A stretch of 62,906 nucleotides of DNA, the filler included, from Thraustochytrium aureum (lineage: Eukaryota): NCBI GenBank assembly GCA_012862495.1. It is 5 parts of 4 records of this genome, joined end to end, with 100 filler letters (N's around TTAATTAATTAA, not from the genome) between each part and the next. Parts side by side here need not be neighbours in the genome. Positions count along the whole stretch, not along the records: positions 18,076 to 34,693 come from BLSG01000274.1; 4 more parts are not named here. One strand, written 5' to 3'. A program made the position numbers and the translations under genes. The notes below the pieces were generated by a model. That model ran no database searches. It had not been told where the DNA came from and saw only the letters and a program-made list of their open reading frames with translations. Below, piece after piece: positions 1 through 62,906 of the stretch (position 1 is the first letter of the stretch; every line of letters starts with the position of its first letter).

Positions 1-95
1 TCAGTTAGGGCAGGAAGATCTCTGGACGCGATGGCGTTGCAGCCGCGCCAAGACACGAAGACGGGAGGAGGGAGGGCGAGCCGCGGCAGACTCTC

Positions 96-122
96 GAGCG
101 AGCGAGCGAGCGAGCGAGCGAG
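96..122. repeat. (GAGC)n microsatellite upstream of ALG12
   Basis: Directly visible. Confidence 0.9.
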
Positions 123-183
123 TTGCCGTCGGTTGCGCTGCGGCGGGCGGGACGGCCGTTTTGGCCGCGCGGAGGACGGCGGG

Positions 184-1859
184 ATGAAGGCCGGCACGGC
201 CGCCCTGCTGGTGGCTGGCGTCGTCCACGCGGTGGTGTGCCCCCTTCACCAAGGTGGAGGAGAGCTTTAACGCGCAGGCGGTGCACGACATACAGTACTT
301 GTTCATGCAGGGCGCCGGGACGGAGGCGTTCGACCACCACGAGTTTCCGGGGGTTGTGCCGAGGACCTTTGTGGGCGCTTGGGCCGTCGGGCTCGCAGCC
401 TATCCGGTGAGCCTTGCGGTGGACGCTGCCGTGCCCTTCGTGCTCGAGCACGCAGGGCCCGTGCACCCAGCGCTAGAGCACGAGGGCCTGCGGCACCTGA
501 TCGTCGCACGAGTAACGCTCGTGGTGATCACCTGGGCCGCGCTCGCAAAGCTCGCGGCGGCGCTCGGGGCTCGGTTCGGTCGCGACACCGAGGCCTGGTT
601 CGGCTGGGTGTGCCTGTGCCAGTTCCACCTGGTGTTCTACATGGGAAGGCCCTTACCCAACACGTTTGCCCTGGGCCTCTGCGCACTTGCCCTCGCTCGC
701 TGGCTTGAGGGCTCCTGGGAGGAGTGCATCGGCTATCTCGTGTTTTGCACGGTCGTGTTTCGTTGTGACACCCTCATACTGACTGGCCTCGTCGCGCTCG
801 TAATCCTGGCGCGGCGCGAGGCCAGCATCGTCGCGATGATCATCGACGGGACCGCGACCGGAATCGCCTCGCTCAGCTGTACTGTACTCGTGGACTCGGC
901 CTGTGGGGCAAGCTGCTCTGGCCCGAGGCCTCTGTGCGTTTTTCAACACCGTGCTCAACAAGTCCAAGGAGTGGGGCGTCGAGCCGCCACTGTGGTATTT
1001 TTACTCGGCCCTGCCGCGCGCGCTGCTGGCGAGCTTCCCGCTCGCCTTGCTGGGGGCGCTCCAACCGCTGCACGTGCTGGGCAAGCCAGGCCCAGATGCG
1101 GACGGCTCGGATGCGCTTCGGGCTGCGCTAGCTTGGGCGCGGGCGATCTTCGACGAGCAGGCATGCGCGTACTTTGTTGTGCCTGCGCTGGCGTACGTCG
1201 CTACTTACTCGATCCTGCCGCACAAGGAGGTCCGGTTTCTGTTCCAGGCGTTTCCGTTTCTGAGCGCAGCAGCTGCGCACGGCGTCGCAAAGCTGGCCCG
1301 CGCCGGGCAACCGGCCAAGGACGACGACGAGCGCCGCAAGCAAGCCCCGACTACGTTTTTCTTTCTGCAAGTGCGCCGCGCCGTGGCCAAGCTCGGGCTC
1401 CTCGGCGCCGCGGCCGCGCTGGCCGCCAGCCTCGGGGTCGCATCCGCCTATCTAGCTGTCTCAGAGCGCAACTACCCGGGCGCCGAGGCCCTGCTGCGCC
1501 TGCAGCGCGTGCACGGCGACGGCCCGCCAGCAAGGGCGCACTACTGCACCTTCGCGGCCATGTCGGGCATCACGCGCTTTCTCGAGCGGGCGCCGCAACG
1601 TCTCGAGTACTCGAAGCGCGAAGACGAGGACTTTGTGGCTACGCTGTGCGGCGCACAGAGCGAGTTCGACTACCTCATCGTTGAGTCGGCGCGGTTCGCC
1701 ATGGAGGCTGACTGCTCAGCCAACTTTGACGTGCTGTTCACGGTTCAAGGGAAACCAAAGCTCCTCTGGCGGGAGCGCCGCATCGCAACGGAGCCCGTAC
1801 TGCACGTACTTCGCCGCCGGGACTCGACGGCTGGTTCGGGGGGGGGGCAAGGAGCATGA
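184..1859 (+). CDS. ALG12: Dol-P-Man:Man7GlcNAc2-PP-Dol alpha-1,6-mannosyltransferase (GT22 family); about 3 apparent frameshifts (~241-244, ~899-901, ~937)
   Basis: Motifs across frames: CP-FTKVEESFNAQAVHD, FDHHEFPGVVPRTFVGA, QFHLVFYMGRPLPNTFAL, VDS.LWGKLLWPE..FFNTVLNKSKEWG, YSILPHKEVRF, NYPGAEAL, AAMSGITRFL. ATG at 184, TGA ends at 1859. Confidence 0.9.
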
Positions 1860-2064
1860 TCGGGACTGTGCCGGCGTGCAGGGCAAAAGGGCCAAACAAT
1901 GAACAGTTTGCTTCTTGTGCCCCCTACGAGCCATACTCTCCTCGCGCCCTAGCTCTAGCTAGTTGAGTCGACCAAAGCAAGCTCTAGCCAGAGCCAGAGC
2001 GTCGGCTGGGTACACTTGTAGACAGCATTTTGCGCGGGGAATCAATTACCGTCCTAACGACCGC

Positions 2065-2292
2065 TCAAGCGCTCTTGGAGAACGGCGACGGCGTGAAGAT
2101 GTCCTTAATCTCGGTCCGCTCCATGTTCTTCCCGTTCTTGATGAGGCGCTCCTTCATGACGACGTCAACCTTGCGCTTGGCCGCGGCCTCGCTCTTCAGC
2201 ACGTTGCGCAGCGCGTTCGTGGCAACGAACGTGTACTGGTTGTACGAGAGCCCAGCGACGCGCCAAAACGAGTTACCTGCAACGCCAGACAT
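2065..2292 (-). CDS. ATP15: Mitochondrial F1-ATP synthase epsilon subunit (75 aa)
   Basis: FWRVAGLSYNQY..VATNALRNVLK matches the WRxAGLSYxxY...ALK signature; small basic protein. Confidence 0.8.
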   Translation of the reverse strand: MSGVAGNSFWRVAGLSYNQYTFVATNALRNVLKSEAAAKRKVDVVMKERLIKNGKNMERTEIKDIFTPSPFSKSA

Positions 2293-3444
2293 CCTCTCTT
2301 GCAAAATCCTCAACCTGCTCCCAGTTCGCCGCAACGCGGCCTCGTCAGCGATCCANNNNNNNNNNNNNNNNNNNNNNNNNNNNNNNNNNNNNNNNNNNNN
2401 NNNNNNNNNNNNNNNNNNNNNNNNNNNNNNNNNNNNNNNNNNNNNNNNNNNNNNNNNNNNNNNNNNNNNNNNNNNNNNNNNNNNNNNNNNNNNNNNNNNN
2501 NNNNNNNNNNNNNNNNNNNNNNNNNNNNNNNNNNNNNNNNNNNNNNNNNNNNNNNNNNNNNNNNNNNNNNNNNNNNNNNNNNNNNNNNNNNNNNNNNNNN
2601 NNNNNNNNNNNNNNNNNNNNNNNNNNNNNNNNNNNNNNNNNNNNNNNNNNNNNNNNNNNNNNNNNNNNNNNNNNNNNNNNNNNNNNNNNNNNNNNNNNNN
2701 NNNNNNNNNNNNNNNNNNNNNNNNNNNNNNNNNNNNNNNNNNNNNNNNNNNNNNNNNNNNNNNNNNNNNNNNNNNNNNNNNNNNNNNNNNNNNNNNNNNN
2801 NNNNNNNNNNNNNNNNNNNNNNNNNNNNNNNNNNNNNNNNNNNNNNNNNNNNNNNNNNNNNNNNNNNNNNNNNNNNNNNNNNNNNNNNNNNNNNNNNNNN
2901 NNNNNNNNNNNNNNNNNNNNNNNNNNNNNNNNNNNNNNNNNNNNNNNNNNNNNNNNNNNNNNNNNNNNNNNNNNNNNNNNNNNNNNNNNNNNNNNNNNNN
3001 NNNNNNNNNNNNNNNNNNNNNNNNNNNNNNNNNNNNNNNNNNNNNNNNNNNNNNNNNNNNNNNNNNNNNNNNNNNNNNNNNNNTCTAGCTAGAGGGGTAG
3101 AGCCACGAGGCGCGGGGCGAAGCGAGCGCTAGGGTGCAAGGCCGCCGTACGCAGGGTCGCTGCGGCTCGGCGCAGGGTCCCGCGGCGCGGCGCGCGTCGT
3201 GCATGTTGTTGCGCCGACACGGCGACCGACCACGGCCGCACGTGGCTGCGCTCGACAGGTCGAAGACAAGGCAGGGTGCAGTCGCTGTGGCGTTCGGTAG
3301 GCTCGTCCTCTCCGGGCTTGCTGCGGCCTGGGTCGTTGTGCACTGTCTCTGGATCGCTGCCGACTTGGCCTGGCAGGGGGCACAGGTAGCCTGGGAGGCG
3401 GGCGCTGCTGGGCGGGGTCTGCTGCGGTCCTGGCTCGCCTTTGT

Positions 3445-4569
3445 GTGAGGGCGATGATCCAGCATTGCGGGAAACCTGCCAGGCAAATGATGCGCCAGAC
3501 GCAGCTGGAGCAGCTGGTCGGAGCCGCCCTCAAGGCAATCCGAGCGCTCGGGGCCGTCGAGAACCAGGAGTTTTGCAAGAACGCGCCTGGCAAGCTGCTC
3601 AGCGAGCACGCTGCCCAGGTCCGAGAGCAGTGCATGCTGGCGCTCAACGACCTGGCCCAGCTCGTCGCCAAGCAGCCCGAGGTGCTCCCGCGGATGCTGA
3701 CCATACTCGCACACCACAAATTCCATTGCCTTACATCAAACGTGGACGACGCCACGAAATCTCGCGTTCGCGAGCTCCTGTCCATCGTCTCGAAACTGAC
3801 CGATCTTGCAAAGCACGAGAGCTCGAGCAAGCCGGACTCTACGAGTATTCCGCACCAAGAGCAAGCCGACCTGCGCGTGGCATGGCAGGAACTCTTAGAG
3901 CGGCTCCGCACGCTTGTTTTGGTGCCAAGTGGTGCTATCGCGGACGACCCAAACGCGCAGCGCGCCGGTGGACGGTCAGCAGCTGGGCTCGGCTTGACCG
4001 CGGCAAACCGTCTCGCAAATAGCGAGGTCGACCACACGAGCGCCCGAATCCAGGACCTCGCGATCACCTTCATCCATGCGAAGCGCGACAGCCTGAGCCT
4101 TGGCCGGGTATTCTCCAGGTGGAAGGACTACATCTCCCACAGGAGGCGCGCTTGCACAATCATAACCGGGCGGCTGCGCCTGCTTCGCACCCAGCAAGCC
4201 GCGCGAGCGTTAGGCGCGCTCTCCAGGCACGCGGTTTTCCACCGCGTGATCAGCATGGCCTCCGGCCACAGCGTGCCAAGGTCGGCTCCATCTGCACGGC
4301 CCTCCAACAGCGCTGGCCCCGAGTCGGCCACCGAGTCTGGTTGCGCGGGATTGTCCGCTGAAGATGACGAGCGCATGCGGCGCGTGGTGCTGCCGTGGTG
4401 GAACGCAAGTGTCTCAGCACGCCCCGGCGCACGACCCATCCCGCGCCCGGCACCGGCACCTGTCGTTTACTCGGAGCCACCAGCCCGCAAGCCGCTCATG
4501 CGGCCCGTGTACAAACCTCCGGCCCCGCCGCGCCAAGCGGTGGGGCGCAGCTTGCCCTGGGAGCGGTGA
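3445..4569 (+). CDS. Hypothetical protein; probably extends upstream via a frameshift near 3445
   Basis: 374-aa ORF with helical, coding-like composition and a Pro-rich C-terminus. The preceding frame (…LLRSWLAFV) runs directly into it at a TG dinucleotide repeat. Confidence 0.45.
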   Translation: MRAMIQHCGKPARQMMRQTQLEQLVGAALKAIRALGAVENQEFCKNAPGKLLSEHAAQVREQCMLALNDLAQLVAKQPEVLPRMLTILAHHKFHCLTSNVDDATKSRVRELLSIVSKLTDLAKHESSSKPDSTSIPHQEQADLRVAWQELLERLRTLVLVPSGAIADDPNAQRAGGRSAAGLGLTAANRLANSEVDHTSARIQDLAITFIHAKRDSLSLGRVFSRWKDYISHRRRACTIITGRLRLLRTQQAARALGALSRHAVFHRVISMASGHSVPRSAPSARPSNSAGPESATESGCAGLSAEDDERMRRVVLPWWNASVSARPGARPIPRPAPAPVVYSEPPARKPLMRPVYKPPAPPRQAVGRSLPWER

Positions 4570-4589
4570 GCCTCGTCTTCCGTTCCCGG

Positions 4590-5292
4590 CTAGCGAAACA
4601 CGGCCCCGAAGTCGACCTGCGCTGCGGGCAACCAGGCGCGCTCGACGTTGGCGTCCGGCTTGCTCTCTAGGCCGCTCCCTGCGCGGCTGCCGTCCTCCTC
4701 CTCCTCCTCGTCGTCCATGTCATGGGCGAACATGTCGCTCAAGCTTGTAGCTGCCTTGGCGCGTTTGGCCGGTGGCTCGGACACGGTCTCCTCTGGCGCG
4801 TCGCACTCGCGCACAAACGCCTGCTGCTCCGCGCCAAAGTACCCCTGGTCACGCCACGCCTGCATGTGCGTGGCGCTGAACGGGCCGTGCACCTCCGCGC
4901 CGGCCTCCATAGAGGTGCGGTATTGCCAGAACACGTTTGACATGCGACTGTCGCGCTCTGCGGCGATCTCGGCGTCGAGCTGCCGCCTCGACATTTGGTA
5001 CACGTTTGGCATTCTCTCCAGCAAGGCGGTTGCTGCCTCCGTGAGGCGCTCGAGCGCCGCCGTTGCCTTCTCCCTTCCTAGTCTTCTCAAACAGCACAAT
5101 ACAGTTTCGTCCTCGCTCTTGCCGAGTATGTGGACCAGGGCCTGCACTTGCGCCTGCCAAGGCCTTGCTTCGCCATCAATGGCGGGGCCCGCTTCCTTGT
5201 GGAGCTCTGCGGCGCAAGGGCAGCGCCTCGCGCAGCCCCCTTTTGCTCCGCGTGCTCGTCGACCGCCTGCAGCCACGCGTCTTCTTCGGCCT
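4590..5292 (-). CDS. CD2BP2: CD2BP2/U5-52K/Lin1-like GYF-domain splicing factor; 5' end in gap, one frameshift near 5200-5230
   Basis: EEDAWL, DETVLCCLRRLG, LTEAATALL..NVYQMSRRQL, and GYF domain WQYR…VHGPFSATHMQAWRDQGYF. Confidence 0.75.
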
Positions 5293-5970
5293 NNNNNNNN
5301 NNNNNNNNNNNNNNNNNNNNNNNNNNNNNNNNNNNNNNNNNNNNNNNNNNNNNNNNNNNNNNNNNNNNNNNNNNNNNNNNNNNNNNNNNNNNNNNNNNNN
5401 NNNNNNNNNNNNNNNNNNNNNNNNNNNNNNNNNNNNNNNNNNNNNNNNNNNNNNNNNNNNNNNNNNNNNNNNNNNNNNNNNNNNNNNNNNNNNNNNNNNN
5501 NNNNNNNNNNNNNNNNNNNNNNNNNNNNNNNNNNNNNNNNNNNNNNNNNNNNNNNNNNNNNNNNNNNNNNNNNNNNNNNNNNNNNNNNNNNNNNNNNNNN
5601 NNNNNNNNNNNNNNNNNNNNNNNNNNNNNNNNNNNNNNNNNNNNNNNNNNNNNNNNNNNNNNNNNNNNNNNNNNNNNNNNNNNNNNNNNNNNNNNNNNNN
5701 NNNNNNNNNNNNNNNNNNNNNNNNNNNNNNNNNNNNNNNNNNNNNNNNNNNNNNNNNNNNNNNNNNNNNNNNNNNNNNNNNNNNNNNNNNNNNNNNNNNN
5801 NNNNNNNNNNNNNNNNNNNNNNNNNNNNNNNNNNNNNNNNNNNNNNNNNNNNNNNNNNNNNGACGCGCTCAGCCACGAGCGGAGCAGAGCCGCGTGGCCC
5901 GGGCGCAGCGGACGAGCCTCGCCGTCGCGGAGCTGCCGCTGCCAAGGCTGCTGGCGAGGACCCCGTCGGC

Positions 5971-6006
5971 GGTCGGTCGGTCGGTCGGTCGGTCGGTCGG
6001 TCGGTC
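5971..6006. repeat. (GGTC)9 microsatellite upstream of the EngB-like gene
   Basis: Directly visible. Confidence 0.9.
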
Positions 6007-6112
6007 CGCGAGAGCGGGCTTGTCGTGCGCGCGGCGAGAGCGGGCGGCGCGACTGGAGGCGCGACAGCACGAGTTGGTTTGGACTGGAGGCGCGATTTTT
6101 CGGTCCCTGGCC

Positions 6113-7096
6113 ATGCTGCAGGTCCTGGCGCGCGCGGCGATGCGGCGCAGGCCGTGGCGAGCGCGGGGGCTGTGCACGATGTCGATGAGCGAGGATGAAA
6201 TCAAGAAGATGCTGGAGAACTCGAAACTGACGCGCGACCCCGTCCCCTTGGTGGAGGGCTATGACTGGCGCGCCACGAGCGAAAAGGGCCAGCTGGCCTG
6301 GGTGGTGCCCGAAGTCCCGCTCGCGCTCCTTCCTACGAATGCGCAGCTGAGGGACGCCAAGACTCTCTTCACGTCTGGGTCTGAGTATCTTGGCTCGGCC
6401 GCGCGCACCTCGCACATTGCAGAGCTGAACGACGACAGCATCCAAATTGCGATTATGGGGCGCTCCAACGTGGGCAAGTCCTCGCTTATCAACGCTCTGC
6501 TCGGCAGCCAAGGGGGCGGTCGCAAGAGTGCTGGAAGGGCGAAGGCGAATGTTAGCCAGCGTCCTGGGCGAACCAGCATGCTCCAGCTTTTCGGGGTTGG
6601 CCGAACCGCGGCCTGGTCGCACCGCAAGTCGCTTCCCACGTTTCGAGTGATTTTAGTTGACTGCCCCGGGTACGGCTTCGCAAAGGGGACGCAAAAGAAG
6701 ATGGAGAGCATGAGCAAGATTATCGCTAGCTACCTCGAAAGCCGGGACCCGGTGCTCTTCGGCGGCGTGGTTCTCCTCCTCGACGCCGAGCTGGGCATCA
6801 CCGAGGCGGACTATGAAATGATCAACTTGTTCGAGTACGTAAAGGTGCCATATCAGCTCGTGCTGACCAAGTGCGATCGCCTGAACCCTGACAAGCTTGG
6901 GGACACTGTCGAAAGGACTCTGCGCGACCTGCACGCCGGCCATTCGACGGGCTATGAGCTTTTCCGTCCGCTGCTGCTCGGGACGACTTCGCGGGATGCG
7001 GATGGCCGCAAGACGGTGCATCGGCTGCGGGCTGAGCTGCTCGCTATCGCGGACCGGCACCTCAGCGCCCGCTTGCGCGCGCGCAAATTCACGTAG
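6113..7096 (+). CDS. EngB/YihA/YsxC-family GTPase (GTPBP8-like), probably organellar
   Basis: G1 GRSNVGKSSLINAL, G2 PGRT, G3 DCPGYGFA, G4 TKCD; Arg-rich presequence-like N-terminus MLQVLARAAMRRRPW. Confidence 0.85.
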   Translation: MLQVLARAAMRRRPWRARGLCTMSMSEDEIKKMLENSKLTRDPVPLVEGYDWRATSEKGQLAWVVPEVPLALLPTNAQLRDAKTLFTSGSEYLGSAARTSHIAELNDDSIQIAIMGRSNVGKSSLINALLGSQGGGRKSAGRAKANVSQRPGRTSMLQLFGVGRTAAWSHRKSLPTFRVILVDCPGYGFAKGTQKKMESMSKIIASYLESRDPVLFGGVVLLLDAELGITEADYEMINLFEYVKVPYQLVLTKCDRLNPDKLGDTVERTLRDLHAGHSTGYELFRPLLLGTTSRDADGRKTVHRLRAELLAIADRHLSARLRARKFT

Positions 7097-7388
7097 CAGA
7101 GTTATCCGAGCGGTTGGGGGTGTTGTGCTGGCCTGAAAAGAGGCTGGGGATAGCTCGCGTCTAGAAAGCTCCAGATNNNNNNNNNNNNNNNNNNNNNNNN
7201 NNNNNNNNNNNNNNNNNNNNNNNNNNNNNNNNNNNNNNNNNNNNNNNNNNNNNNNNNNNNNNNNNNNNNNNNNNNNNNNNNNNNNNNNNNNNNNNNNNNN
7301 NNNNNNNNNNNNNNNNNNNNNNNNNNNNNNNNNNNNNNNNNNNNNNNNNNNNNNNNNNNNNNNNNNNNNNNNNNNNNNNNNNNNNNNC

Positions 7389-7447
7389 GGACGCGAAACC
7401 TACAAAGGACGCGAAACCTACAACGGACGCGAAACCTACAAAGGACG
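7389..7447. repeat. 18-bp tandem repeat GGACGCGAAACCTACAA(A/C), 3 copies plus a partial one, abutting an assembly gap
   Basis: Directly visible; may continue into the N gap. Confidence 0.85.
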
Positions 7448-7731
7448 GGGGTGGGGGCTGGCGAAAGGGGGTGCGAACGCAAGAGGCACGGAGCGAAACC
7501 CCTTTTGGCTGCCTCAAACCGGACGACTCTGTGCGCGAGAGACGCCGCGTGCTGTAGACGACCAAAGAAAATCTGAACTTGTAATAATCCTGCTGGCCGA
7601 TTCGTGGGGTCTGTTCCGCATGTGGCCTCTGTGGTGCCGCGCAGGGATGCCCCGTCCCATGTCAGGCTACCACGCTGTTCTGATTGGCTGCAGAGACGGA
7701 CGGGTGGGAACTTGGTGTCTGCACGCATTCG

Positions 7732-8043
7732 CTACGGCACGTCGTCAGCCACGGGCTCGAGGCTCTCCGCCTCCGAAAAGTTGTACACGCCGCTGGCTAA
7801 GAGCGACGAGTGCACAAACGCCGCGGCGAGCGTGCCCTTAAACGCAATGTCCCTCACGCGGGGCCGCGTCCTGAGCGTGATCCGTATCAGCGGCAGCAGC
7901 GGCGCGAAAGCCAGGGGGCTCAGCAGAAACCAGTTAATCCTGCGTTTCCGCAGCGACATGGCGCTCTGCTCCCGCCTGGCCTCCATATCCGCTCGGATCC
8001 GCGCCAGCTGCGCGTCCCCATCTCCCCCGTCGCCGCCGCCCAT
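7732..8043 (-). CDS. Small conserved-looking hypothetical membrane protein (103 aa)
   Basis: INWFLLSPLAFAPLLPLIRITLRTRPRVRDIAF..TLAAAFVHS resembles an uncharacterised small eukaryotic family (APxLPLIRIxLRxxPxVRD…AFAHG) recalled from plants; clean ATG to stop. Confidence 0.6.
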   Translation of the reverse strand: MGGGDGGDGDAQLARIRADMEARREQSAMSLRKRRINWFLLSPLAFAPLLPLIRITLRTRPRVRDIAFKGTLAAAFVHSSLLASGVYNFSEAESLEPVADDVP

Positions 8044-8635
8044 CCTCGCCCTCGCGCTCTCTCGTTCGCGCTCTGCTCTGCCTCACCCACCACAATGTCA
8101 CGTTCATCCAGGGTGTGCGCCCGTGGTGCGTTTCTACAAACAACATTTTCGAGGTGTGCGCCCCGCGTGCTTCTCTCCCTTGGGTTTGGAACGCGTTTCT
8201 ATGAACAGGGCGGCGCACTCCCTTTGGAAAAGGAAGCGAGAGTGTGCGCCATGGACTCTGTTTCTGGGGAACGCAGGCGCGAGTGCGCGTGAGTTCTCGC
8301 GAACGCACGGTGGCCTGGCGAGGTGTGCGAACAGAGTGGCAGCACAGCACACGCTGGGAAGCCGCGTGCATCTCGAGGAGAGTGCGGCGGTGGTCTGCAG
8401 ACACCGAATAGCGAACGAGCAGCAGCAGCCGCCGCAGCGAACGAGCAGCAGCAGCAGCAGCAGCAACGGCGGCGGCAGGAGCAACAGGAGCAGCGGCAGA
8501 CAGCGGACGGAGACGGCGGCGCAGACCGGCCCAGAGAGCCGAGCGCTGGCCAAGACCAATTCTCTCACGCCACGCTCACGTGACGACTCACTGGTCAAGG
8601 GCTTGTAGTGCGGCGCCCAACGCTGCGCCGCGCCG

Positions 8636-10720
8636 ATGGAAGCCATGGCGGAGGAGGACCAGGTTACAGCAGATGTGGAGGAAGTGCAGGAGGAAACGGA
8701 CGGGCTGGCTGACCTGCCCGAGCCGGAGCCGCTTGCACGCAACAGGACGCAAAGCCAGCGGAGCATTTCGAGCACTTCCTCGAAACGGGGACTGGTGAGC
8801 AGCCTCTCTGGCATCCTGCGATCGTCGACGGGACGCAAGAGCAGCATCGGTAGCACGACCCTGCGGCGGGCGTTGTCCAAGACGCCCAGCTCGAGCTCAA
8901 TGAACGACCGCGAGCTGGCGAGCGAACAAGCCGATGAGGACGAGGCCGCACAAGCCCCAGAACGGGACGACGACGCTGCCTCCACCTTGACTGTTTCGAG
9001 CAAAGACCCCGCTAGCGAAACGCAGCGCGGCGTGCTCGGCATGCTGAGCGACGTGTACAAGGCCATGGTGGGCTCCAAGCTTGCCCCTGCCAACATCCCG
9101 CTGTCGGCAAAGGCGTCGCGCGGCTCGATCGTCGAGGAGCGGTCGCTCAACACCATCGTCAACCTAAACGTCGGTGGCCAGACGTTCTCAACAAGTCTAA
9201 ACACCCTCCTGAACGGCCGGTCGACCGTGCTGCGAGAGATGTTCCTCAAGCTGGAAGACGAGGATGCCGAGCCACTAGCTCGTGACAGCCAGGGCAACGT
9301 GTTCGTGGACCACGACCCGAAGAACTTTGCCACAATCCTCAACTTTTTGCGCGCCAACACACCAACCACGCTCCCCGACGTCGGATCGCGCGAGTGGAAC
9401 GAGCTCCGTCTTGATGCCGACTTGTTTGGCGTCGACGAACTCGCCGAGCAAATGGACGCCCTGCTGGCAGTGGAGCAGGCCCGCCGCGAAGAGGAGCAAC
9501 GCAAGCAAGAGGAAGAAGCAGCGAGCCGCAAGGCGACGCGGCGCAAGAGCAGCACGACCGACCTCCTCCAGAAACAGGGCCGCGAGCTGGAGCGCATGCG
9601 CGTCGAGCTGCACCGACTCCAGTTCGAAAAGGCAAAGGCCGAAGCGGAGGGACTGTTTTACGCCAACCGCAAGATGGAGTATGCCTACAACCTGATGTGC
9701 GTCGGGGTCACGGGTACCGGGAAGAGCAGCTCGCTCAACACCATCCTCGATGCGCAAGTGTGCCCAGTCAGCGGCTCGCAAGCACAGGGCACGCGCGGGT
9801 GCCAACTACGCGACGGCGTCATCGACAACACGCACTTCATCTCGTTCTTGGACACGCAGGGCCTGGGCGCAGACACTTCTGTCACGGACGAAGAGCTGCT
9901 CGAGCAGATTATGCTGAGCGCCGAGAGCATCCGGCAGATGGGGGTTGTGAACAACATCCTGATCAGCTTTGACTTGCAAAACAGGACGACGCCCGCCACG
10001 ATCGCCAACCAGCTGACGCTGTGTGAGCTGTTCACGGACCTTCGCCGCTCCTGCTTCTTGGTCTTTACCAAATGGAACACCAACTCGGTGCTCAGCGAGT
10101 GGAACCTCCCCTTGAAAAAGTGGATCCGCAAGTTTCGCCGCGCCAAGTCGATTGACAAGATCACCGCCGATCCGCCCTCCTACGAGGAAATGTACCGTTC
10201 TTACAGTGCGTATCTGCTAAAGTCGCTCTCGCTCAAAGAGGACGGCGGCGCCTTTGCCAAGATGGTGACGTTGCTCTGCTTTTTCGAGTCGCGCGTCATC
10301 TGGCTCTACAACCTCGACCCCGTGCAGATTGAGGACAAGGAGGACAACGACCTCGAGCCGTATGTCGAGTACTTGTACAACTTTTACCGCAAGCGCGCGC
10401 TCATCACGCTCAAGCGCGGGTCGACCGTGATTCATACCAAGGACCTCGCCTTCCTGCACAACGACGAGGACACCATGGCAGACGTTGCTGCTCGCCTCAT
10501 CTCGCACCGCGACAACAAGATTGGCGACCTCGAGCGCATGGGGGCCAACACGGAGAAGCGGAAGAAGCTCCGCGCCGTGTTTTCCGACATGTCATCGCGC
10601 GCCGCTGTCGACATCGAGAAAAAGGTCTACGACGTCTCGGATGGTCCAACGACGGAGATCTTTCGCCTCCTGGACCACCCGCCCGGGCGCACGCCGGACG
10701 TTGGCTGCATCGTGTCGTAG
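8636..10720 (+). CDS. BTB/POZ (KCTD-type) + coiled coil + AIG1/TRAFAC-like GTPase protein with C-terminal CaaX (CIVS)
   Basis: BTB: IVNLNVGGQTFSTSLNTL…DSQGNVFVDHDPKNFATILNFLR…DADLFGV. GTPase: GVTGTGKSS, DTQG, TKWN. Ends GCIVS*. Intact 694-aa ORF. Confidence 0.8.
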   Translation: MEAMAEEDQVTADVEEVQEETDGLADLPEPEPLARNRTQSQRSISSTSSKRGLVSSLSGILRSSTGRKSSIGSTTLRRALSKTPSSSSMNDRELASEQADEDEAAQAPERDDDAASTLTVSSKDPASETQRGVLGMLSDVYKAMVGSKLAPANIPLSAKASRGSIVEERSLNTIVNLNVGGQTFSTSLNTLLNGRSTVLREMFLKLEDEDAEPLARDSQGNVFVDHDPKNFATILNFLRANTPTTLPDVGSREWNELRLDADLFGVDELAEQMDALLAVEQARREEEQRKQEEEAASRKATRRKSSTTDLLQKQGRELERMRVELHRLQFEKAKAEAEGLFYANRKMEYAYNLMCVGVTGTGKSSSLNTILDAQVCPVSGSQAQGTRGCQLRDGVIDNTHFISFLDTQGLGADTSVTDEELLEQIMLSAESIRQMGVVNNILISFDLQNRTTPATIANQLTLCELFTDLRRSCFLVFTKWNTNSVLSEWNLPLKKWIRKFRRAKSIDKITADPPSYEEMYRSYSAYLLKSLSLKEDGGAFAKMVTLLCFFESRVIWLYNLDPVQIEDKEDNDLEPYVEYLYNFYRKRALITLKRGSTVIHTKDLAFLHNDEDTMADVAARLISHRDNKIGDLERMGANTEKRKKLRAVFSDMSSRAAVDIEKKVYDVSDGPTTEIFRLLDHPPGRTPDVGCIVS

Positions 10721-11157
10721 CAGAGCCGCCTGCCGCGCCGAGCACCTTTTGCCAGTTTGGGAGACCGTGGCGTAGAGGTAGCAAAGTGTGAACATAGTAA
10801 CGCTAGCTAGANNNNNNNNNNNNNNNNNNNNNNNNNNNNNNNNNNNNNNNNNNNNNNNNNNNNNNNNNNNNNNNNNNNNNNNNNNNNNNNNNNNNNNNNN
10901 NNNNNNNNNNNNNNNNNNNNNNNNNNNNNNNNNNNNNNNNNNNNNNNNNNNNNNNNNNNNNNNNNNNNNNNNNNNNNNNNNNNNNNNNNNNGAGATGAGA
11001 ACGCGGCCTCGATTTCTTGCAAGGTAGACCGGGGCGCTAAGGATGCCCCCGGGCGAGACTTGCTGGATAGAGCAGGTGCTCCCCCCCTCTTTTCCCGTCC
11101 CGGGTGGCACTGGTCGGCCGGCGAACTGCACAGGAGCACTCCGGACGAACACATGAG

Positions 11158-12121
11158 CTAGACCTCGCAGTCGCGCCGGTCCGACCGGCCCTGGGGCACG
11201 TCCCCTGGCAACCCGTTTGCTTTGTCAGTCCAAGCCCAGACTCGCCACAAGGTACGGTCAAGGTCCTCGAACGGCTCGCGGCCGTGCCACATCCTATAGT
11301 TGTCGACACAGAGAACCTGGAGCGCCTCGAGGTGGAAGCGCGCCGCGCTAGCCTGGGCAGAGCGCATACGCTCTGCATGCGCGCGGATCATCTGCTCGGC
11401 CGCAGCCTTCGTCGTTTGGCTCGGCCGTCTCGACAGGCCGAACACGTTCCAACGGGTCGCTCTCAAAAACGTTCGGACAGTGGGCCAGGATGCGCCCACT
11501 TGGGCAGCGCACCACTAGCGGGCCAGTGTGCTCACCGCGGCCAACAGCAGTCACCGAGTAGTAGACCTGCTCGACAGAAATGCTCTCCAGGGCTGTGCGG
11601 TCGCCTTCGGGCAACGCAGCTGCAAGCGCGGCCCCATCAACGACAAAGTTGGCCCCGCCGCCAGCAGCGCACGGCCTTTCGCAGAGCAAGAAGATAAAGT
11701 CGGGGGCCTCGTTTCCGTATGCCTTGGCCCCATCCACGTGCAGAGGGTCCAGCGCCTGGTTGGTTGTCTTGGATTTGTTGCCCCCCTCGGCCCCGTGCTT
11801 GACGTGACGCTGGCCTGCTAGCTGCTGGCCTGCGCCAAAGGTCACCGCCCGTACGGCCCCGTCCTCTGCGCGGGCCATCTTGATCTGCGTTGGGGCCAGG
11901 CTGGCCAGGCAGCCTTCCAGGAGCTCCCAGGGCAGGTCCTTGGCAACTCGCTGACACGCCGACCCCATGCCGAGCGCGGACTCGCTTTCGCCATCCTGCG
12001 GCACTTGCGTACCAAGACGCGCGCGCACCAGCTCGCTGCAGTCGAACACGGCGGCGCCGTCGCGCGCGAGGGCGGCGCGAAAGCCCTCGACGTCCTTGTG
12101 AACCGCTGGGGCTGCCGACAT
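11158..12121 (-). CDS. TauD/TfdA-family Fe(II)/2-oxoglutarate dioxygenase; one frameshift near 11407
   Basis: LHVDG (HxD), PDFIFLLCERPCAAGGGANFVVDG, then in the next frame VDNYRMWHGREPF…RTLWRVW (distal His and Arg). Confidence 0.75.
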
Positions 12122-12381
12122 GGCCGGCGAGTCTGGTGGCGGCGCGGCACGAGTCTGTCGTTTTGGGCGTTTTCGTCTTGGCGTCAACTTCAACTTGCTC
12201 GGACGCTTTGCCTGTCCTCGCAGGGCCACCAGGCGCCACCGACAGCAGGGAAATAGGTAGGGATACGCGAAGAAAGCGACGCGGCGAGGCCGCGGCTTGC
12301 GCCTGCACAGGCCACCGCGCTGCAAGTTGAGCAAATAGCTAGAGTTGGGTGAGCTTGGCGCCTTGGCTCCGAGCAAGGCAA

Positions 12382-12421
12382 ACGCGGGCTCCCCGTTAGC
12401 GACGCGGGCTCCCCGTTAGCG
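12382..12421. repeat. Perfect 20-bp direct duplication ACGCGGGCTCCCCGTTAGCG x2, overlapping the hydratase stop codon
   Basis: Directly visible. Confidence 0.85.
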
Positions 12422-13214
12422 GTGGCCCTTCTCGGCCCAGTGCTGCCCGCTCGCAAAGGCCCACCTGTCGCGATAAACGGAGAACGGCAAGTAGCCCGCG
12501 TCCTCGGGCGAGTTGGTGAGGTCGAGGCCGAGCGAACCCCAGCCCGCGAACTCGGCGCGGACGCGGACCGGCAGCGCTCCTGGAGGCAGCACAAACATCC
12601 CGTTGGCCGCGCCAGAGGTGATGAAATCCCCCTTGACGATCTCGCGCCGGTCCGTGCGGTTGGCAAACCAAGCGAGACTCTCCAACGGATGGCCCAGCAC
12701 CTGCGCGCCGTCCCCACGCGCGACTTGGACGTCGTCCACAAAAGTCGTGACTGCCACCTCTGGGGCGCTCTGGCACTCGAAATCAAAGGGCGAGCGCCAC
12801 AGCTCCTTGCAGGCCACCAATAGCATACCGTTTCCGCCGCCGTCGGCGATGCTGAGCGGGGTCCCAGCCGGCTCTGCAAACCGCGATGCCGTGATTTCTA
12901 TGCACGGCATGCAAAACGCGGCAGCGGCGGCCACGTCAGCCTGCGAGTACGGCTCCTCGCCGGGGGCGCGCACCGGCAGGGACGAGCGCATCAGAAAGCC
13001 CCACTCTGCCTCGATACCGCGGATGTGCATCTTGGGCAGCGTGGTTGCCGTTTCCGACGTCGAGCTGCCCACGTATACGAGCGTGGAGGCATTGTAGATC
13101 TCCGCGAAGAAGGGTTCCTCCAGGCCCATGCGCTGCTTGACTGCCGCCGATGTCGCGCCAATCTTGAACCCGGCGCTGGCCCAGCCGGCCCGCGTTTCCA
13201 GCGCCTCGGTGGTC
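12416..13214 (-). CDS. 2-keto-4-pentenoate hydratase-like protein (MhpD/FAH superfamily); 5' end in gap
   Basis: GFKIGATSAAVKQRMGLEEPFF, IEAEWGF, PCIEITASRF, SIADGGGNG, GAQVLGHPLESLAWFAN, GDFITSG, VRAEFAGWG. Confidence 0.8.
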
Positions 13215-13560
13215 NNNNNNNNNNNNNNNNNNNNNNNNNNNNNNNNNNNNNNNNNNNNNNNNNNNNNNNNNNNNNNNNNNNNNNNNNNNNNNNNNNNNNN
13301 NNNNNNNNNNNNNNNNNNNNNNNNNNNNNNNNNNNNNNNNNNNNNNNNNNNNNNNNNNNNNNNNNNNNNNNNNNNNNNNNNNNNNNNNNNNNNNNNNNNN
13401 NNNNNNNNNNNNNNNNNNNNNNNNNNNNNNNNNNNNNNNNNNNNNNNNNNNNNNNNNNNNNNNNNNNNNNNNNNNNNNNNNNNNNNNGGCAGCGCTCGCG
13501 AGAGCTTGTTCTGCATACACAGGGGCCTGGGCGCGCGGCCGGCCTCGGCAGACCGCGACG

Positions 13561-16500
13561 ATGAGCCTGCAGCTCCTGGAGGACAGCAGCCTGTGCGGAC
13601 GCACGCTCTTGCGGCTCGTCGCGAGGGGCTCGGCGATCGTAGCTGAGCTGCTCAGGCTGAGCGAGCACGTCCCGGCGGCCTTTGCTGGGCGCGCCACAAC
13701 CGCGGCCGCCCCATCGACTGGCGCCGCGGGCGAATGCGAGACGGAGGCTGCCCGGCGCGTGGACCGCGTGCTGTTTGACTTTACCTATCTCAAGATGCCC
13801 GACAAGTTTGAGGCGCGGATCAACGCGGACGCTGACCTCGTGGACGCCGACCTTCGCACCCAAGCGACCCACCTGCCGCTCCTGCAGAGGTTTTATGACA
13901 TGTTTGAGTCCATCTACAGGTACGCGAGCGACTACATCCGGTTCGTCAAAGACCTGCTGGCCGGGTTTTACATCCAGCACTCTGTGGAGCAACTCTTGCA
14001 AGACCGCGACGGTCTGCAGCTCCTCGCGGAAGCGCTCTACCTCTACGGCGTCATGTTGCTGCTCATGGAGCGCCGCATCCCGGGCCCGTCCCGAGAAAAG
14101 CTAATCGTGGCCCTGTTGCGCGCCAAGGGCGAGTCTGCGCTGGCCAACTTTGACCACGTCGCTGCGCTGTGTCGAAGCGCCGCTAGTGGACCGCGCGGCA
14201 GGGAGGACCTCTTCTCTCGCCTGCGCGTGGACCGCGACACGACCAAGATGCTGCTCGGCAAGCTACTGACCGAGGACGTGCTGGGGTTTGGCCGCGCGTT
14301 CCCGCACCCGGACCACCGTAGCACCGCGCTCGGCTTGCAAGCGGGCATGCTGGTCGTGCTACTCAACTTTGAGCCCGAGCTGCTTCGGGCGAAGAAGCCT
14401 GCAATGCGGGAGATCTGCGACCGGTTCTTCCACGACAACTGGGTCGTGCCAATCTACCTCGGCTTTCTCGTGGACTTGGCCGACGAGTGGGCCGAGCTCC
14501 CCGCCGCTCGAGACGCTCTCGCGGAGACGCTTCAGAGGTCGAACGTGAGCGAGCTCGAGACCTCGCACGCGGCGCGCTTCCGGCGCGCCGCAACCGCCGT
14601 GCAGCGGTATCTCACCCGGGGGCTGCTCACGGACACGTTCGTTCTGGGCAACGCCGACGAGCTTCTTCGCGTCATCCGCGATGCCAACTCGACCCTGCGC
14701 TGGCTGATGCTGCACCGCACGGGCGAGCGCGAAGACCTGCGTCAGACCACCGTGGGCAGCGCCGAGATCGTAGAGGTGATGCTCGCTACTGCGCAGCTGG
14801 AGCTGGAGCTCAAGACGCGACTCAAACNNNNNNNNNNNNNNNNNNNNNNNNNNNNNNNNNNNNNNNNNNNNNNNNNNNNNNNNNNNNNNNNNNNNNNNNN
14901 NNNNNNNNNNNNNNNNNNNNNNNNNNNNNNNNNNNNNNNNNNNNNNNNNNNNNNNNNNNNNNNNNNNNNNNNNNNNNNNNNNNNNNNNNNNNNNNNNNNN
15001 NNNNNNNNNNNNNNNNNNNNNNNNNNNNNNNNNNNNNNNNNNNNNNNNNNNNNNNNNNNNNNNNNNNNNNNNNNNNNNNNNNNNNNNNNNNNNNNNNNNN
15101 NNNNNNNNNNNNNNNNNNNNNNNNNNNNNNNNNNNNNNNNNNNNNNNNNNNNNNNNNNNNNNNNNNNNNNNNNNNNNNNNNNNNNNNNNNNNNNNNNNNN
15201 NNNNNNNNNNNNNNNNNNNNNNNNNNNNNNNNNNNNNNNNNNNNNNNNNNNNNNNNNNNNNNNNNNNNNNNNNNNNNNNNNNNNNNNNNNNNNNNNNNNN
15301 NNNNNNNNNNNNNNNNNNNNNNNNNNNNNNNNNNNNNNNNNNNNNNNNNNNNNNNNNNNNNNNNNNNNNNNNNNNNNNNNNNNNNNNNNNNNNNNNNNNN
15401 NNNNNNNNNNNNNNNNNNNNNNNNNNNNNNNNNNNNNNNNNNNNNNNNNNNNNNNNNNNNNNNNNNNNNNNNNNNNNNNNNNNNNNNNNNNNNNNNNNNN
15501 NNNNNNNNNNNNNNNNNNNNNNNNNNNNNNNNNNNNNNNNNNNNNNNNNNNNNNNNNNNNNNNNNNNNNNNNNNNNNNNNNNNNNNNNNNNNNNNNNNNN
15601 NNNNNNNNNNNNNNNNNNNNNNNNNNNNNNNNNNNNNNNNNNNNNNNNNNNNNNNNNNNNNNNNNNNNNNNNNNNNNNNNNNNNNNNNNNNNNNNNNNNN
15701 NNNNNNNNNNNNNNNNNNNNNNNNNNNNNNNNNNNNNNNNNNNNNNNNNNNNNNNNNNNNNNNCGTTCGAGTATGTGCAGGACTACGTCGGCATCAACGG
15801 GCTGAAAATGTGGACTGCAGAGTATGCCCGCATCATGGCCTTTTACGCAGATCATGATTGCGCCGCATACCTGCCGCCCAGCGCTGCGAGTGAGGTGCGT
15901 GAGCGGCACCAGTCGGCGGCGTTTCCGATCCCGCCGCCAGCGCCTCTCGAGGAGGCGGCAAGCTCGTCTGCGATGTCCACGTCTTGTATTGGCCGCCTCG
16001 AGGCGGCACTGCTGCGGGCCACGGTCGGCACGGTTTATAGCCCAGAGTGGGCAGGGTGGTTTTCCCGCGATGGCCACGATGTAGTTGGACCGGACGTCAT
16101 GGCGGCACTTTCGCAGGCGGTCGGGCTGCAGGGCCTCTGCGCGCTCGACCGCTTGCTTTCAAACCGGATCGCGCAGCAAGTGCAGCTGGCGCTTGAGACA
16201 TATGCGCGTGTGGTGGCGCCAGCAGATGATGTGGAGGTCGGGGCGGCGGCGAGGCTCGACGAATTGCTGCACCAAGTGAACGGCGACTTGACTGGCCGCG
16301 TCCTGCCCGCCCAGGCCGCCTTGGCGGCGGCGCATGCGCAACTGGCAAAAAGCCATGCACGCACACGGATTGGGCACGTGATGCCCGCCCTCGTGCGGGT
16401 TGGGCAGGCTCAGCTCTTGCGGCGCAAGATGCGACACGAAGTCGAGTTTGCCGCGCACACTCGGTCGGGTCTATTGCACGCGGCAGCGGGGGCTTGCAGC

Positions 16501-17076
16501 GCCGCCGAAGTGGTTCTCCTCAAGCGCGAGGTGCTCGCAACGGGAGCTCCGGCGCGGCTTACTGCGGCCGCCTCGGCAACGCTCGAGCTCAGCAGCGCGG
16601 CGGGGCTTTTGGAGACGTTCGACAAGCAATTCGTGCCGCCCCCGGCCTCGACCGCGTTGTTGCCCGAACTTCTCGTCGTCGTGGTAGCTTGGGCGCTCCC
16701 CAAGCTCACGTACGAGGCCTCGCTCGGGACTCTGGCCAGGAACGTGAAAACCGCGTCGTCGGCTGACGCGGCGCTGTTGGACGGCGCCCCGCTCGCTGCT
16801 GGCCTCGCGACGTTGGTTCGCCAGTGCCACCCGGCGGTCCGCGAGCGTTTTGCGGGGGTTTTCGCGGCGCTCGTTCGCGCGGCGCTCCTCGAGGGGTTTG
16901 GCGGAATCGGCAGCAAGGCGCGCACGCGGGAGGCCGAGGACATCGCTTTAGCGGCCCACTGGCTCTTTCGCTCGTACGCGGGTTTCGCTGGGATGGACAG
17001 CTCGGCGCGCGAGGAGCTCGTGCCCTCCGCCCTCGTCCATGGCCTGGATATTCAGCGGAGTGCACGGGAGGAGTGA
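13561..17076 (+). CDS. WASHC5: WASH complex subunit 5 (strumpellin); internal assembly gap
   Basis: CGRTLLRLVARGSAIVAELLRLS, GLQLLAEALYLYGVMLL, FPHPDHRSTAL..QAGML, MREICDRFFHDNWV, FEYVQDYVGINGLKMW. Confidence 0.9.
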   Translation: MSLQLLEDSSLCGRTLLRLVARGSAIVAELLRLSEHVPAAFAGRATTAAAPSTGAAGECETEAARRVDRVLFDFTYLKMPDKFEARINADADLVDADLRTQATHLPLLQRFYDMFESIYRYASDYIRFVKDLLAGFYIQHSVEQLLQDRDGLQLLAEALYLYGVMLLLMERRIPGPSREKLIVALLRAKGESALANFDHVAALCRSAASGPRGREDLFSRLRVDRDTTKMLLGKLLTEDVLGFGRAFPHPDHRSTALGLQAGMLVVLLNFEPELLRAKKPAMREICDRFFHDNWVVPIYLGFLVDLADEWAELPAARDALAETLQRSNVSELETSHAARFRRAATAVQRYLTRGLLTDTFVLGNADELLRVIRDANSTLRWLMLHRTGEREDLRQTTVGSAEIVEVMLATAQLELELKTRLKXXXXXXXXXXXXXXXXXXXXXXXXXXXXXXXXXXXXXXXXXXXXXXXXXXXXXXXXXXXXXXXXXXXXXXXXXXXXXXXXXXXXXXXXXXXXXXXXXXXXXXXXXXXXXXXXXXXXXXXXXXXXXXXXXXXXXXXXXXXXXXXXXXXXXXXXXXXXXXXXXXXXXXXXXXXXXXXXXXXXXXXXXXXXXXXXXXXXXXXXXXXXXXXXXXXXXXXXXXXXXXXXXXXXXXXXXXXXXXXXXXXXXXXXXXXXXXXXXXXXXXXXXXXXXXXXXXXXXXXXXXXXXXXXXXXXXXXXXXXXXXXXXXXXXXXXXFEYVQDYVGINGLKMWTAEYARIMAFYADHDCAAYLPPSAASEVRERHQSAAFPIPPPAPLEEAASSSAMSTSCIGRLEAALLRATVGTVYSPEWAGWFSRDGHDVVGPDVMAALSQAVGLQGLCALDRLLSNRIAQQVQLALETYARVVAPADDVEVGAAARLDELLHQVNGDLTGRVLPAQAALAAAHAQLAKSHARTRIGHVMPALVRVGQAQLLRRKMRHEVEFAAHTRSGLLHAAAGACSAAEVVLLKREVLATGAPARLTAAASATLELSSAAGLLETFDKQFVPPPASTALLPELLVVVVAWALPKLTYEASLGTLARNVKTASSADAALLDGAPLAAGLATLVRQCHPAVRERFAGVFAALVRAALLEGFGGIGSKARTREAEDIALAAHWLFRSYAGFAGMDSSAREELVPSALVHGLDIQRSAREE

Positions 17077-17219
17077 CTGGGTCTCCTGTGCCGATCGGGC
17101 AAGTCAAGGGTGAAGGGATTCCCTCGCCGTGCTTTTTGATTAAACAAAACGCTAAACATGGGAGACTGACTGCTCGAACTTGGACGCGCTGCTGGCACCT
17201 CGTCAGGCAGAGCCGCAAC

Positions 17220-17738
17220 TCACGGCGGCACCTCGGGGAGCGTATCGGAACCCGGGTACTCGGTGAACTTGGGCAAGCCATCAACGACGGGCCGAACGGC
17301 AGAACCGTAAAAGATGTGCCCAACCGGCTCAACCTTGGCGTAGTCGATGATCTTGCCTTGCTCGTCTCGGTCCAGAATGCCGGCCGGCAGGTCGCGAAAC
17401 TCAAAGTTCTCGATGAGGCTCTCGCTGAACACGGGCGACGAGCAAACCGAGCAGCTGTACCGGCACATCGACTCGGACGACTTGATCGCCACGAGCTTGT
17501 CCTGCCCCTTGACGCACACCAACTCGGCCGTCTCGAACCCGACGTAGTGCACGTACGGCGCGCCGGACAGGCGCTGGCAGATCGTGCAGTGGCACAGCGC
17601 CGTGAACATGGGCTTCCCGCCGGGCGCATTGATCTCCACGCGGCACGCGCCGCAGAAGCAGCCTCCCTTGAGCTCGAGCGCCGTCGGAGTCGCGCCATCC
17701 GCGCCGCCTCCCGCTTGGTCAACCGCCGCCTCCACCAT
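17220..17738 (-). CDS. GFA/CENP-V (Mss4-like) zinc-binding protein
   Basis: GGCFCGAC, CHCTICQRLSG, RYSCSVCSSP, HIFYGS…DGLPKF. Confidence 0.85.
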   Translation of the reverse strand: MVEAAVDQAGGGADGATPTALELKGGCFCGACRVEINAPGGKPMFTALCHCTICQRLSGAPYVHYVGFETAELVCVKGQDKLVAIKSSESMCRYSCSVCSSPVFSESLIENFEFRDLPAGILDRDEQGKIIDYAKVEPVGHIFYGSAVRPVVDGLPKFTEYPGSDTLPEVPP

Positions 17739-18019
17739 CTCTATCGCCCCGCACACTCTCCCTTCCGCGCTCGCGCTGCTCTACAGGCCCCTCTCCCGCG
17801 CTCGCTCCCTGTCGCTGCCGGCGCCTTCACGCGTGCTCGTCGCGGCCCGTTCGGGCTCTGCCTGCCTGCCTGCCTGCCATGGCACTCCACGCGTCCTCTT
17901 CAGCCCGACCGAGGACTCTGCCGCGCTCGCCTATCACCAAGGTGAGGTTCCGCGACCCGGTTCCGCGGCCCGGTTNNNNNNNNNNNNNNNNNNNNNNNNN
18001 NNNNNNNNNNNNNNNNNNN

Positions 18020-18031
18020 TTAATTAATTAA
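18020..18031. other. Artificial scaffold linker TTAATTAATTAA within Ns
   Basis: Six-frame stop spacer flanked by equal-length N runs; repeated 4 times in the window. Confidence 0.95.
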
Positions 18032-19844
18032 NNNNNNNNNNNNNNNNNNNNNNNNNNNNNNNNNNNNNNNNNNNNGAAACTGCGCGAAACAGGGCCATTC
18101 GTTCATGGCATCATCACTCCAAACTCAAGGACTTGCCTTGCACTTCAACGAGTTGGTTGGTTTCGCGCCGGGTTCGCGCTTGCTTGCTCGCCGTGGTCGA
18201 AGTCGAAGGGTTGGCTGGCCCTGGCTCGCGACAGCGCGCGTCAGGCCGACGACCGACCACGACGAGCAGCAATTGATTGATTTCAATCAAGATTGGTTGA
18301 TTGACACAAGGATTGACAACAAATCGAACGAAGCAAGTTCAAAGGTCAAGCAACACGCGACGATGGCCGCCGACTCGGAGGGCTTGGAGCCATCCAAGTC
18401 AGGCTAACCTTGCGGCGACCTTGCCTTGACAAGCGCAGCTCGCGCCGCCAGGCCTCCGACTCGAGAATCGCAGACTTGAACTCGCGCAAGCGCAGTGAAT
18501 CAAGATCTGCGCGGAGGCCCGCCCCGCCGTCTGGCGCGTGGGGAATCATTGGATGCGGGGCGCGGGCGGATTCTGGTTAGGCTACTAGGTTAGGTCGCCT
18601 CGCGCGGCGCAGTCACCTGACCCCCCTGTGACGCTGTCTGTCGCATTTAATTAACAGGGCACGCCACGGGGTTCATCGCGCGCTGCGTAACGAGTCCGTT
18701 AATGAGACGCGAAGTGACGAAAGAGGCCGGGTGGTGTGACACCTGCGCGCTTGATACAAGCCAAAGCGCGGAACAAAGCTTGAATCAGGCAAAAGCGCCG
18801 TGTCGCGTATTGTACAAGACGCAGGAGAACTCCTGTGCCAGAACGCCTCGAGCGCGCATGCGCGTTTTTGTGATGGCCAGATTTGTGGCGGCGGGCAGCC
18901 TGGCCAGGTCAGCGCGACGAAGCGGCGCGATTTGACTCCCAGGAGCTCGGCCCTGCTGCTAGCTGGTTCGTTGTGTCATGAAATCTGGCGGATGTCTCTG
19001 CCCGCGGCCAGGCACTCGACGTGCTTGCGGCCTTGCCGACAAGCGCATTGAACGAGTTGAGGCTCGCCGAGTTGCCGCACGTGCGTCGGCCTGCTAGAGA
19101 TAGTTGGAGATGCGAAAGCTTGGGCTTGTGCTTCACGTTGGACCGGCGGTGCGGAGCTTGCTGCCCGTCCTTTCACGGAGTGCCAGCACAAGAGCCGCCG
19201 CGAGTTTGTGCCGTTGAGCGACGCCAACATCTCACCGACTCGTCGTCACACCATGGCCACACTCTTTCATTCGCCAGGCACGCCTCTCTTTTGTGCAGAC
19301 TTACTAGTAGGAGCTGCTGTCCGCCGTTGCGGCGCTCGACTCGCACGGACAGGTGGCAGGCGGCTTGCTGGCCACCCAACAACGAACGACCCGGCAGATG
19401 GCCAGCTGGCGAAAGCTGTCGTCGTCCCCAGTCAAGAACGCTTGCGCCAAGGACAATCCGCCGTGCTTGCGCTGCGTAGCCAAGTGAACAAACAAAGGCA
19501 ACCGACCCTGCCTGCTGGCAGGTGCTAGTAGTAAACGCCGCGCTGGCACGCTTCTGCCGCTGGCCCAAGTCCGAGCTCGTGGGGCTGTCATGGCTCGGCG
19601 TTGTGCTGCGACAAAAGCCCCACGCACGGCGACCGCTTATTAGAGTCCCCAGCCGTTGATGGCAAATTTGTACCTGGGGGTGGGCACAAGGACAGGCCAT
19701 ACCTAGCAGCTCCTCGGGGTTCATTGTGCGTTTGTGGACTCTCCACAGCGGCAGATGAAATCGAGACAACCACGACACTGCAGTGCCCGAACCGCATCCG
19801 GTTGCAGCGGGCTGGCCTGCAAGGAGGGCACACGTGGTGGCGCG

Positions 19845-21709
19845 ATGTGCTTTGTCGACAAGGTCGAGCCGGCCTCGCCGAGCAGCGACTTTTACGAATG
19901 GGTCAACAACAAGTGGCTCAACGATGACACGCCCATCCCCGGCGACTACCCGCGGTGGGGCGCCTTCACCAAGCTCGACAAAGAGTCGGTCGAGAACCAG
20001 ATCACGCTCCTCAACGAGCTGTGCGAGAAAACCGGGGCCTCCGAAGACGAGCTAAAGATCACCGCTGTATGGAAGGCTTCGATGGACAGGTTTGCTGCTT
20101 GGGAAGAGGGCGACGGCGGGTCGGTGGAGGCCCTCCGTGCCGACTTGATCGCGCTGGACGAGGACCTCGGCGACCTCGAGGACGACAAGGCCTTTACGCA
20201 GGCGCTAGCCCGCCAGTTCGCTCACCACCAAGAGCAAAGCGTCGCCTACCCAATCGAGTTCTCGGTCGGGCCCAACCTGGACGACTCGAAAGACGTCGTG
20301 CTGAACATGAGCCCCGCCGGCCTTTCGCTGCCAACGCGCGGCCACTACCTGGATGACGCTTTCGCGCAGCAGCGCGGCTGGTTTCGCGCCCACCTCGACG
20401 CGGTGGCCGACCTCGTGGGCGCCGACCTGCTGGGCGACGAGTTTGCCGAGCGCGTCGTCCGCTTCGAGACCAAGCTGGCCATGATCTCGCTCGCTCCCGA
20501 CCAGGCGCGCAGCTACGACGAGTACTACTCGGTGACCACCCTCGACGCCCTCGCCAGCAAGCCCGACACGCTGCGTTCCCTCGAGCGCAAGGCCGCCAAC
20601 TACACGGCGAACAAGGTTGACGCCCAGGACCCGGACCTCGACCTGCTCACCGCCACCTCCGTCTCGGTTGCGCCTGGCTCCCCACAGCAAGCCCAGCTGA
20701 GCGCCCTCCTCGATGCGCTCTTTAGCGCCCTCCAGCTCCGAGAGACGATGACGGCCAACTGCAAAAAGCACTATGGCACCACCGAAAAGAGCCGCGCCGA
20801 GCGCGTCATGGTGCTGGACGGCGACTACTTTCGCCGTGTGACGCAGCTCCTGCTCGCGCCGCACAACCGCGACGACGTAAAGGCCTACATGATGTACCAG
20901 CGCGTCCATGCCATGAGCGAGATGTGCACCAAGGACCTGGACGAGGTCTTTTTTGACTTTTACGGTCGGCAGCTCGGCGGCCAGCAGCTCCAAAAGTCGA
21001 GCGAGAAGCGCTCTGTGGGCCTCGTCAACAAGTGGGTCGGCATGCTGCTCGGCAAGGTCTACGTCAAGCAGCACTTCAGCGAGGGCGACAAACAGCGCAT
21101 TCTCGACATGATCCGCACCGTCATGAAGGTGCTCGTGCGCGCCATCAAGGCCAACGACTGGATGACGAAATCCACCAAGCGCGCCGCCCTGAAAAAGCTC
21201 TCCACTTTCCGCCCCAAAATCGGCTACCCCGACCGCTGGCGCGACTTCTCCGCGCTGCGCTTTGACGGCGACGAGGACCTCGCGCAGCTCGGCGCCAAGG
21301 TCAAGGCCTTCGAGCACCGCGACGAGTTCCTCGACAAGATCAACACGCCCAAGGACCTCGACCGCTGGGAGATCACGCCGCAGACCGTCAACGCGTACTT
21401 TCAGCCCACCTCCAACGAGATCGTCTTTCCCGCTGCCATCCTGCAGCCCCCGTTCTACCACAAGTCGCTCGACGAGGTGGACCTCGACCTCGGTTCGGTG
21501 CCCAGGGACACGCCTGGCCTGCTCGACGCGCTCAACTTTGGCGGGATCGGGGCCGTCATTGGCCACGAGATCATCCACGGCGTGGACGACCAGGGCTCAA
21601 AGTTCGACCACGACGGCAACCTAGTCGACTGGTGGGCAGACGAGGACCGCGCGGCCTTTGACGAAAAGTGCAAGCTCATGGCGCGCCAGGCCGAACGGTA
21701 CACGTCCAC
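19845..21709 (+). CDS. M13-family zinc metallopeptidase (neprilysin/PepO-like); 3' end in gap
   Basis: DFYEWVNNKWL, IPGDYPRWGAF, KIGYPDRW, VNAYFQPTSNEIVFPAAILQPPFY, GAVIGHEIIHGVDDQG (HExxH). Confidence 0.9.
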
Positions 21710-22536
21710 NNNNNNNNNNNNNNNNNNNNNNNNNNNNNNNNNNNNNNNNNNNNNNNNNNNNNNNNNNNNNNNNNNNNNNNNNNNNNNNNNNNNNNNNNNN
21801 NNNNNNNNNNNNNNNNNNNNNNNNNNNNNNNNNNNNNNNNNNNNNNNNNNNNNNNNNNNNNNNNNNNNNNNNNNNNNNNNNNNNNNNNNNNNNNNNNNNN
21901 NNNNNNNNNNNNNNNNNNNNNNNNNNNNNNNNNNNNNNNNNNNNNNNNNNNNNNNNNNNNNNNNNNNNNNNNNNNNNNNNNNNNNNNNNNNNNNNNNNNN
22001 NNNNNNNNNNNNNNNNNNNNNNNNNNNNNNNNNNNNNNNNNNNNNNNNNNNNNNNNNNNNNNNNNNNNNNNNNNNNNNNNNNNNNNNNNNNNNNNNNNNN
22101 NNNNNNNNNNNNNNNNNNNNNNNNNNNNNNNNNNNNNNNNNNNNNNNNNNNNNNNNNNNNNNNNNNNNNNNNNNNNNNNNNNNNNNNNNNNNNNNNNNNN
22201 NNNNNNNNNNNNNNNNNNNNNNNNNNNNNNNNNNNNNNNNNNNNNNNNNNNNNNNNNNNNNNNNNNNNNNNNNNNNNNNNNNNNNNNNNNNNNNNNNNNN
22301 NNNNNNNNNNNNNNNNNNNNNNNNNNNNNNNNNNNNNNNNNNNNNNNNNNNNNNNNNNNNNNNNNNNNNNNNNNNNNNNNNNNNNNNNNNNNNNNNNNNN
22401 NNNNNNNNNNNNNNNNNNNNNNNNNNNNNNNNNNNNNNNNNNNNNNNNNNNNNNNNNNNNNNNNNNNNNNNNNNNNNNNNNNNNNNNNNNNNNNNNNNNN
22501 NNNNNNNNNNNNNNNNNNNNNNNNNNNNNNNNNNGG

Positions 22537-22920
22537 GCCCGCTTTGCGCGCAAGGCGCTCGGCGGGGGGATGCGGCAAGCCGGCGTTCTTGCGGCTTGCG
22601 GGCTCGTCTCGCTGCGAACCATGTCGAGGCGCTTGCACGAAGACCACACCACTGCCCGCGCGCTCGCCGAGGGCCTGGCCTCGCTTCCGCACATCTCCCT
22701 CGATCCCGCCAAGGTTCGGACCAACATCATGTTCTTTGACGTCGCCGAGGGCCGCGGCGGGGAGCTCTGCGAGCGCTTGGCGCGCGACCACGGCGTCCTC
22801 GTCGGCGCCTACTCTACGAAGCGAGTCCGGGCAGTGACGCACGCTGGTGTGGACGGCGGCAAGGTGGAGCAAATCCTGGACGCGTTCCGCAGCGCGCTAA
22901 AGACAGTCTTCAAGGCGTAG
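22537..22920 (+). CDS. Low-specificity L-threonine aldolase (LtaE/Gly1 family), C-terminal part; 5' end in gap
   Basis: RKALGGGMRQAGVLAA, RLHEDH..ARALAEGL, VRTNIMFF, RVRAVTH. Confidence 0.85.
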   Translation, partial: ARFARKALGGGMRQAGVLAACGLVSLRTMSRRLHEDHTTARALAEGLASLPHISLDPAKVRTNIMFFDVAEGRGGELCERLARDHGVLVGAYSTKRVRAVTHAGVDGGKVEQILDAFRSALKTVFKA

Positions 22921-22956
22921 GCGGCCACCCGACCCTTCTACTCGCCAACATTCATG

Positions 22957-24348
22957 TTATCTTCCTCGAGTTCCGCTATTGTGCACTATTTCAGAGCTTA
23001 GTTTTGGATTGAAGAGCCGGGCGAGAGCAGTCTCGAGCGTCGGCTCGCCGATCTCCTGCAGCTCGTAAAAGACGCGCGTCGAGGGCTTGTCGATCTTGAT
23101 GATGCGCCGCAGGTCGATCGGCGTCGCGATCACCACCGAGTCGCAGTCGCACTTGTTGATCGTCTCCTCGAGGTCGCGCGTCTGCTCCTCGCCGTACCCC
23201 ATCGCCGGCAACAGCGTGCCGATGTTGGGGTACTTTGCAAACGTCTCCGCTATCTGGCCAACAACCCAGGGCCGCGGGTCCACAATCTCGCTCGCAGCAA
23301 ACTTTTGGGCCGCGATGATGCCAGACCCGAGCTTCATCTCGCCGTGCGTCAGGGTCGGCCCGTCCTCCACGCACAGCACGCGCTTGCCCGTGATGACAGA
23401 CATGTCGTCCACAAAGATCGGCGAGGCCGCGTCGACTACCATCGCTTTCGGGTTGATGCGCTGAATGTTGCGGCGCACCTCGTTGATGGCCGCTGCGTCA
23501 GCGGTGTCCATCTTGTTGATCACCACAACGTCGGCCATGCGCAGGTTGGTCTCGCCTGGGTGGTAGCCCACCTCGTGCCCGGCGCGGTGCGGGTCCACCA
23601 CTGTGATGCACAGGTCGGGCTTGAAAAAGCTAAAGTCGTTGTTGCCGCCGTCCCAGAGCACCACGTCCGCCTCCTCCTGCGCCTGGTCGAGGATGGCCTG
23701 ATAGTCGACGCCGGCGTAGATCACATTGCCCTTGATCACGTGCGGCTCGTACTCTTCGCGCTCTTCGATCGTGCAGTTGTGCTTCTTCAAGTCGTCAACC
23801 GTTGCAAACCGCTGCACGCGCTGGGCCGCCAGATCTCCGTACGGCATTGGATGCCTGCACGAGACGACCTTCTTGCCCAACTTCTTGCTGAGAATCTCGA
23901 CCACTCGCCGTGTCGTCTGGCTCTTGCCGGCGCCCGTGCGCGAGGACACCACCGCGACCACTGGTTTCGTGCTCTTGAGCATGGTCTCGTGGGGCCCGAT
24001 GATCTTGAACGAGGCGCCAGCCGCCAGCACGCGCGATGCGGTGTGCATCACGTCCTCGTGCTTGATGTCTGAGTACGCGAACACGACCTCGTCCACCTGG
24101 TGCTCGCTAATCAGCTTTTCCAGCTCGGCCTCGGGCCGGATCGGGATGCCGTCCGGGTACAGCTTGCCGGCCAGTTCGCTCGGGTACTTTTTGTCGTCGA
24201 TGCCGGGGATCTGCGTCGCAGTGAAGGCGACCACCTTGGCCGCCTCGTTGTCGCGGTACACGGTGTTGAAGTTGTGAAAGTCGCGCCCAGCTGCGCCCAT
24301 GATCACCACCCTCCTGGGCTCGCCAGCGCGGTTCGCAATCACGCTCAT
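22957..24348 (-). CDS. COG2403 / cyclic 2,3-diphosphoglycerate synthetase-related P-loop protein, ArcE (arginine synthetase)-like
   Basis: IMGAAGRDFHNFN, VVAFTATQIP, YP.ELAG.LYPDGIPI, P-loop RTGAGKSQ, RHPMPYGDL, TIEEREEYEPH, WDGGNND, YHPGETN, VEDGPTLTHGEM, LLPAMGY. Intact, intronless 463-aa ORF. Confidence 0.85.
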   Translation of the reverse strand: MSVIANRAGEPRRVVIMGAAGRDFHNFNTVYRDNEAAKVVAFTATQIPGIDDKKYPSELAGKLYPDGIPIRPEAELEKLISEHQVDEVVFAYSDIKHEDVMHTASRVLAAGASFKIIGPHETMLKSTKPVVAVVSSRTGAGKSQTTRRVVEILSKKLGKKVVSCRHPMPYGDLAAQRVQRFATVDDLKKHNCTIEEREEYEPHVIKGNVIYAGVDYQAILDQAQEEADVVLWDGGNNDFSFFKPDLCITVVDPHRAGHEVGYHPGETNLRMADVVVINKMDTADAAAINEVRRNIQRINPKAMVVDAASPIFVDDMSVITGKRVLCVEDGPTLTHGEMKLGSGIIAAQKFAASEIVDPRPWVVGQIAETFAKYPNIGTLLPAMGYGEEQTRDLEETINKCDCDSVVIATPIDLRRIIKIDKPSTRVFYELQEIGEPTLETALARLFNPKLSSEIVHNSGTRGR

Positions 24349-25428
24349 CCTCTCCTTGTCCGTTCGCTCCGCCGTTCGCTCGCTCGATCAACCAGGCGCG
24401 GCCTCGTTCGACGTGGTCTTCGAGTTGGGGGATTGATGATTGCACATAAGCCTCGCGTTGGTTGGGCTGGACCCGGCCCTCATCGATTGGAATGGAAGGC
24501 CTGCCTGCAGCGGGCGGGAACAAAGCCCCTCGGGCCGCATCTGCTGCGGCGCTTTCGACTGCGAGCCGAAACGACACCGCAAGAACGCTCCCGAAGACGA
24601 GTGATGTGTGGGCAACCAGAGCGGAACGGATCGCCCTCCAGCTTCGCCCCGAGGGCCAAGGACACGCCCAGCGCACCTCCACCGCCTGGCTTGCGGACTC
24701 CCTCGAAGAGCAGGGAACAAACACACAGGAGTTGGTTGCGGTTGATCAGGATGCATCAGTCGCCAGTTGCGGTTGATGGATTGCAGCGCTCCAACAGCGC
24801 CAGCTGTTGCTGCTGCGCCTGCAACCCGATCCGAGGTGGGTCGACCGTGGCAAGGAGATCCTCGTCAGGCCGCGCCAAGTTGGCGAACGACTCGGAGTTG
24901 GCGCTGCAACTGCGCGGGAGAGGAGATTCTCTCCGCGTATGTACCCGAAGCCGACTCGGACTTGGTATCGGGGCAAGATCTGCACTGCTCCGACCAACAA
25001 ATGCACCTGCATCAGGTCGGACGTGGTGCGCCATCGCTGTTCCCGCGCTCGGAAGGTTGCTGTGGACTCGGAGCTGGCATTCCGCGACGGCGTTGTTGGC
25101 CTTCGCGAGTGCATGCGGCGCTCATGCTCATCAGTTGCTACTCGGCTGCACTCCAAAACGTGCTGCGAGCAGCAGCAGAGTTCAACTTGGCCTGGCCTGC
25201 CTGATGCTCGAGTGAGCGCGAGTACTCCCGCCTGCCTTCGCTCGCGTTTGTTTGTTTGATTGATTGATTGAGCGCGAGCGAGCGAGCGAGCGAGCACTCG
25301 TACGACGGAGAAAAACTCGGGAGCCAGGATTGCAGCATCGACCGGCTGCCGCGGGCGTCCTCTGCCAGGTCGAAAGCCGCCCTGAGGCTCGGAAACTCTT
25401 GCTGCCCAAGACGGGCTTGGCCCACGAA

Positions 25429-26536
25429 ATGAAGGCGGCCCGTGCCGCAGAGCGTGCGCGGTGCGTCGGCTACGGCGGCATGCACGCAGCGCCGTGGACG
25501 CGCGGCGGGCCGAGCAGGAGGCGCCACGCGGCGCGCGATTTTGGCAGCAAAAGCTCGCAACGCCCACAGCGCGTGCTCGTTGCGATAGGCGGCAACTCGC
25601 TTGTCACGAGCAACAGCGACAACACGTTCGAGTCGCAAAAGGCGCTGTCCAGGAGACGGCCCGCGGCATCGCGCAGCTTGCCCGAAGCGGCTGCGGCGTC
25701 GTCGTCACGCACGGCAACGGACCGCAGGTCGGGTTTGACCTCCTGCGCAGCGAAGCAGGCGCGCGAGCGGGGACGCCCCCACTGCCTCTGGATGCCATTG
25801 ACGCGCAGACCGAGGGCGAGCTCGGCTTTTTGCTCCAGCAAGCGATTCACAACGAGCTCTTCGCCGGGGGGGCCGGCCGCTGAAATGCCCCGTGGCCTTG
25901 ATCACCCAGGTCGTCGTGGACAGCGCGGACCCCGCTTTCAAGAAACCAACAAAGCCAGTAGGCGGCTACTACGACGAGGACACTGCGCGAGACAAGATGG
26001 CACAAGAGGGCTGGGACATGCGCGAGGACGGCGCAAGGGGCTGGCGACGCCTAGTCGCCTCGCCGGCCCCCATCGAGATTGTCGAGCAGGACGCCATAAG
26101 CGCGCTCGTCGAGCACGGCAACGTGGTGATCTGTCTTGGCGGCGGCGGCATACCCGTCTTGCGCGACGAGCGCAGCGGCGCGCTCTCGGGCATCGCTGCC
26201 GTCATCGACAAGGACGCCAGCTCTGCCATGCTGGCGACCGCGCTCCACTGCGACGCCGTCATCTTCTCCACTGGCGTTCCTCAGATCTGCACCGACTTTG
26301 GCCGCCCCACCGAGCGCGCCCTGGCGCGCCTCACAGCCTCTGAGGCCCGCGAGCTCGCTGAGGCCGGCCACTTCCCGGCGGGAAGCATGGGGCCGAAGGT
26401 GGAGGCCGCCCTGTCCTTCATCAAGTCCGCGATGGGCTCAGAGGAAGCCGTGGCCATCATCACCGACCCGGCCGGGCTCGCCGAGGCCCTCGACGCGGAC
26501 TCAGCTCGGCGCACGGTCATCGCGCGGTGTGGCTGA
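25429..26536 (+). CDS. arcC: Carbamate kinase with Arg/Ala-rich N-terminal extension; two homopolymer frameshifts (A run ~25637-25640, G7 run 25866-25872)
   Basis: VAIGGNSL; VTHGNGPQVG; AQTEGELGFLLQQ; TQVVVD..DPAF.KPTKPVG; GWRRLVASPAP; GGGGIPV; AVIDKD; GHFPAGSMGPKVEAA. Start codon uncertain (25429 or 25480). Confidence 0.9.
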
Positions 26537-27284
26537 GTTGCGCGTCTTGCGAGGCCCCCAACCAACGAAAACAAGCCTGTACCGGCCTGCCAACCTTCTG
26601 CAGCCCGACCGACAAACCTGACCGGAAGAAAGGTCTGGCAGTGGCGTCCCTTGCCCGCGACGCAGGCGCGCAGCGCTGTGAACATCGCCAGCGGCAGCGC
26701 GAACCGTCGTCGTCCATCGGGATCACTATTCCCGGTCGTGATCATCGTCTCCTTCCACGCCGAAACGAATTGTTCGCAGCTTTCAGCCCAACGCAGGCAG
26801 GCGAAACTCTGCAGCTAGAGCCCCGGCCGCGGCATCCCTTGCTCCCCCCGAGGCAGGAGCGAGCGCAGCGCGGTGGACGTTTCCATCATCGCGATCATTG
26901 TCGTCCTTCCTTCCTTCCTGAACGATCATCCCCTGCGAAAACAACAACAAAAAACCATGCCCAACGAAGAAAACCAGTGCCAAGCCAGACCCGGCCGAGG
27001 CATCCCTTGGCCCGACGCAAGCGCGCAGCGCGGCCGACTCCGCGGTTGCCGTCGCGGTCCTCGTCGTCCATCGGGAACATTGTCTCTCGCCGAAAGTCTA
27101 CCATTCCGAGCCCCGTTCTGTGGCCCTGAGCAGATCCCCGAACGCGTCGGCGGCAGCGAGGCAGGCGAGCGGGCGGGCAGGCGACGGGCGGAGCGACGTT
27201 TCGAGGTGTGCTAGACGCCGTTTTTGAGCCGGGTGCGGGCCTTTAGCTGGCGCCATGTGGCGGAATGTGACATTTCGAGCGGCC

Positions 27285-28451
27285 ATGGGCGCCGCCAAAT
27301 GCCGCGGCTCGCTCGCGCAGCGCGCCTGGGCGGCGCGAGACGTGGCCTCACGCGCTCATCAACACGCGTGGGCGCCCAGGGCCATGCTGGCTGCGACGGC
27401 GGCCGGCGCTGGCGCCATCGTCGGGCTCGCCGCGTGCGAAGACGCCGAGCAGAAGGCGGTGGAGCACGTGGAGGCCAAGGACTACCAGGGCGCCAACCAG
27501 GTTGATGTCGGCGAGGCTGTCGCGCAGGATAAGGAGGAGGATAAGGAGGAAGAGGAGGAGGAGGCCCCGGCGCCGCCAAAGTGGGAGTTTGTCGAGGTGA
27601 AGAATGACTATGCCGGGGTGTTCTTGAACGAGGCCAGTAAGGCCAAGCTGCGCGAGCGCTTCCCGCCAAAGTTTGCCAACGAGGGCTACGATCACATGAC
27701 TGTCATCTTCGAGCCAACCAAAGAAGACGTTCTTGACCAGGACGACTTGCTCACAGACAACTACACGCTTCACGTGATCGCGCACGCCGAGGACGAACAT
27801 GCGCAGGCGGTGCTCGTCGAGTTGGAGCACCCCCATGTCAAGTCGCGCAACAAGTACGCGCACGTGACTCTATCGTGGGACGGCAGCCCGCGGTACGAGG
27901 CCAAGTACAGCAACATTCTGTTCAGCCGGTTTGCGGACCGCAAAGGCGCGCGGGCCGTGTTTCGGCTATCAACCGACGTGAAACAGCCCACGAGCTGGGA
28001 GGGCGAGCTGCCAGTGGCCGGGCCGTTTGCGGCCTCGCAGGGTCGCTTGGTAAATGTAGAGGAAGAGGCGATCACGCTGGAGGGCACCTACTGCCTCGCG
28101 AGCCAGTGGGACGGCGCCGCCTGCTCCTATGTGCACGAGAACGGCTGCTCGTTCTGCAAGTTCATGAAGGGCGGTCCCTGCCGCGCCGAGTTTTCTGCCT
28201 GGGAAAAGTGTGTCTCCGCCTCCCGGGAGGAGGACGGCAAGGACAGCGACAACTTTATTGACCGCTGCGGCAGCCTGACGCTTGCGCTCAAGACGTGCGT
28301 CGACGCCAACACCGATTATTACTATGCCCTCACCGGGGACGAGGAGACCGGCGCAGCCGACAGCGTCGAGGTGGATAGAGCCAGCGTCGAGGCAGAGAGC
28401 GCGGGCGAAGCCGGCGCGGAGCCCCAGAGCCCGACGAAGGACTCGATTTAG
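27285..28451 (+). CDS. Putative mitochondrial protein: presequence/TM-like N-terminus, acidic linker, 2H-phosphoesterase-like domain, C-terminal GCK/Mia40-like cysteine domain
   Basis: Two HxT motifs (DHMTV, AHVTL). C-terminal CSFC-KFMKGGP-C-x9-C…C-x9-C-VDANTDYY. Start uncertain (27255, 27285 or 27384). Confidence 0.65.
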   Translation: MGAAKCRGSLAQRAWAARDVASRAHQHAWAPRAMLAATAAGAGAIVGLAACEDAEQKAVEHVEAKDYQGANQVDVGEAVAQDKEEDKEEEEEEAPAPPKWEFVEVKNDYAGVFLNEASKAKLRERFPPKFANEGYDHMTVIFEPTKEDVLDQDDLLTDNYTLHVIAHAEDEHAQAVLVELEHPHVKSRNKYAHVTLSWDGSPRYEAKYSNILFSRFADRKGARAVFRLSTDVKQPTSWEGELPVAGPFAASQGRLVNVEEEAITLEGTYCLASQWDGAACSYVHENGCSFCKFMKGGPCRAEFSAWEKCVSASREEDGKDSDNFIDRCGSLTLALKTCVDANTDYYYALTGDEETGAADSVEVDRASVEAESAGEAGAEPQSPTKDSI

Positions 28452-28842
28452 CGCCGAAGCTTTCGCTCTTGCTCGATTGAAAGTTCCAAAAAGGGGTTGC
28501 TCGGTTTTTCCTATCCGACCTTGTTCGTCACACCTGCTGCGGAGTGCCACGATGAGCGCCGCGCTGTTGATGGGACGGCGCAACTCGGCGCGGTGTCTAA
28601 TGAATTTGACAACGCAGATCTTTTGGTGTTTTCGAGTCAATCAAGCAAAGCCGACCTCGCAGAGCTCGGGCCAGGCAGCAAGTTGTGCAGGAATTCGAGT
28701 TGCAAGTGGGCCGCATTGGGTTGCGCATTTTTCAGTTGAGGTCCTGTGGGGAACACAAGGTTGACATGAAAGGTTGGCGGGCTTGGCTCGCAGGAGGATG
28801 CCCTTTGCAGCAGGACTTGTGTTTGGACGCAGCAAAGCAAGC

Positions 28843-31722
28843 CTAGATCTGGAAGACCACATCGCTCAGGTCAAGCAAAGTGCGATCCGTCTGATACACG
28901 ATCCCAGCTTGCGCGACTTCGGGCCCAAAAGCCTTGGCGACAACGTCCCGTTGCAGCGCCGGCGCAGAACCGACGACAAACTCGATTCTGGTCTCCCAGA
29001 ACTCGTCCAGCAGCTCGATGTCCAAAAGGCTCGACTGGAGGACCTCGTAAGTACAGGCTCTTAGCACGACCCACGCTTCGAGGACGTCGCCGCTGCTGTT
29101 GCGCAGGCTGGCGCGCTCAAACTTCGCCAAGCGCAGGCCCCCACTTGCACGCCTTTGGTCCTTGTCCAGCGTCCGAACGAGGACAAACTCCCCGACGCCA
29201 ATCCTCTTCTGGCCGCACCGAATGACGGAATACGTCCCAAGTTTGGTGGAGGAGCTCGGGCCCGAGGGGAAATAAACCCGGCGTTGATTGACCCAAGCAG
29301 ACTTGGCGTGGAGCAGATGAAGGCGGGACACCTCCTCTTCAGCCGCAAGCCGTGGCTGAAGCTCAAATACCTGTTTGCTGGCGAACATATAGTGGTGCTC
29401 AGCCAGGCCGCGGCGATTTGGCCGAACGCCATGAACGATAGTGTCAAACACATACGTATGCGAAACGACTTTGTGCTTGGCCGCCATGTGGGCGTACAAA
29501 TAGGACGCGAGCGGTTGGTGCACAAAGTCCGGGTCGCATACGATCAGGCTGGAGACCTCAAGGCTTGTGACCACCATAGCACCGGCTTGATGGAGCAAAT
29601 ACTCCAACTCGGCCTGAACAGGGCACGGCGCGACGTACACCCTCATGTCGCGAAATGCAAACCTGGGATTCGCTGAGGCGCGAAGCACCCATCCGTGGCA
29701 GCCGGTCTCGCTGAGCAAAGGCCCACGCGGGAGCAGGTAGTCGCGTCGGTTAGGGGTTCGCCGATTGAGGCGCGCGTCACGAACATAGTTGATGTGCGTG
29801 AGATCAATGCCGTCGACCTGCAGCGAGAGTGCACGAATGGTATAACATGCAGAGGGGCGAGCGAGAAAGATTTGGCTAACCGGGTGCTTGAAGCTGGTCC
29901 GATCCGCGGTGTCCAGGCTCTCGCCCGTCTTGTCGATTATGGTCGCACCTAGCTGACGTGCCTCCAGGATAACCGAGGCGTCGACGCCAGCCAGCACGAC
30001 CAACGTTTTCCCGGCGAGGACGTCGGGAGTAGTCGAGCCCGCATCGAGCTGGGCTGTATGCTCGGCCGCTTGTTTGATGACCGGGCCGTACCCAACAACC
30101 TTGGATGTCCGCGCTGGCGCCTCCCTCGAGTTTCGTTCGAGAGAAGCAGGAGCTGCAATGGTGGCGGCGACAGGTTGGCCAGGATGGCGCAAGGTGGGCG
30201 CACCTCCGAAGCTGCTGCTGTGAGCTGCTGGGACCGTATGCGGCCTTCCGAGCGCTGGTGTGTCTGCAGTNNNNNNNNNNNNNNNNNNNNNNNNNNNNNN
30301 NNNNNNNNNNNNNNNNNNNNNNNNNNNNNNNNNNNNNNNNNNNNNNNNNNNNNNNNNNNNNNNNNNNNNNNNNNNNNNNNNNNNNNNNNNNNNNNNNNNN
30401 NNNNNNNNNNNNNNNNNNNNNNNNNNNNNNNNNNNNNNNNNNNNNNNNNNNNNNNNNNNNNNNNNNNNNNNNNNNNNNNNNNNNNNNNNNNNNNNNNNNN
30501 NNNNNNNNNNNNNNNNNNNNNNNNNNNNNNNNNNNNNNNNNNNNNNNNNNNNNNNNNNNNNNNNNNNNNNNNNNNNNNNNNNNNNNNNNNNNNNNNNNNN
30601 NNNNNNNNNNNNNNNNNNNNNNNNNNNNNNNNNNNNNNNNNNNNNNNNNNNNNNNNNNNNNNNNNNNNNNNNNNNNNNNNNNNNNNNNNNNNNNCGCCAA
30701 TGCAGGAGCCATTTTAGTACCGCCTGGCTCGGAAAGCGACAGTGCGCGAGCGCGCTGCGCGACAGGCTTAAAGAGTGGCCAGCTAGGCCCCCCCGCCATT
30801 GAAGCGGACGATCCTCCCGCGGCTGGCACATTTGGGGCGGCAGTGTGGGGTCCAGCACGAAGGATGCTTCCTCGTTTGCGAATTTTGTCTGCAATGCTCG
30901 GAGGGAGCGCATTCACGCCGCTCGGATTTTGCGAGCTTGCCATCGCAAGGCGAACAAGATCGGCCCCCTTGGCAAGTTTCGAAGTGCCTTCCTCTGCGGC
31001 GCCGTTCTTGCCTTGCTCAGAGACACTCGAATTCAAGGCCTCCTCCGCCGCCGCTCTCGAGGCCGCGCCCTCCATGGGCGACGACACTGACTTTGGGGGC
31101 TGCGCAGTCGCACGAGGCTGGAGCTGATCAAGTGCTCCTATCTCAGAAAGACGGCTTTTCTGCGCCACGGGGCTGGCTTGGTTGCCCTCGTCTCCCGCTT
31201 GCGCTGGACCGCTCAGCTCCGTAGCCGGCGCTGCGGTTCGAGATTGAGAGATCTGAGACAAACCGGCGCCTTGTGCGAAACGCTCAGACGGGCCAGATGC
31301 AACTGCGGCCGATTTTGCTGTCGATGCTTCGTCTGCCTGAGGATCTGCAGAGTTGCCGCTCGTGGTAGCACTCGGTGGGATGCCGGCACTGGCGGCACGC
31401 GCTATGACGGTCGCAGCAGTACTCTGCGGGGCGGCTGTGCTGGAGGCGCTCGCTGCGTGGCTCGTGGGTGGATTCGATAATTCGCCAGCTGGTGCGGGCG
31501 CCTTGGCAGTTTTGGCCGTTCCCTCTGAAGAGGCAGCGCTTGCTGCGCCACTCTTGGAAGGACTCGATTCCCCGTCCGGCGCAGCGGGGGCCGTGTGGCT
31601 TGGAGCATGCAGCCCTGGCGCGCCAGCGACAGGATTTGTCGCTTTGGGGCCTTGCGCGGCACTCGCAGCCTCGCTAGGCGCGACAGCAGCAGTTTTCAGC
31701 ATCTCTGCAAATGTTCTCGGCT
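28843..31722 (-). CDS. Large hypothetical nuclear protein: low-complexity N-terminal region, tandem BRCT-like repeats and a possible BAH-like C-terminal segment; gapped, 5' end unresolved
   Basis: BRCT-like segments LAGKTLVV…ARQLGATII and FRDMRVYV…LLHQAGAMVV…VVSHTYVFDTI; YSVIRCGQKRIGVGEFVLVR resembles a BAH start; Ala/Ser/Pro-rich open frame at 30695-31722. Confidence 0.5.
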
Positions 31723-33255
31723 NNNNNNNNNNNNNNNNNNNNNNNNNNNNNNNNNNNNNNNNNNNNNNNNNNNNNNNNNNNNNNNNNNNNNNNNNNNNNN
31801 NNNNNNNNNNNNNNNNNNNNNNNNNNNNNNNNNNNNNNNNNNNNNNNNNNNNNNNNNNNNNNNNNNNNNNNNNNNNNNNNNNNNNNNNNNNNNNNNNNNN
31901 NNNNNNNNNNNNNNNNNNNNNNNNNNNNNNNNNNNNNNNNNNNNNNNNNNNNNNNNNNNNNNNNNNNNNNNNNNNNNNNNNNNNNNNNNNNNNNNNNNNN
32001 NNNNNNNNNNNNNNNNNNNNNNNNNNNNNNNNNNNNNNNNNNNNNNNNNNNNNNNNNNNNNNNNNNNNNNNNNNNNNNNNNNNNNNNNNNNNNNNNNNNN
32101 NNNNNNNNNNNNNNNNNNNNNNNNNNNNNNNNNNNNNNNNNNNNNNNNNNNNNNNNNNNNNNNNNNNNNNNNNNNNNNNNNNNNNNNNNNNNNNNNNNNN
32201 NNNNNNNNNNNNNNNNNNNNNNNNNNNNNNNNNNNNNNNNNNNNNNNNNNNNNNNNNNNNNNNNNNNNNNNNNNNNNNNNNNNNNNNNNNNNNNNNNNNN
32301 NNNCCGTCTCGGCTGGGCCTGCGTCAGTGGGCGCGTTGGCCTTGGCTGCCTGCTGGCGCCAACCTCGCTTCCACGGCGCGCCGTCGAGCTAAGGTTGCCG
32401 CCTCCAGGTCTCGCCATAGCGTATCGGCTTCCTCGAAGCAGCGCTGCCGCTTCGAAAAGGCAGCCGTGTCCGTCGCCATGTCGGCCGCGCCGGTGCGACG
32501 CCGGGCAAGTTCGCGCGGTGGGAGCGAGGAGCTGGACTCGAGATCCCGGGAATCAATCTCGCTGCCTGCTCGCGCCGCAGCAAGACGCGCCGCAGAGGCC
32601 TGCGCCGACTCGACGCCGCCCCCGCCCGTGGACCTCTTCGAAGCTGCCGCAGAGCTCCGCGAAAGAGGCCTGCGGGCGCGCGCTGGGGGCGGTTTTCAAA
32701 CTGAGACTGCTGCCAAGAACGACAGATCATTCATTCCGTGCGAACCGACCTCGCGCTTGCCAGTCTTGGAGCCATGGGCTGCCTGCCAGCGCAACGTCGG
32801 TCAACGCTGGGCCAGGAACATCGGCAGTTGATTGCATTGCGGTTTGCGATGGTGGCGTGTGTTCATGGCGCGAAGCTTTGGGAGGTCCTGGCGTTCATTG
32901 GCGGCCAAGTGCTCAAGGAGGGGGGGACCGTCCGCTCGTCGCCAACATGAACGCGACCTTGCCTGAAGCGCGCGCCTCGTAGCGTATCGCTCGCCTTGCT
33001 CCTTCCTCCAATCTGCACTCGACCGCCTTTGGCACTCTGCAAGCATGAACCGGTTCAGGACGAGGCTCGTCGCTTTTGGCTTTTCCGGTCACCCCAGGCC
33101 CAAGCGCCAAGACCAAGACAATCACTAGCAGGGCGCCACAGGCGCGTATAAACTGTATCGACTCGCGGCGTCCTTTCTTTCTTTTCGTGCTGTTGTTGCA
33201 AAGAAGCGCAGGGTCCTGCTGTTGCGGATTTGACACCGCTGGCAGGTCGCGCGCG

Positions 33256-34674
33256 CTATGGGGGCTTCTGCGGGACCATCCCGAGGCGCGCTGCGACCGG
33301 AAACCAAAAGGTCCCTAGCGGCGAGCAAAAGTCTCCGCAGCACGGCGTGGAGCAGGCGCGAGCGGCAGAGTCTGAGGCGAGCAAAGACTCGAGCTCAGCG
33401 CGCGAGGCGAGCCCCGCTGCCGGCCCCACGAGCAAGGCGGCGGAGGCGTTCACCTTGATGCTAAAGTGCGCGAGCTGGGCGTAGAAGAGGCGCTTCGCAA
33501 AGTTGTAAAGCTCCACGTCAAGCATGTTAACAGCGAAATACCACCGGAGCATGTTGCGGAGGCCCGGCGAGCTCCCTGCGCGCCAAGCCCCGACGCGTTG
33601 CTCAAGCCACCGGCGCGACTTGTGGTTCGAACCCTTGTGCGCGTGCGTCCCAATCGGTCGAGCAGACTTCCACATGAGGGCTTTGTTGAAGAGCAGCACA
33701 GACTCCGGATAGTGCTCGACAATCCCGACAAGGGCAAAATGGCCAGCCAGCTTGCGCTTGGCGATCGCCAAGTGCTCTGAGGAAAGCCTGCCGAACGGCA
33801 CGGCTGCGCAGTCCATCCCGCACACCGCGCGAACCTGCCAGTTGTCGGGGGCATGCAAAACCCAAGCGAGTCGCTTTGCTGCGAGCGCTGCATCGTCGCC
33901 CTCGTCAGGGCGCCCCTGCACGGCATCCTTATGGAGCTCGAGCCAGGGGCGCAGCGAGGCTTTGTCAACGGCAGCGTTCGCACCAGGCCTTTTGGAGCGC
34001 AAGGCAGCAGCGAGCTGAACGGCCTGGGTCCAGCCCATGGCAAAGTGCGACTCGAGGCGCGCCAGAGGGTTGCGCAGCATTGTCACGTAGGTGACCTCGC
34101 GCGGGGCGTGCACCTCCACCGGGAGGGCCCACTCGTTGGCGACGAGCGTCTTGCCCTTGGCCCGCATCGATGCGAGCACGGCCGCCTGCTCGCTCGGGGA
34201 TCCCGAGGCAAGCGCGACCCGTTCCCCGACGTTCTCTGCATTGCAGTTGCGCGAGAAGAACGAGTTCTCCCCGTTCACAGTGGCAACGTGGCAGAACGTC
34301 GTCCCGCCGGCCTTGTGGATGTGCAAAAACACGGCCATGCTTTGGCGACGCTTCCAGACCGTCGAGCCGCGCCCCGCGCCTGGCGGCAACAGGCTCGCGA
34401 CATCAACATCCAGGCCGTCCAACGACCTGGCCTCGCTGCTCAGCTCGGCGCGCTCGCCACGATGCGCGGCGCCCGCTTGGCGTACCATGAGGCTCGTGGA
34501 GGCCACTTCGGCCTCTTCGTCCGTCGCCGGGAGCGCTGCGCTCTCGATCTTCATCCCGATGAGCGCGAATGCGAAAGCGGAGGCGAAGCCGGCGAGCAGC
34601 AAGCCCTTCGCCGGCCGCCGCCGTCGCGGGGTTGGCGTGGCCCTTTGGGGCTGGGAGGGCTGGGAGATGGTCAT
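33256..34674 (-). CDS. Type II membrane carbohydrate sulfotransferase-like protein
   Basis: N-terminal TM (LLLAGFASAFAFALIG); 5'-PSB FLHIHKAGGTTF; 3'-PB TMLRNPLARLESHF; NMLDVELYNFAKRLF. Confidence 0.75.
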   Translation of the reverse strand: MTISQPSQPQRATPTPRRRRPAKGLLLAGFASAFAFALIGMKIESAALPATDEEAEVASTSLMVRQAGAAHRGERAELSSEARSLDGLDVDVASLLPPGAGRGSTVWKRRQSMAVFLHIHKAGGTTFCHVATVNGENSFFSRNCNAENVGERVALASGSPSEQAAVLASMRAKGKTLVANEWALPVEVHAPREVTYVTMLRNPLARLESHFAMGWTQAVQLAAALRSKRPGANAAVDKASLRPWLELHKDAVQGRPDEGDDAALAAKRLAWVLHAPDNWQVRAVCGMDCAAVPFGRLSSEHLAIAKRKLAGHFALVGIVEHYPESVLLFNKALMWKSARPIGTHAHKGSNHKSRRWLEQRVGAWRAGSSPGLRNMLRWYFAVNMLDVELYNFAKRLFYAQLAHFSIKVNASAALLVGPAAGLASRAELESLLASDSAARACSTPCCGDFCSPLGTFWFPVAARLGMVPQKPP

Positions 34675-34737
34675 GGACGAACCCGGCTGTGGCNNNNNNN
34701 NNNNNNNNNNNNNNNNNNNNNNNNNNNNNNNNNNNNN

Positions 34738-34749
34738 TTAATTAATTAA
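34738..34749. other. Artificial scaffold linker TTAATTAATTAA within Ns
   Basis: Same spacer as at 18020. Confidence 0.95.
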
Positions 34750-34793
34750 NNNNNNNNNNNNNNNNNNNNNNNNNNNNNNNNNNNNNNNNNNNN

Positions 34794-37700
34794 GGCCGAC
34801 GGCCCGGTTGGGCCGGCCTGTCCGCCGGAAAGGTCCCTTTCGAATTTTTCGAGCACCGCTTCGTACACGTCTCGGTCGAGCGGCGGCTGCAGCATCTCGC
34901 GCAAGAGCAGCTCGTTGCGGTGCTCCTCCTTGCTGAATCCCAGGAGCGTGGCATTCGCCAGGCACTCTTCCCTCAGCACTGGGATCAACAAGCGCACAAT
35001 CGTGACCTGCACCTCAACCAGACCAAACCGCTCCGAAGAGAGCAAGGAGGCCAGCAGACGCACCACGCCGTACCTAATCCACGCGCTTGGGTGGAACACG
35101 AGCGGGACCACCTTGGCGGTTACCTCGGTCATCATCGTGCTGTCCAGCAGGCCGAGCCGGACCAGCGCGTGCAAGCAGCACAGCGTGCGCTCGATCACAA
35201 GCTCTTCCACGTCTTGCAGCGCCTGGACGATGCAAGGCAGCAGAAACTGCTGCAGGGCGAGCGGCCCCACCAGAGCGCTGACCCCAGGAATGTGCTCGAA
35301 GAACGTCGCCCGCAGCTGCCAGTCGTTGCGCTCGTTGAGAAAGGTAATGAGAATGGGCAGAATGTGGCCGCTCGTCCGCTCGCGGCCGAAAAACAGGCAC
35401 AAGCGCGTGATGTCGCACAGGAGTGTGCGACGCACGACGGCAGGCTGCTCGATCATGTTGCTCACAAAGTCCAGCATCGTTTCATGCAACTCGTCGAGCT
35501 CCGCGTCAAAGTTGCCGGGCACAAGCGTCTCCAGGGCAGTGGGGTCGCGCGGCGCCGCGGCGTGGCTGACCTGGTTTGTCGAAGAGGTGGAGGTCGCCGA
35601 AGAAAAGCTGCTGGTCGCCAGACGTTCGCGGTTTGACCGCCCGGACGCCGCCGGCCCCCTGCTGCTGGCCCCAACCCGCTCAAGGTCCTGTACACGGGCC
35701 AACTCGAGGAAGCGCGCACTGGTTTCAGCTAGTCGAGGCAGGCACTCGGCCATCGCAAGCCGGCAACTGAGCACGGGGTCCGTCTTGAACCGCGATAGCG
35801 CGGGGAACAGGTACTCGGGAAAGATTCTCCGGTCCAACCGTGACAGGGACTGGACGGTTGTGAGGAGCGCCGTGAGGACGCGGAGCGCCGTTGCACGCAC
35901 ACTTGGGTCTGCGTCGCCGAGCATGAGCACGGCGTACGGCACGACTCGCTGAAGGCGCGTTTCGTCGTCGCTGAACCGACTAAACCGCTCGAGGAGGCGA
36001 AGTGCGACAATCTTTGTGCTCGGGTAGCGCACGTAGCTCACGGTGGAGCAGATGAGCGAGAGCACCAGCACCGAGCCGTTGTCACCCGGGCGTCGGCTCC
36101 CACCGCCCTCGTCGTCGTCGCGAGGCGGCGACCACTCAAACTCGTCCGACTCCATGCCTTGTACTCGCTGCATTGCAGCTGCGTGCGTTCCAAAGTGGCC
36201 TTGGAAGGCCCGCCCCCTGGCTCCAGCCCCCTCGTCGCCGCCAGGCGTCGTCTCCTTTACGCGTTTCAGTTGCAACGCGACGCTTTTGCTGGCGCGCTCG
36301 ACGGCTGCCTGCACGGCCTCGGACTGGCCCAGGTTTGCCATGTCCCGCAGGATGCGCTCTGTGTCGCAGAGCAGGTCGTGAACGACTTGTGCTTGCGACG
36401 GTTCCGTTTGCGACGATGGGCCTCCGCTTTCGCCGCAGCTGCCGCCGCCGTCCCGGCCGCGGCCTGGAGCCGGCAGTCCTGCAGCGCGCCGCGCATACTC
36501 TTGGGCTAGCGATGTACTTGGAGCCCACTGTGTCCACTCCTGAAAGCGCGAGGCAAAGTAGCGCGCCCCGCGCTCGTCGCTGGCACCGCCGCAAAGGTGC
36601 TCGAGCAACAATGCATAGTTATTACAGATGGCCCAGATGCGCTCGTCGGGAACGTCATAGTCTGAGCTCAGCAGGCGAGCCATAAACGGGTGCAAGACCA
36701 AGCCGAAGTAGCTGGGGAAGAGCTTGCCGGGACCCGAGTTGTCCGCGAGGTACGCGTCCGCGCTCTGGCGCTTGGCCGGGTCGTCCCCCAGCATGTGCTC
36801 CACCAGTGGGCGCACGCGCGGGTCGCGGAGCTTGTTCAGCTTTGAGGTGAGGTGCTTTTGGTTCTCTGCGTCCCGCTTTGCATATTTGAGAAGCTCTGCG
36901 AGGCCGAAGCAGGCCTCCCCATCCTGGAAGAGCTCCATGATCACACAGCCGGCGGAGAATATGTCCATTGAAGGGCGCAGTCGGACGGACCTGCTCGACG
37001 AGCTAAAGCTATAGCTTCTTTGCCTGCGGCCAAGCCCGCGCGGGCTCGCAGCGCTCGGCGACTGCCCGTCTGCCGCGGCGGGCTCTCCGACGCCCTCGCC
37101 AAGCGCGCGCGTCGACTCGCCCAGCGCGTGCTCGGCGTCCGAGGCCGGCACGTTTGGGTCCATCATCACACTGAGGAATGAGGCGCACTGCGGCGGGGCG
37201 GAGTCGAGAAGAGAGATGTCGATGATCGAAGTGGGCGAGCAAAACCGCTCTGGTGCCACGCAGCAGCAATCGCGCTTCGTGCTGCTCGAGAAAAAGTAGT
37301 TGAACGGCGCCGTGTCGTCCAGCGGCAAGAATGTGGGCTTGAACGGGGCAAAGTCCGTGAGAACGACCCAATTCCACGAGGTCACCAGCACGTTCTCCGA
37401 CTTGATGTCGCCGTGGACCACTTTTGCGCCGTGGCACTGGCTCATCGCACAAAGCAGCTGGTACGCGATCCAGCGCTTCTCCATGTTGTCCAGAAACGGC
37501 CGGGTAGCCTGTCTGTCGTGCAGGTTGCTGCTCAGGAACTGGCGCAGCACGAAGCAGCCCTGCTCGGTCTCACCGAGCCGGTTGTATGGCATCACGTTCG
37601 GGTGGAGCTGCGGCTGCAAGGCGTCGCGAATCGCGGCAAGCTCGCGCTTCATGTTGCTGATCCCCTTCGGATCCGTGGCGCCGGGAATCTTTTCGTACAC

Positions 37701-37859
37701 CTTGACGACGACGTCGGTGCCAGCCTTTTGGCACCGCACCGACTTGAGAAACTTGCCATTCCACAGCGTCTCCTGAAACACGTACCTCGACCCTTCAAAC
37801 TGCGCCAGCAGGTCCCGCGGGTCGCGTTCCCCGCGCGCGGTCGGCACGATGTTCCCCAT
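34794..37859 (-). CDS. VPS15: Vps15/PIK3R4 kinase-like + HEAT repeats; 3' end (WD40 region) truncated at scaffold end
   Basis: MGN myristoylation start, NLHDRQATRPFL..EKRWIAYQLL, HGDIKSENVLVTSWNW, DFAPFKPTFLP.D, MDIFSAGCVI, RLQRVVPY, IFPEYLFP, LCLFFGR, ILITFLN…DWQLRATFF. Confidence 0.92.
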
Positions 37860-38683
37860 CGTCGCCTCGCGCGAGGCGGGCGCAGGGACGCTCCTGCCGC
37901 GGCCCACGAGCCAGCCTTCGCGAGCGCCAACAACAACCGCCGCAACCCAGCNNNNNNNNNNNNNNNNNNNNNNNNNNNNNNNNNNNNNNNNNNNNNNNNN
38001 NNNNNNNNNNNNNNNNNNNNNNNNNNNNNNNNNNNNNNNNNNNNNNNNNNNNNNNNNNNNNNNNNNNNNNNNNNNNNNNNNNNNNNNNNNNNNNNNNNNN
38101 NNNNNNNNNNNNNNNNNNNNNNNNNNNNNNNNNNNNNNNNNNNNNNNNNNNNNNNNNNNNNNNNNNNNNNNNNNNNNNNNNNNNNNNNNNNNNTGTTCCC
38201 TCGAGCAGCGATCGATCGACCTTGAAGGCGGTGCACACCTTCTCATTCGCCGGAACGCGCCCAGGAAGCAGCAGAACAGCAGAACATTAGCAGAACAGGT
38301 GTGTTTTTGTTTAAATTCGCCGGAACGCGCCTCCTCTTTCGTCGAAACGCACGCACACCAGAAGACCAGTGCACATCTCAATCTGCGGAACACGCCCGCG
38401 TTCGGCGGAACGCGGGCACAAGGCCTGACAAGAACGGAGGTGTGTACCAAGTTGGGGTGTGTACGTGGAGTTGGGCGGAACGCGGCGTCTCGCTGATTGA
38501 TTGATGATCGAGCCGAAGCAGAGCCGGGCGCGAGCCGACCAGCGCGGACGTCCACGCGGCGCCGATCCGTTGACGGCGAACGGCATCGAGCGAGGGTCCG
38601 CGGCGCGCTGCTTGGCGGCTGCTTGGCCGCGGCGCTCCGGGCTGTTTTGGTTTTTTTTCGCTTGATTTGGGCGCATTTTGGCG

Positions 38684-40624
38684 ATGATTGGTCGCCCGCG
38701 AAGGGTCGGGTCGGGCGGGAGGAGCGCGCGCAGCGGCGGCGCTCGGGACAAGGTCTCGGTCGCGCTGGTGGCGTCGGCGGTGGTCGTGTTTGCGGTGTTT
38801 TTGATCGGGATTGCCGGCGTCGTGACGTTTTTGAACCAGGACTATGAGAGGGCGGCGGCAAGGAGCGGCGTGCGCGGCGTCGCGGCGCCGCAGCCGATGC
38901 CCACCGTGGACGCGAATGGGTGCTGCTTGGAGGGCACGCTGGCGTGCCTGGCGTGCAAAAAGAAGGTCTCGACGAGGCTGCTGTGCATGCGGGAGCCCGC
39001 CAGGTTTGTAAGTGGATGGCATGGACGCACACACTGCAGTTTGCTGAGCTCGACTGACCGCCGACCGACCGGCTCGCCTTCGCCTTGGCCTTGGAGACGC
39101 GCACAGGAGGACTGCCCTGAGATCCACAGCATAGCGTTGAGCGGAAATGGAGAAATCTTGCGCGCCCAGAACGGCAGAATAGTTGACGCTGACCGGATCA
39201 CCGCCGTCGCCTGGGTTCGGACGACGGTTGGCCAGAGGCGCGCCGGCACCATTCTCGCCAACCGAGTGAGCGCGTGCGGCAAGACGGGAGAGCTCGAGCG
39301 GGTCACGCAGTTTGGCTACGCTCTCAAGGTGAGCGAGACAGGCCAGGTGATCCTCACAATCGGCTCGGAGACGCAGGGGTGCATGTCGCTTTACTCTGCG
39401 GCCGGGTCTGTGCCCATCGACCAATGGGCGCACGTGGGGTTTACGTTAGACAACGAGCCAGGGGGCGGGCTCTCTGCGAGCCTCTTTGCGAACGGGGTCG
39501 AGGTTTCAACCCTGCGCGGCTCCTCTGCAAGACCGCTGCCGCGCTTCAAGTCGACGCGAAATGTATTCCACGTTGGCTCTGCGTCGGACGGCCTAGAACC
39601 GTTCGTCGGGTATATCAGCAACATTCAAGTTTACCACGGGGCCTATCGCTCGGCGCTAATCTGGCCGACGCCGACCAAGCCCTCCGAGATAGGGGCCGTG
39701 CCCGAGGTGATCGCCCCATTCTTGCTACTTCACTATTCCTTCTCGCAGGAGGATCGGGCGCAAGAGTCTGTGGTTGTGCAGGACAAGTCTGGGACGGGCC
39801 GCGACGGCATCTTCATGTCGAGCGCAATGGTTCGCAAACTCGACGTCTTTGAGCAAGACTTGGCAGCCTTCCGAGAGTTTGCTCTGAATGCCAATGAGGA
39901 GGCGACTGCCGACCAACAAGGCGGCCAAGAGACGGGGGAGGTTCGAGGGGCCGACCAAGAGGAGCAAGCCGCAGCATCCAACCAGAACCAGGCAGCGGAC
40001 CCTCCCGCAAAACCAGCGGGCGAGGCCGCGCTAGTGGTGAGAGAACCTGAGGACAAGCCGACAACGGTTGTTCAAGACACCAACGAGGTCCCGCCGCCGC
40101 TCGGCAAGCAGCCTGAGGCGCCTCCTGTGCCCGAGCCGTCGTCGCAGAGCGAGCCTGCTGCTGGGGCGGATTCCAAAACGAGCACGGCCGACGTGCCCAA
40201 GCCCGTCGCAGAAGAGACTGCAACACTTGACAAGGTACCCGACCCGGTTCCAAGTGACACCCGAGGCGTCGCGGAGTCTGGGGATGTTGCCGTTTCCGCG
40301 AACGGCGGCCAAACGAATGACGAGCGGGACACCACTCCCGAGGCCCCTCCAAGCGCTGAAAGCGCTAACAGCGAGGACGCCAGCGAACAAGCAGGTGTCG
40401 CAGCTGCCGCGGCTGAAACAGAGCAAGCGAGAATCGTGGACGTTGGCGCCGCTGATACAGAGGCTGTGAGCGAAGTGACTGAACGCTCCGCTGAGCTCGC
40501 CAAGGAAGAGCCCGCGGCAAGTCCTCCGCAAGAGCAGAGCGGCAACGAGGACCCTGCGGTCGAGAGCAACGCGCTGGCTGCCACTGCTGAGGGCGCTGAA
40601 AAGCGTGCTACTGCGCATCGTTAA
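38684..40624 (+). CDS. Type II membrane protein with LamG/concanavalin A-like domain and acidic low-complexity tail; probable 99-nt intron 39008-39106
   Basis: TM VALVASAVVVFAVFLIGIAGVVTFL; LamG-like ITAVAWVR…QWAHVGFT…LFANG…FHVG…FVGYISNIQVY…LHYSF…DKSG. Intron GTAAGT…CTGAC…CACAG keeps frame. Confidence 0.65.
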   Translation: MIGRPRRVGSGGRSARSGGARDKVSVALVASAVVVFAVFLIGIAGVVTFLNQDYERAAARSGVRGVAAPQPMPTVDANGCCLEGTLACLACKKKVSTRLLCMREPARFVSGWHGRTHCSLLSSTDRRPTGSPSPWPWRRAQEDCPEIHSIALSGNGEILRAQNGRIVDADRITAVAWVRTTVGQRRAGTILANRVSACGKTGELERVTQFGYALKVSETGQVILTIGSETQGCMSLYSAAGSVPIDQWAHVGFTLDNEPGGGLSASLFANGVEVSTLRGSSARPLPRFKSTRNVFHVGSASDGLEPFVGYISNIQVYHGAYRSALIWPTPTKPSEIGAVPEVIAPFLLLHYSFSQEDRAQESVVVQDKSGTGRDGIFMSSAMVRKLDVFEQDLAAFREFALNANEEATADQQGGQETGEVRGADQEEQAAASNQNQAADPPAKPAGEAALVVREPEDKPTTVVQDTNEVPPPLGKQPEAPPVPEPSSQSEPAAGADSKTSTADVPKPVAEETATLDKVPDPVPSDTRGVAESGDVAVSANGGQTNDERDTTPEAPPSAESANSEDASEQAGVAAAAAETEQARIVDVGAADTEAVSEVTERSAELAKEEPAASPPQEQSGNEDPAVESNALAATAEGAEKRATAHR

Positions 40625-41254
40625 AGTGCACGTTTCCGTCTTGCAAGCGCCGGGCTCGACCAAGGTCTTGCCGGGAGCTTTGTTTTCTGTGTGTTCGACG
40701 TCGCACAAAATCGCTAGCCGTGCTACTACCGTGTTCCGGGGCAAAATGGGGCCTTGGGTTGGCATTTGACACAGCAGCTTTGCTGGCACGCAACTGGCAA
40801 TCTCCTGCCCGCCGTGCAAGCTCTGCGTTTTTGCCGCAGTACCTGTGATTGTGGATTGGCGGGCTCGAGAGCTTGATTTAGATCATCGGGTTGTGGCCGT
40901 GTCGCCGTTGCCACTACATACCTACCTACTTTTGACCGCTTTAGTAGAGTACTCGCGGGGCGACCGGCTGAGCAAAAGGTGATCTCTTGACTTGAGCTCG
41001 CTTGAGTAGATGCAATCGAGAACGGCCCAAAAGCCTTTGGTCAACTCGGCGACGCCGGCCTCTATCAGCGCGTGCTCGATCAAAGACCGGGACGCAAGCA
41101 ACACGCTCATTCAACCAAAGGGAGGACTAGTACGAGAGCGGAGGGGGGTGGGTGGGGGCGCGGCCGTCGGCGACGAGCGCAGTTGCAGGTCGCGACTCGC
41201 GACGCTTTGTCCGCGCTTGCCGGTAAGAGTAGTAGTACAATTTGCAAGTGGCCT

Positions 41255-44200
41255 TTAGTCCGTAAAGCGGGGCAGGCGTCGAGGAGGCCTGGACCCTCTC
41301 ACATGAGGTGGTCCAGCACCCCGAATGTGTTTGCCAAGTACGGCGGGCAAACCCAGGTAGATTCCCCTGACTCTAGGTGGCAGTAAAAGTACGCCTGGTT
41401 GACCGGGTCCAAGTACTGGGACCACCCATCGTGCTTCTTGGACAGTTGTGAGCGCTTCCGGCGAGCGATCCACTCGAGCGCCCAGTTGGGCTCCTCCCAC
41501 TGCTCTTTTGCGTCACCAAGTTGCCCCAGAATAGCGCAAACGCCTCCTTCGCGGCGTCTGGATCGCGCATGTACGCCCACTCGCCGTCTTGCGACTCTAT
41601 GGATGAGCGCTTGAAAGCGACCGCGCCGGGCCCACCGCCGCTATACCGCCCGCCAGGGAGGCGGTTCTCCATAAAGTCCGTGTAGTTGTCCAGGACCGCC
41701 TTGTTGCCAGGGTCGAGGTCGAGCGCCTTCCGGTAGTACTTTTCAGCGGCCTCAAAGTCGCGCACCACGCACTGGTGAACTAGCGCGTAGTTGAGCCACG
41801 TGTACGCGTTGCCCGGTTGCGAGAGCACTGCGAAGAAGAAAAAGGCTTTTTGGGCCGCCTGAAACTTCTCCAGCTTGGGATCGATTCGCCGCGCCTGGTC
41901 GACCCGCTGGATGGCAAGCTCAAACGTCTTCTTCCGCGGGTAGGTGTTGTTGGCCAGCTCAAAGACCGCCGACGAGAACAGCAGCAGGGGGCTGTTGGGG
42001 GGCCATCTCCAGAGCGCGAGCATAGAGCTTCTTCGCCATAGTGTGGTTGTGGTCGCGCGTGTGGACCAGCAGCGCATAGTTTGCGAGGCTGGACAGCCTG
42101 TCCGGGTTCTTCTCAAAGTTGATCTCGCTCTGGCGCTGGAACGACAGCGCTTTGACAAGCTCGGGTAGCGTGACGCGAAACTCCTTCGCTTGGCGCTTGC
42201 GGAAGAGGCGCTGCACCAAGACCGCGGCATCCGTCTCGGACAACCACGAGGTGCGGCCAGTCAGCGCGTGATAGTAGTACACGTTGCCATCCGAGTCAAA
42301 GGACCGCTCCCAAACGTCGGGCGGGTCTGGCAGGTCGAGAGATCCCAGCAGCCGCGGCCGCTCCCACGTCACTTCGCCCGTGTCGTAGCGGACGTAGTAC
42401 CATCTGTTTGTGTTCGGGTCCCACTGCTTGCGATACGCCCTAGAGATCAGGGTTTGCACGGTCCTGCGCGACTGTCGCCGGCGCCACATGCCTTGCAGCT
42501 TGGTAGCCATGTTGCCTTCGCGGTGCTCCGCCTTGTGGCACTCGAGCATCAGCACGTCGTCGCCGCGCCGGTGAATGGCGTAGTGAGAACTCAGCGCGCA
42601 CGCGCTGCAGAGCATCAGGCGCTGCACCATCCATTGCAAAAGATCTTGCTGGTTCTCGGCCCGGAGGAGCTCGGGCGGCGTGCTGTCGGTGCTCTCGTCA
42701 AAGTCAAGCCAGCGGTGGAGCTGGTGCCTTTCGAGGTTGACAGACTTGATCCCGCATGTGCTTGGATCGTATGCGTGAAAGGTAAACTCGCCTCGAGCTT
42801 CAGTGATCGTGACGAGCTTGAGCACCTTGGACTTGTCCGTGCGCGGGACGTACACAGCTTGGACCAGCAGCTTGGTCCCCGCCTCGGTGTTGGGCTTGCG
42901 ACCGATAACGATCGCGTTTTGCCCGACACGCTTGCGGTACTGCAGTCGCTGCAGGAGATACTCGAGGAACTTTGGCTTGTAGAGCTCATCGTCACTCAGG
43001 TCGGCCTTGCTCGTAGACTCCTCGATAATGGTTCGCACGTCGTCCCGGGACACGGTGAATCGATACAGGGTTGAGTCCCGGGGGTCGTAGCACGATACAG
43101 CGACCGCGCCTTGCGTGTGGCGCATCACGGTCACAATGTTGGCCACTCCGCCGATGAGGCGCACGTGGCTATAAAGCCTCGCCGTACGCCGGGCTCGGCG
43201 GATGGAGTCTACCTCAGCTAGGTGCGCCTCGCGTGCGCGCCGGACAGAGGCGACGAGGTCCAAAAACTCGCAGCGGTCCTTGTGCGAGCGCAGTTGCTTT
43301 TGAAGGATGCGAGTGGCGCGCTGCTTGGCCTTGAAGAGCCGCCGCGCACAAGCCCCGCGGAGAAACGTCTGCGCTTTGACCGCGGCACAGTGGCGCCGGC
43401 CTTCCTCCCGCACGGCGAGTCGTTTGGCTTCCGTCCACATCAATCGCTGCGTCTCCTCCCACTTTCCAAGCACTTCTGCGCGAAACTTGTCCATTGCGTC
43501 GTCCTCGTCGAGCCAGGGGTACTGCTTGAGCGCGATTTGGGGGAGTGCAACATTGCTAAACTCTCTTCTCGTCAAGCGGCGTTCGCCCTTGGCGGTCGAC
43601 TTGGCAAAGATCAGGTCCATTTCGGTGCTCGTGACGTGGTCCTTGTTAATCCCTGGAAGCTGCTTGAGCAGCTTGACCCACTTGACGTTGTCGAGGCCCT
43701 CTCCCGCAGGGAACCAGTCCTTGCACACCATCCTGTAAATGGCATCCACAGCTTGCTCCAGGGTTACCAAAGGGCGAAAGTCTTGCTGCTGCATGTGGAA
43801 CTTGCCTTTGCCGAGCAAGGGCACCAGCACGCGCCAACTGACCGTGTAGCCGAAAAACTTTTCGTTCTGCTTGAGCTCCTCTTCGAGACGCAGAGCTCGC
43901 ATCCGCGCCTCTTGCCGCTCGCGCTCCTTCTGGAGGATCGATTTTTGCTTGGCCTTGGCATCCTCGTCAAGAATCTCAACGAGGTCAAAGCGTAGGCCCT
44001 CGCCGCTCTCCCCCCGGTAGGGCTCGTCCAGAGATAGGCCACACTCTTCGAACGGGTCTTCGAGGCGCGTCGTCAGCTTGACGACGTGTTGCTCGCCGAT
44101 GCGCACCAGTGCGCCAAGCTTTACTCTATACCGTATGTCGTTGCTCGTTGCCAAGTATGTGCTGCCTTGCTGCACAGAGACGGTGACGCCTTTCATTTCC

Positions 44201-47200
44201 TGGGCCTTGGCTGGCAGCTTGACTATTTTGAACGCAACCACGTTCTCCAGGAAACTGGCGCAGCAGGCGCACCCTCGACTTCTGGCTCGCTCAGTGCCTC
44301 GTCGACCTCGTCGGCGTCGTGGGAGGAGCCGCCGACGGTAGCGGAGGAATCGGCTCCTCAAGGGCTTGTTCTGTTTCTCGGTCCCCGTCCGGAAGACTCT
44401 GCTCACGCTCTTGGTGCCGTTCCGCTTGATCGTCGTCGTCTGCAGGTCCGACGATCTCCTCCGAGTTGGCAATGCGGCGCGCCGCTCGTTGAGTCCCAAA
44501 CGGGTCGCGGAGCGGAACGGTTCCAGGGTCAAAGTCGCGCGCCTTGTTCTTTGCGACGACGCACCGAACTCCGCCAATTTCGAGCGTGTCCCCGCGGCGC
44601 ACGTCGTCCATCCAGTCAACACTCGGATGAACCTCGGTGTCGCCCGATGCCGCGCTGACGTGGCCAGGGAGCTCGACGAGCTCTTCGAAAAACACCATGT
44701 CCCTCCGTTTGCGCTCTTCCTCCTCCTTCCTTTTGCGTTTCGCCTCTGCAGCTTCCTGCTCGATGCGTTCGCGCTCAGCTTGAGCGGCTGCCTCTGCTTC
44801 GGTCCCGCCGCGCGTGCCGCCTTTCATAAGCATGTCGATCATAGACTGCTGTTTGTTTTTCTTCTTGCGCCGACGCTTCCGGGACTTGGGTCCCTTTTGC
44901 TTTCCCTTGGCTTGGCCAGCCGGAAGCCGCTGATCCCCTGCCAGCGCCTCCTCGTCGCCGTCTTCTTCGAGTTGGCCGTCATCCTCGTCGTCTTCTTCCT
45001 CGTCGTCGCTGTACTCTTCTACTAGGCGGAGCACGATGTCGGGGTATGCCACGTCGAAAACCAGGAAGGCAACCTCCTGGTCGCGGTGCCGACAAGCTTG
45101 GAAGAGAAACCGGTGGACCCCTGGAGCTTTGCGCGCTTAATCTGCCTCCGCGCGTCGTACAACGAGCTGCGCGACCCAAGACTTACAGTTCCGACTCGCT
45201 CGCCATCGACAACGACGTTGACCGGGAGCGTCTGCTCTTTCCAGTCTGCGAACTCGAGGCGAAAGCCGCTCGCGCTTTCTGGCCATGGAAGCAGCAAGAG
45301 CGAGTCGACGAGGCCCGAAAAGTCCCGGTGAGGTGTGCCTGCGTTTTGGAGGTCAGTCTGCGCCAGGTAGTTGTCCACCTCAGATGGGGCGACGCTGCGC
45401 GTGACGTGAACCTCGCCATCGGGGCCCCCTGCTCTAAGCGTGGCTGAGACCGTGGCCCCAAGGGGCTGTAGCTCAACGCACACGTCTGCAAGATGGCCAC
45501 CTAAGTAAATGCCCTCCTGCAAGAGCAGGCGAGGCTGCAAGCTCAGCCGCAGGCCTCCGGCCGCGCTGGCGTCCTTTTCGACTCTGAGAAACTGGATGAG
45601 GTCTGGCAGAGCGGGCCACCCGAGCACGGCAAGCTGCTGGGCCGTCAAGTGGGCTTGGAGTTGATGCGCGTGGCCGGGGCGAATTGAGCGGGCTGTCTGC
45701 CCGCTGCGGAGCACCGCAGCCTCCACAAGCACGTTTCCGTCTTGGTGAACATGAGCTTGAACTCGAACCAAAGCGCCGCTAATGTCAAAGCCGTACTCGG
45801 GGTGGTCCACCTGGACGCATGTGTCAAACTCTATGGCTGCCAGCGCTGCTTTGCCAAGGCGGATGCGGCGGGCAAAAAGCGAGCAGAGGCTCTCCGTGTG
45901 GCGCCAATCAGTTAGACCTGTGCGGTGCGGCCGCATCGCCAGGTCAATCGACGCTAGCGATTGCACTTGAGCTTGGTTTAGGAAAATGTCTTCTTGCTGC
46001 AACCCTGACAGGCTGCGTGCGGACAAGGCCACGCCCCGTGGTGTCCGAGAAGAAAACGCGCGAGCCAAAAGAGGGCGTCGAGAGGCAGCGTCAAACACCG
46101 CGCCGCGCCAAAGACTGTTGCTTGCAGACGGCCCCGCTCGAAGCGCCGCTGCAGCAGCAGCGATGACTCGCGATCGCTCCTCTGCGTTGCCGTTCCGCGC
46201 GATCTGAGCGAAGGACAGGCCCGCGCGGCGCTCAAATACGGGGGTGGATAGGAGGAGCTCCTCATCTTGGAGGCAAGTCGGGTCAGCGTCTCCTCCTGCC
46301 GCACGCAGGACGAGGACGTCCTCTGGGTTGTCGACACGCTGGCGCACAACAATACCGTCGCCCTCTATGACAATGCAGGGCGGAGCCTCGCTAGGCGACC
46401 GGCGAGCCTGACGAGCNNNNNNNNNNNNNNNNNNNNNNNNNNNNNNNNNNNNNNNNNNNNNNNNNNNNNNNNNNNNNNNNNNNNNNNNNNNNNNNNNNNN
46501 NNNNNNNNNNNNNNNNNNNNNNNNNNNNNNNNNNNNNNNNNNNNNNNNNNNNNNNNNNNNNNNNNNNNNGAGGCAATGCTGTTGCGAAGGTCTCGAAGCT
46601 CACGCTGGAGCGCGGCAATGGCGGAGCCCACTTCTTCATGTTCTTTGCCTGTCCGCACGTGCTCGTTGTAGTCGAAGCAAAGCTCGGGCCGCAGCACGTA
46701 CTTTGCAGCGCTGACAAGGCACCATGTACATAGCAGTGCGGCAGGCTCGCTGTGCTGTCGAATCAGGGCCGGGTTGAAGCGCTCGTCCGTGAAAATGGGC
46801 TGCAAGAACTTGGCCTTGGAGACCGTGACGCAGGAGGCCGCCTCAAAGGTGGCGAGGCTCTGCATCAAGCGCAGCTCGTTTGTCAACAGCTGATCGGCGA
46901 GACGGACCCAGGAGAACTCGGTTTGGGGCGGGATGGGCTCTCGTGGGTTGAGGAGCAGCACACGCACCGCGCCGAGAACCCCTTGTGCAAGCTCGGAGGG
47001 CTGGTGGCGAAGCTGCACAATGTGATGCACCCGGAGCGCGAGGAACCCAGTGTCACTTGAAAGCCCGTCGTCGATTCTCGGGCGTCCCCGCGCGGACCTT
47101 GGTCTCTTGTGCTGCAAACTGTCAGTGCGCCACAAGGTTTCCGCTCGCGGAGCGAGAGTGTGCCGGTGCGCCCCAGCTTGCGCACCAGCGTTGGCCTTTT

Positions 47201-48540
47201 GGTCTCGACCGCAATCTAGATCGTCGCGAGAGCGCTGCCGCTGAAACTGCGGGAGGAGGCCGTCGCTAGTCCTTGCCAAGTCTTTGCACGTGTTGTATTC
47301 AAGGGGCGCAACGCGACCAAATGCGGCCTCCTCTTGCAGCAGAATAGCAGCAGCCCGAGCAAGGCGCGCCTCAGAAACCGACGCTGGATCATCTGGGGCA
47401 TCTGGGCCAGGGACCTGCTGTGGTCTGCCGCCCAGGGATGACTCTGATGCAAGTGATGCGGGAAACTGAAGGCCGGTCGGCGCGGCCGCGGAGGTTACGG
47501 CAGGCTCGGCTCGTAGGGCCAGTTCTTCCAGGTTTACAGTCGTGAACAGCGGGTTTCGCACGGAGGCAAGGCCGAGGGTTCGAAGCAACGACGCGTCCTC
47601 GAGGTCGCCCGTGAGGGGCCTGCCCATGAATGCGGCGTCGACCGTCACCTTGAGCAGGTAGTTGAACCCTTGCCAGAGAAACTCGCGCGGAAGGCTCTCT
47701 TCGCCCGAGGGCTCAAGCGTCTGCCCCTCGCCTCGAATCGTATTGCGCCAAGCGGCGACAGATTCAATGACGTGGATAGTGCGCACACGGAGCGCGTCGA
47801 GAACGGGGGCTATGGCTGTGGCTGCGGCGTGCATGTGGGCCTCGATTGCAACCCTGTCCCAGTTTCCCGTGCTAACCCCTGCGCGAATGCGGCTGCGCGC
47901 GCGGCGAAACTTTTTCAAAAGCGCATCAACCAGGCCCTCGCGCAGGAAAATGAGTTTCATGGTGTGCAGCTCGCGGATTCCGGCGGCCGATCCCACCCGC
48001 GCCAAGCCGTCGCCGTCGGCCATCAGTTCGCGCGGGCGCTTCTTCGTCTTGTGCCGCGGAATCAGGGTGCCCGAGTGTGCGGCGGCGGCGCCGCTTGCGA
48101 GAGAGGTCGATTCGTAATAGTTTTGAAGGCGCAAAGCGCTTGTATCGAGGCTGTTGGTTGGGTCCGCGTTCTGCTCGTCCCATTGCAGATCAAGGTCAAA
48201 GTCCATGCCAAGAGCCAGATCGCCAAAGTCGATGGACGCGTCATCGATGTCCTCTTCTCCCGAGCTGCCGCGGTTCTTCTTGAATAGCTTCAGTCTGTAA
48301 TAGGGCGACTCGCGGAAGGACTTGGTCTTGGTATAGGTGCAAAATGCGTCTTTCTCGGCGATGTACTCTGGAATCTCCGTCTCGTTGGGGCTGGCGCGGG
48401 CGTCCCATTCCCGCTTGCCTTGCTTGTGAGCCGCGCTGAGCCGCTTCATGATCTTCTCCACCTCTGGAGACCTCGGCGACCCAACTGGAGAGGACGCCTT
48501 CCTTCGACCCGCCGCCCCGCCGCTGCCCCCGTCAACGCCG
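41255..48540 (-). CDS. Giant (>2400 aa) multidomain protein: dynein-stalk/MTBD-like, TPPP/p25-alpha-like, IQ, WW and TPR modules; 5' truncated, one gap, about 5 frameshifts
   Basis: Consecutive minus-strand frames join at ~45120, ~44350, ~44250, ~42000 and ~41507, several in homopolymer runs. WW: YRKQWDPNTNRWYYV…VTWERP, WERSFDSDGNVYYYHALTGRTSW, WSQYLDP…YFYCHLESGESTW. TPR: AAEKYYRKALDLDPGN. IQ: KLQGMWRRRQSRR. Confidence 0.6.
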
Positions 48541-48584
48541 NNNNNNNNNNNNNNNNNNNNNNNNNNNNNNNNNNNNNNNNNNNN

Positions 48585-48596
48585 TTAATTAATTAA
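48585..48596. other. Artificial scaffold linker TTAATTAATTAA within Ns
   Basis: Same spacer as at 18020. Confidence 0.95.
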
Positions 48597-50772
48597 NNNN
48601 NNNNNNNNNNNNNNNNNNNNNNNNNNNNNNNNNNNNNNNNTGGAAGCCATGATTGGTTTGGTGTTGCTTGGAAGGCTGAAGCTTCAGGTGCTTTTGGTCT
48701 GGGGTTCTCGCGTTGGGGGTCTGTCTGCTCGAGTAACCTGGTCGTGGCGCATTCCGGCCGAGGTGAATGACGTGCTTCATTTATGGTCACGTTTCCATCC
48801 GGGTGGCACCGTTTGGGATGCGCATTCGGAGCCGGTTGGCGGCTCCAGGCGTGCGAGTGCGTCGTCAGTTGCAGCCATCGAATGCAGCCACCGCGGCGGG
48901 TCTGTCGGAAGTTCCACTTTCTGCCCGCCGCATGATTCAAGGCGCGATCAACACGCTGCGAGGCTGGCCGACCTCGTTTCTTGCGTTTTTCAATCGAGAT
49001 CAGACCAAAAGCGCAAAACGACGGGCCTGGTCGAACTCTGATCTTTTCGTGTGAGGGCGAGGGGATCGCAATCGAGTCGCGAGGCATCGTTTTAGGTCAC
49101 GAGGCCAGGGGCGTTCAGCTTCCAGCATCGGGAATCGGGATCTCGAAAGCCAACGTCGACCGCACAGGCAGGCTGCGCTGCATCCGGCGGTCAAGCAGCA
49201 GCAGCAGCAGCAGCCAGCATCGCGATTCTCAACGGCTGGTTTCGCGAGGAATCTCATCGATCGCATCGCTCGCAGAGTGTCCTCAGCTTCATTGCCCGCC
49301 AACGTGAAGCTGAACGAACCACCAAACGGCTGACCACCAAGTTCCCCCAGCCGGCGTGGAGGCTCCTCCACTGCAGAATGGACCACTGGCATGCATGGTT
49401 TTCACTCCTCACCTCGAACAAGTCGCAGGCATCGCGCCAACCAGGACCGTCGGAACGAGCAGTGCAGCCAGCAGAACGATGGACCCGTCCCCCGGGCTCA
49501 CCAGCTCTGGTCTCGGCCCCACGGCCCGTTGAACGACCGATCGTTGTGCGAAGCGGCGGCTCCTTCCTACTTTCGTCGCGACGAGGCCGTTCCAGCCAGC
49601 CAGCCGGCCACGGGACCGACCATGCCAAGGCACGGGCGGATCCAACATCCGCTGCGTGCCAGCGGATGTTAGCCGGATGTTGGAAAGGGAGAGAGGCAGG
49701 CTGCCTTGCGACTCAAGTTGCGACTCGAGTTGCGAGCATTGCCAATGGCAGGCTGCTGCAGCAACCGTATTATTGGATGCAATCAATGGCGGCAGGCAGT
49801 TCACACAATGCAATCAATCAATCAATCAATCAAGAGCACAGAGGCTGCGATGATCATGACGTGGGCCAGACGCCGACTGCGAACAGTATCCTTGGGACGC
49901 CCACGCCAAGAACATCGAAGCGAGCCGAGGAATACTTGGCGGAAAACCGGCGCCACTAGGTTACTTTTGGGACATTTATAGTGCCGCGCAGAACGGCTGC
50001 CCGCGGCGTGACGCAAGCGCGTCCGCCGGGGGCAGTAGTAGGAACGTGCGCGGAAGTAGGAAATGACGTCACTGGGGCGGAGCTCCTCTGCGCCCAGCCG
50101 TCTCGGGTGAGATCCGCTGTCGTGGACCATGCCAGCCCGCAGCAAGCAAGAATCATTCTGCCCAGTTGACGGCTTGGCCGAGGATTCTTGGCGCTGATGG
50201 GAGCCGCCGCTCGATTGGCGAGCCGGGCAGGAGCTCAAGCTTCATTCAGCTTGGCCCCCGGCCTGACGCCCTGACGAACGCCCACGCTCGTCAGGAGCCA
50301 CGCTCATCAGGAGCCGCGCTCGTCAGCCTGGAGCGATCGGTGCCCAGGAGCCAGGCTCAATCAAGAGCCAAATGTGTGTGTTTCGCTGCTGCGCGCTGAG
50401 TACAACCCTTGGAGGATGTGACTTCTCGTAGGCCCCCCTCCAGCCAGTGGCGACCCCCCCCTGGATCCTGAGCATGATCAGACTGCATGCACGCGCCCTG
50501 AGGCTGCGAGTCTTTCGCCGCAAGATCGAAACCGTCGCAGGCCTTTCTTTTCTTTCATGCCGCGAAGAGCAGCGGAATGCAAGACGAACTCTCACGGACC
50601 GGGACGCCTCAGAGCAGAGCCATTACTTCACGCTCTCGCCCTCTGGCCGCCGCTTGCCGTGCTTGAACCTCAGCCCCCTGGTGGCTGCGGCTCGCAAGCG
50701 CCAGCCCTTTTCGTGTCGCGTTAGGCGTCGTCCGAGGGAAGATCGGCGTCAGCCATGGCATCCGGTTGGCCC

Positions 50773-52786
50773 CTATACTTGGCAGAACTCCAGGCCAGGA
50801 TAGCCGGGCTCCGTGGCGTTCAGATACACCCTGTCGCAGTATCTCCGCCGAAGCCCGCTGGGGTGTAGCCCTCGCGGCCCAGAGCAGCAGCACATATCCA
50901 AACTAGCGCAGCGGGAAAAATTGTCCGCCTGGTCCACGATCACGAGGAAGCAGACGCTGGCAAAGTACGCCGACCAGATGAGGAGGAAAGAAAAGTTCTT
51001 CGGGCGCGACCGCCAAACATTTTCAAGCTGGAGCCCATGGCCGAGCTCGAACCAAACGCAACAGGTGTCGACGCCAATCTCTGCGGCGAGCTGAAGCACC
51101 GTCGAGACGACCAAGTCATTGATCGCCATATCCCCGCTGAACGGATCAGGTTGGATCTTGGTCAAGGCAAGCGGTTGTCAGCTCAGCAGTTCGCGCACGG
51201 GCCCCCAAAGCGCGCCCGCCGTAGAGCAGCGCCGCTCTCGCGCGCACCGTCTGCACGGCCAGGACGGGCCTCTATTTCTAGAGAGCTAGCTAGTTGAGAG
51301 AGCGAGCACAAGTTCGACTCACCGAGTACCACTCCAGCGGGAGCTGCAACACGCCGCCCCGAAACATATAAATGAGGCAAGGCGCCATCACTACGAGCCC
51401 AATCAACGCGGTTGCGACAATCAACCCGTTAGAAACACGTTTGCAAATTCCAACTTGCTCCGGCGGGATGGCGGCGAAGAGGCAACGAGCAGACTTACGG
51501 ATGGCGATGTACTCCGAGAGCATCTCGCCGTTGAGAATCATGCAGTGGAACGCGCGCTTCGACAGCCGTTGCACCGCCGTGCTCTGCACGAGGTTGTGAC
51601 TACTCACACCCCGACCCCCAGCCAAGATGCTCTTGTGAGCAAGCGCCGCGTTGGTGTTGCTGCTGGTGGGTTTGAAAATGTTTGGCCCATTCGAGCCCTT
51701 CTGGAGCTCGACCAGGTCGATCTCCGATATCAGTGTTGTTGGAACGACGACCATCTCGGCTGATTTCGTGGCTTTGCCCAATAGCCAATACTTTACCTTC
51801 GCATACAAATCGTCTCGGAATGACATTGTGAAACGCAGCGCAATCTCTATGGCACTTTGGGATACGATCGCAAAGGCCAGGGCTCTGCTGTCGTCAAAGC
51901 GGGAAAAGAAGAGGCGCAGAATGAGCGAAACGAGGATCTGAAACCAGAGAAACCAGACCCAGGTCTGGCTCCGTCGCAGACGCACGCCAGTACCTCCCAC
52001 CTTTGCGTTGAAGGTCATTATCGAAGTCATCGACCGGAGCATGGCGTACACAAGCTCTTTGAAGACCGGAAAGATTAGCAGGGCCTGGACAAGCTTGATC
52101 GCTGTCGAAGACGTTTTGATATGCTCCATCATAAGGACGAACGCGAGCCCGCACATCATCACGATGCAAGTCAAAATGCTGTAGCGAGTCAGACGGCTGT
52201 CGGTTGGCATCATGAAGTGCAAGGAAATACTGGCCGAGGCAACTGGAATGATGGAAGCCAGCGAACCGACGAACATGAATGCGCCCCGAAACAAAACCCA
52301 CGAGAGCGTGCTTCCAGCGCAGAGCATGATGATCTGCTTGCGCGACAAATTGACGTAGAGCATGAAGCACACAGGATAGAAAAAGCAAAACGAGATGTCG
52401 AAGGTGATGTGGTGCTTCATGGCCTCTGGCATTTGCCCGATTTGCATCTGCACTGGCTCCAGGTTGGCAGTGTCCGGTCGCAAGTAGGCTAACGTCGAGA
52501 CGTGCCTACGCGGCAACCAGAAAAACAACATAGGCAGCAACCCAACCAGGCTGTAGGTCATGAGCGTGAGGGACAGGCGGAGGCCGAGGAGAACTCTGTG
52601 AGCAGACGGCATCTGAGAAATCTGGGCGGCGATCATGGTGCTCCTGATGCGCTGGTTGCGACCAGCTCGCTCGCCTGACGGTTCCGGCGAGGCCTGTACA
52701 AATGCATCGCTTCTGGGGGGCTTGACGCTTGGCGCGCTCGCCGATTTGGCCGCGAAGCTGCTCGTGGGCGCAACCGTCGCGGCCAT
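50773..52786 (-). CDS. Multi-pass membrane protein of unknown function; probable introns 51391-51498 and 51157-51322
   Basis: About 10 hydrophobic segments; donors GTAAGT (51498) and GTGAGT (51322) with AG acceptors that keep frame and join the ORFs at 51290 and 50773. Confidence 0.6.
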
Positions 52787-52843
52787 CCTGCGCGAACAGC
52801 CAGACCCGAGCACCTGGCCGCTTGCTGTGGCGAGGCTGTGCCA

Positions 52844-52901
52844 GACACGCTGCTGCCTTGCGACACGCTGCTGCCTTGCGACACGCTGCTGCCTTGCGAC
52901 A
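52844..52901. repeat. 18-bp tandem repeat GACACGCTGCTGCCTTGC x3
   Basis: Directly visible, just upstream of the membrane-protein ATG. Confidence 0.9.
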
Positions 52902-54027
52902 GGTGCTTCTTCTCTGAACACTTCCGGGATTGCCTTTCACCAGAGCGGGCATGTCGAACAATCAGCCACACCGTCATGCCCGTGTCTGCGCGGTTCCGAT
53001 CAACGCATCCAATTCTGCGTTTCATGTGGCGTGGAGGAGGCTACTCGTCGGGAACGCCCAGAGGTGGTGCTCTGCGTTTCTTTCCATCCGCCACTGAGGC
53101 CAGGAGCAGCCAGATTTTGTTGCGAGAACTTGAGCTTCGTTCGAAACTGTCGCTTTACTCAAAATGTTCTCAGCTACTGTTCCTTCTACTCAAAATGCTG
53201 ACGAGAGCAGGCCAAGATGCGGCTTCGCTGCACCGCACCGATGCCGTGGTCAATGCGCAGAAAGCGCTCAACCACCCCGTCAAGGACGCGAGTTGCTTGA
53301 CGACAAACGGGCAAAAACGAGCCGTTGGACTTGCCCAACAATTCCGAAGAGCACCCACTTCCTCCTGCCTTACCGTTGCTCGACAGCGAAACCGCGCGAC
53401 GCAAACGCGTTCAGCCTTGGCCGCCAAACTGCACCGGGCCCGAGCGGCTGATGATGATGAGACCGTCTCAGTCGGCGATCAAGACGCGTCGCGAGCAAAT
53501 CTTGAATCCACCGAGCGCTTGAATGTCCATACTCAGGTCCAACATCAACTTGCCCGACTTGGGGTCTGAACCGCTCTTCGCTGTCGACGGCCTGAAGCAG
53601 TTTGCCATCTTGCGCTGCGGCGGGCTGACTGCGGCCTGCGCAGCGAGCGCACAGTGCATTCACCCACGTGCTGCGGCTGCGGGTTTGGCCCTGTGCGGGC
53701 GAGGCCAGCGCTGTCGCAGTCTGCGCGTTTTCAACCTGTGTCGGTCTCTCCCCCAACTCTCCCGTGCTGGTGCTGACTGACTGCGGCCAGCGCTGCGTGC
53801 GCGCGGCGCGAGTTCGGAACGCGGGTGGGCGTCTGGCAAGGTGCCAAGTTCGACTTGGCGCGGGCGACAACTCTGCTGTTGCATTGGGGGCGTTGGCGGC
53901 AGACGTCGCGGTCGCGCACGCCGCCTCTCGCCTCCCCACGGGCTGCGCTGCGGCTGGCTGCGGCTCGTGTCGCACACACCAAGTGCGCGTACGGACCGCG
54001 GGCGCAAGCGGGTCTTGGGGTGCCAGC

Positions 54028-56760
54028 ATGCAAGCGCCCGCGCAAGTCATCGGGGCGGACGCGCTGACACCAAAGCAGCCAGTCGACGAAGACGATGACT
54101 TATCAGCCGACGACGAGGACAGTGTTGGGGCACAAACGACCTACAACGGCGCCCCGCGAGCACTTTTCGACGTTGGGCGCGCAGCAAGGAGTGACAGCGA
54201 CGAGAGCTTTGCCAGCAGCTCGGACGAGAGTGGAGCGTCAGATGGGGCGGAGCTTTCGCATGAACTGTGGACCGTCCCAGAGCACCCCGATGAACGTGAG
54301 CGCAGCCGTGCTGCTCAGGATTTCGTGTCAGACTTTGACGTGGTGAGCGCGTTGTACGACGAGGCGTCGTGTGATGAAGCTACGATCATCTCTGACGAGG
54401 AAGACTACGCCGAGCATGCGCCGGCAAAGGTGGCTCTGGTCAGCGAGGGGCCCGCTCGTGCCGACCTGGGGAGCGTAGAGCTGCCTCTGTCGCCACTCGG
54501 CGGGCCTGTCAGCTCGAGAACGCTTGCGCAACTGGAGGGCGAGAAGGACGAGCGCGTACAGGCCCAGAAACTCGGATTCGCGACGCTCTTTGGGGACTCT
54601 TCGGCCACAGGCCACGGCAGCGCGCGCTCCCTCGGCAAACTAGACGCCCGAGAGCGCACATCATCGCGCGTCTTTCTGACTCGAGAGCACCAAGGGGCCG
54701 CTGCAGACGTGTGCCAAGATCTCGATGCGCTGCACGACGCCGTCGATGGGTACCTGAAGCGGCTCTCCTTCCTGCTCATCAAGCTCGGCAACATCCAGGC
54801 CCCACGGCTCTTTCGCCAAAGACACGCTCGGCGCATCGTCAAGGTGGACACCGCCTTCGCAGAAGCAGTCCACGAGCTGCAGCGAATGCTCGCTGAGGTC
54901 CACCTCATCCGAGAGTGGGTCGGCGAAGAAGTCAACGTCTGCTATGCAACCCACGTCGCTCTGGTGGCCCACTACGGCGCTCTCATTCTGGGGTCGAAGG
55001 CCAACGGGCTGGCCTGTCCCGCCTCCGCGGCGCGCGTCAAGCTCGACATGTATCGGGCCAAGTACGACGGCGTAACCGTGGAGGACTTGATTGCACTGCT
55101 CGAGAGCACTGCGGTTGGCGTACACTGGAAGGTAGACGGGGATTTTCGCCTGCTTGCGTCGCGCTTGCACGGAGTCAACGAGGTGATCCACATGATCTAC
55201 AGCGGCCGCTGCTGCAGCGGGGACAATGTTGTTATTAGGATGCTCACGGGAGAGTATGATCTTTTTGGTCAAGCCTATGCCAACCGACTAGTTGGTCTGT
55301 ACGACGAGGCTAAGGCGGACAGGGCGCTCAAGCGTTTCTTGGGCACGCTCCTCGTGGCGAATGCGTCTGTTTCTCGCGGACTGAAAAGGTCAAACCCGGC
55401 CAACCAGGCCTTTCACCTCTGCGGCGGAGGCGTTTACTACGGGTGCCTGCGAACGGATCGTGGACGGCACCGCGGCGAAGTCTGCTACACGGGAAACGCC
55501 GAAACGGTTATGGAGAAGACACTCCCGTTTGCGAAAGTGATGTGGAACTTGCCCGACCGGCGACTGGTCAAGGCGTTCTACAGAATCGGCCTGCCACGTG
55601 TGAGGCACAGCGTGGCGTTTAGGATAAATGCAACGGTCTCGGCCCGCTTCATCTCGGCCGGCAAAGTCGGTGCGCTGCCCCGCGATTTTAGCTCGCCCAA
55701 GCGCCTCGCGCGAGCAGTGCGCCAGCGCGCAGTGGTGCTGCACTTTGTAAGTTTTAAAAGTTGCCATCGGGCCAGCACCATGTAGGGCCTAGGAGCTAAC
55801 AACGCCGAACGGGCGCGACGCGCGTGAACGCTTGGGGCAGCACGGAGGGGGCTTTATCTCAATGAGCGCCGCCTCGCACGAGATATACACGCGAAACTGG
55901 GCCAAGCAGCTCGGTTGCCCAATCGTTTCGGTCGACTACTCGCTCGCGCCAGAGCACCCGTTCCCCGTCGCAGTGGACGAAGCCTTTGAGGCTTACAAAT
56001 GGTGTCGTGCGGTTGCATGTAAAGCGTATGGGACGGACAAGATTGTCCTCGTCGGGGACTCTGCTGGCGGGACACTTTGTGCGGCAGTAGCTATTCGGTG
56101 CATCATGGAGTGCGTGCGAGGGCCGCACGCCATGCTTCTCGTGTACCCTGCGCTAGACATCAAGCGGGCGTTCACGCCGTCCATGCTCTGTAAGTGCGCT
56201 TGCTCGAGTCGCGTGGCCCTCATGAGGCGGGCAACGGGCCGCCTGCTGCGGGTTGCTCTGCGGCACTCTGGCCGTTGCTGACGCGCGTGGCTCTGCCTTG
56301 GCCGCCAACGACCATAACCAAAAAAAACGCAGGGACAATCAACGACCTCATGATACCTTTCCTGTTCCTTCAAAGCTGCCTTGCAGCCTATTTGGGCACA
56401 AACGACGTTGACAAGCTGCTCGAGGCGTGCCAAAACCCCCTCGCGTCGCCGAACGCAGCAAGCGACGAGATTGTGGCTCAGTTCCCGCGCTGCCACATTG
56501 TAGCCGCAGAGCGAGATCCGCTCTTCGACAAGGCCGTCGAATTTTCTCACCGAATGGCACGGCTAACCCGACCCGGCCAGGTCAAACTCACGGTCGTGCC
56601 TGGCATGATCCACGGGTTTTTGTCGCTCAATTGGCCGCTCGTCGGCGTTCCGCAGGTGGCAAAGCTCATTGAAGAATGCGGCAAGTACTTGAACGCCATG
56701 ATCGATGCCCCCGAGGAGGTGCCTGTCAACAGCGCGCTTACGCAACTGGCGCAAGCGTAG
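54028..56760 (+). CDS. Hormone-sensitive lipase family alpha/beta hydrolase; introns 55747-55840 and 56190-56332
   Basis: Splicing restores VVLHF|HGGGF and SML-W-TIND; motifs SVDYSLAPEHPFP, GDSAGG (Ser), ERDPLFD (Asp), MIHGFL (His); both introns GTAAGT…CAG. Confidence 0.85.
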
Positions 56761-56935
56761 AGCAGCGCCTTGTGAAGACTCTCGAACTCGGGCTCCGGCC
56801 GATTGAATCAGACACGCACTCTTGCTCTGTTTACATTCATTCCGCGCAACGCAGGGCTTCCAGGGCCAGCCAAAACGCAACCTACTCTAGCAAGTACAAT
56901 ACAGCAGTTCTATTTTTCGAGAATGCATGGCCTCC

Positions 56936-58564
56936 TCAATGCATGCCAAGCTCGCGGCGGATCCTGTCGATCTCGTCGCGCGCGCGCTCATGGTTTTGCG
57001 AAAGCTTGTCCAGCTCCGAGACAGGTCGAGCCTCGCTCGACGCGCGCGAACCCTCCCTCCCCGCCAGCGCCCCCCCGGTGCATGTCGGCGGACTCTGCGG
57101 CAAAGTCTGCCTCTGCAGCCGGGGCAGGGGCAGGGCAGGTCTTCACCCTTGGCCGCGGCACGCCTTTGGCAAACTCGATGCCCCGCTGGCGAGCGGACTG
57201 GGCCTTGCGCCGCTGTGCTTGTAAAGGGGTTTCAGAAGGCCCCGGCCGGCCAGCTCCATGCTGGCGGCCGGAGTAGACCTGACGGGCACCAAAGCATACT
57301 TCGCTGTTGGCAGCGCGGGCAGGTTTGGCGCCAGAGCTGCGATAGCCTTGCGAGCCAGCTGGTGAAGATCCGGCCGTGTTTGTGGCGTTCATGGCGCGCA
57401 GACTGGCTGCGTAGGCCTTCATTCTTGCCAGTTTTTCGCGCTTCTGAGCCATCTCCTCCGTGTCGAGGTCTGCCTGCAGCTTGCCGAGCTCAAAGTACTC
57501 TTTAGGCTTCTCTTTGAGGTATTCTTTCGTCGTGCATGGCTTGAACTTGACAGGTCTGTGCTTGCGACTGTAAACGAGCTGGTCCGCCTCTGTCTTGATG
57601 AGGCGTTCGTTTCGTTTCTCGCGTGTAAGGACGACAGGCTCGCTTGGTTGCTCTGGTGACGGTGGTGGAGACGGCGGCGCGCGCATTTGGTCTTGTCTCG
57701 GCTGGCGCTGGTGATGGGAGACACGGTCGCGCGGGCCACTTTGACTATTCCACGTTTCTTCCGGGTATCGGGGAGGCCCTTGAGCGGGATTTCGCTCTTG
57801 CTGCCTAGCCTGCTCGTGGAATTGCCCGCGCTGCAGGCCAAAATCTCCTCGCTGGCCTGAGCTTGAATGCGCTTGAAGAGGATGCTGCCCGAGTTGGGCA
57901 CTGTTCACGTCCACCTCGGCCATCGCGCGCTCCAGATCCGCAAGGCCCGGTCGATACGCGTGCCCTTCGTACTGATGTGGTGGCTGCTGATCTTGGCCGG
58001 ACGCCGCCACGTTCTGGTGTGTTTGGAACTGCCATGTCCCGTTGTTGACGCCATGAGGGTGATATGCGTTGCCGCCCTGTTGCGCGGCCTGGGACATGCT
58101 GTGCACGGGTGGCTGCTGTTGAAAGAAATACTGCTGGTGCTGCTGGTAGTGCTGATGGTGCTGCAGGAGAATAGGGGCGTGCTGAGGTGTGGTGCCACCC
58201 GCGATGTAGTGACCCGCTCTGGCGATGTGTGAGGGGGCCGGGGCAAGCTGCTCATGCGGTTGGCGCCGAGGCGGGCTACTGAGAAGCGAAAAGGCGCGCG
58301 TGACGTGAATAGTCCCGCCGCCCGCTGTCGCAGCAGCCGGCTTGTCTTCTGGGAAGCCCTCTGTGCGTTGCTGGTTGCCCCCGATTGGGGAGGATTCGGG
58401 GTGATGGGCACTGAGCCTTCGCCGCCAGGTTGTGGCCGCGACTTTTCTTTCCGACTGCTGTGCAAACGCACGTAGGAACCATCACCCGTTGTCTTGAGCA
58501 TCTTGGCTCCAAATTTGGCTTGAAACACCGATGGCACGGCGCCGCGCACCTCGCTCTGCGTCAT
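56936..58564 (-). CDS. JHY-like (C11orf63) ciliary protein; frameshifts near 58250 and 57070, probable 87-nt intron 57213-57299
   Basis: FKPCTTKEY…ELGKLQADL…KREK…MKAYA, SARQRGIEFAKGVPRP, and in the shifted frame SELDKLSQNHERARDEIDRIRRELGMH*. Confidence 0.55.
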
Positions 58565-58977
58565 TTTGCGCGCGGGGTGTTTTCCGAATCGAAACACGAC
58601 GAACTCACCGAGAGCAGTAGCTCGTCCTGCTTGACGCTGGTGCCAGCCAGCCAGCAGCGCAGCAGTAGCAGCAGCAGCAGCAGCAGCGCCAAGCAGCAAA
58701 TGGCAAGCAGCGCAAAGCCGGCCTGGCCTGGTCTTTCGTCGTGGCCGCGTCCAGCTCGGCGCGCGCGACTCCAAGCCCGCCGCAAGCGAGCAACGCCAAG
58801 CAGCTTGAAGCCAGTCCGCCACAAGCTGAGCAGCGCAGCAAAACAAACAGCAGCGCCGCCGTCAGCAGCAGCTCCAAGCCGATCTCAATCTGCTCCACTC
58901 CGGTCGGCTGCGGGTAGACCCCGCACATGCCAGAACACCATCGATCGCCCAAACAAAAATAGCCGTTGCCAACATTC

Positions 58978-59119
58978 AATCGATTATCCCCCCGTCAAAA
59001 CGAGGCCCCAATCGATTGCACGAACAACAACGAGCAGTTCTGAAGGTGAGGAGGAAAATTCAAAAGTAATCGATTGTCTGGAGCAATAAATCGATTGCCT
59101 GTTTCGGGAGTAATCGATT
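58978..59119. promoter_or_regulatory. Cluster of five AATCGATT palindromes in an AT-rich intergenic patch
   Basis: Copies start at 58978, 59010, 59068, 59089 and 59112; the regulatory role is inferred only. Confidence 0.4.
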
Positions 59120-59418
59120 AATCTCTGGAGAATTTGAAATATTCGATTGATTGAAGGGTGTCGGTTTTTTGGCGGATTTGGTTTCTGGGCAGACGCGGAG
59201 CTCAGGGATTGCACTGACGAGAGCGAGGCGGCAGCGGGCCACGGGGCTTGCGAGCGCTCTGGAGTCCGTCTGGTCTGGGCGCAGTGTGGTGCCGTTCTGG
59301 GCAGGATGGGGTGCCGGCGGGCGCATGGAGAGCAAGGCCCGCGAGCTCGAGCAACTCGAGGTGCTCAGGGACGCNNNNNNNNNNNNNNNNNNNNNNNNNN
59401 NNNNNNNNNNNNNNNNNN

Positions 59419-59430
59419 TTAATTAATTAA
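59419..59430. other. Artificial scaffold linker TTAATTAATTAA within Ns
   Basis: Same spacer as at 18020. Confidence 0.95.
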
Positions 59431-59474
59431 NNNNNNNNNNNNNNNNNNNNNNNNNNNNNNNNNNNNNNNNNNNN

Positions 59475-61430
59475 GTCCTCCGCGACGGGCTCGTAGTTGA
59501 TGCGCATCAAGATGTGCTGCTGACCGTTGAGCTTGATCCAGGTCTTCTTCTTGTTCGGGACGGGGACCACAAGACGCGCCCTGCGAGTGTCCATGATGCC
59601 GAGGTTGACAAGCTCGCCCCCGTTGTTGCCCATCGTCACGAGCAGGGGAATGCTCCACAGCTTTGAAGCCGCATCCGGGTGCTTGGAACCGTCCGAGATA
59701 AACCAGCGCTGCTCGAGCTCAAGAACGCAAGAGCTGCAGTCAGGGGCCCACTGCGCGCTGCGCACGGTGACCACGGGGAACCCCATCTGCTCGGTCCAGG
59801 TGCTCATTACCTTCTTGACGGGCTTGCCCGAGACTTCCTCCCAGCACTGCCACAGGTCGGTGGTCTCCGTGTTGCCGTACTTGTGGCGGTCCATGTAGAC
59901 CTGGAGGCCCTCGGCGAAAAACTTGGCACCCAGGAAGGACTGGATCATCCGCACCACGTTGCCGCCCTTGAGGTAGCTGACGGCGTCAAAGACAGACTCG
60001 ACCTCCTCGGCGTGCTTGATGGGTACCTGGATCGGGTGCGAGCTGACGAGCGCGTCGAGCCGCATCGCGCCGGCTTGGTCGGTGATGACAAACTGCTCCC
60101 ACATCGACCACTCGGGGAAGATGCTGTCCAGGCAGTGCGACTGCATGTAGCTGGCAAAGCCCTCGTTGAGCCAGAGCCCGTCCCACCACGACATGGTCAC
60201 CAGGTTGCCAAACCACTGGTGCGCCAGCTCGTGCGCCACAACGGTGGCGACGCGCTGCTTTTGCTGGCTCGAGGCCGCACCATCGATCAGCAGGTCCACC
60301 TCGCGGTACGTGACGAGGCCCCAGTTCTCCATGGCCCCCATGGCAAACTCGGGCACGGCGATCATGTCGAGTTTGGGCAGCGGGTAGGGGACCTTGAAGA
60401 GGTCGTCGTAGAGGTCGAGCGCGTCCACGGCGACGTCGAGCGAGAACTGGCCGAGCTCCTTCTTGTTGGGCGGCGTGTAGACGCGGATCACGACGCCGTG
60501 GCCGGACTTCCTCTCGACGTAGTCAAAGTCGCCCACCGCGAACGCGAGCAGGTACGTGCTCATGCGCGGCGAGGCCCCGAACACCACCTTGCGCCGCACC
60601 CCGTCGTCCAGCAGCGTGTCCGACTCGACGGGCATGTTGCTCAGCGCCGTCAGGCCGTCGTCAATCACCAGTGTCGGCTTGAAGACCGCCTTGCGCGCCG
60701 GTTCGTCAAAGCACGGAAAGCACCGCCGCGCGTCGAGCGCCTCGAACTGGGTGGACGCCATCACCGCCTTGTTGCCTTGCCGGTCCGTGTACCCGCTGCG
60801 GTAAAACCCAGCCATCTGGTCGTTGTGCGTGCCGATGTACGCAATGTCCAGGATGCCAGACCCCTTGGGCAGCGCGCTCTTGAACAAGAACGTCACCGTC
60901 GACAGCGTCAGGTCGTAGCTGATCTTCNNNNNNNNNNNNNNNNNNNNNNNNNNNNNNNNNNNNNNNNNNNNNNNNNNNNNNNNNNNNNNNNNNNNNNNNN
61001 NNNNNNNNNNNNNNNNNNNNNNNNNNNNNNNNNNNNNNNNNNNNNNNNNNNNNNNNNNNNNNNNNNNNNNNNNNNNNNNNNNNNNNNNNNNNNNNNNNNN
61101 NNNNNNNNNNNNNNNNNNNNNNNNNNNNNNNNNNNNNNNNNNNNNNNNNNNNNNNNNNNNNNNNNNNNNNNNNNNNNNNNNNNNCTTGCCTTTGCCGCCC
61201 CAAAAAGTGCACGACTCCACGAAGAGCTCCTTGCTGTGCAGCGTCACCGACCGCAGCCCTTCCTCTGCCACCTTGACATGCATCTTGAGCAGTCCATTGA
61301 ACCGAAAGTTGCCGCGAAGGTTGGTCTCGATCGTCAGTTCATACAACGTCGCATCCACAGAGGTCGGCAGCACCACGCGCTCCTCCTGCGCCGCCGGTCT
61401 GCTCGCCTTCTTCGAGCTCTTCGCCCCCAT
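59475..61430 (-). CDS. M1-family (puromycin-sensitive-like) aminopeptidase; internal gap, 3' truncated
   Basis: TQFEALDARRCFPCFDEP, LSNMP, MSTYLLAF, YPLPKLD, GAMENWGL, HELAHQWFGNLVT…LWLNEGFA (HExxH-x18-E). Confidence 0.93.
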
Positions 61431-61549
61431 CGCGTCGCCGCAAAGCCTCGCAATACCGCGTCAACGACGGTCCACGTCACCTGTTTTTGTTCTTCCACCA
61501 ACGCCAAGACCTCGGACTGCGCCCCACACCAAGCCTCGAAACCCAAACA

Positions 61550-61628
61550 CCTGCCTGCCTGCCTGCCTCCCTGCCTGCCTGCTCGTATGCCTGCTTGTAT
61601 GCCTGCCTGCCTGCCTGCCTGCCTGCCT
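61550..61628. repeat. Imperfect (CCTG)n microsatellite upstream of the aminopeptidase
   Basis: Directly visible. Confidence 0.85.
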
Positions 61629-62624
61629 TCTGCAACTCCTGCTGCGCCGCTGCGCTGCTGCTGCCGTTGGCGGACTGGTACGCGGGCACTGAGTCCTCTT
61701 GTGTCAGAGTTGTGTTCGCTTCGCTTCAACGGCGACTGCGCTGCCACGTTGGCTCGACACCAAGTTCGCTTGCTGCTGCAGCTCGCGCCGCCCGCGATCG
61801 ATTGCTGGCCTGGTGCTGGAGAGTGCAGCGCTGCGTCGCCCATGGATCTGAAGGGAGTGTGTGGCGGCCGGGGGTACAATTCTTGTGCGTGCAGGGAGGG
61901 AGGGCTCGCGATTTGTGGCCCAGTCGATCGATGGCGCTGCTGTCACAAAGACCGACCATGTGCAATGGCACTGATGCGGTGCCTGCGCGAGTGTCACGTT
62001 GGCGACTCCGGCCTGCGCGCCAGCCTGCGTGCCTGCGCGCCGGGCCATCCTGTTTGTTTTGCAGCAGCAACAAGAATGAGTAGGTATGCCGGGGGCGGAA
62101 TTTGTGTCTAGTAGCAAGCGCTTCATCCTCCTTCCCGACTGCCAGTCACAAGCGCAGGGGACCTCGAGCAGCTCGAGCGGTCGACGCCGCAGGCCGCCTT
62201 CGCGCAACTTGCAGGAGGCCATCGATCGCGCGCTCTTGATCGAATGACCCTGCGACACGCTGGGGGCTCCATGTCGATGGAGTCGTTTCCTTCGATTTGT
62301 TCCATGGACCGCGCAGTCTCGCGACGCCCAGCGCGCAAGGGCAGACCAGGGCGCCCCGGACGGCCGGACGGACGGGCGCGCGGACGCAAGCTGGCTCCGG
62401 CGCTAGCTAGCTCGCAACGCGTCTCCCTTTCTCTGGCGACGCGCGAGCTGGTTTGCTAGTGGCCAAGCTCGGTCTCGCTGCGCAGGCGCTCGGCGAACTC
62501 CGGCTGGCGCGACGCCGACGACCTGAAAAGCCGCCGCGCCGTGCAGCTCGGCGACGCGGAAGGCGGCGCGTCGTGGTGATGGGAAGCGGAGACGCAGACA
62601 GGGGGCGCTGCGCGGACTGCCGCA

Positions 62625-62906
62625 ATGGGCCAGTGCGCCGTTGGGCGAGAGGAGAAGGGGGTTGGCAACGCGACGCCGCCCAAAGAATTCCCGTACCCAG
62701 CTGCTGCATTTGATCAAGAGCAGGTCGACAACGCGAAGGACGCAGAACGGGCTGCGTCTGATGCGGCAGCGCATGCCGGCGACGAAGAGGCGGCCCACAT
62801 AGGTGCTGCTGCCGCAGCGCCTGCTCCTATCACGGGTGCTGGACCCTTGGCAGATTCCGAGCCGAATCGTAGCTGGACCGAAGACGCGGGGGGCGGCCCT
62901 GCGAAT
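62625..62906 (+). CDS. Possible 5' end of a hypothetical protein (MGQC…), open to window end
   Basis: 94 uninterrupted codons from ATG 62625 with acidic/Ala-rich composition; MGxC resembles a dual acylation motif. Confidence 0.3.
   Translation, partial: MGQCAVGREEKGVGNATPPKEFPYPAAAFDQEQVDNAKDAERAASDAAAHAGDEEAAHIGAAAAAPAPITGAGPLADSEPNRSWTEDAGGGPAN

Follow-up and report, generated by a model that had tools for sequence, protein, structure and literature searches.

The closest described counterpart of the locus reported here is the arginine synthetase pathway of Thermococcus kodakarensis, which comprises ArcE, ArcB and ArcC (PMC11032458, PMC13260591). ArcE (TK2200) is reported to resemble LpxK, and the equilibrium of its reaction (Keq about 10) favours citrulline and ATP, the Ks for ammonium being about 100 mM (PMC11032458). 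Carbamoyl phosphate is not supplied by carbamate kinase (CK) in this organism, and CK is unable to replace CPS (PMC13260591). The 2024 ArcE paper noted homologues in 'a few eukaryotes' and studied none of them. Our literature search returned ArcE enzyme assays for TK2200 only, no definition of the catalytic residues and no published case of a eukaryotic arcE–CK gene cluster.

Metamonads and a small number of other eukaryotes run an arginine deiminase (ADI) pathway with the same overall result: arginine ends up as ornithine, NH3 and CO2, and CK forms ATP at substrate level (PMC5052871). The pathway proposed here would differ in its first step, a P-loop enzyme unrelated to ADI that would save a second ATP. 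The 2016 survey did not detect ADI in Sar, yet it found CK in diatoms and dinoflagellates, leaving these kinases without an ADI to feed them (PMC5052871). A nuclear ArcE gene beside a CK gene offers a direct answer. Two further systems are relevant: a plasmid of Salinirubellus sp. SYNS196 (NZ_CP147842.1), which also carries divergent arcC and arcE genes, and cyclic 2,3-diphosphoglycerate synthetase (cDPGS; PDB 8ORK, 8ORU, 9SXB), a distant P-loop relative of ArcE of similar length.

Layout of the locus

An ArcE-family gene and a CK gene lie head to head in the window, that is, the whole 62.9-kb stretch of Thraustochytrium aureum DNA analysed, and in this eukaryotic genome they likely account for both reactions that form ATP in an arginine synthetase pathway. 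As in T. kodakarensis, ArcE has a CK partner. Unlike there, where arcE and arcC are unlinked (about 47 kb apart in genome G015), the two genes are adjacent, divergent and in a eukaryotic nuclear genome, and the CK carries an N-terminal extension; nor is an ornithine transcarbamoylase (OTC) gene nearby, no match to OTC or aspartate carbamoyltransferase (ATC) being found anywhere in the window.

The initial annotation had described a divergent plus-strand CK about 1.1 kb from ArcE, on an ungapped contig shared with a eukaryote-type GCK-domain gene. All three points agree with our results: the start codons are 1,080 bp apart, N runs that end at 22534 and restart at 30271 delimit an ungapped contig of 22535-30270, and the GCK-domain gene is recognised by its domain profile (Table 1). 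On the other side, the ArcE gene and a threonine-aldolase-like gene are arranged tail to tail.

Table 1. Features of the ArcE–CK locus (window coordinates)
Feature	Position	Strand	Evidence or remark
PLP-dependent threonine-aldolase-like gene, C-terminal part	22535..22920	+	PF01212 E 1e-13
ArcE orthologue (arginine synthetase / ATP-forming arginine deiminase), intronless	22957..24348	-	62% to TK2200
Divergent intergenic region, candidate shared promoter region	24349..25428	.	1,080 bp, 63% GC
Short simple repeats (GTTT)3(GATT)3 and (CGAG)5	about 25246..25295	+	
CK, about 369 aa on read-through, two single-base frameshifts as assembled	25429..26536	+	TIGR00746 arcC
Basic N-terminal CK extension, 46 residues	25429..25566	+	possible mitochondrial presequence (weak)
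GCK-domain gene, neighbour, host anchor	27255..28451	+	PF07802 E 9e-18

The ArcE gene

The ArcE ORF as assembled is stop-free over 463 aa and colinear with prokaryotic homologues, so that no intron is needed, and it contains all the motifs previously listed for it (GAAGRDFHNFN, RTGAGKSQ, RHPMPYGDL, WDGGNND and EDGPTLTHG). The initial description of an intact, intronless protein of that length holds except at its end. The last 14 residues are probably an artefact, because contigs of other runs (X2-X4 and X5/X6) have one base fewer at 23006, which would place the stop at 23000-22998. The true length is thus probably about 449 aa; TK2200 has 448 aa, and the pLDDT of the predicted ArcE model drops past residue 450.

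As a reference we used the Thermococcales gene matching both published TK2200 primers. A first contig search found no exact forward primer and a degenerate pattern retrieved three Thermococcales loci, while a genus-level search found the exact forward primer in three genomes, two of which were checked and matched both primers. The window protein shares its motifs with TK2200 and aligns with it practically full length, with 62% identity, 81% similarity and one gap over 431 aa (588 bits, E 0.0), within the published definition of an ArcE homologue (BLASTP E<1e-100 to TK2200, length >380 aa).

Database names on its homologues are 'GTPase' or 'cyclic 2,3-diphosphoglycerate synthase', and the best fold match of its predicted model (pLDDT 93.4) is cDPGS (E 1.4e-16), followed by LpxK (4EHY, E 2.7e-9), giving it the LpxK-like P-loop fold expected from TK2200. 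These labels and this match would fit a cDPGS or a GTPase. However, the fold match has only 15% identity, Thermococcales cDPGS-like paralogues are 21-24% identical to the window protein, as against 62% for TK2200, and solved cDPGS gives a partial match (E 1.3e-5) that falls short of close full-length similarity. The window protein retains 155 of 158 family-conserved columns, P-loop included, a count inflated by the choice of the 177 prokaryotic ArcE rows for their similarity to it, whereas cDPGS-like rows retain 27; the columns are those conserved in at least 95% of these rows and in TK2200. All three deviations (K53, S135 and S342) are conservative. In a quick tree of 127 rows, the window protein fell inside the ArcE group and eight cDPGS-like rows split off with 100 SH-aLRT; one outgroup row was confirmed by its match to solved cDPGS (E 3e-205), and two weak rows (L145 and L146) were left out. 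Tree, identities and conserved columns thus bear out the earlier view that the protein is not a cDPG synthetase.

The carbamate kinase gene

The CK gene spans three frames in the window, with frameshifts near 25643 and 25874. ArcC models match all three pieces, the first weakly (E 0.004), and the two larger pieces also match solved CKs. With TIGR00746, the C-terminal piece gave E 9e-67 and the middle piece E 4e-17; scanned apart, they reach 225 and 62 bits, the curated cut-off of the model being 358 bits. The closest bacterial CKs are about 51% identical over 323 aa.

Real frameshifts had been named beforehand as an observation that would speak against a working pair. Assembly error is the probable cause of both, since the base that the window lacks is found in contigs from other runs: in X2 at 25643, and in X1-X4 at 25874. 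Only X2, a run from a strain 1-2% different, covers and corrects the first break; two studies correct the second, among them the one with the run most similar to the window. A single X2 contig is colinear over 25447-26479 and keeps the CK frame.

The N-terminal extension contains 11 R+K against 2 D+E. As a mitochondrial presequence recognised by basic composition, it failed a composition control, since the window contains 624 stop-free 46-mers that begin with ATG, and 71 of them are equally basic.

Eukaryotic setting

Contigs assembled in other studies overlap so as to tile the region of ArcE, spacer, CK and GCK-domain gene. The intergenic part is covered by X5, X1 and X2, contigs of X1 and X2 bridge the threonine-aldolase-like gene to ArcE, and overlapping X2 and X1 contigs join CK to the GCK-domain gene. 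X5 and X6 were counted once because their tables are identical, X7 and X8 contributed almost nothing, and X1 may be the source sample. One X3 contig (22935-24374) coincides in extent with the ArcE gene; contigs carry neither strand nor start, and runs X2-X4 are RNA by guess only. At four-fold sites, ArcE has a GC of 0.87 and CK one of 0.82-0.85; the range over 12 other gene pieces from the same window is 0.69-0.91.

Most top database matches of ArcE are prokaryotic, as a bacterial chimera would also predict. The best one, however, is a eukaryote transcriptome protein, and the tiling contigs together with host-like codon use make a chimera unlikely, which largely answers the concern raised at the outset and points to a truly eukaryotic locus. 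A cDPGS or GTPase identity, or a chimeric contig, is largely refuted, and we give it hardly any credence.

Relatives and origin

The top match comes from the thraustochytrid Mucochytrium (75% identity), which is sister to the window ArcE in the tree (99 SH-aLRT). ArcEs of Thalassiosira, Pycnococcus and Creolimax belong to the same family, but their identity is no more than 42-47%, with the diatom at 47%, and free trees place them elsewhere. AU tests did not reject clades of thraustochytrids with the diatom, thraustochytrids with Creolimax, or all eukaryotic ArcEs (p-AU 0.40, 0.40 and 0.15), with 16 of 44 rows, mostly long or redundant, left out. The trees, a quick mixture tree among them, give the window ArcE no well-supported prokaryotic sister group, and protein atlas searches returned only bacterial-dominated clusters. 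It is likely that the ArcE gene is prokaryotic in origin and was acquired before the split from the Mucochytrium line.

The CK tree tells a different story. The sister of the window CK is that of the ichthyosporean Sphaeroforma arctica (98/92), apart from CKs adjoining arcE in prokaryotes. No CK of Mucochytrium or another thraustochytrid occurred among the 120 near-length matches listed and four longer ones; the latter are fusions with other domains, with no eukaryote named (weak evidence). Among 251 Myxococcota genomes there was no single donor close for both genes, the closest sequences being 66% (ArcE) and 50% (CK piece) identical. The two genes nevertheless tend to occur together in prokaryotes: CK was found in 61 of 68 ArcE-bearing and 37 of 183 ArcE-less genomes of this set, counts uncorrected for relatedness. 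Adjacent pairs seen in prokaryotes are tandem in 30 of 31 cases. The divergent Salinirubellus pair (locus L094) differs from ours in a spacing of 32 bases and in identity (56% for ArcE, 46% for the CK piece), and is never sister in the trees. The proposal of a horizontally acquired module therefore stands in part: ArcE sits among prokaryotic sequences, as expected of a transferred gene, whereas acquisition together with CK finds no support in the grouping of the kinase or in the tandem order of the prokaryotic pairs. The head-to-head layout likely arose within the eukaryote, in which genes arranged as a tandem operon would go untranslated.

Proposed pathway

By analogy with T. kodakarensis, ArcE, at high ADP, would convert arginine, ADP and Pi to citrulline, NH3 and ATP, a putative OTC encoded outside the window and not linked to the pair would turn citrulline into ornithine and carbamoyl phosphate, and CK would use the latter and ADP to form ATP and carbamate. 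The net yield per arginine would be two ATP, two NH3, CO2 and ornithine, without oxygen. ArcE is probably cytosolic, since a presequence is absent from it and from its Mucochytrium homologue. CK may be mitochondrial (a weak lead), and citrulline and ornithine would then have to be exchanged across the mitochondrial membrane.

A true arginine synthetase could instead serve mainly to break down arginine, stored or scavenged, as a source of ornithine (for proline and polyamines), of ammonia and of carbamoyl phosphate, with CK clearing surplus carbamoyl phosphate and ATP being secondary. In T. kodakarensis, strains that lose arcE show proline and pyrimidine defects and those that lose arcC are little affected (PMC11032458, PMC13260591), and ATC is found close to arcE at 9 of the 94 prokaryotic loci, a frequency similar to CK (11) and OTC (7). 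Here, however, the neighbour is a consumer of carbamoyl phosphate and neither ATC nor ornithine aminotransferase. Eukaryotes normally possess their own CPS, which also counts against such a role. We judge it an unlikely, if credible, main function.

The opposite direction was part of the initial proposal as one-step ammonia assimilation: CK would make carbamoyl phosphate, OTC citrulline, and ArcE would fix a second ammonia to give arginine. ArcE is reversible, and arginine synthesis from citrulline and ammonia is supported in vivo (PMC11032458). The published equilibrium and kinetics, with their preference for citrulline and ATP and high Ks for ammonium, nevertheless make this the less likely direction, as does the inability of CK to stand in for CPS in T. 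kodakarensis, and we consider an anabolic role very improbable.

If the two-ATP pathway runs as proposed, it would be a new eukaryotic route of substrate-level ATP synthesis, and models of arginine and nitrogen turnover in marine protists would change. Industry grows thraustochytrids in oxygen-limited culture. The window ArcE is convenient for testing, being intronless, close to a characterised enzyme and probably mesophilic. More tentatively, the head-to-head ArcE–CK pair of eukaryotes may be a recurrent unit, built repeatedly or passed among marine osmotrophs and algae (thraustochytrids, ichthyosporeans and diatoms), that gives oxygen-independent two-ATP arginine fermentation without ADI, split between cytosol and mitochondrion. 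If this possible but doubtful extension were true, the orphan carbamate kinases of SAR would be explained.

Adjacency and the intergenic region

The head-to-head layout would allow joint control of ArcE and CK, and the intergenic region is at most a candidate for the bidirectional promoter initially proposed. The adjacency could also be left over from a transfer, or have arisen by chance rearrangement, with the two genes under no joint control and CK perhaps decaying in this strain. The two CK frameshifts, one of them corrected in a single run, and the absence of a Mucochytrium CK among the matches listed would fit this reading. So would the (GAGC)-type runs, one near each gene's start, which equally suit two separate promoters; the run just upstream of the ArcE start is shorter and on the other strand (24364-24389). 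X2 contig depth differs widely between ArcE and CK, although depth cannot rank genes. Against this reading stand the correction of the second frameshift in two studies and the in-frame X2 contig, and another window gene (188-1856) is likewise split over two frames. Had a single transfer left the pair behind, one would expect tandem genes from a shared donor, and the trees show no shared donor. Chance adjacency, at about 1e-3 to 1e-4, is also low: for an assumed genome of 10,000-20,000 genes it is about 1-2 in 10,000 for one given gene, and about 1-2 in 1,000 if ten plausible partner genes are allowed. We find an accidental or relict arrangement improbable.

A 14-nt motif occurs in three copies in the intergenic region (24888, 24952 and 25064). 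A sigma-70 scan found no promoter, this model being unsuited to a eukaryote. The host-type microsatellites noted earlier between the genes are present but short (Table 1), and a (CGAG)7 run occurs at window positions 95-122.

Identity of the ArcE protein

The profile search matched no Pfam or NCBIfam model that names the family of the ArcE gene. The equivalent of TK2200, the arginine synthetase (ArcE) of Thermococcus kodakarensis, was located through published primers in genome G015, where one gene matches both primers exactly. Aligned over 431 residues with a single gap, the window protein and the product of that gene share 62% identity and 81% similarity, which places the former within the homologue cut-off of PMC11032458. 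Matches of 61-64% were found in 40 out of 41 Thermococcaceae genomes, 16 of which contain a second, weak match. Eight of these weak paralogues, one confirmed as a cyclic 2,3-diphosphoglycerate synthetase (cDPGS; E 3e-205 to PDB 9SXB), served as the outgroup. They share only 21-24% identity with the window protein, and the tree separates them from it with full support, in agreement with the initial annotation, which had proposed an ArcE-type protein rather than a cDPGS. Of 158 ArcE-conserved columns, defined with 177 prokaryotic sequences picked by their likeness to the window protein, the latter keeps 155 and the cDPGS-like outgroup 27. The predicted structure (pLDDT 93.4) has its best fold matches in cDPGS and LpxK; a likeness of TK2200 to LpxK is described in the available text of PMC11032458. 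By all the sequence tests applied, the window protein is an ArcE, and it very likely has arginine synthetase activity.

Structure and integrity of the locus

The layout proposed in the initial annotation was borne out: the ArcE open reading frame contains every motif quoted there, and the divergent carbamate kinase (CK) gene, about 1.1 kb away, and a GCK-domain gene lie on the same ungapped contig. Eukaryotic genes elsewhere in the window include those for strumpellin, VPS15, an Alg9-like transferase, and Jhy and p25-alpha domains. The nearest match of ArcE, together with the long, uninterrupted GC-rich open reading frames, suggests that the organism is a thraustochytrid. The Alg9-like gene is also broken across two frames, probably by another assembly frameshift or a short intron; a BTB/POZ domain fused to an AIG1-type GTPase domain was also observed.

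Features of the window and run contigs chaining across the ArcE-CK locus
Feature	Position	Strand	Length or run
Alg9-like mannosyltransferase gene	188-1856		
BTB/POZ-AIG1-type GTPase fusion	8609-10717		
Contig without gaps	22535-30270		
Threonine-aldolase-like gene, 3' part (first gene of contig, before ArcE)		+	
ArcE open reading frame	22957-24348	-	463 codons
ArcE/CK spacer			1,080 bp
14-nt motif, three copies, mid-spacer	24888-25077		
Carbamate kinase	25429-26536	+	
GCK-domain gene	27255-28451	+	
Chain contig	22631-23398		X1
Chain contig	22935-24374		X3
Chain contig	24295-24609		X5
Chain contig	24399-25049		X1
Chain contig	25016-25376		X2
Chain contig	around 25410		X2
Chain contigs	25447-26479, 26450-26684, 26655-26972		X2
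Chain contig, entering GCK gene	26871-27329		X1

Parts of the window were found in six public sequencing runs from four listed studies; X5 and X6 represent the same data, and the source sample may be X1. No single run contig matching the window covers ArcE and CK together; overlapping contigs of X1, X2, X3 and X5 chain through ArcE, the spacer and CK into the GCK gene. The codon GC of the locus agrees with host genes of the window, and the best of 8,000 scored matches to ArcE is a transcriptome protein of Mucochytrium quahogii (75%). These observations speak against a bacterial chimera, which the initial annotation had named as an alternative. As judged from contigs, composition and nearest match, a real ArcE orthologue adjoins CK in a eukaryotic genome.

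The CK coding sequence is spread over three frames and therefore contains two single-base frameshifts in the window. Both are probably assembly errors, the one at 25643 with less certainty, since contigs of other runs carry an extra base at each position, 25874 (X1-X4) and 25643 (X2, the sole run covering it). The CK beside ArcE is probably intact. At 23006, contigs of X2-X4 and X5/X6 have one base less, with which ArcE would end at about 449 aa. The runs offer a hint of expression rather than a result, because X2-X4 are RNA by guess only. A bidirectional promoter between the two genes is plausible from their layout, and the 14-nt motif in the spacer is a possible regulatory site.

Origins of ArcE and CK

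ArcE homologues are described in a few eukaryotes, with roles beyond T. kodakarensis unevaluated, in the available text of PMC11032458. The window ArcE branches among prokaryotic sequences; its sister is the Mucochytrium protein (support 99), and no supported prokaryotic sister appeared in the trees. Other eukaryotic homologues, identified by looking up 10 of 150 representatives, belong to Thalassiosira, Pycnococcus/Pseudoscourfieldia and Creolimax (the P0280, P0411 and P0294 set: diatom, prasinophytes, ichthyosporean) and are 42-47% identical to the window ArcE. Free trees place them apart from it, but AU tests did not reject their union in one clade (p 0.40, 0.40 and 0.15), so that one origin and several are both compatible with the data. 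In the mixture tree, though not in the simpler one, P0247, a divergent ArcE among Logan proteins (51% to the window), falls with the window and Mucochytrium sequences (support 99); it is possibly another labyrinthulomycete copy. Another ArcE-like protein, P0347, carries intein and LAGLIDADG domains before its P-loop region.

The nearest relatives of the C-terminal piece of CK are bacterial (53-56%), with Sphaeroforma arctica ranking fifth. In the tree, the window and S. arctica CKs are sisters (support 98; 98/92 under the mixture model, 28 sequences), and the window CK did not cluster with the 18 arcE-adjacent or arcE-fused CKs included. Among ichthyosporeans, Creolimax has an ArcE homologue and Sphaeroforma this sister CK. 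No Mucochytrium CK was present among the CK matches listed.

Many of the 94 prokaryotic arcE loci have short flanks; CK was found near arcE in 11 of them (10 tandem, one head-to-head), and ornithine transcarbamoylase (OTC) in seven. The head-to-head case, on a haloarchaeal plasmid (L094:5015-7329), has the same divergent layout as the pair in the window, with its genes 32 bases apart; its arcE is annotated as cDPG synthase. Among 251 Myxococcota genomes, 68 have ArcE and 61 of those also CK, the two lying within 1.3 kb, always in tandem, in 20 of the 61 (chosen by eye). The ArcE-CK pairing is functional in prokaryotes, and a natural fusion of CK (3-292) and ArcE (324-758) in the 766-aa Logan protein P0249 is a further sign of their joint working. 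The initial annotation had the two genes probably acquired together as a module, which fits poorly with the S. arctica affinity of CK and the almost exclusively tandem prokaryotic neighbours. Because the layout is divergent and the affinities of the two proteins are separate, we argue that the pair was probably arranged within a eukaryote, not copied as an operon.

Proposed pathway

If the window ArcE acts like TK2200, arginine deimination would be coupled to ATP synthesis, perhaps through a phosphorylated isourea intermediate, which we infer from the P-loop fold. OTC, not found in the 62.9-kb window, would cleave citrulline, and CK would then regain a second ATP. The catabolic direction is argued from a Keq of about 10 toward citrulline and ATP, a sigmoidal ADP response and an ammonium Ks of about 100 mM (available text of PMC11032458), together with the failure of T. 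kodakarensis CK as a carbamoyl phosphate supplier (available text of PMC13260591). Aspartate carbamoyltransferase lies near arcE in nine of the 94 loci (L024, L032, L034, L038, L050, L059, L064, L079 and L089), which fits ArcE as a source of carbamoyl phosphate for pyrimidines beyond Thermococcales. On balance, we lean towards the ArcE-CK pair being a catabolic two-ATP module.

Our literature search, in which subscription journals were thinly covered, found no published eukaryotic ArcE-CK cluster. In the parts available, a survey of the arginine deiminase (ADI) pathway reports CK in diatoms and dinoflagellates and no ADI in Sar (PMC5052871), diatom CK appears merely as a list entry in PMC4446992, and for a ciliate CK-OTC fusion the ADI route was ruled out since ADI is missing (PMC13198582); the words 'GTPase' and 'diphosphoglycerate' do not occur in the available main text of the latter.

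N-terminal extension of CK

ArcE has no presequence, and CK has a basic extension of 46 residues. As 71 of 624 comparable stretches of the GC-rich window are equally basic, a mitochondrial location of CK is a weak lead. The X2 strain has 18 additional letters in this extension (25505-25517) that preserve the frame. A change at 25481 also deprives it of the second in-frame ATG of CK, evidence for a start at 25429.
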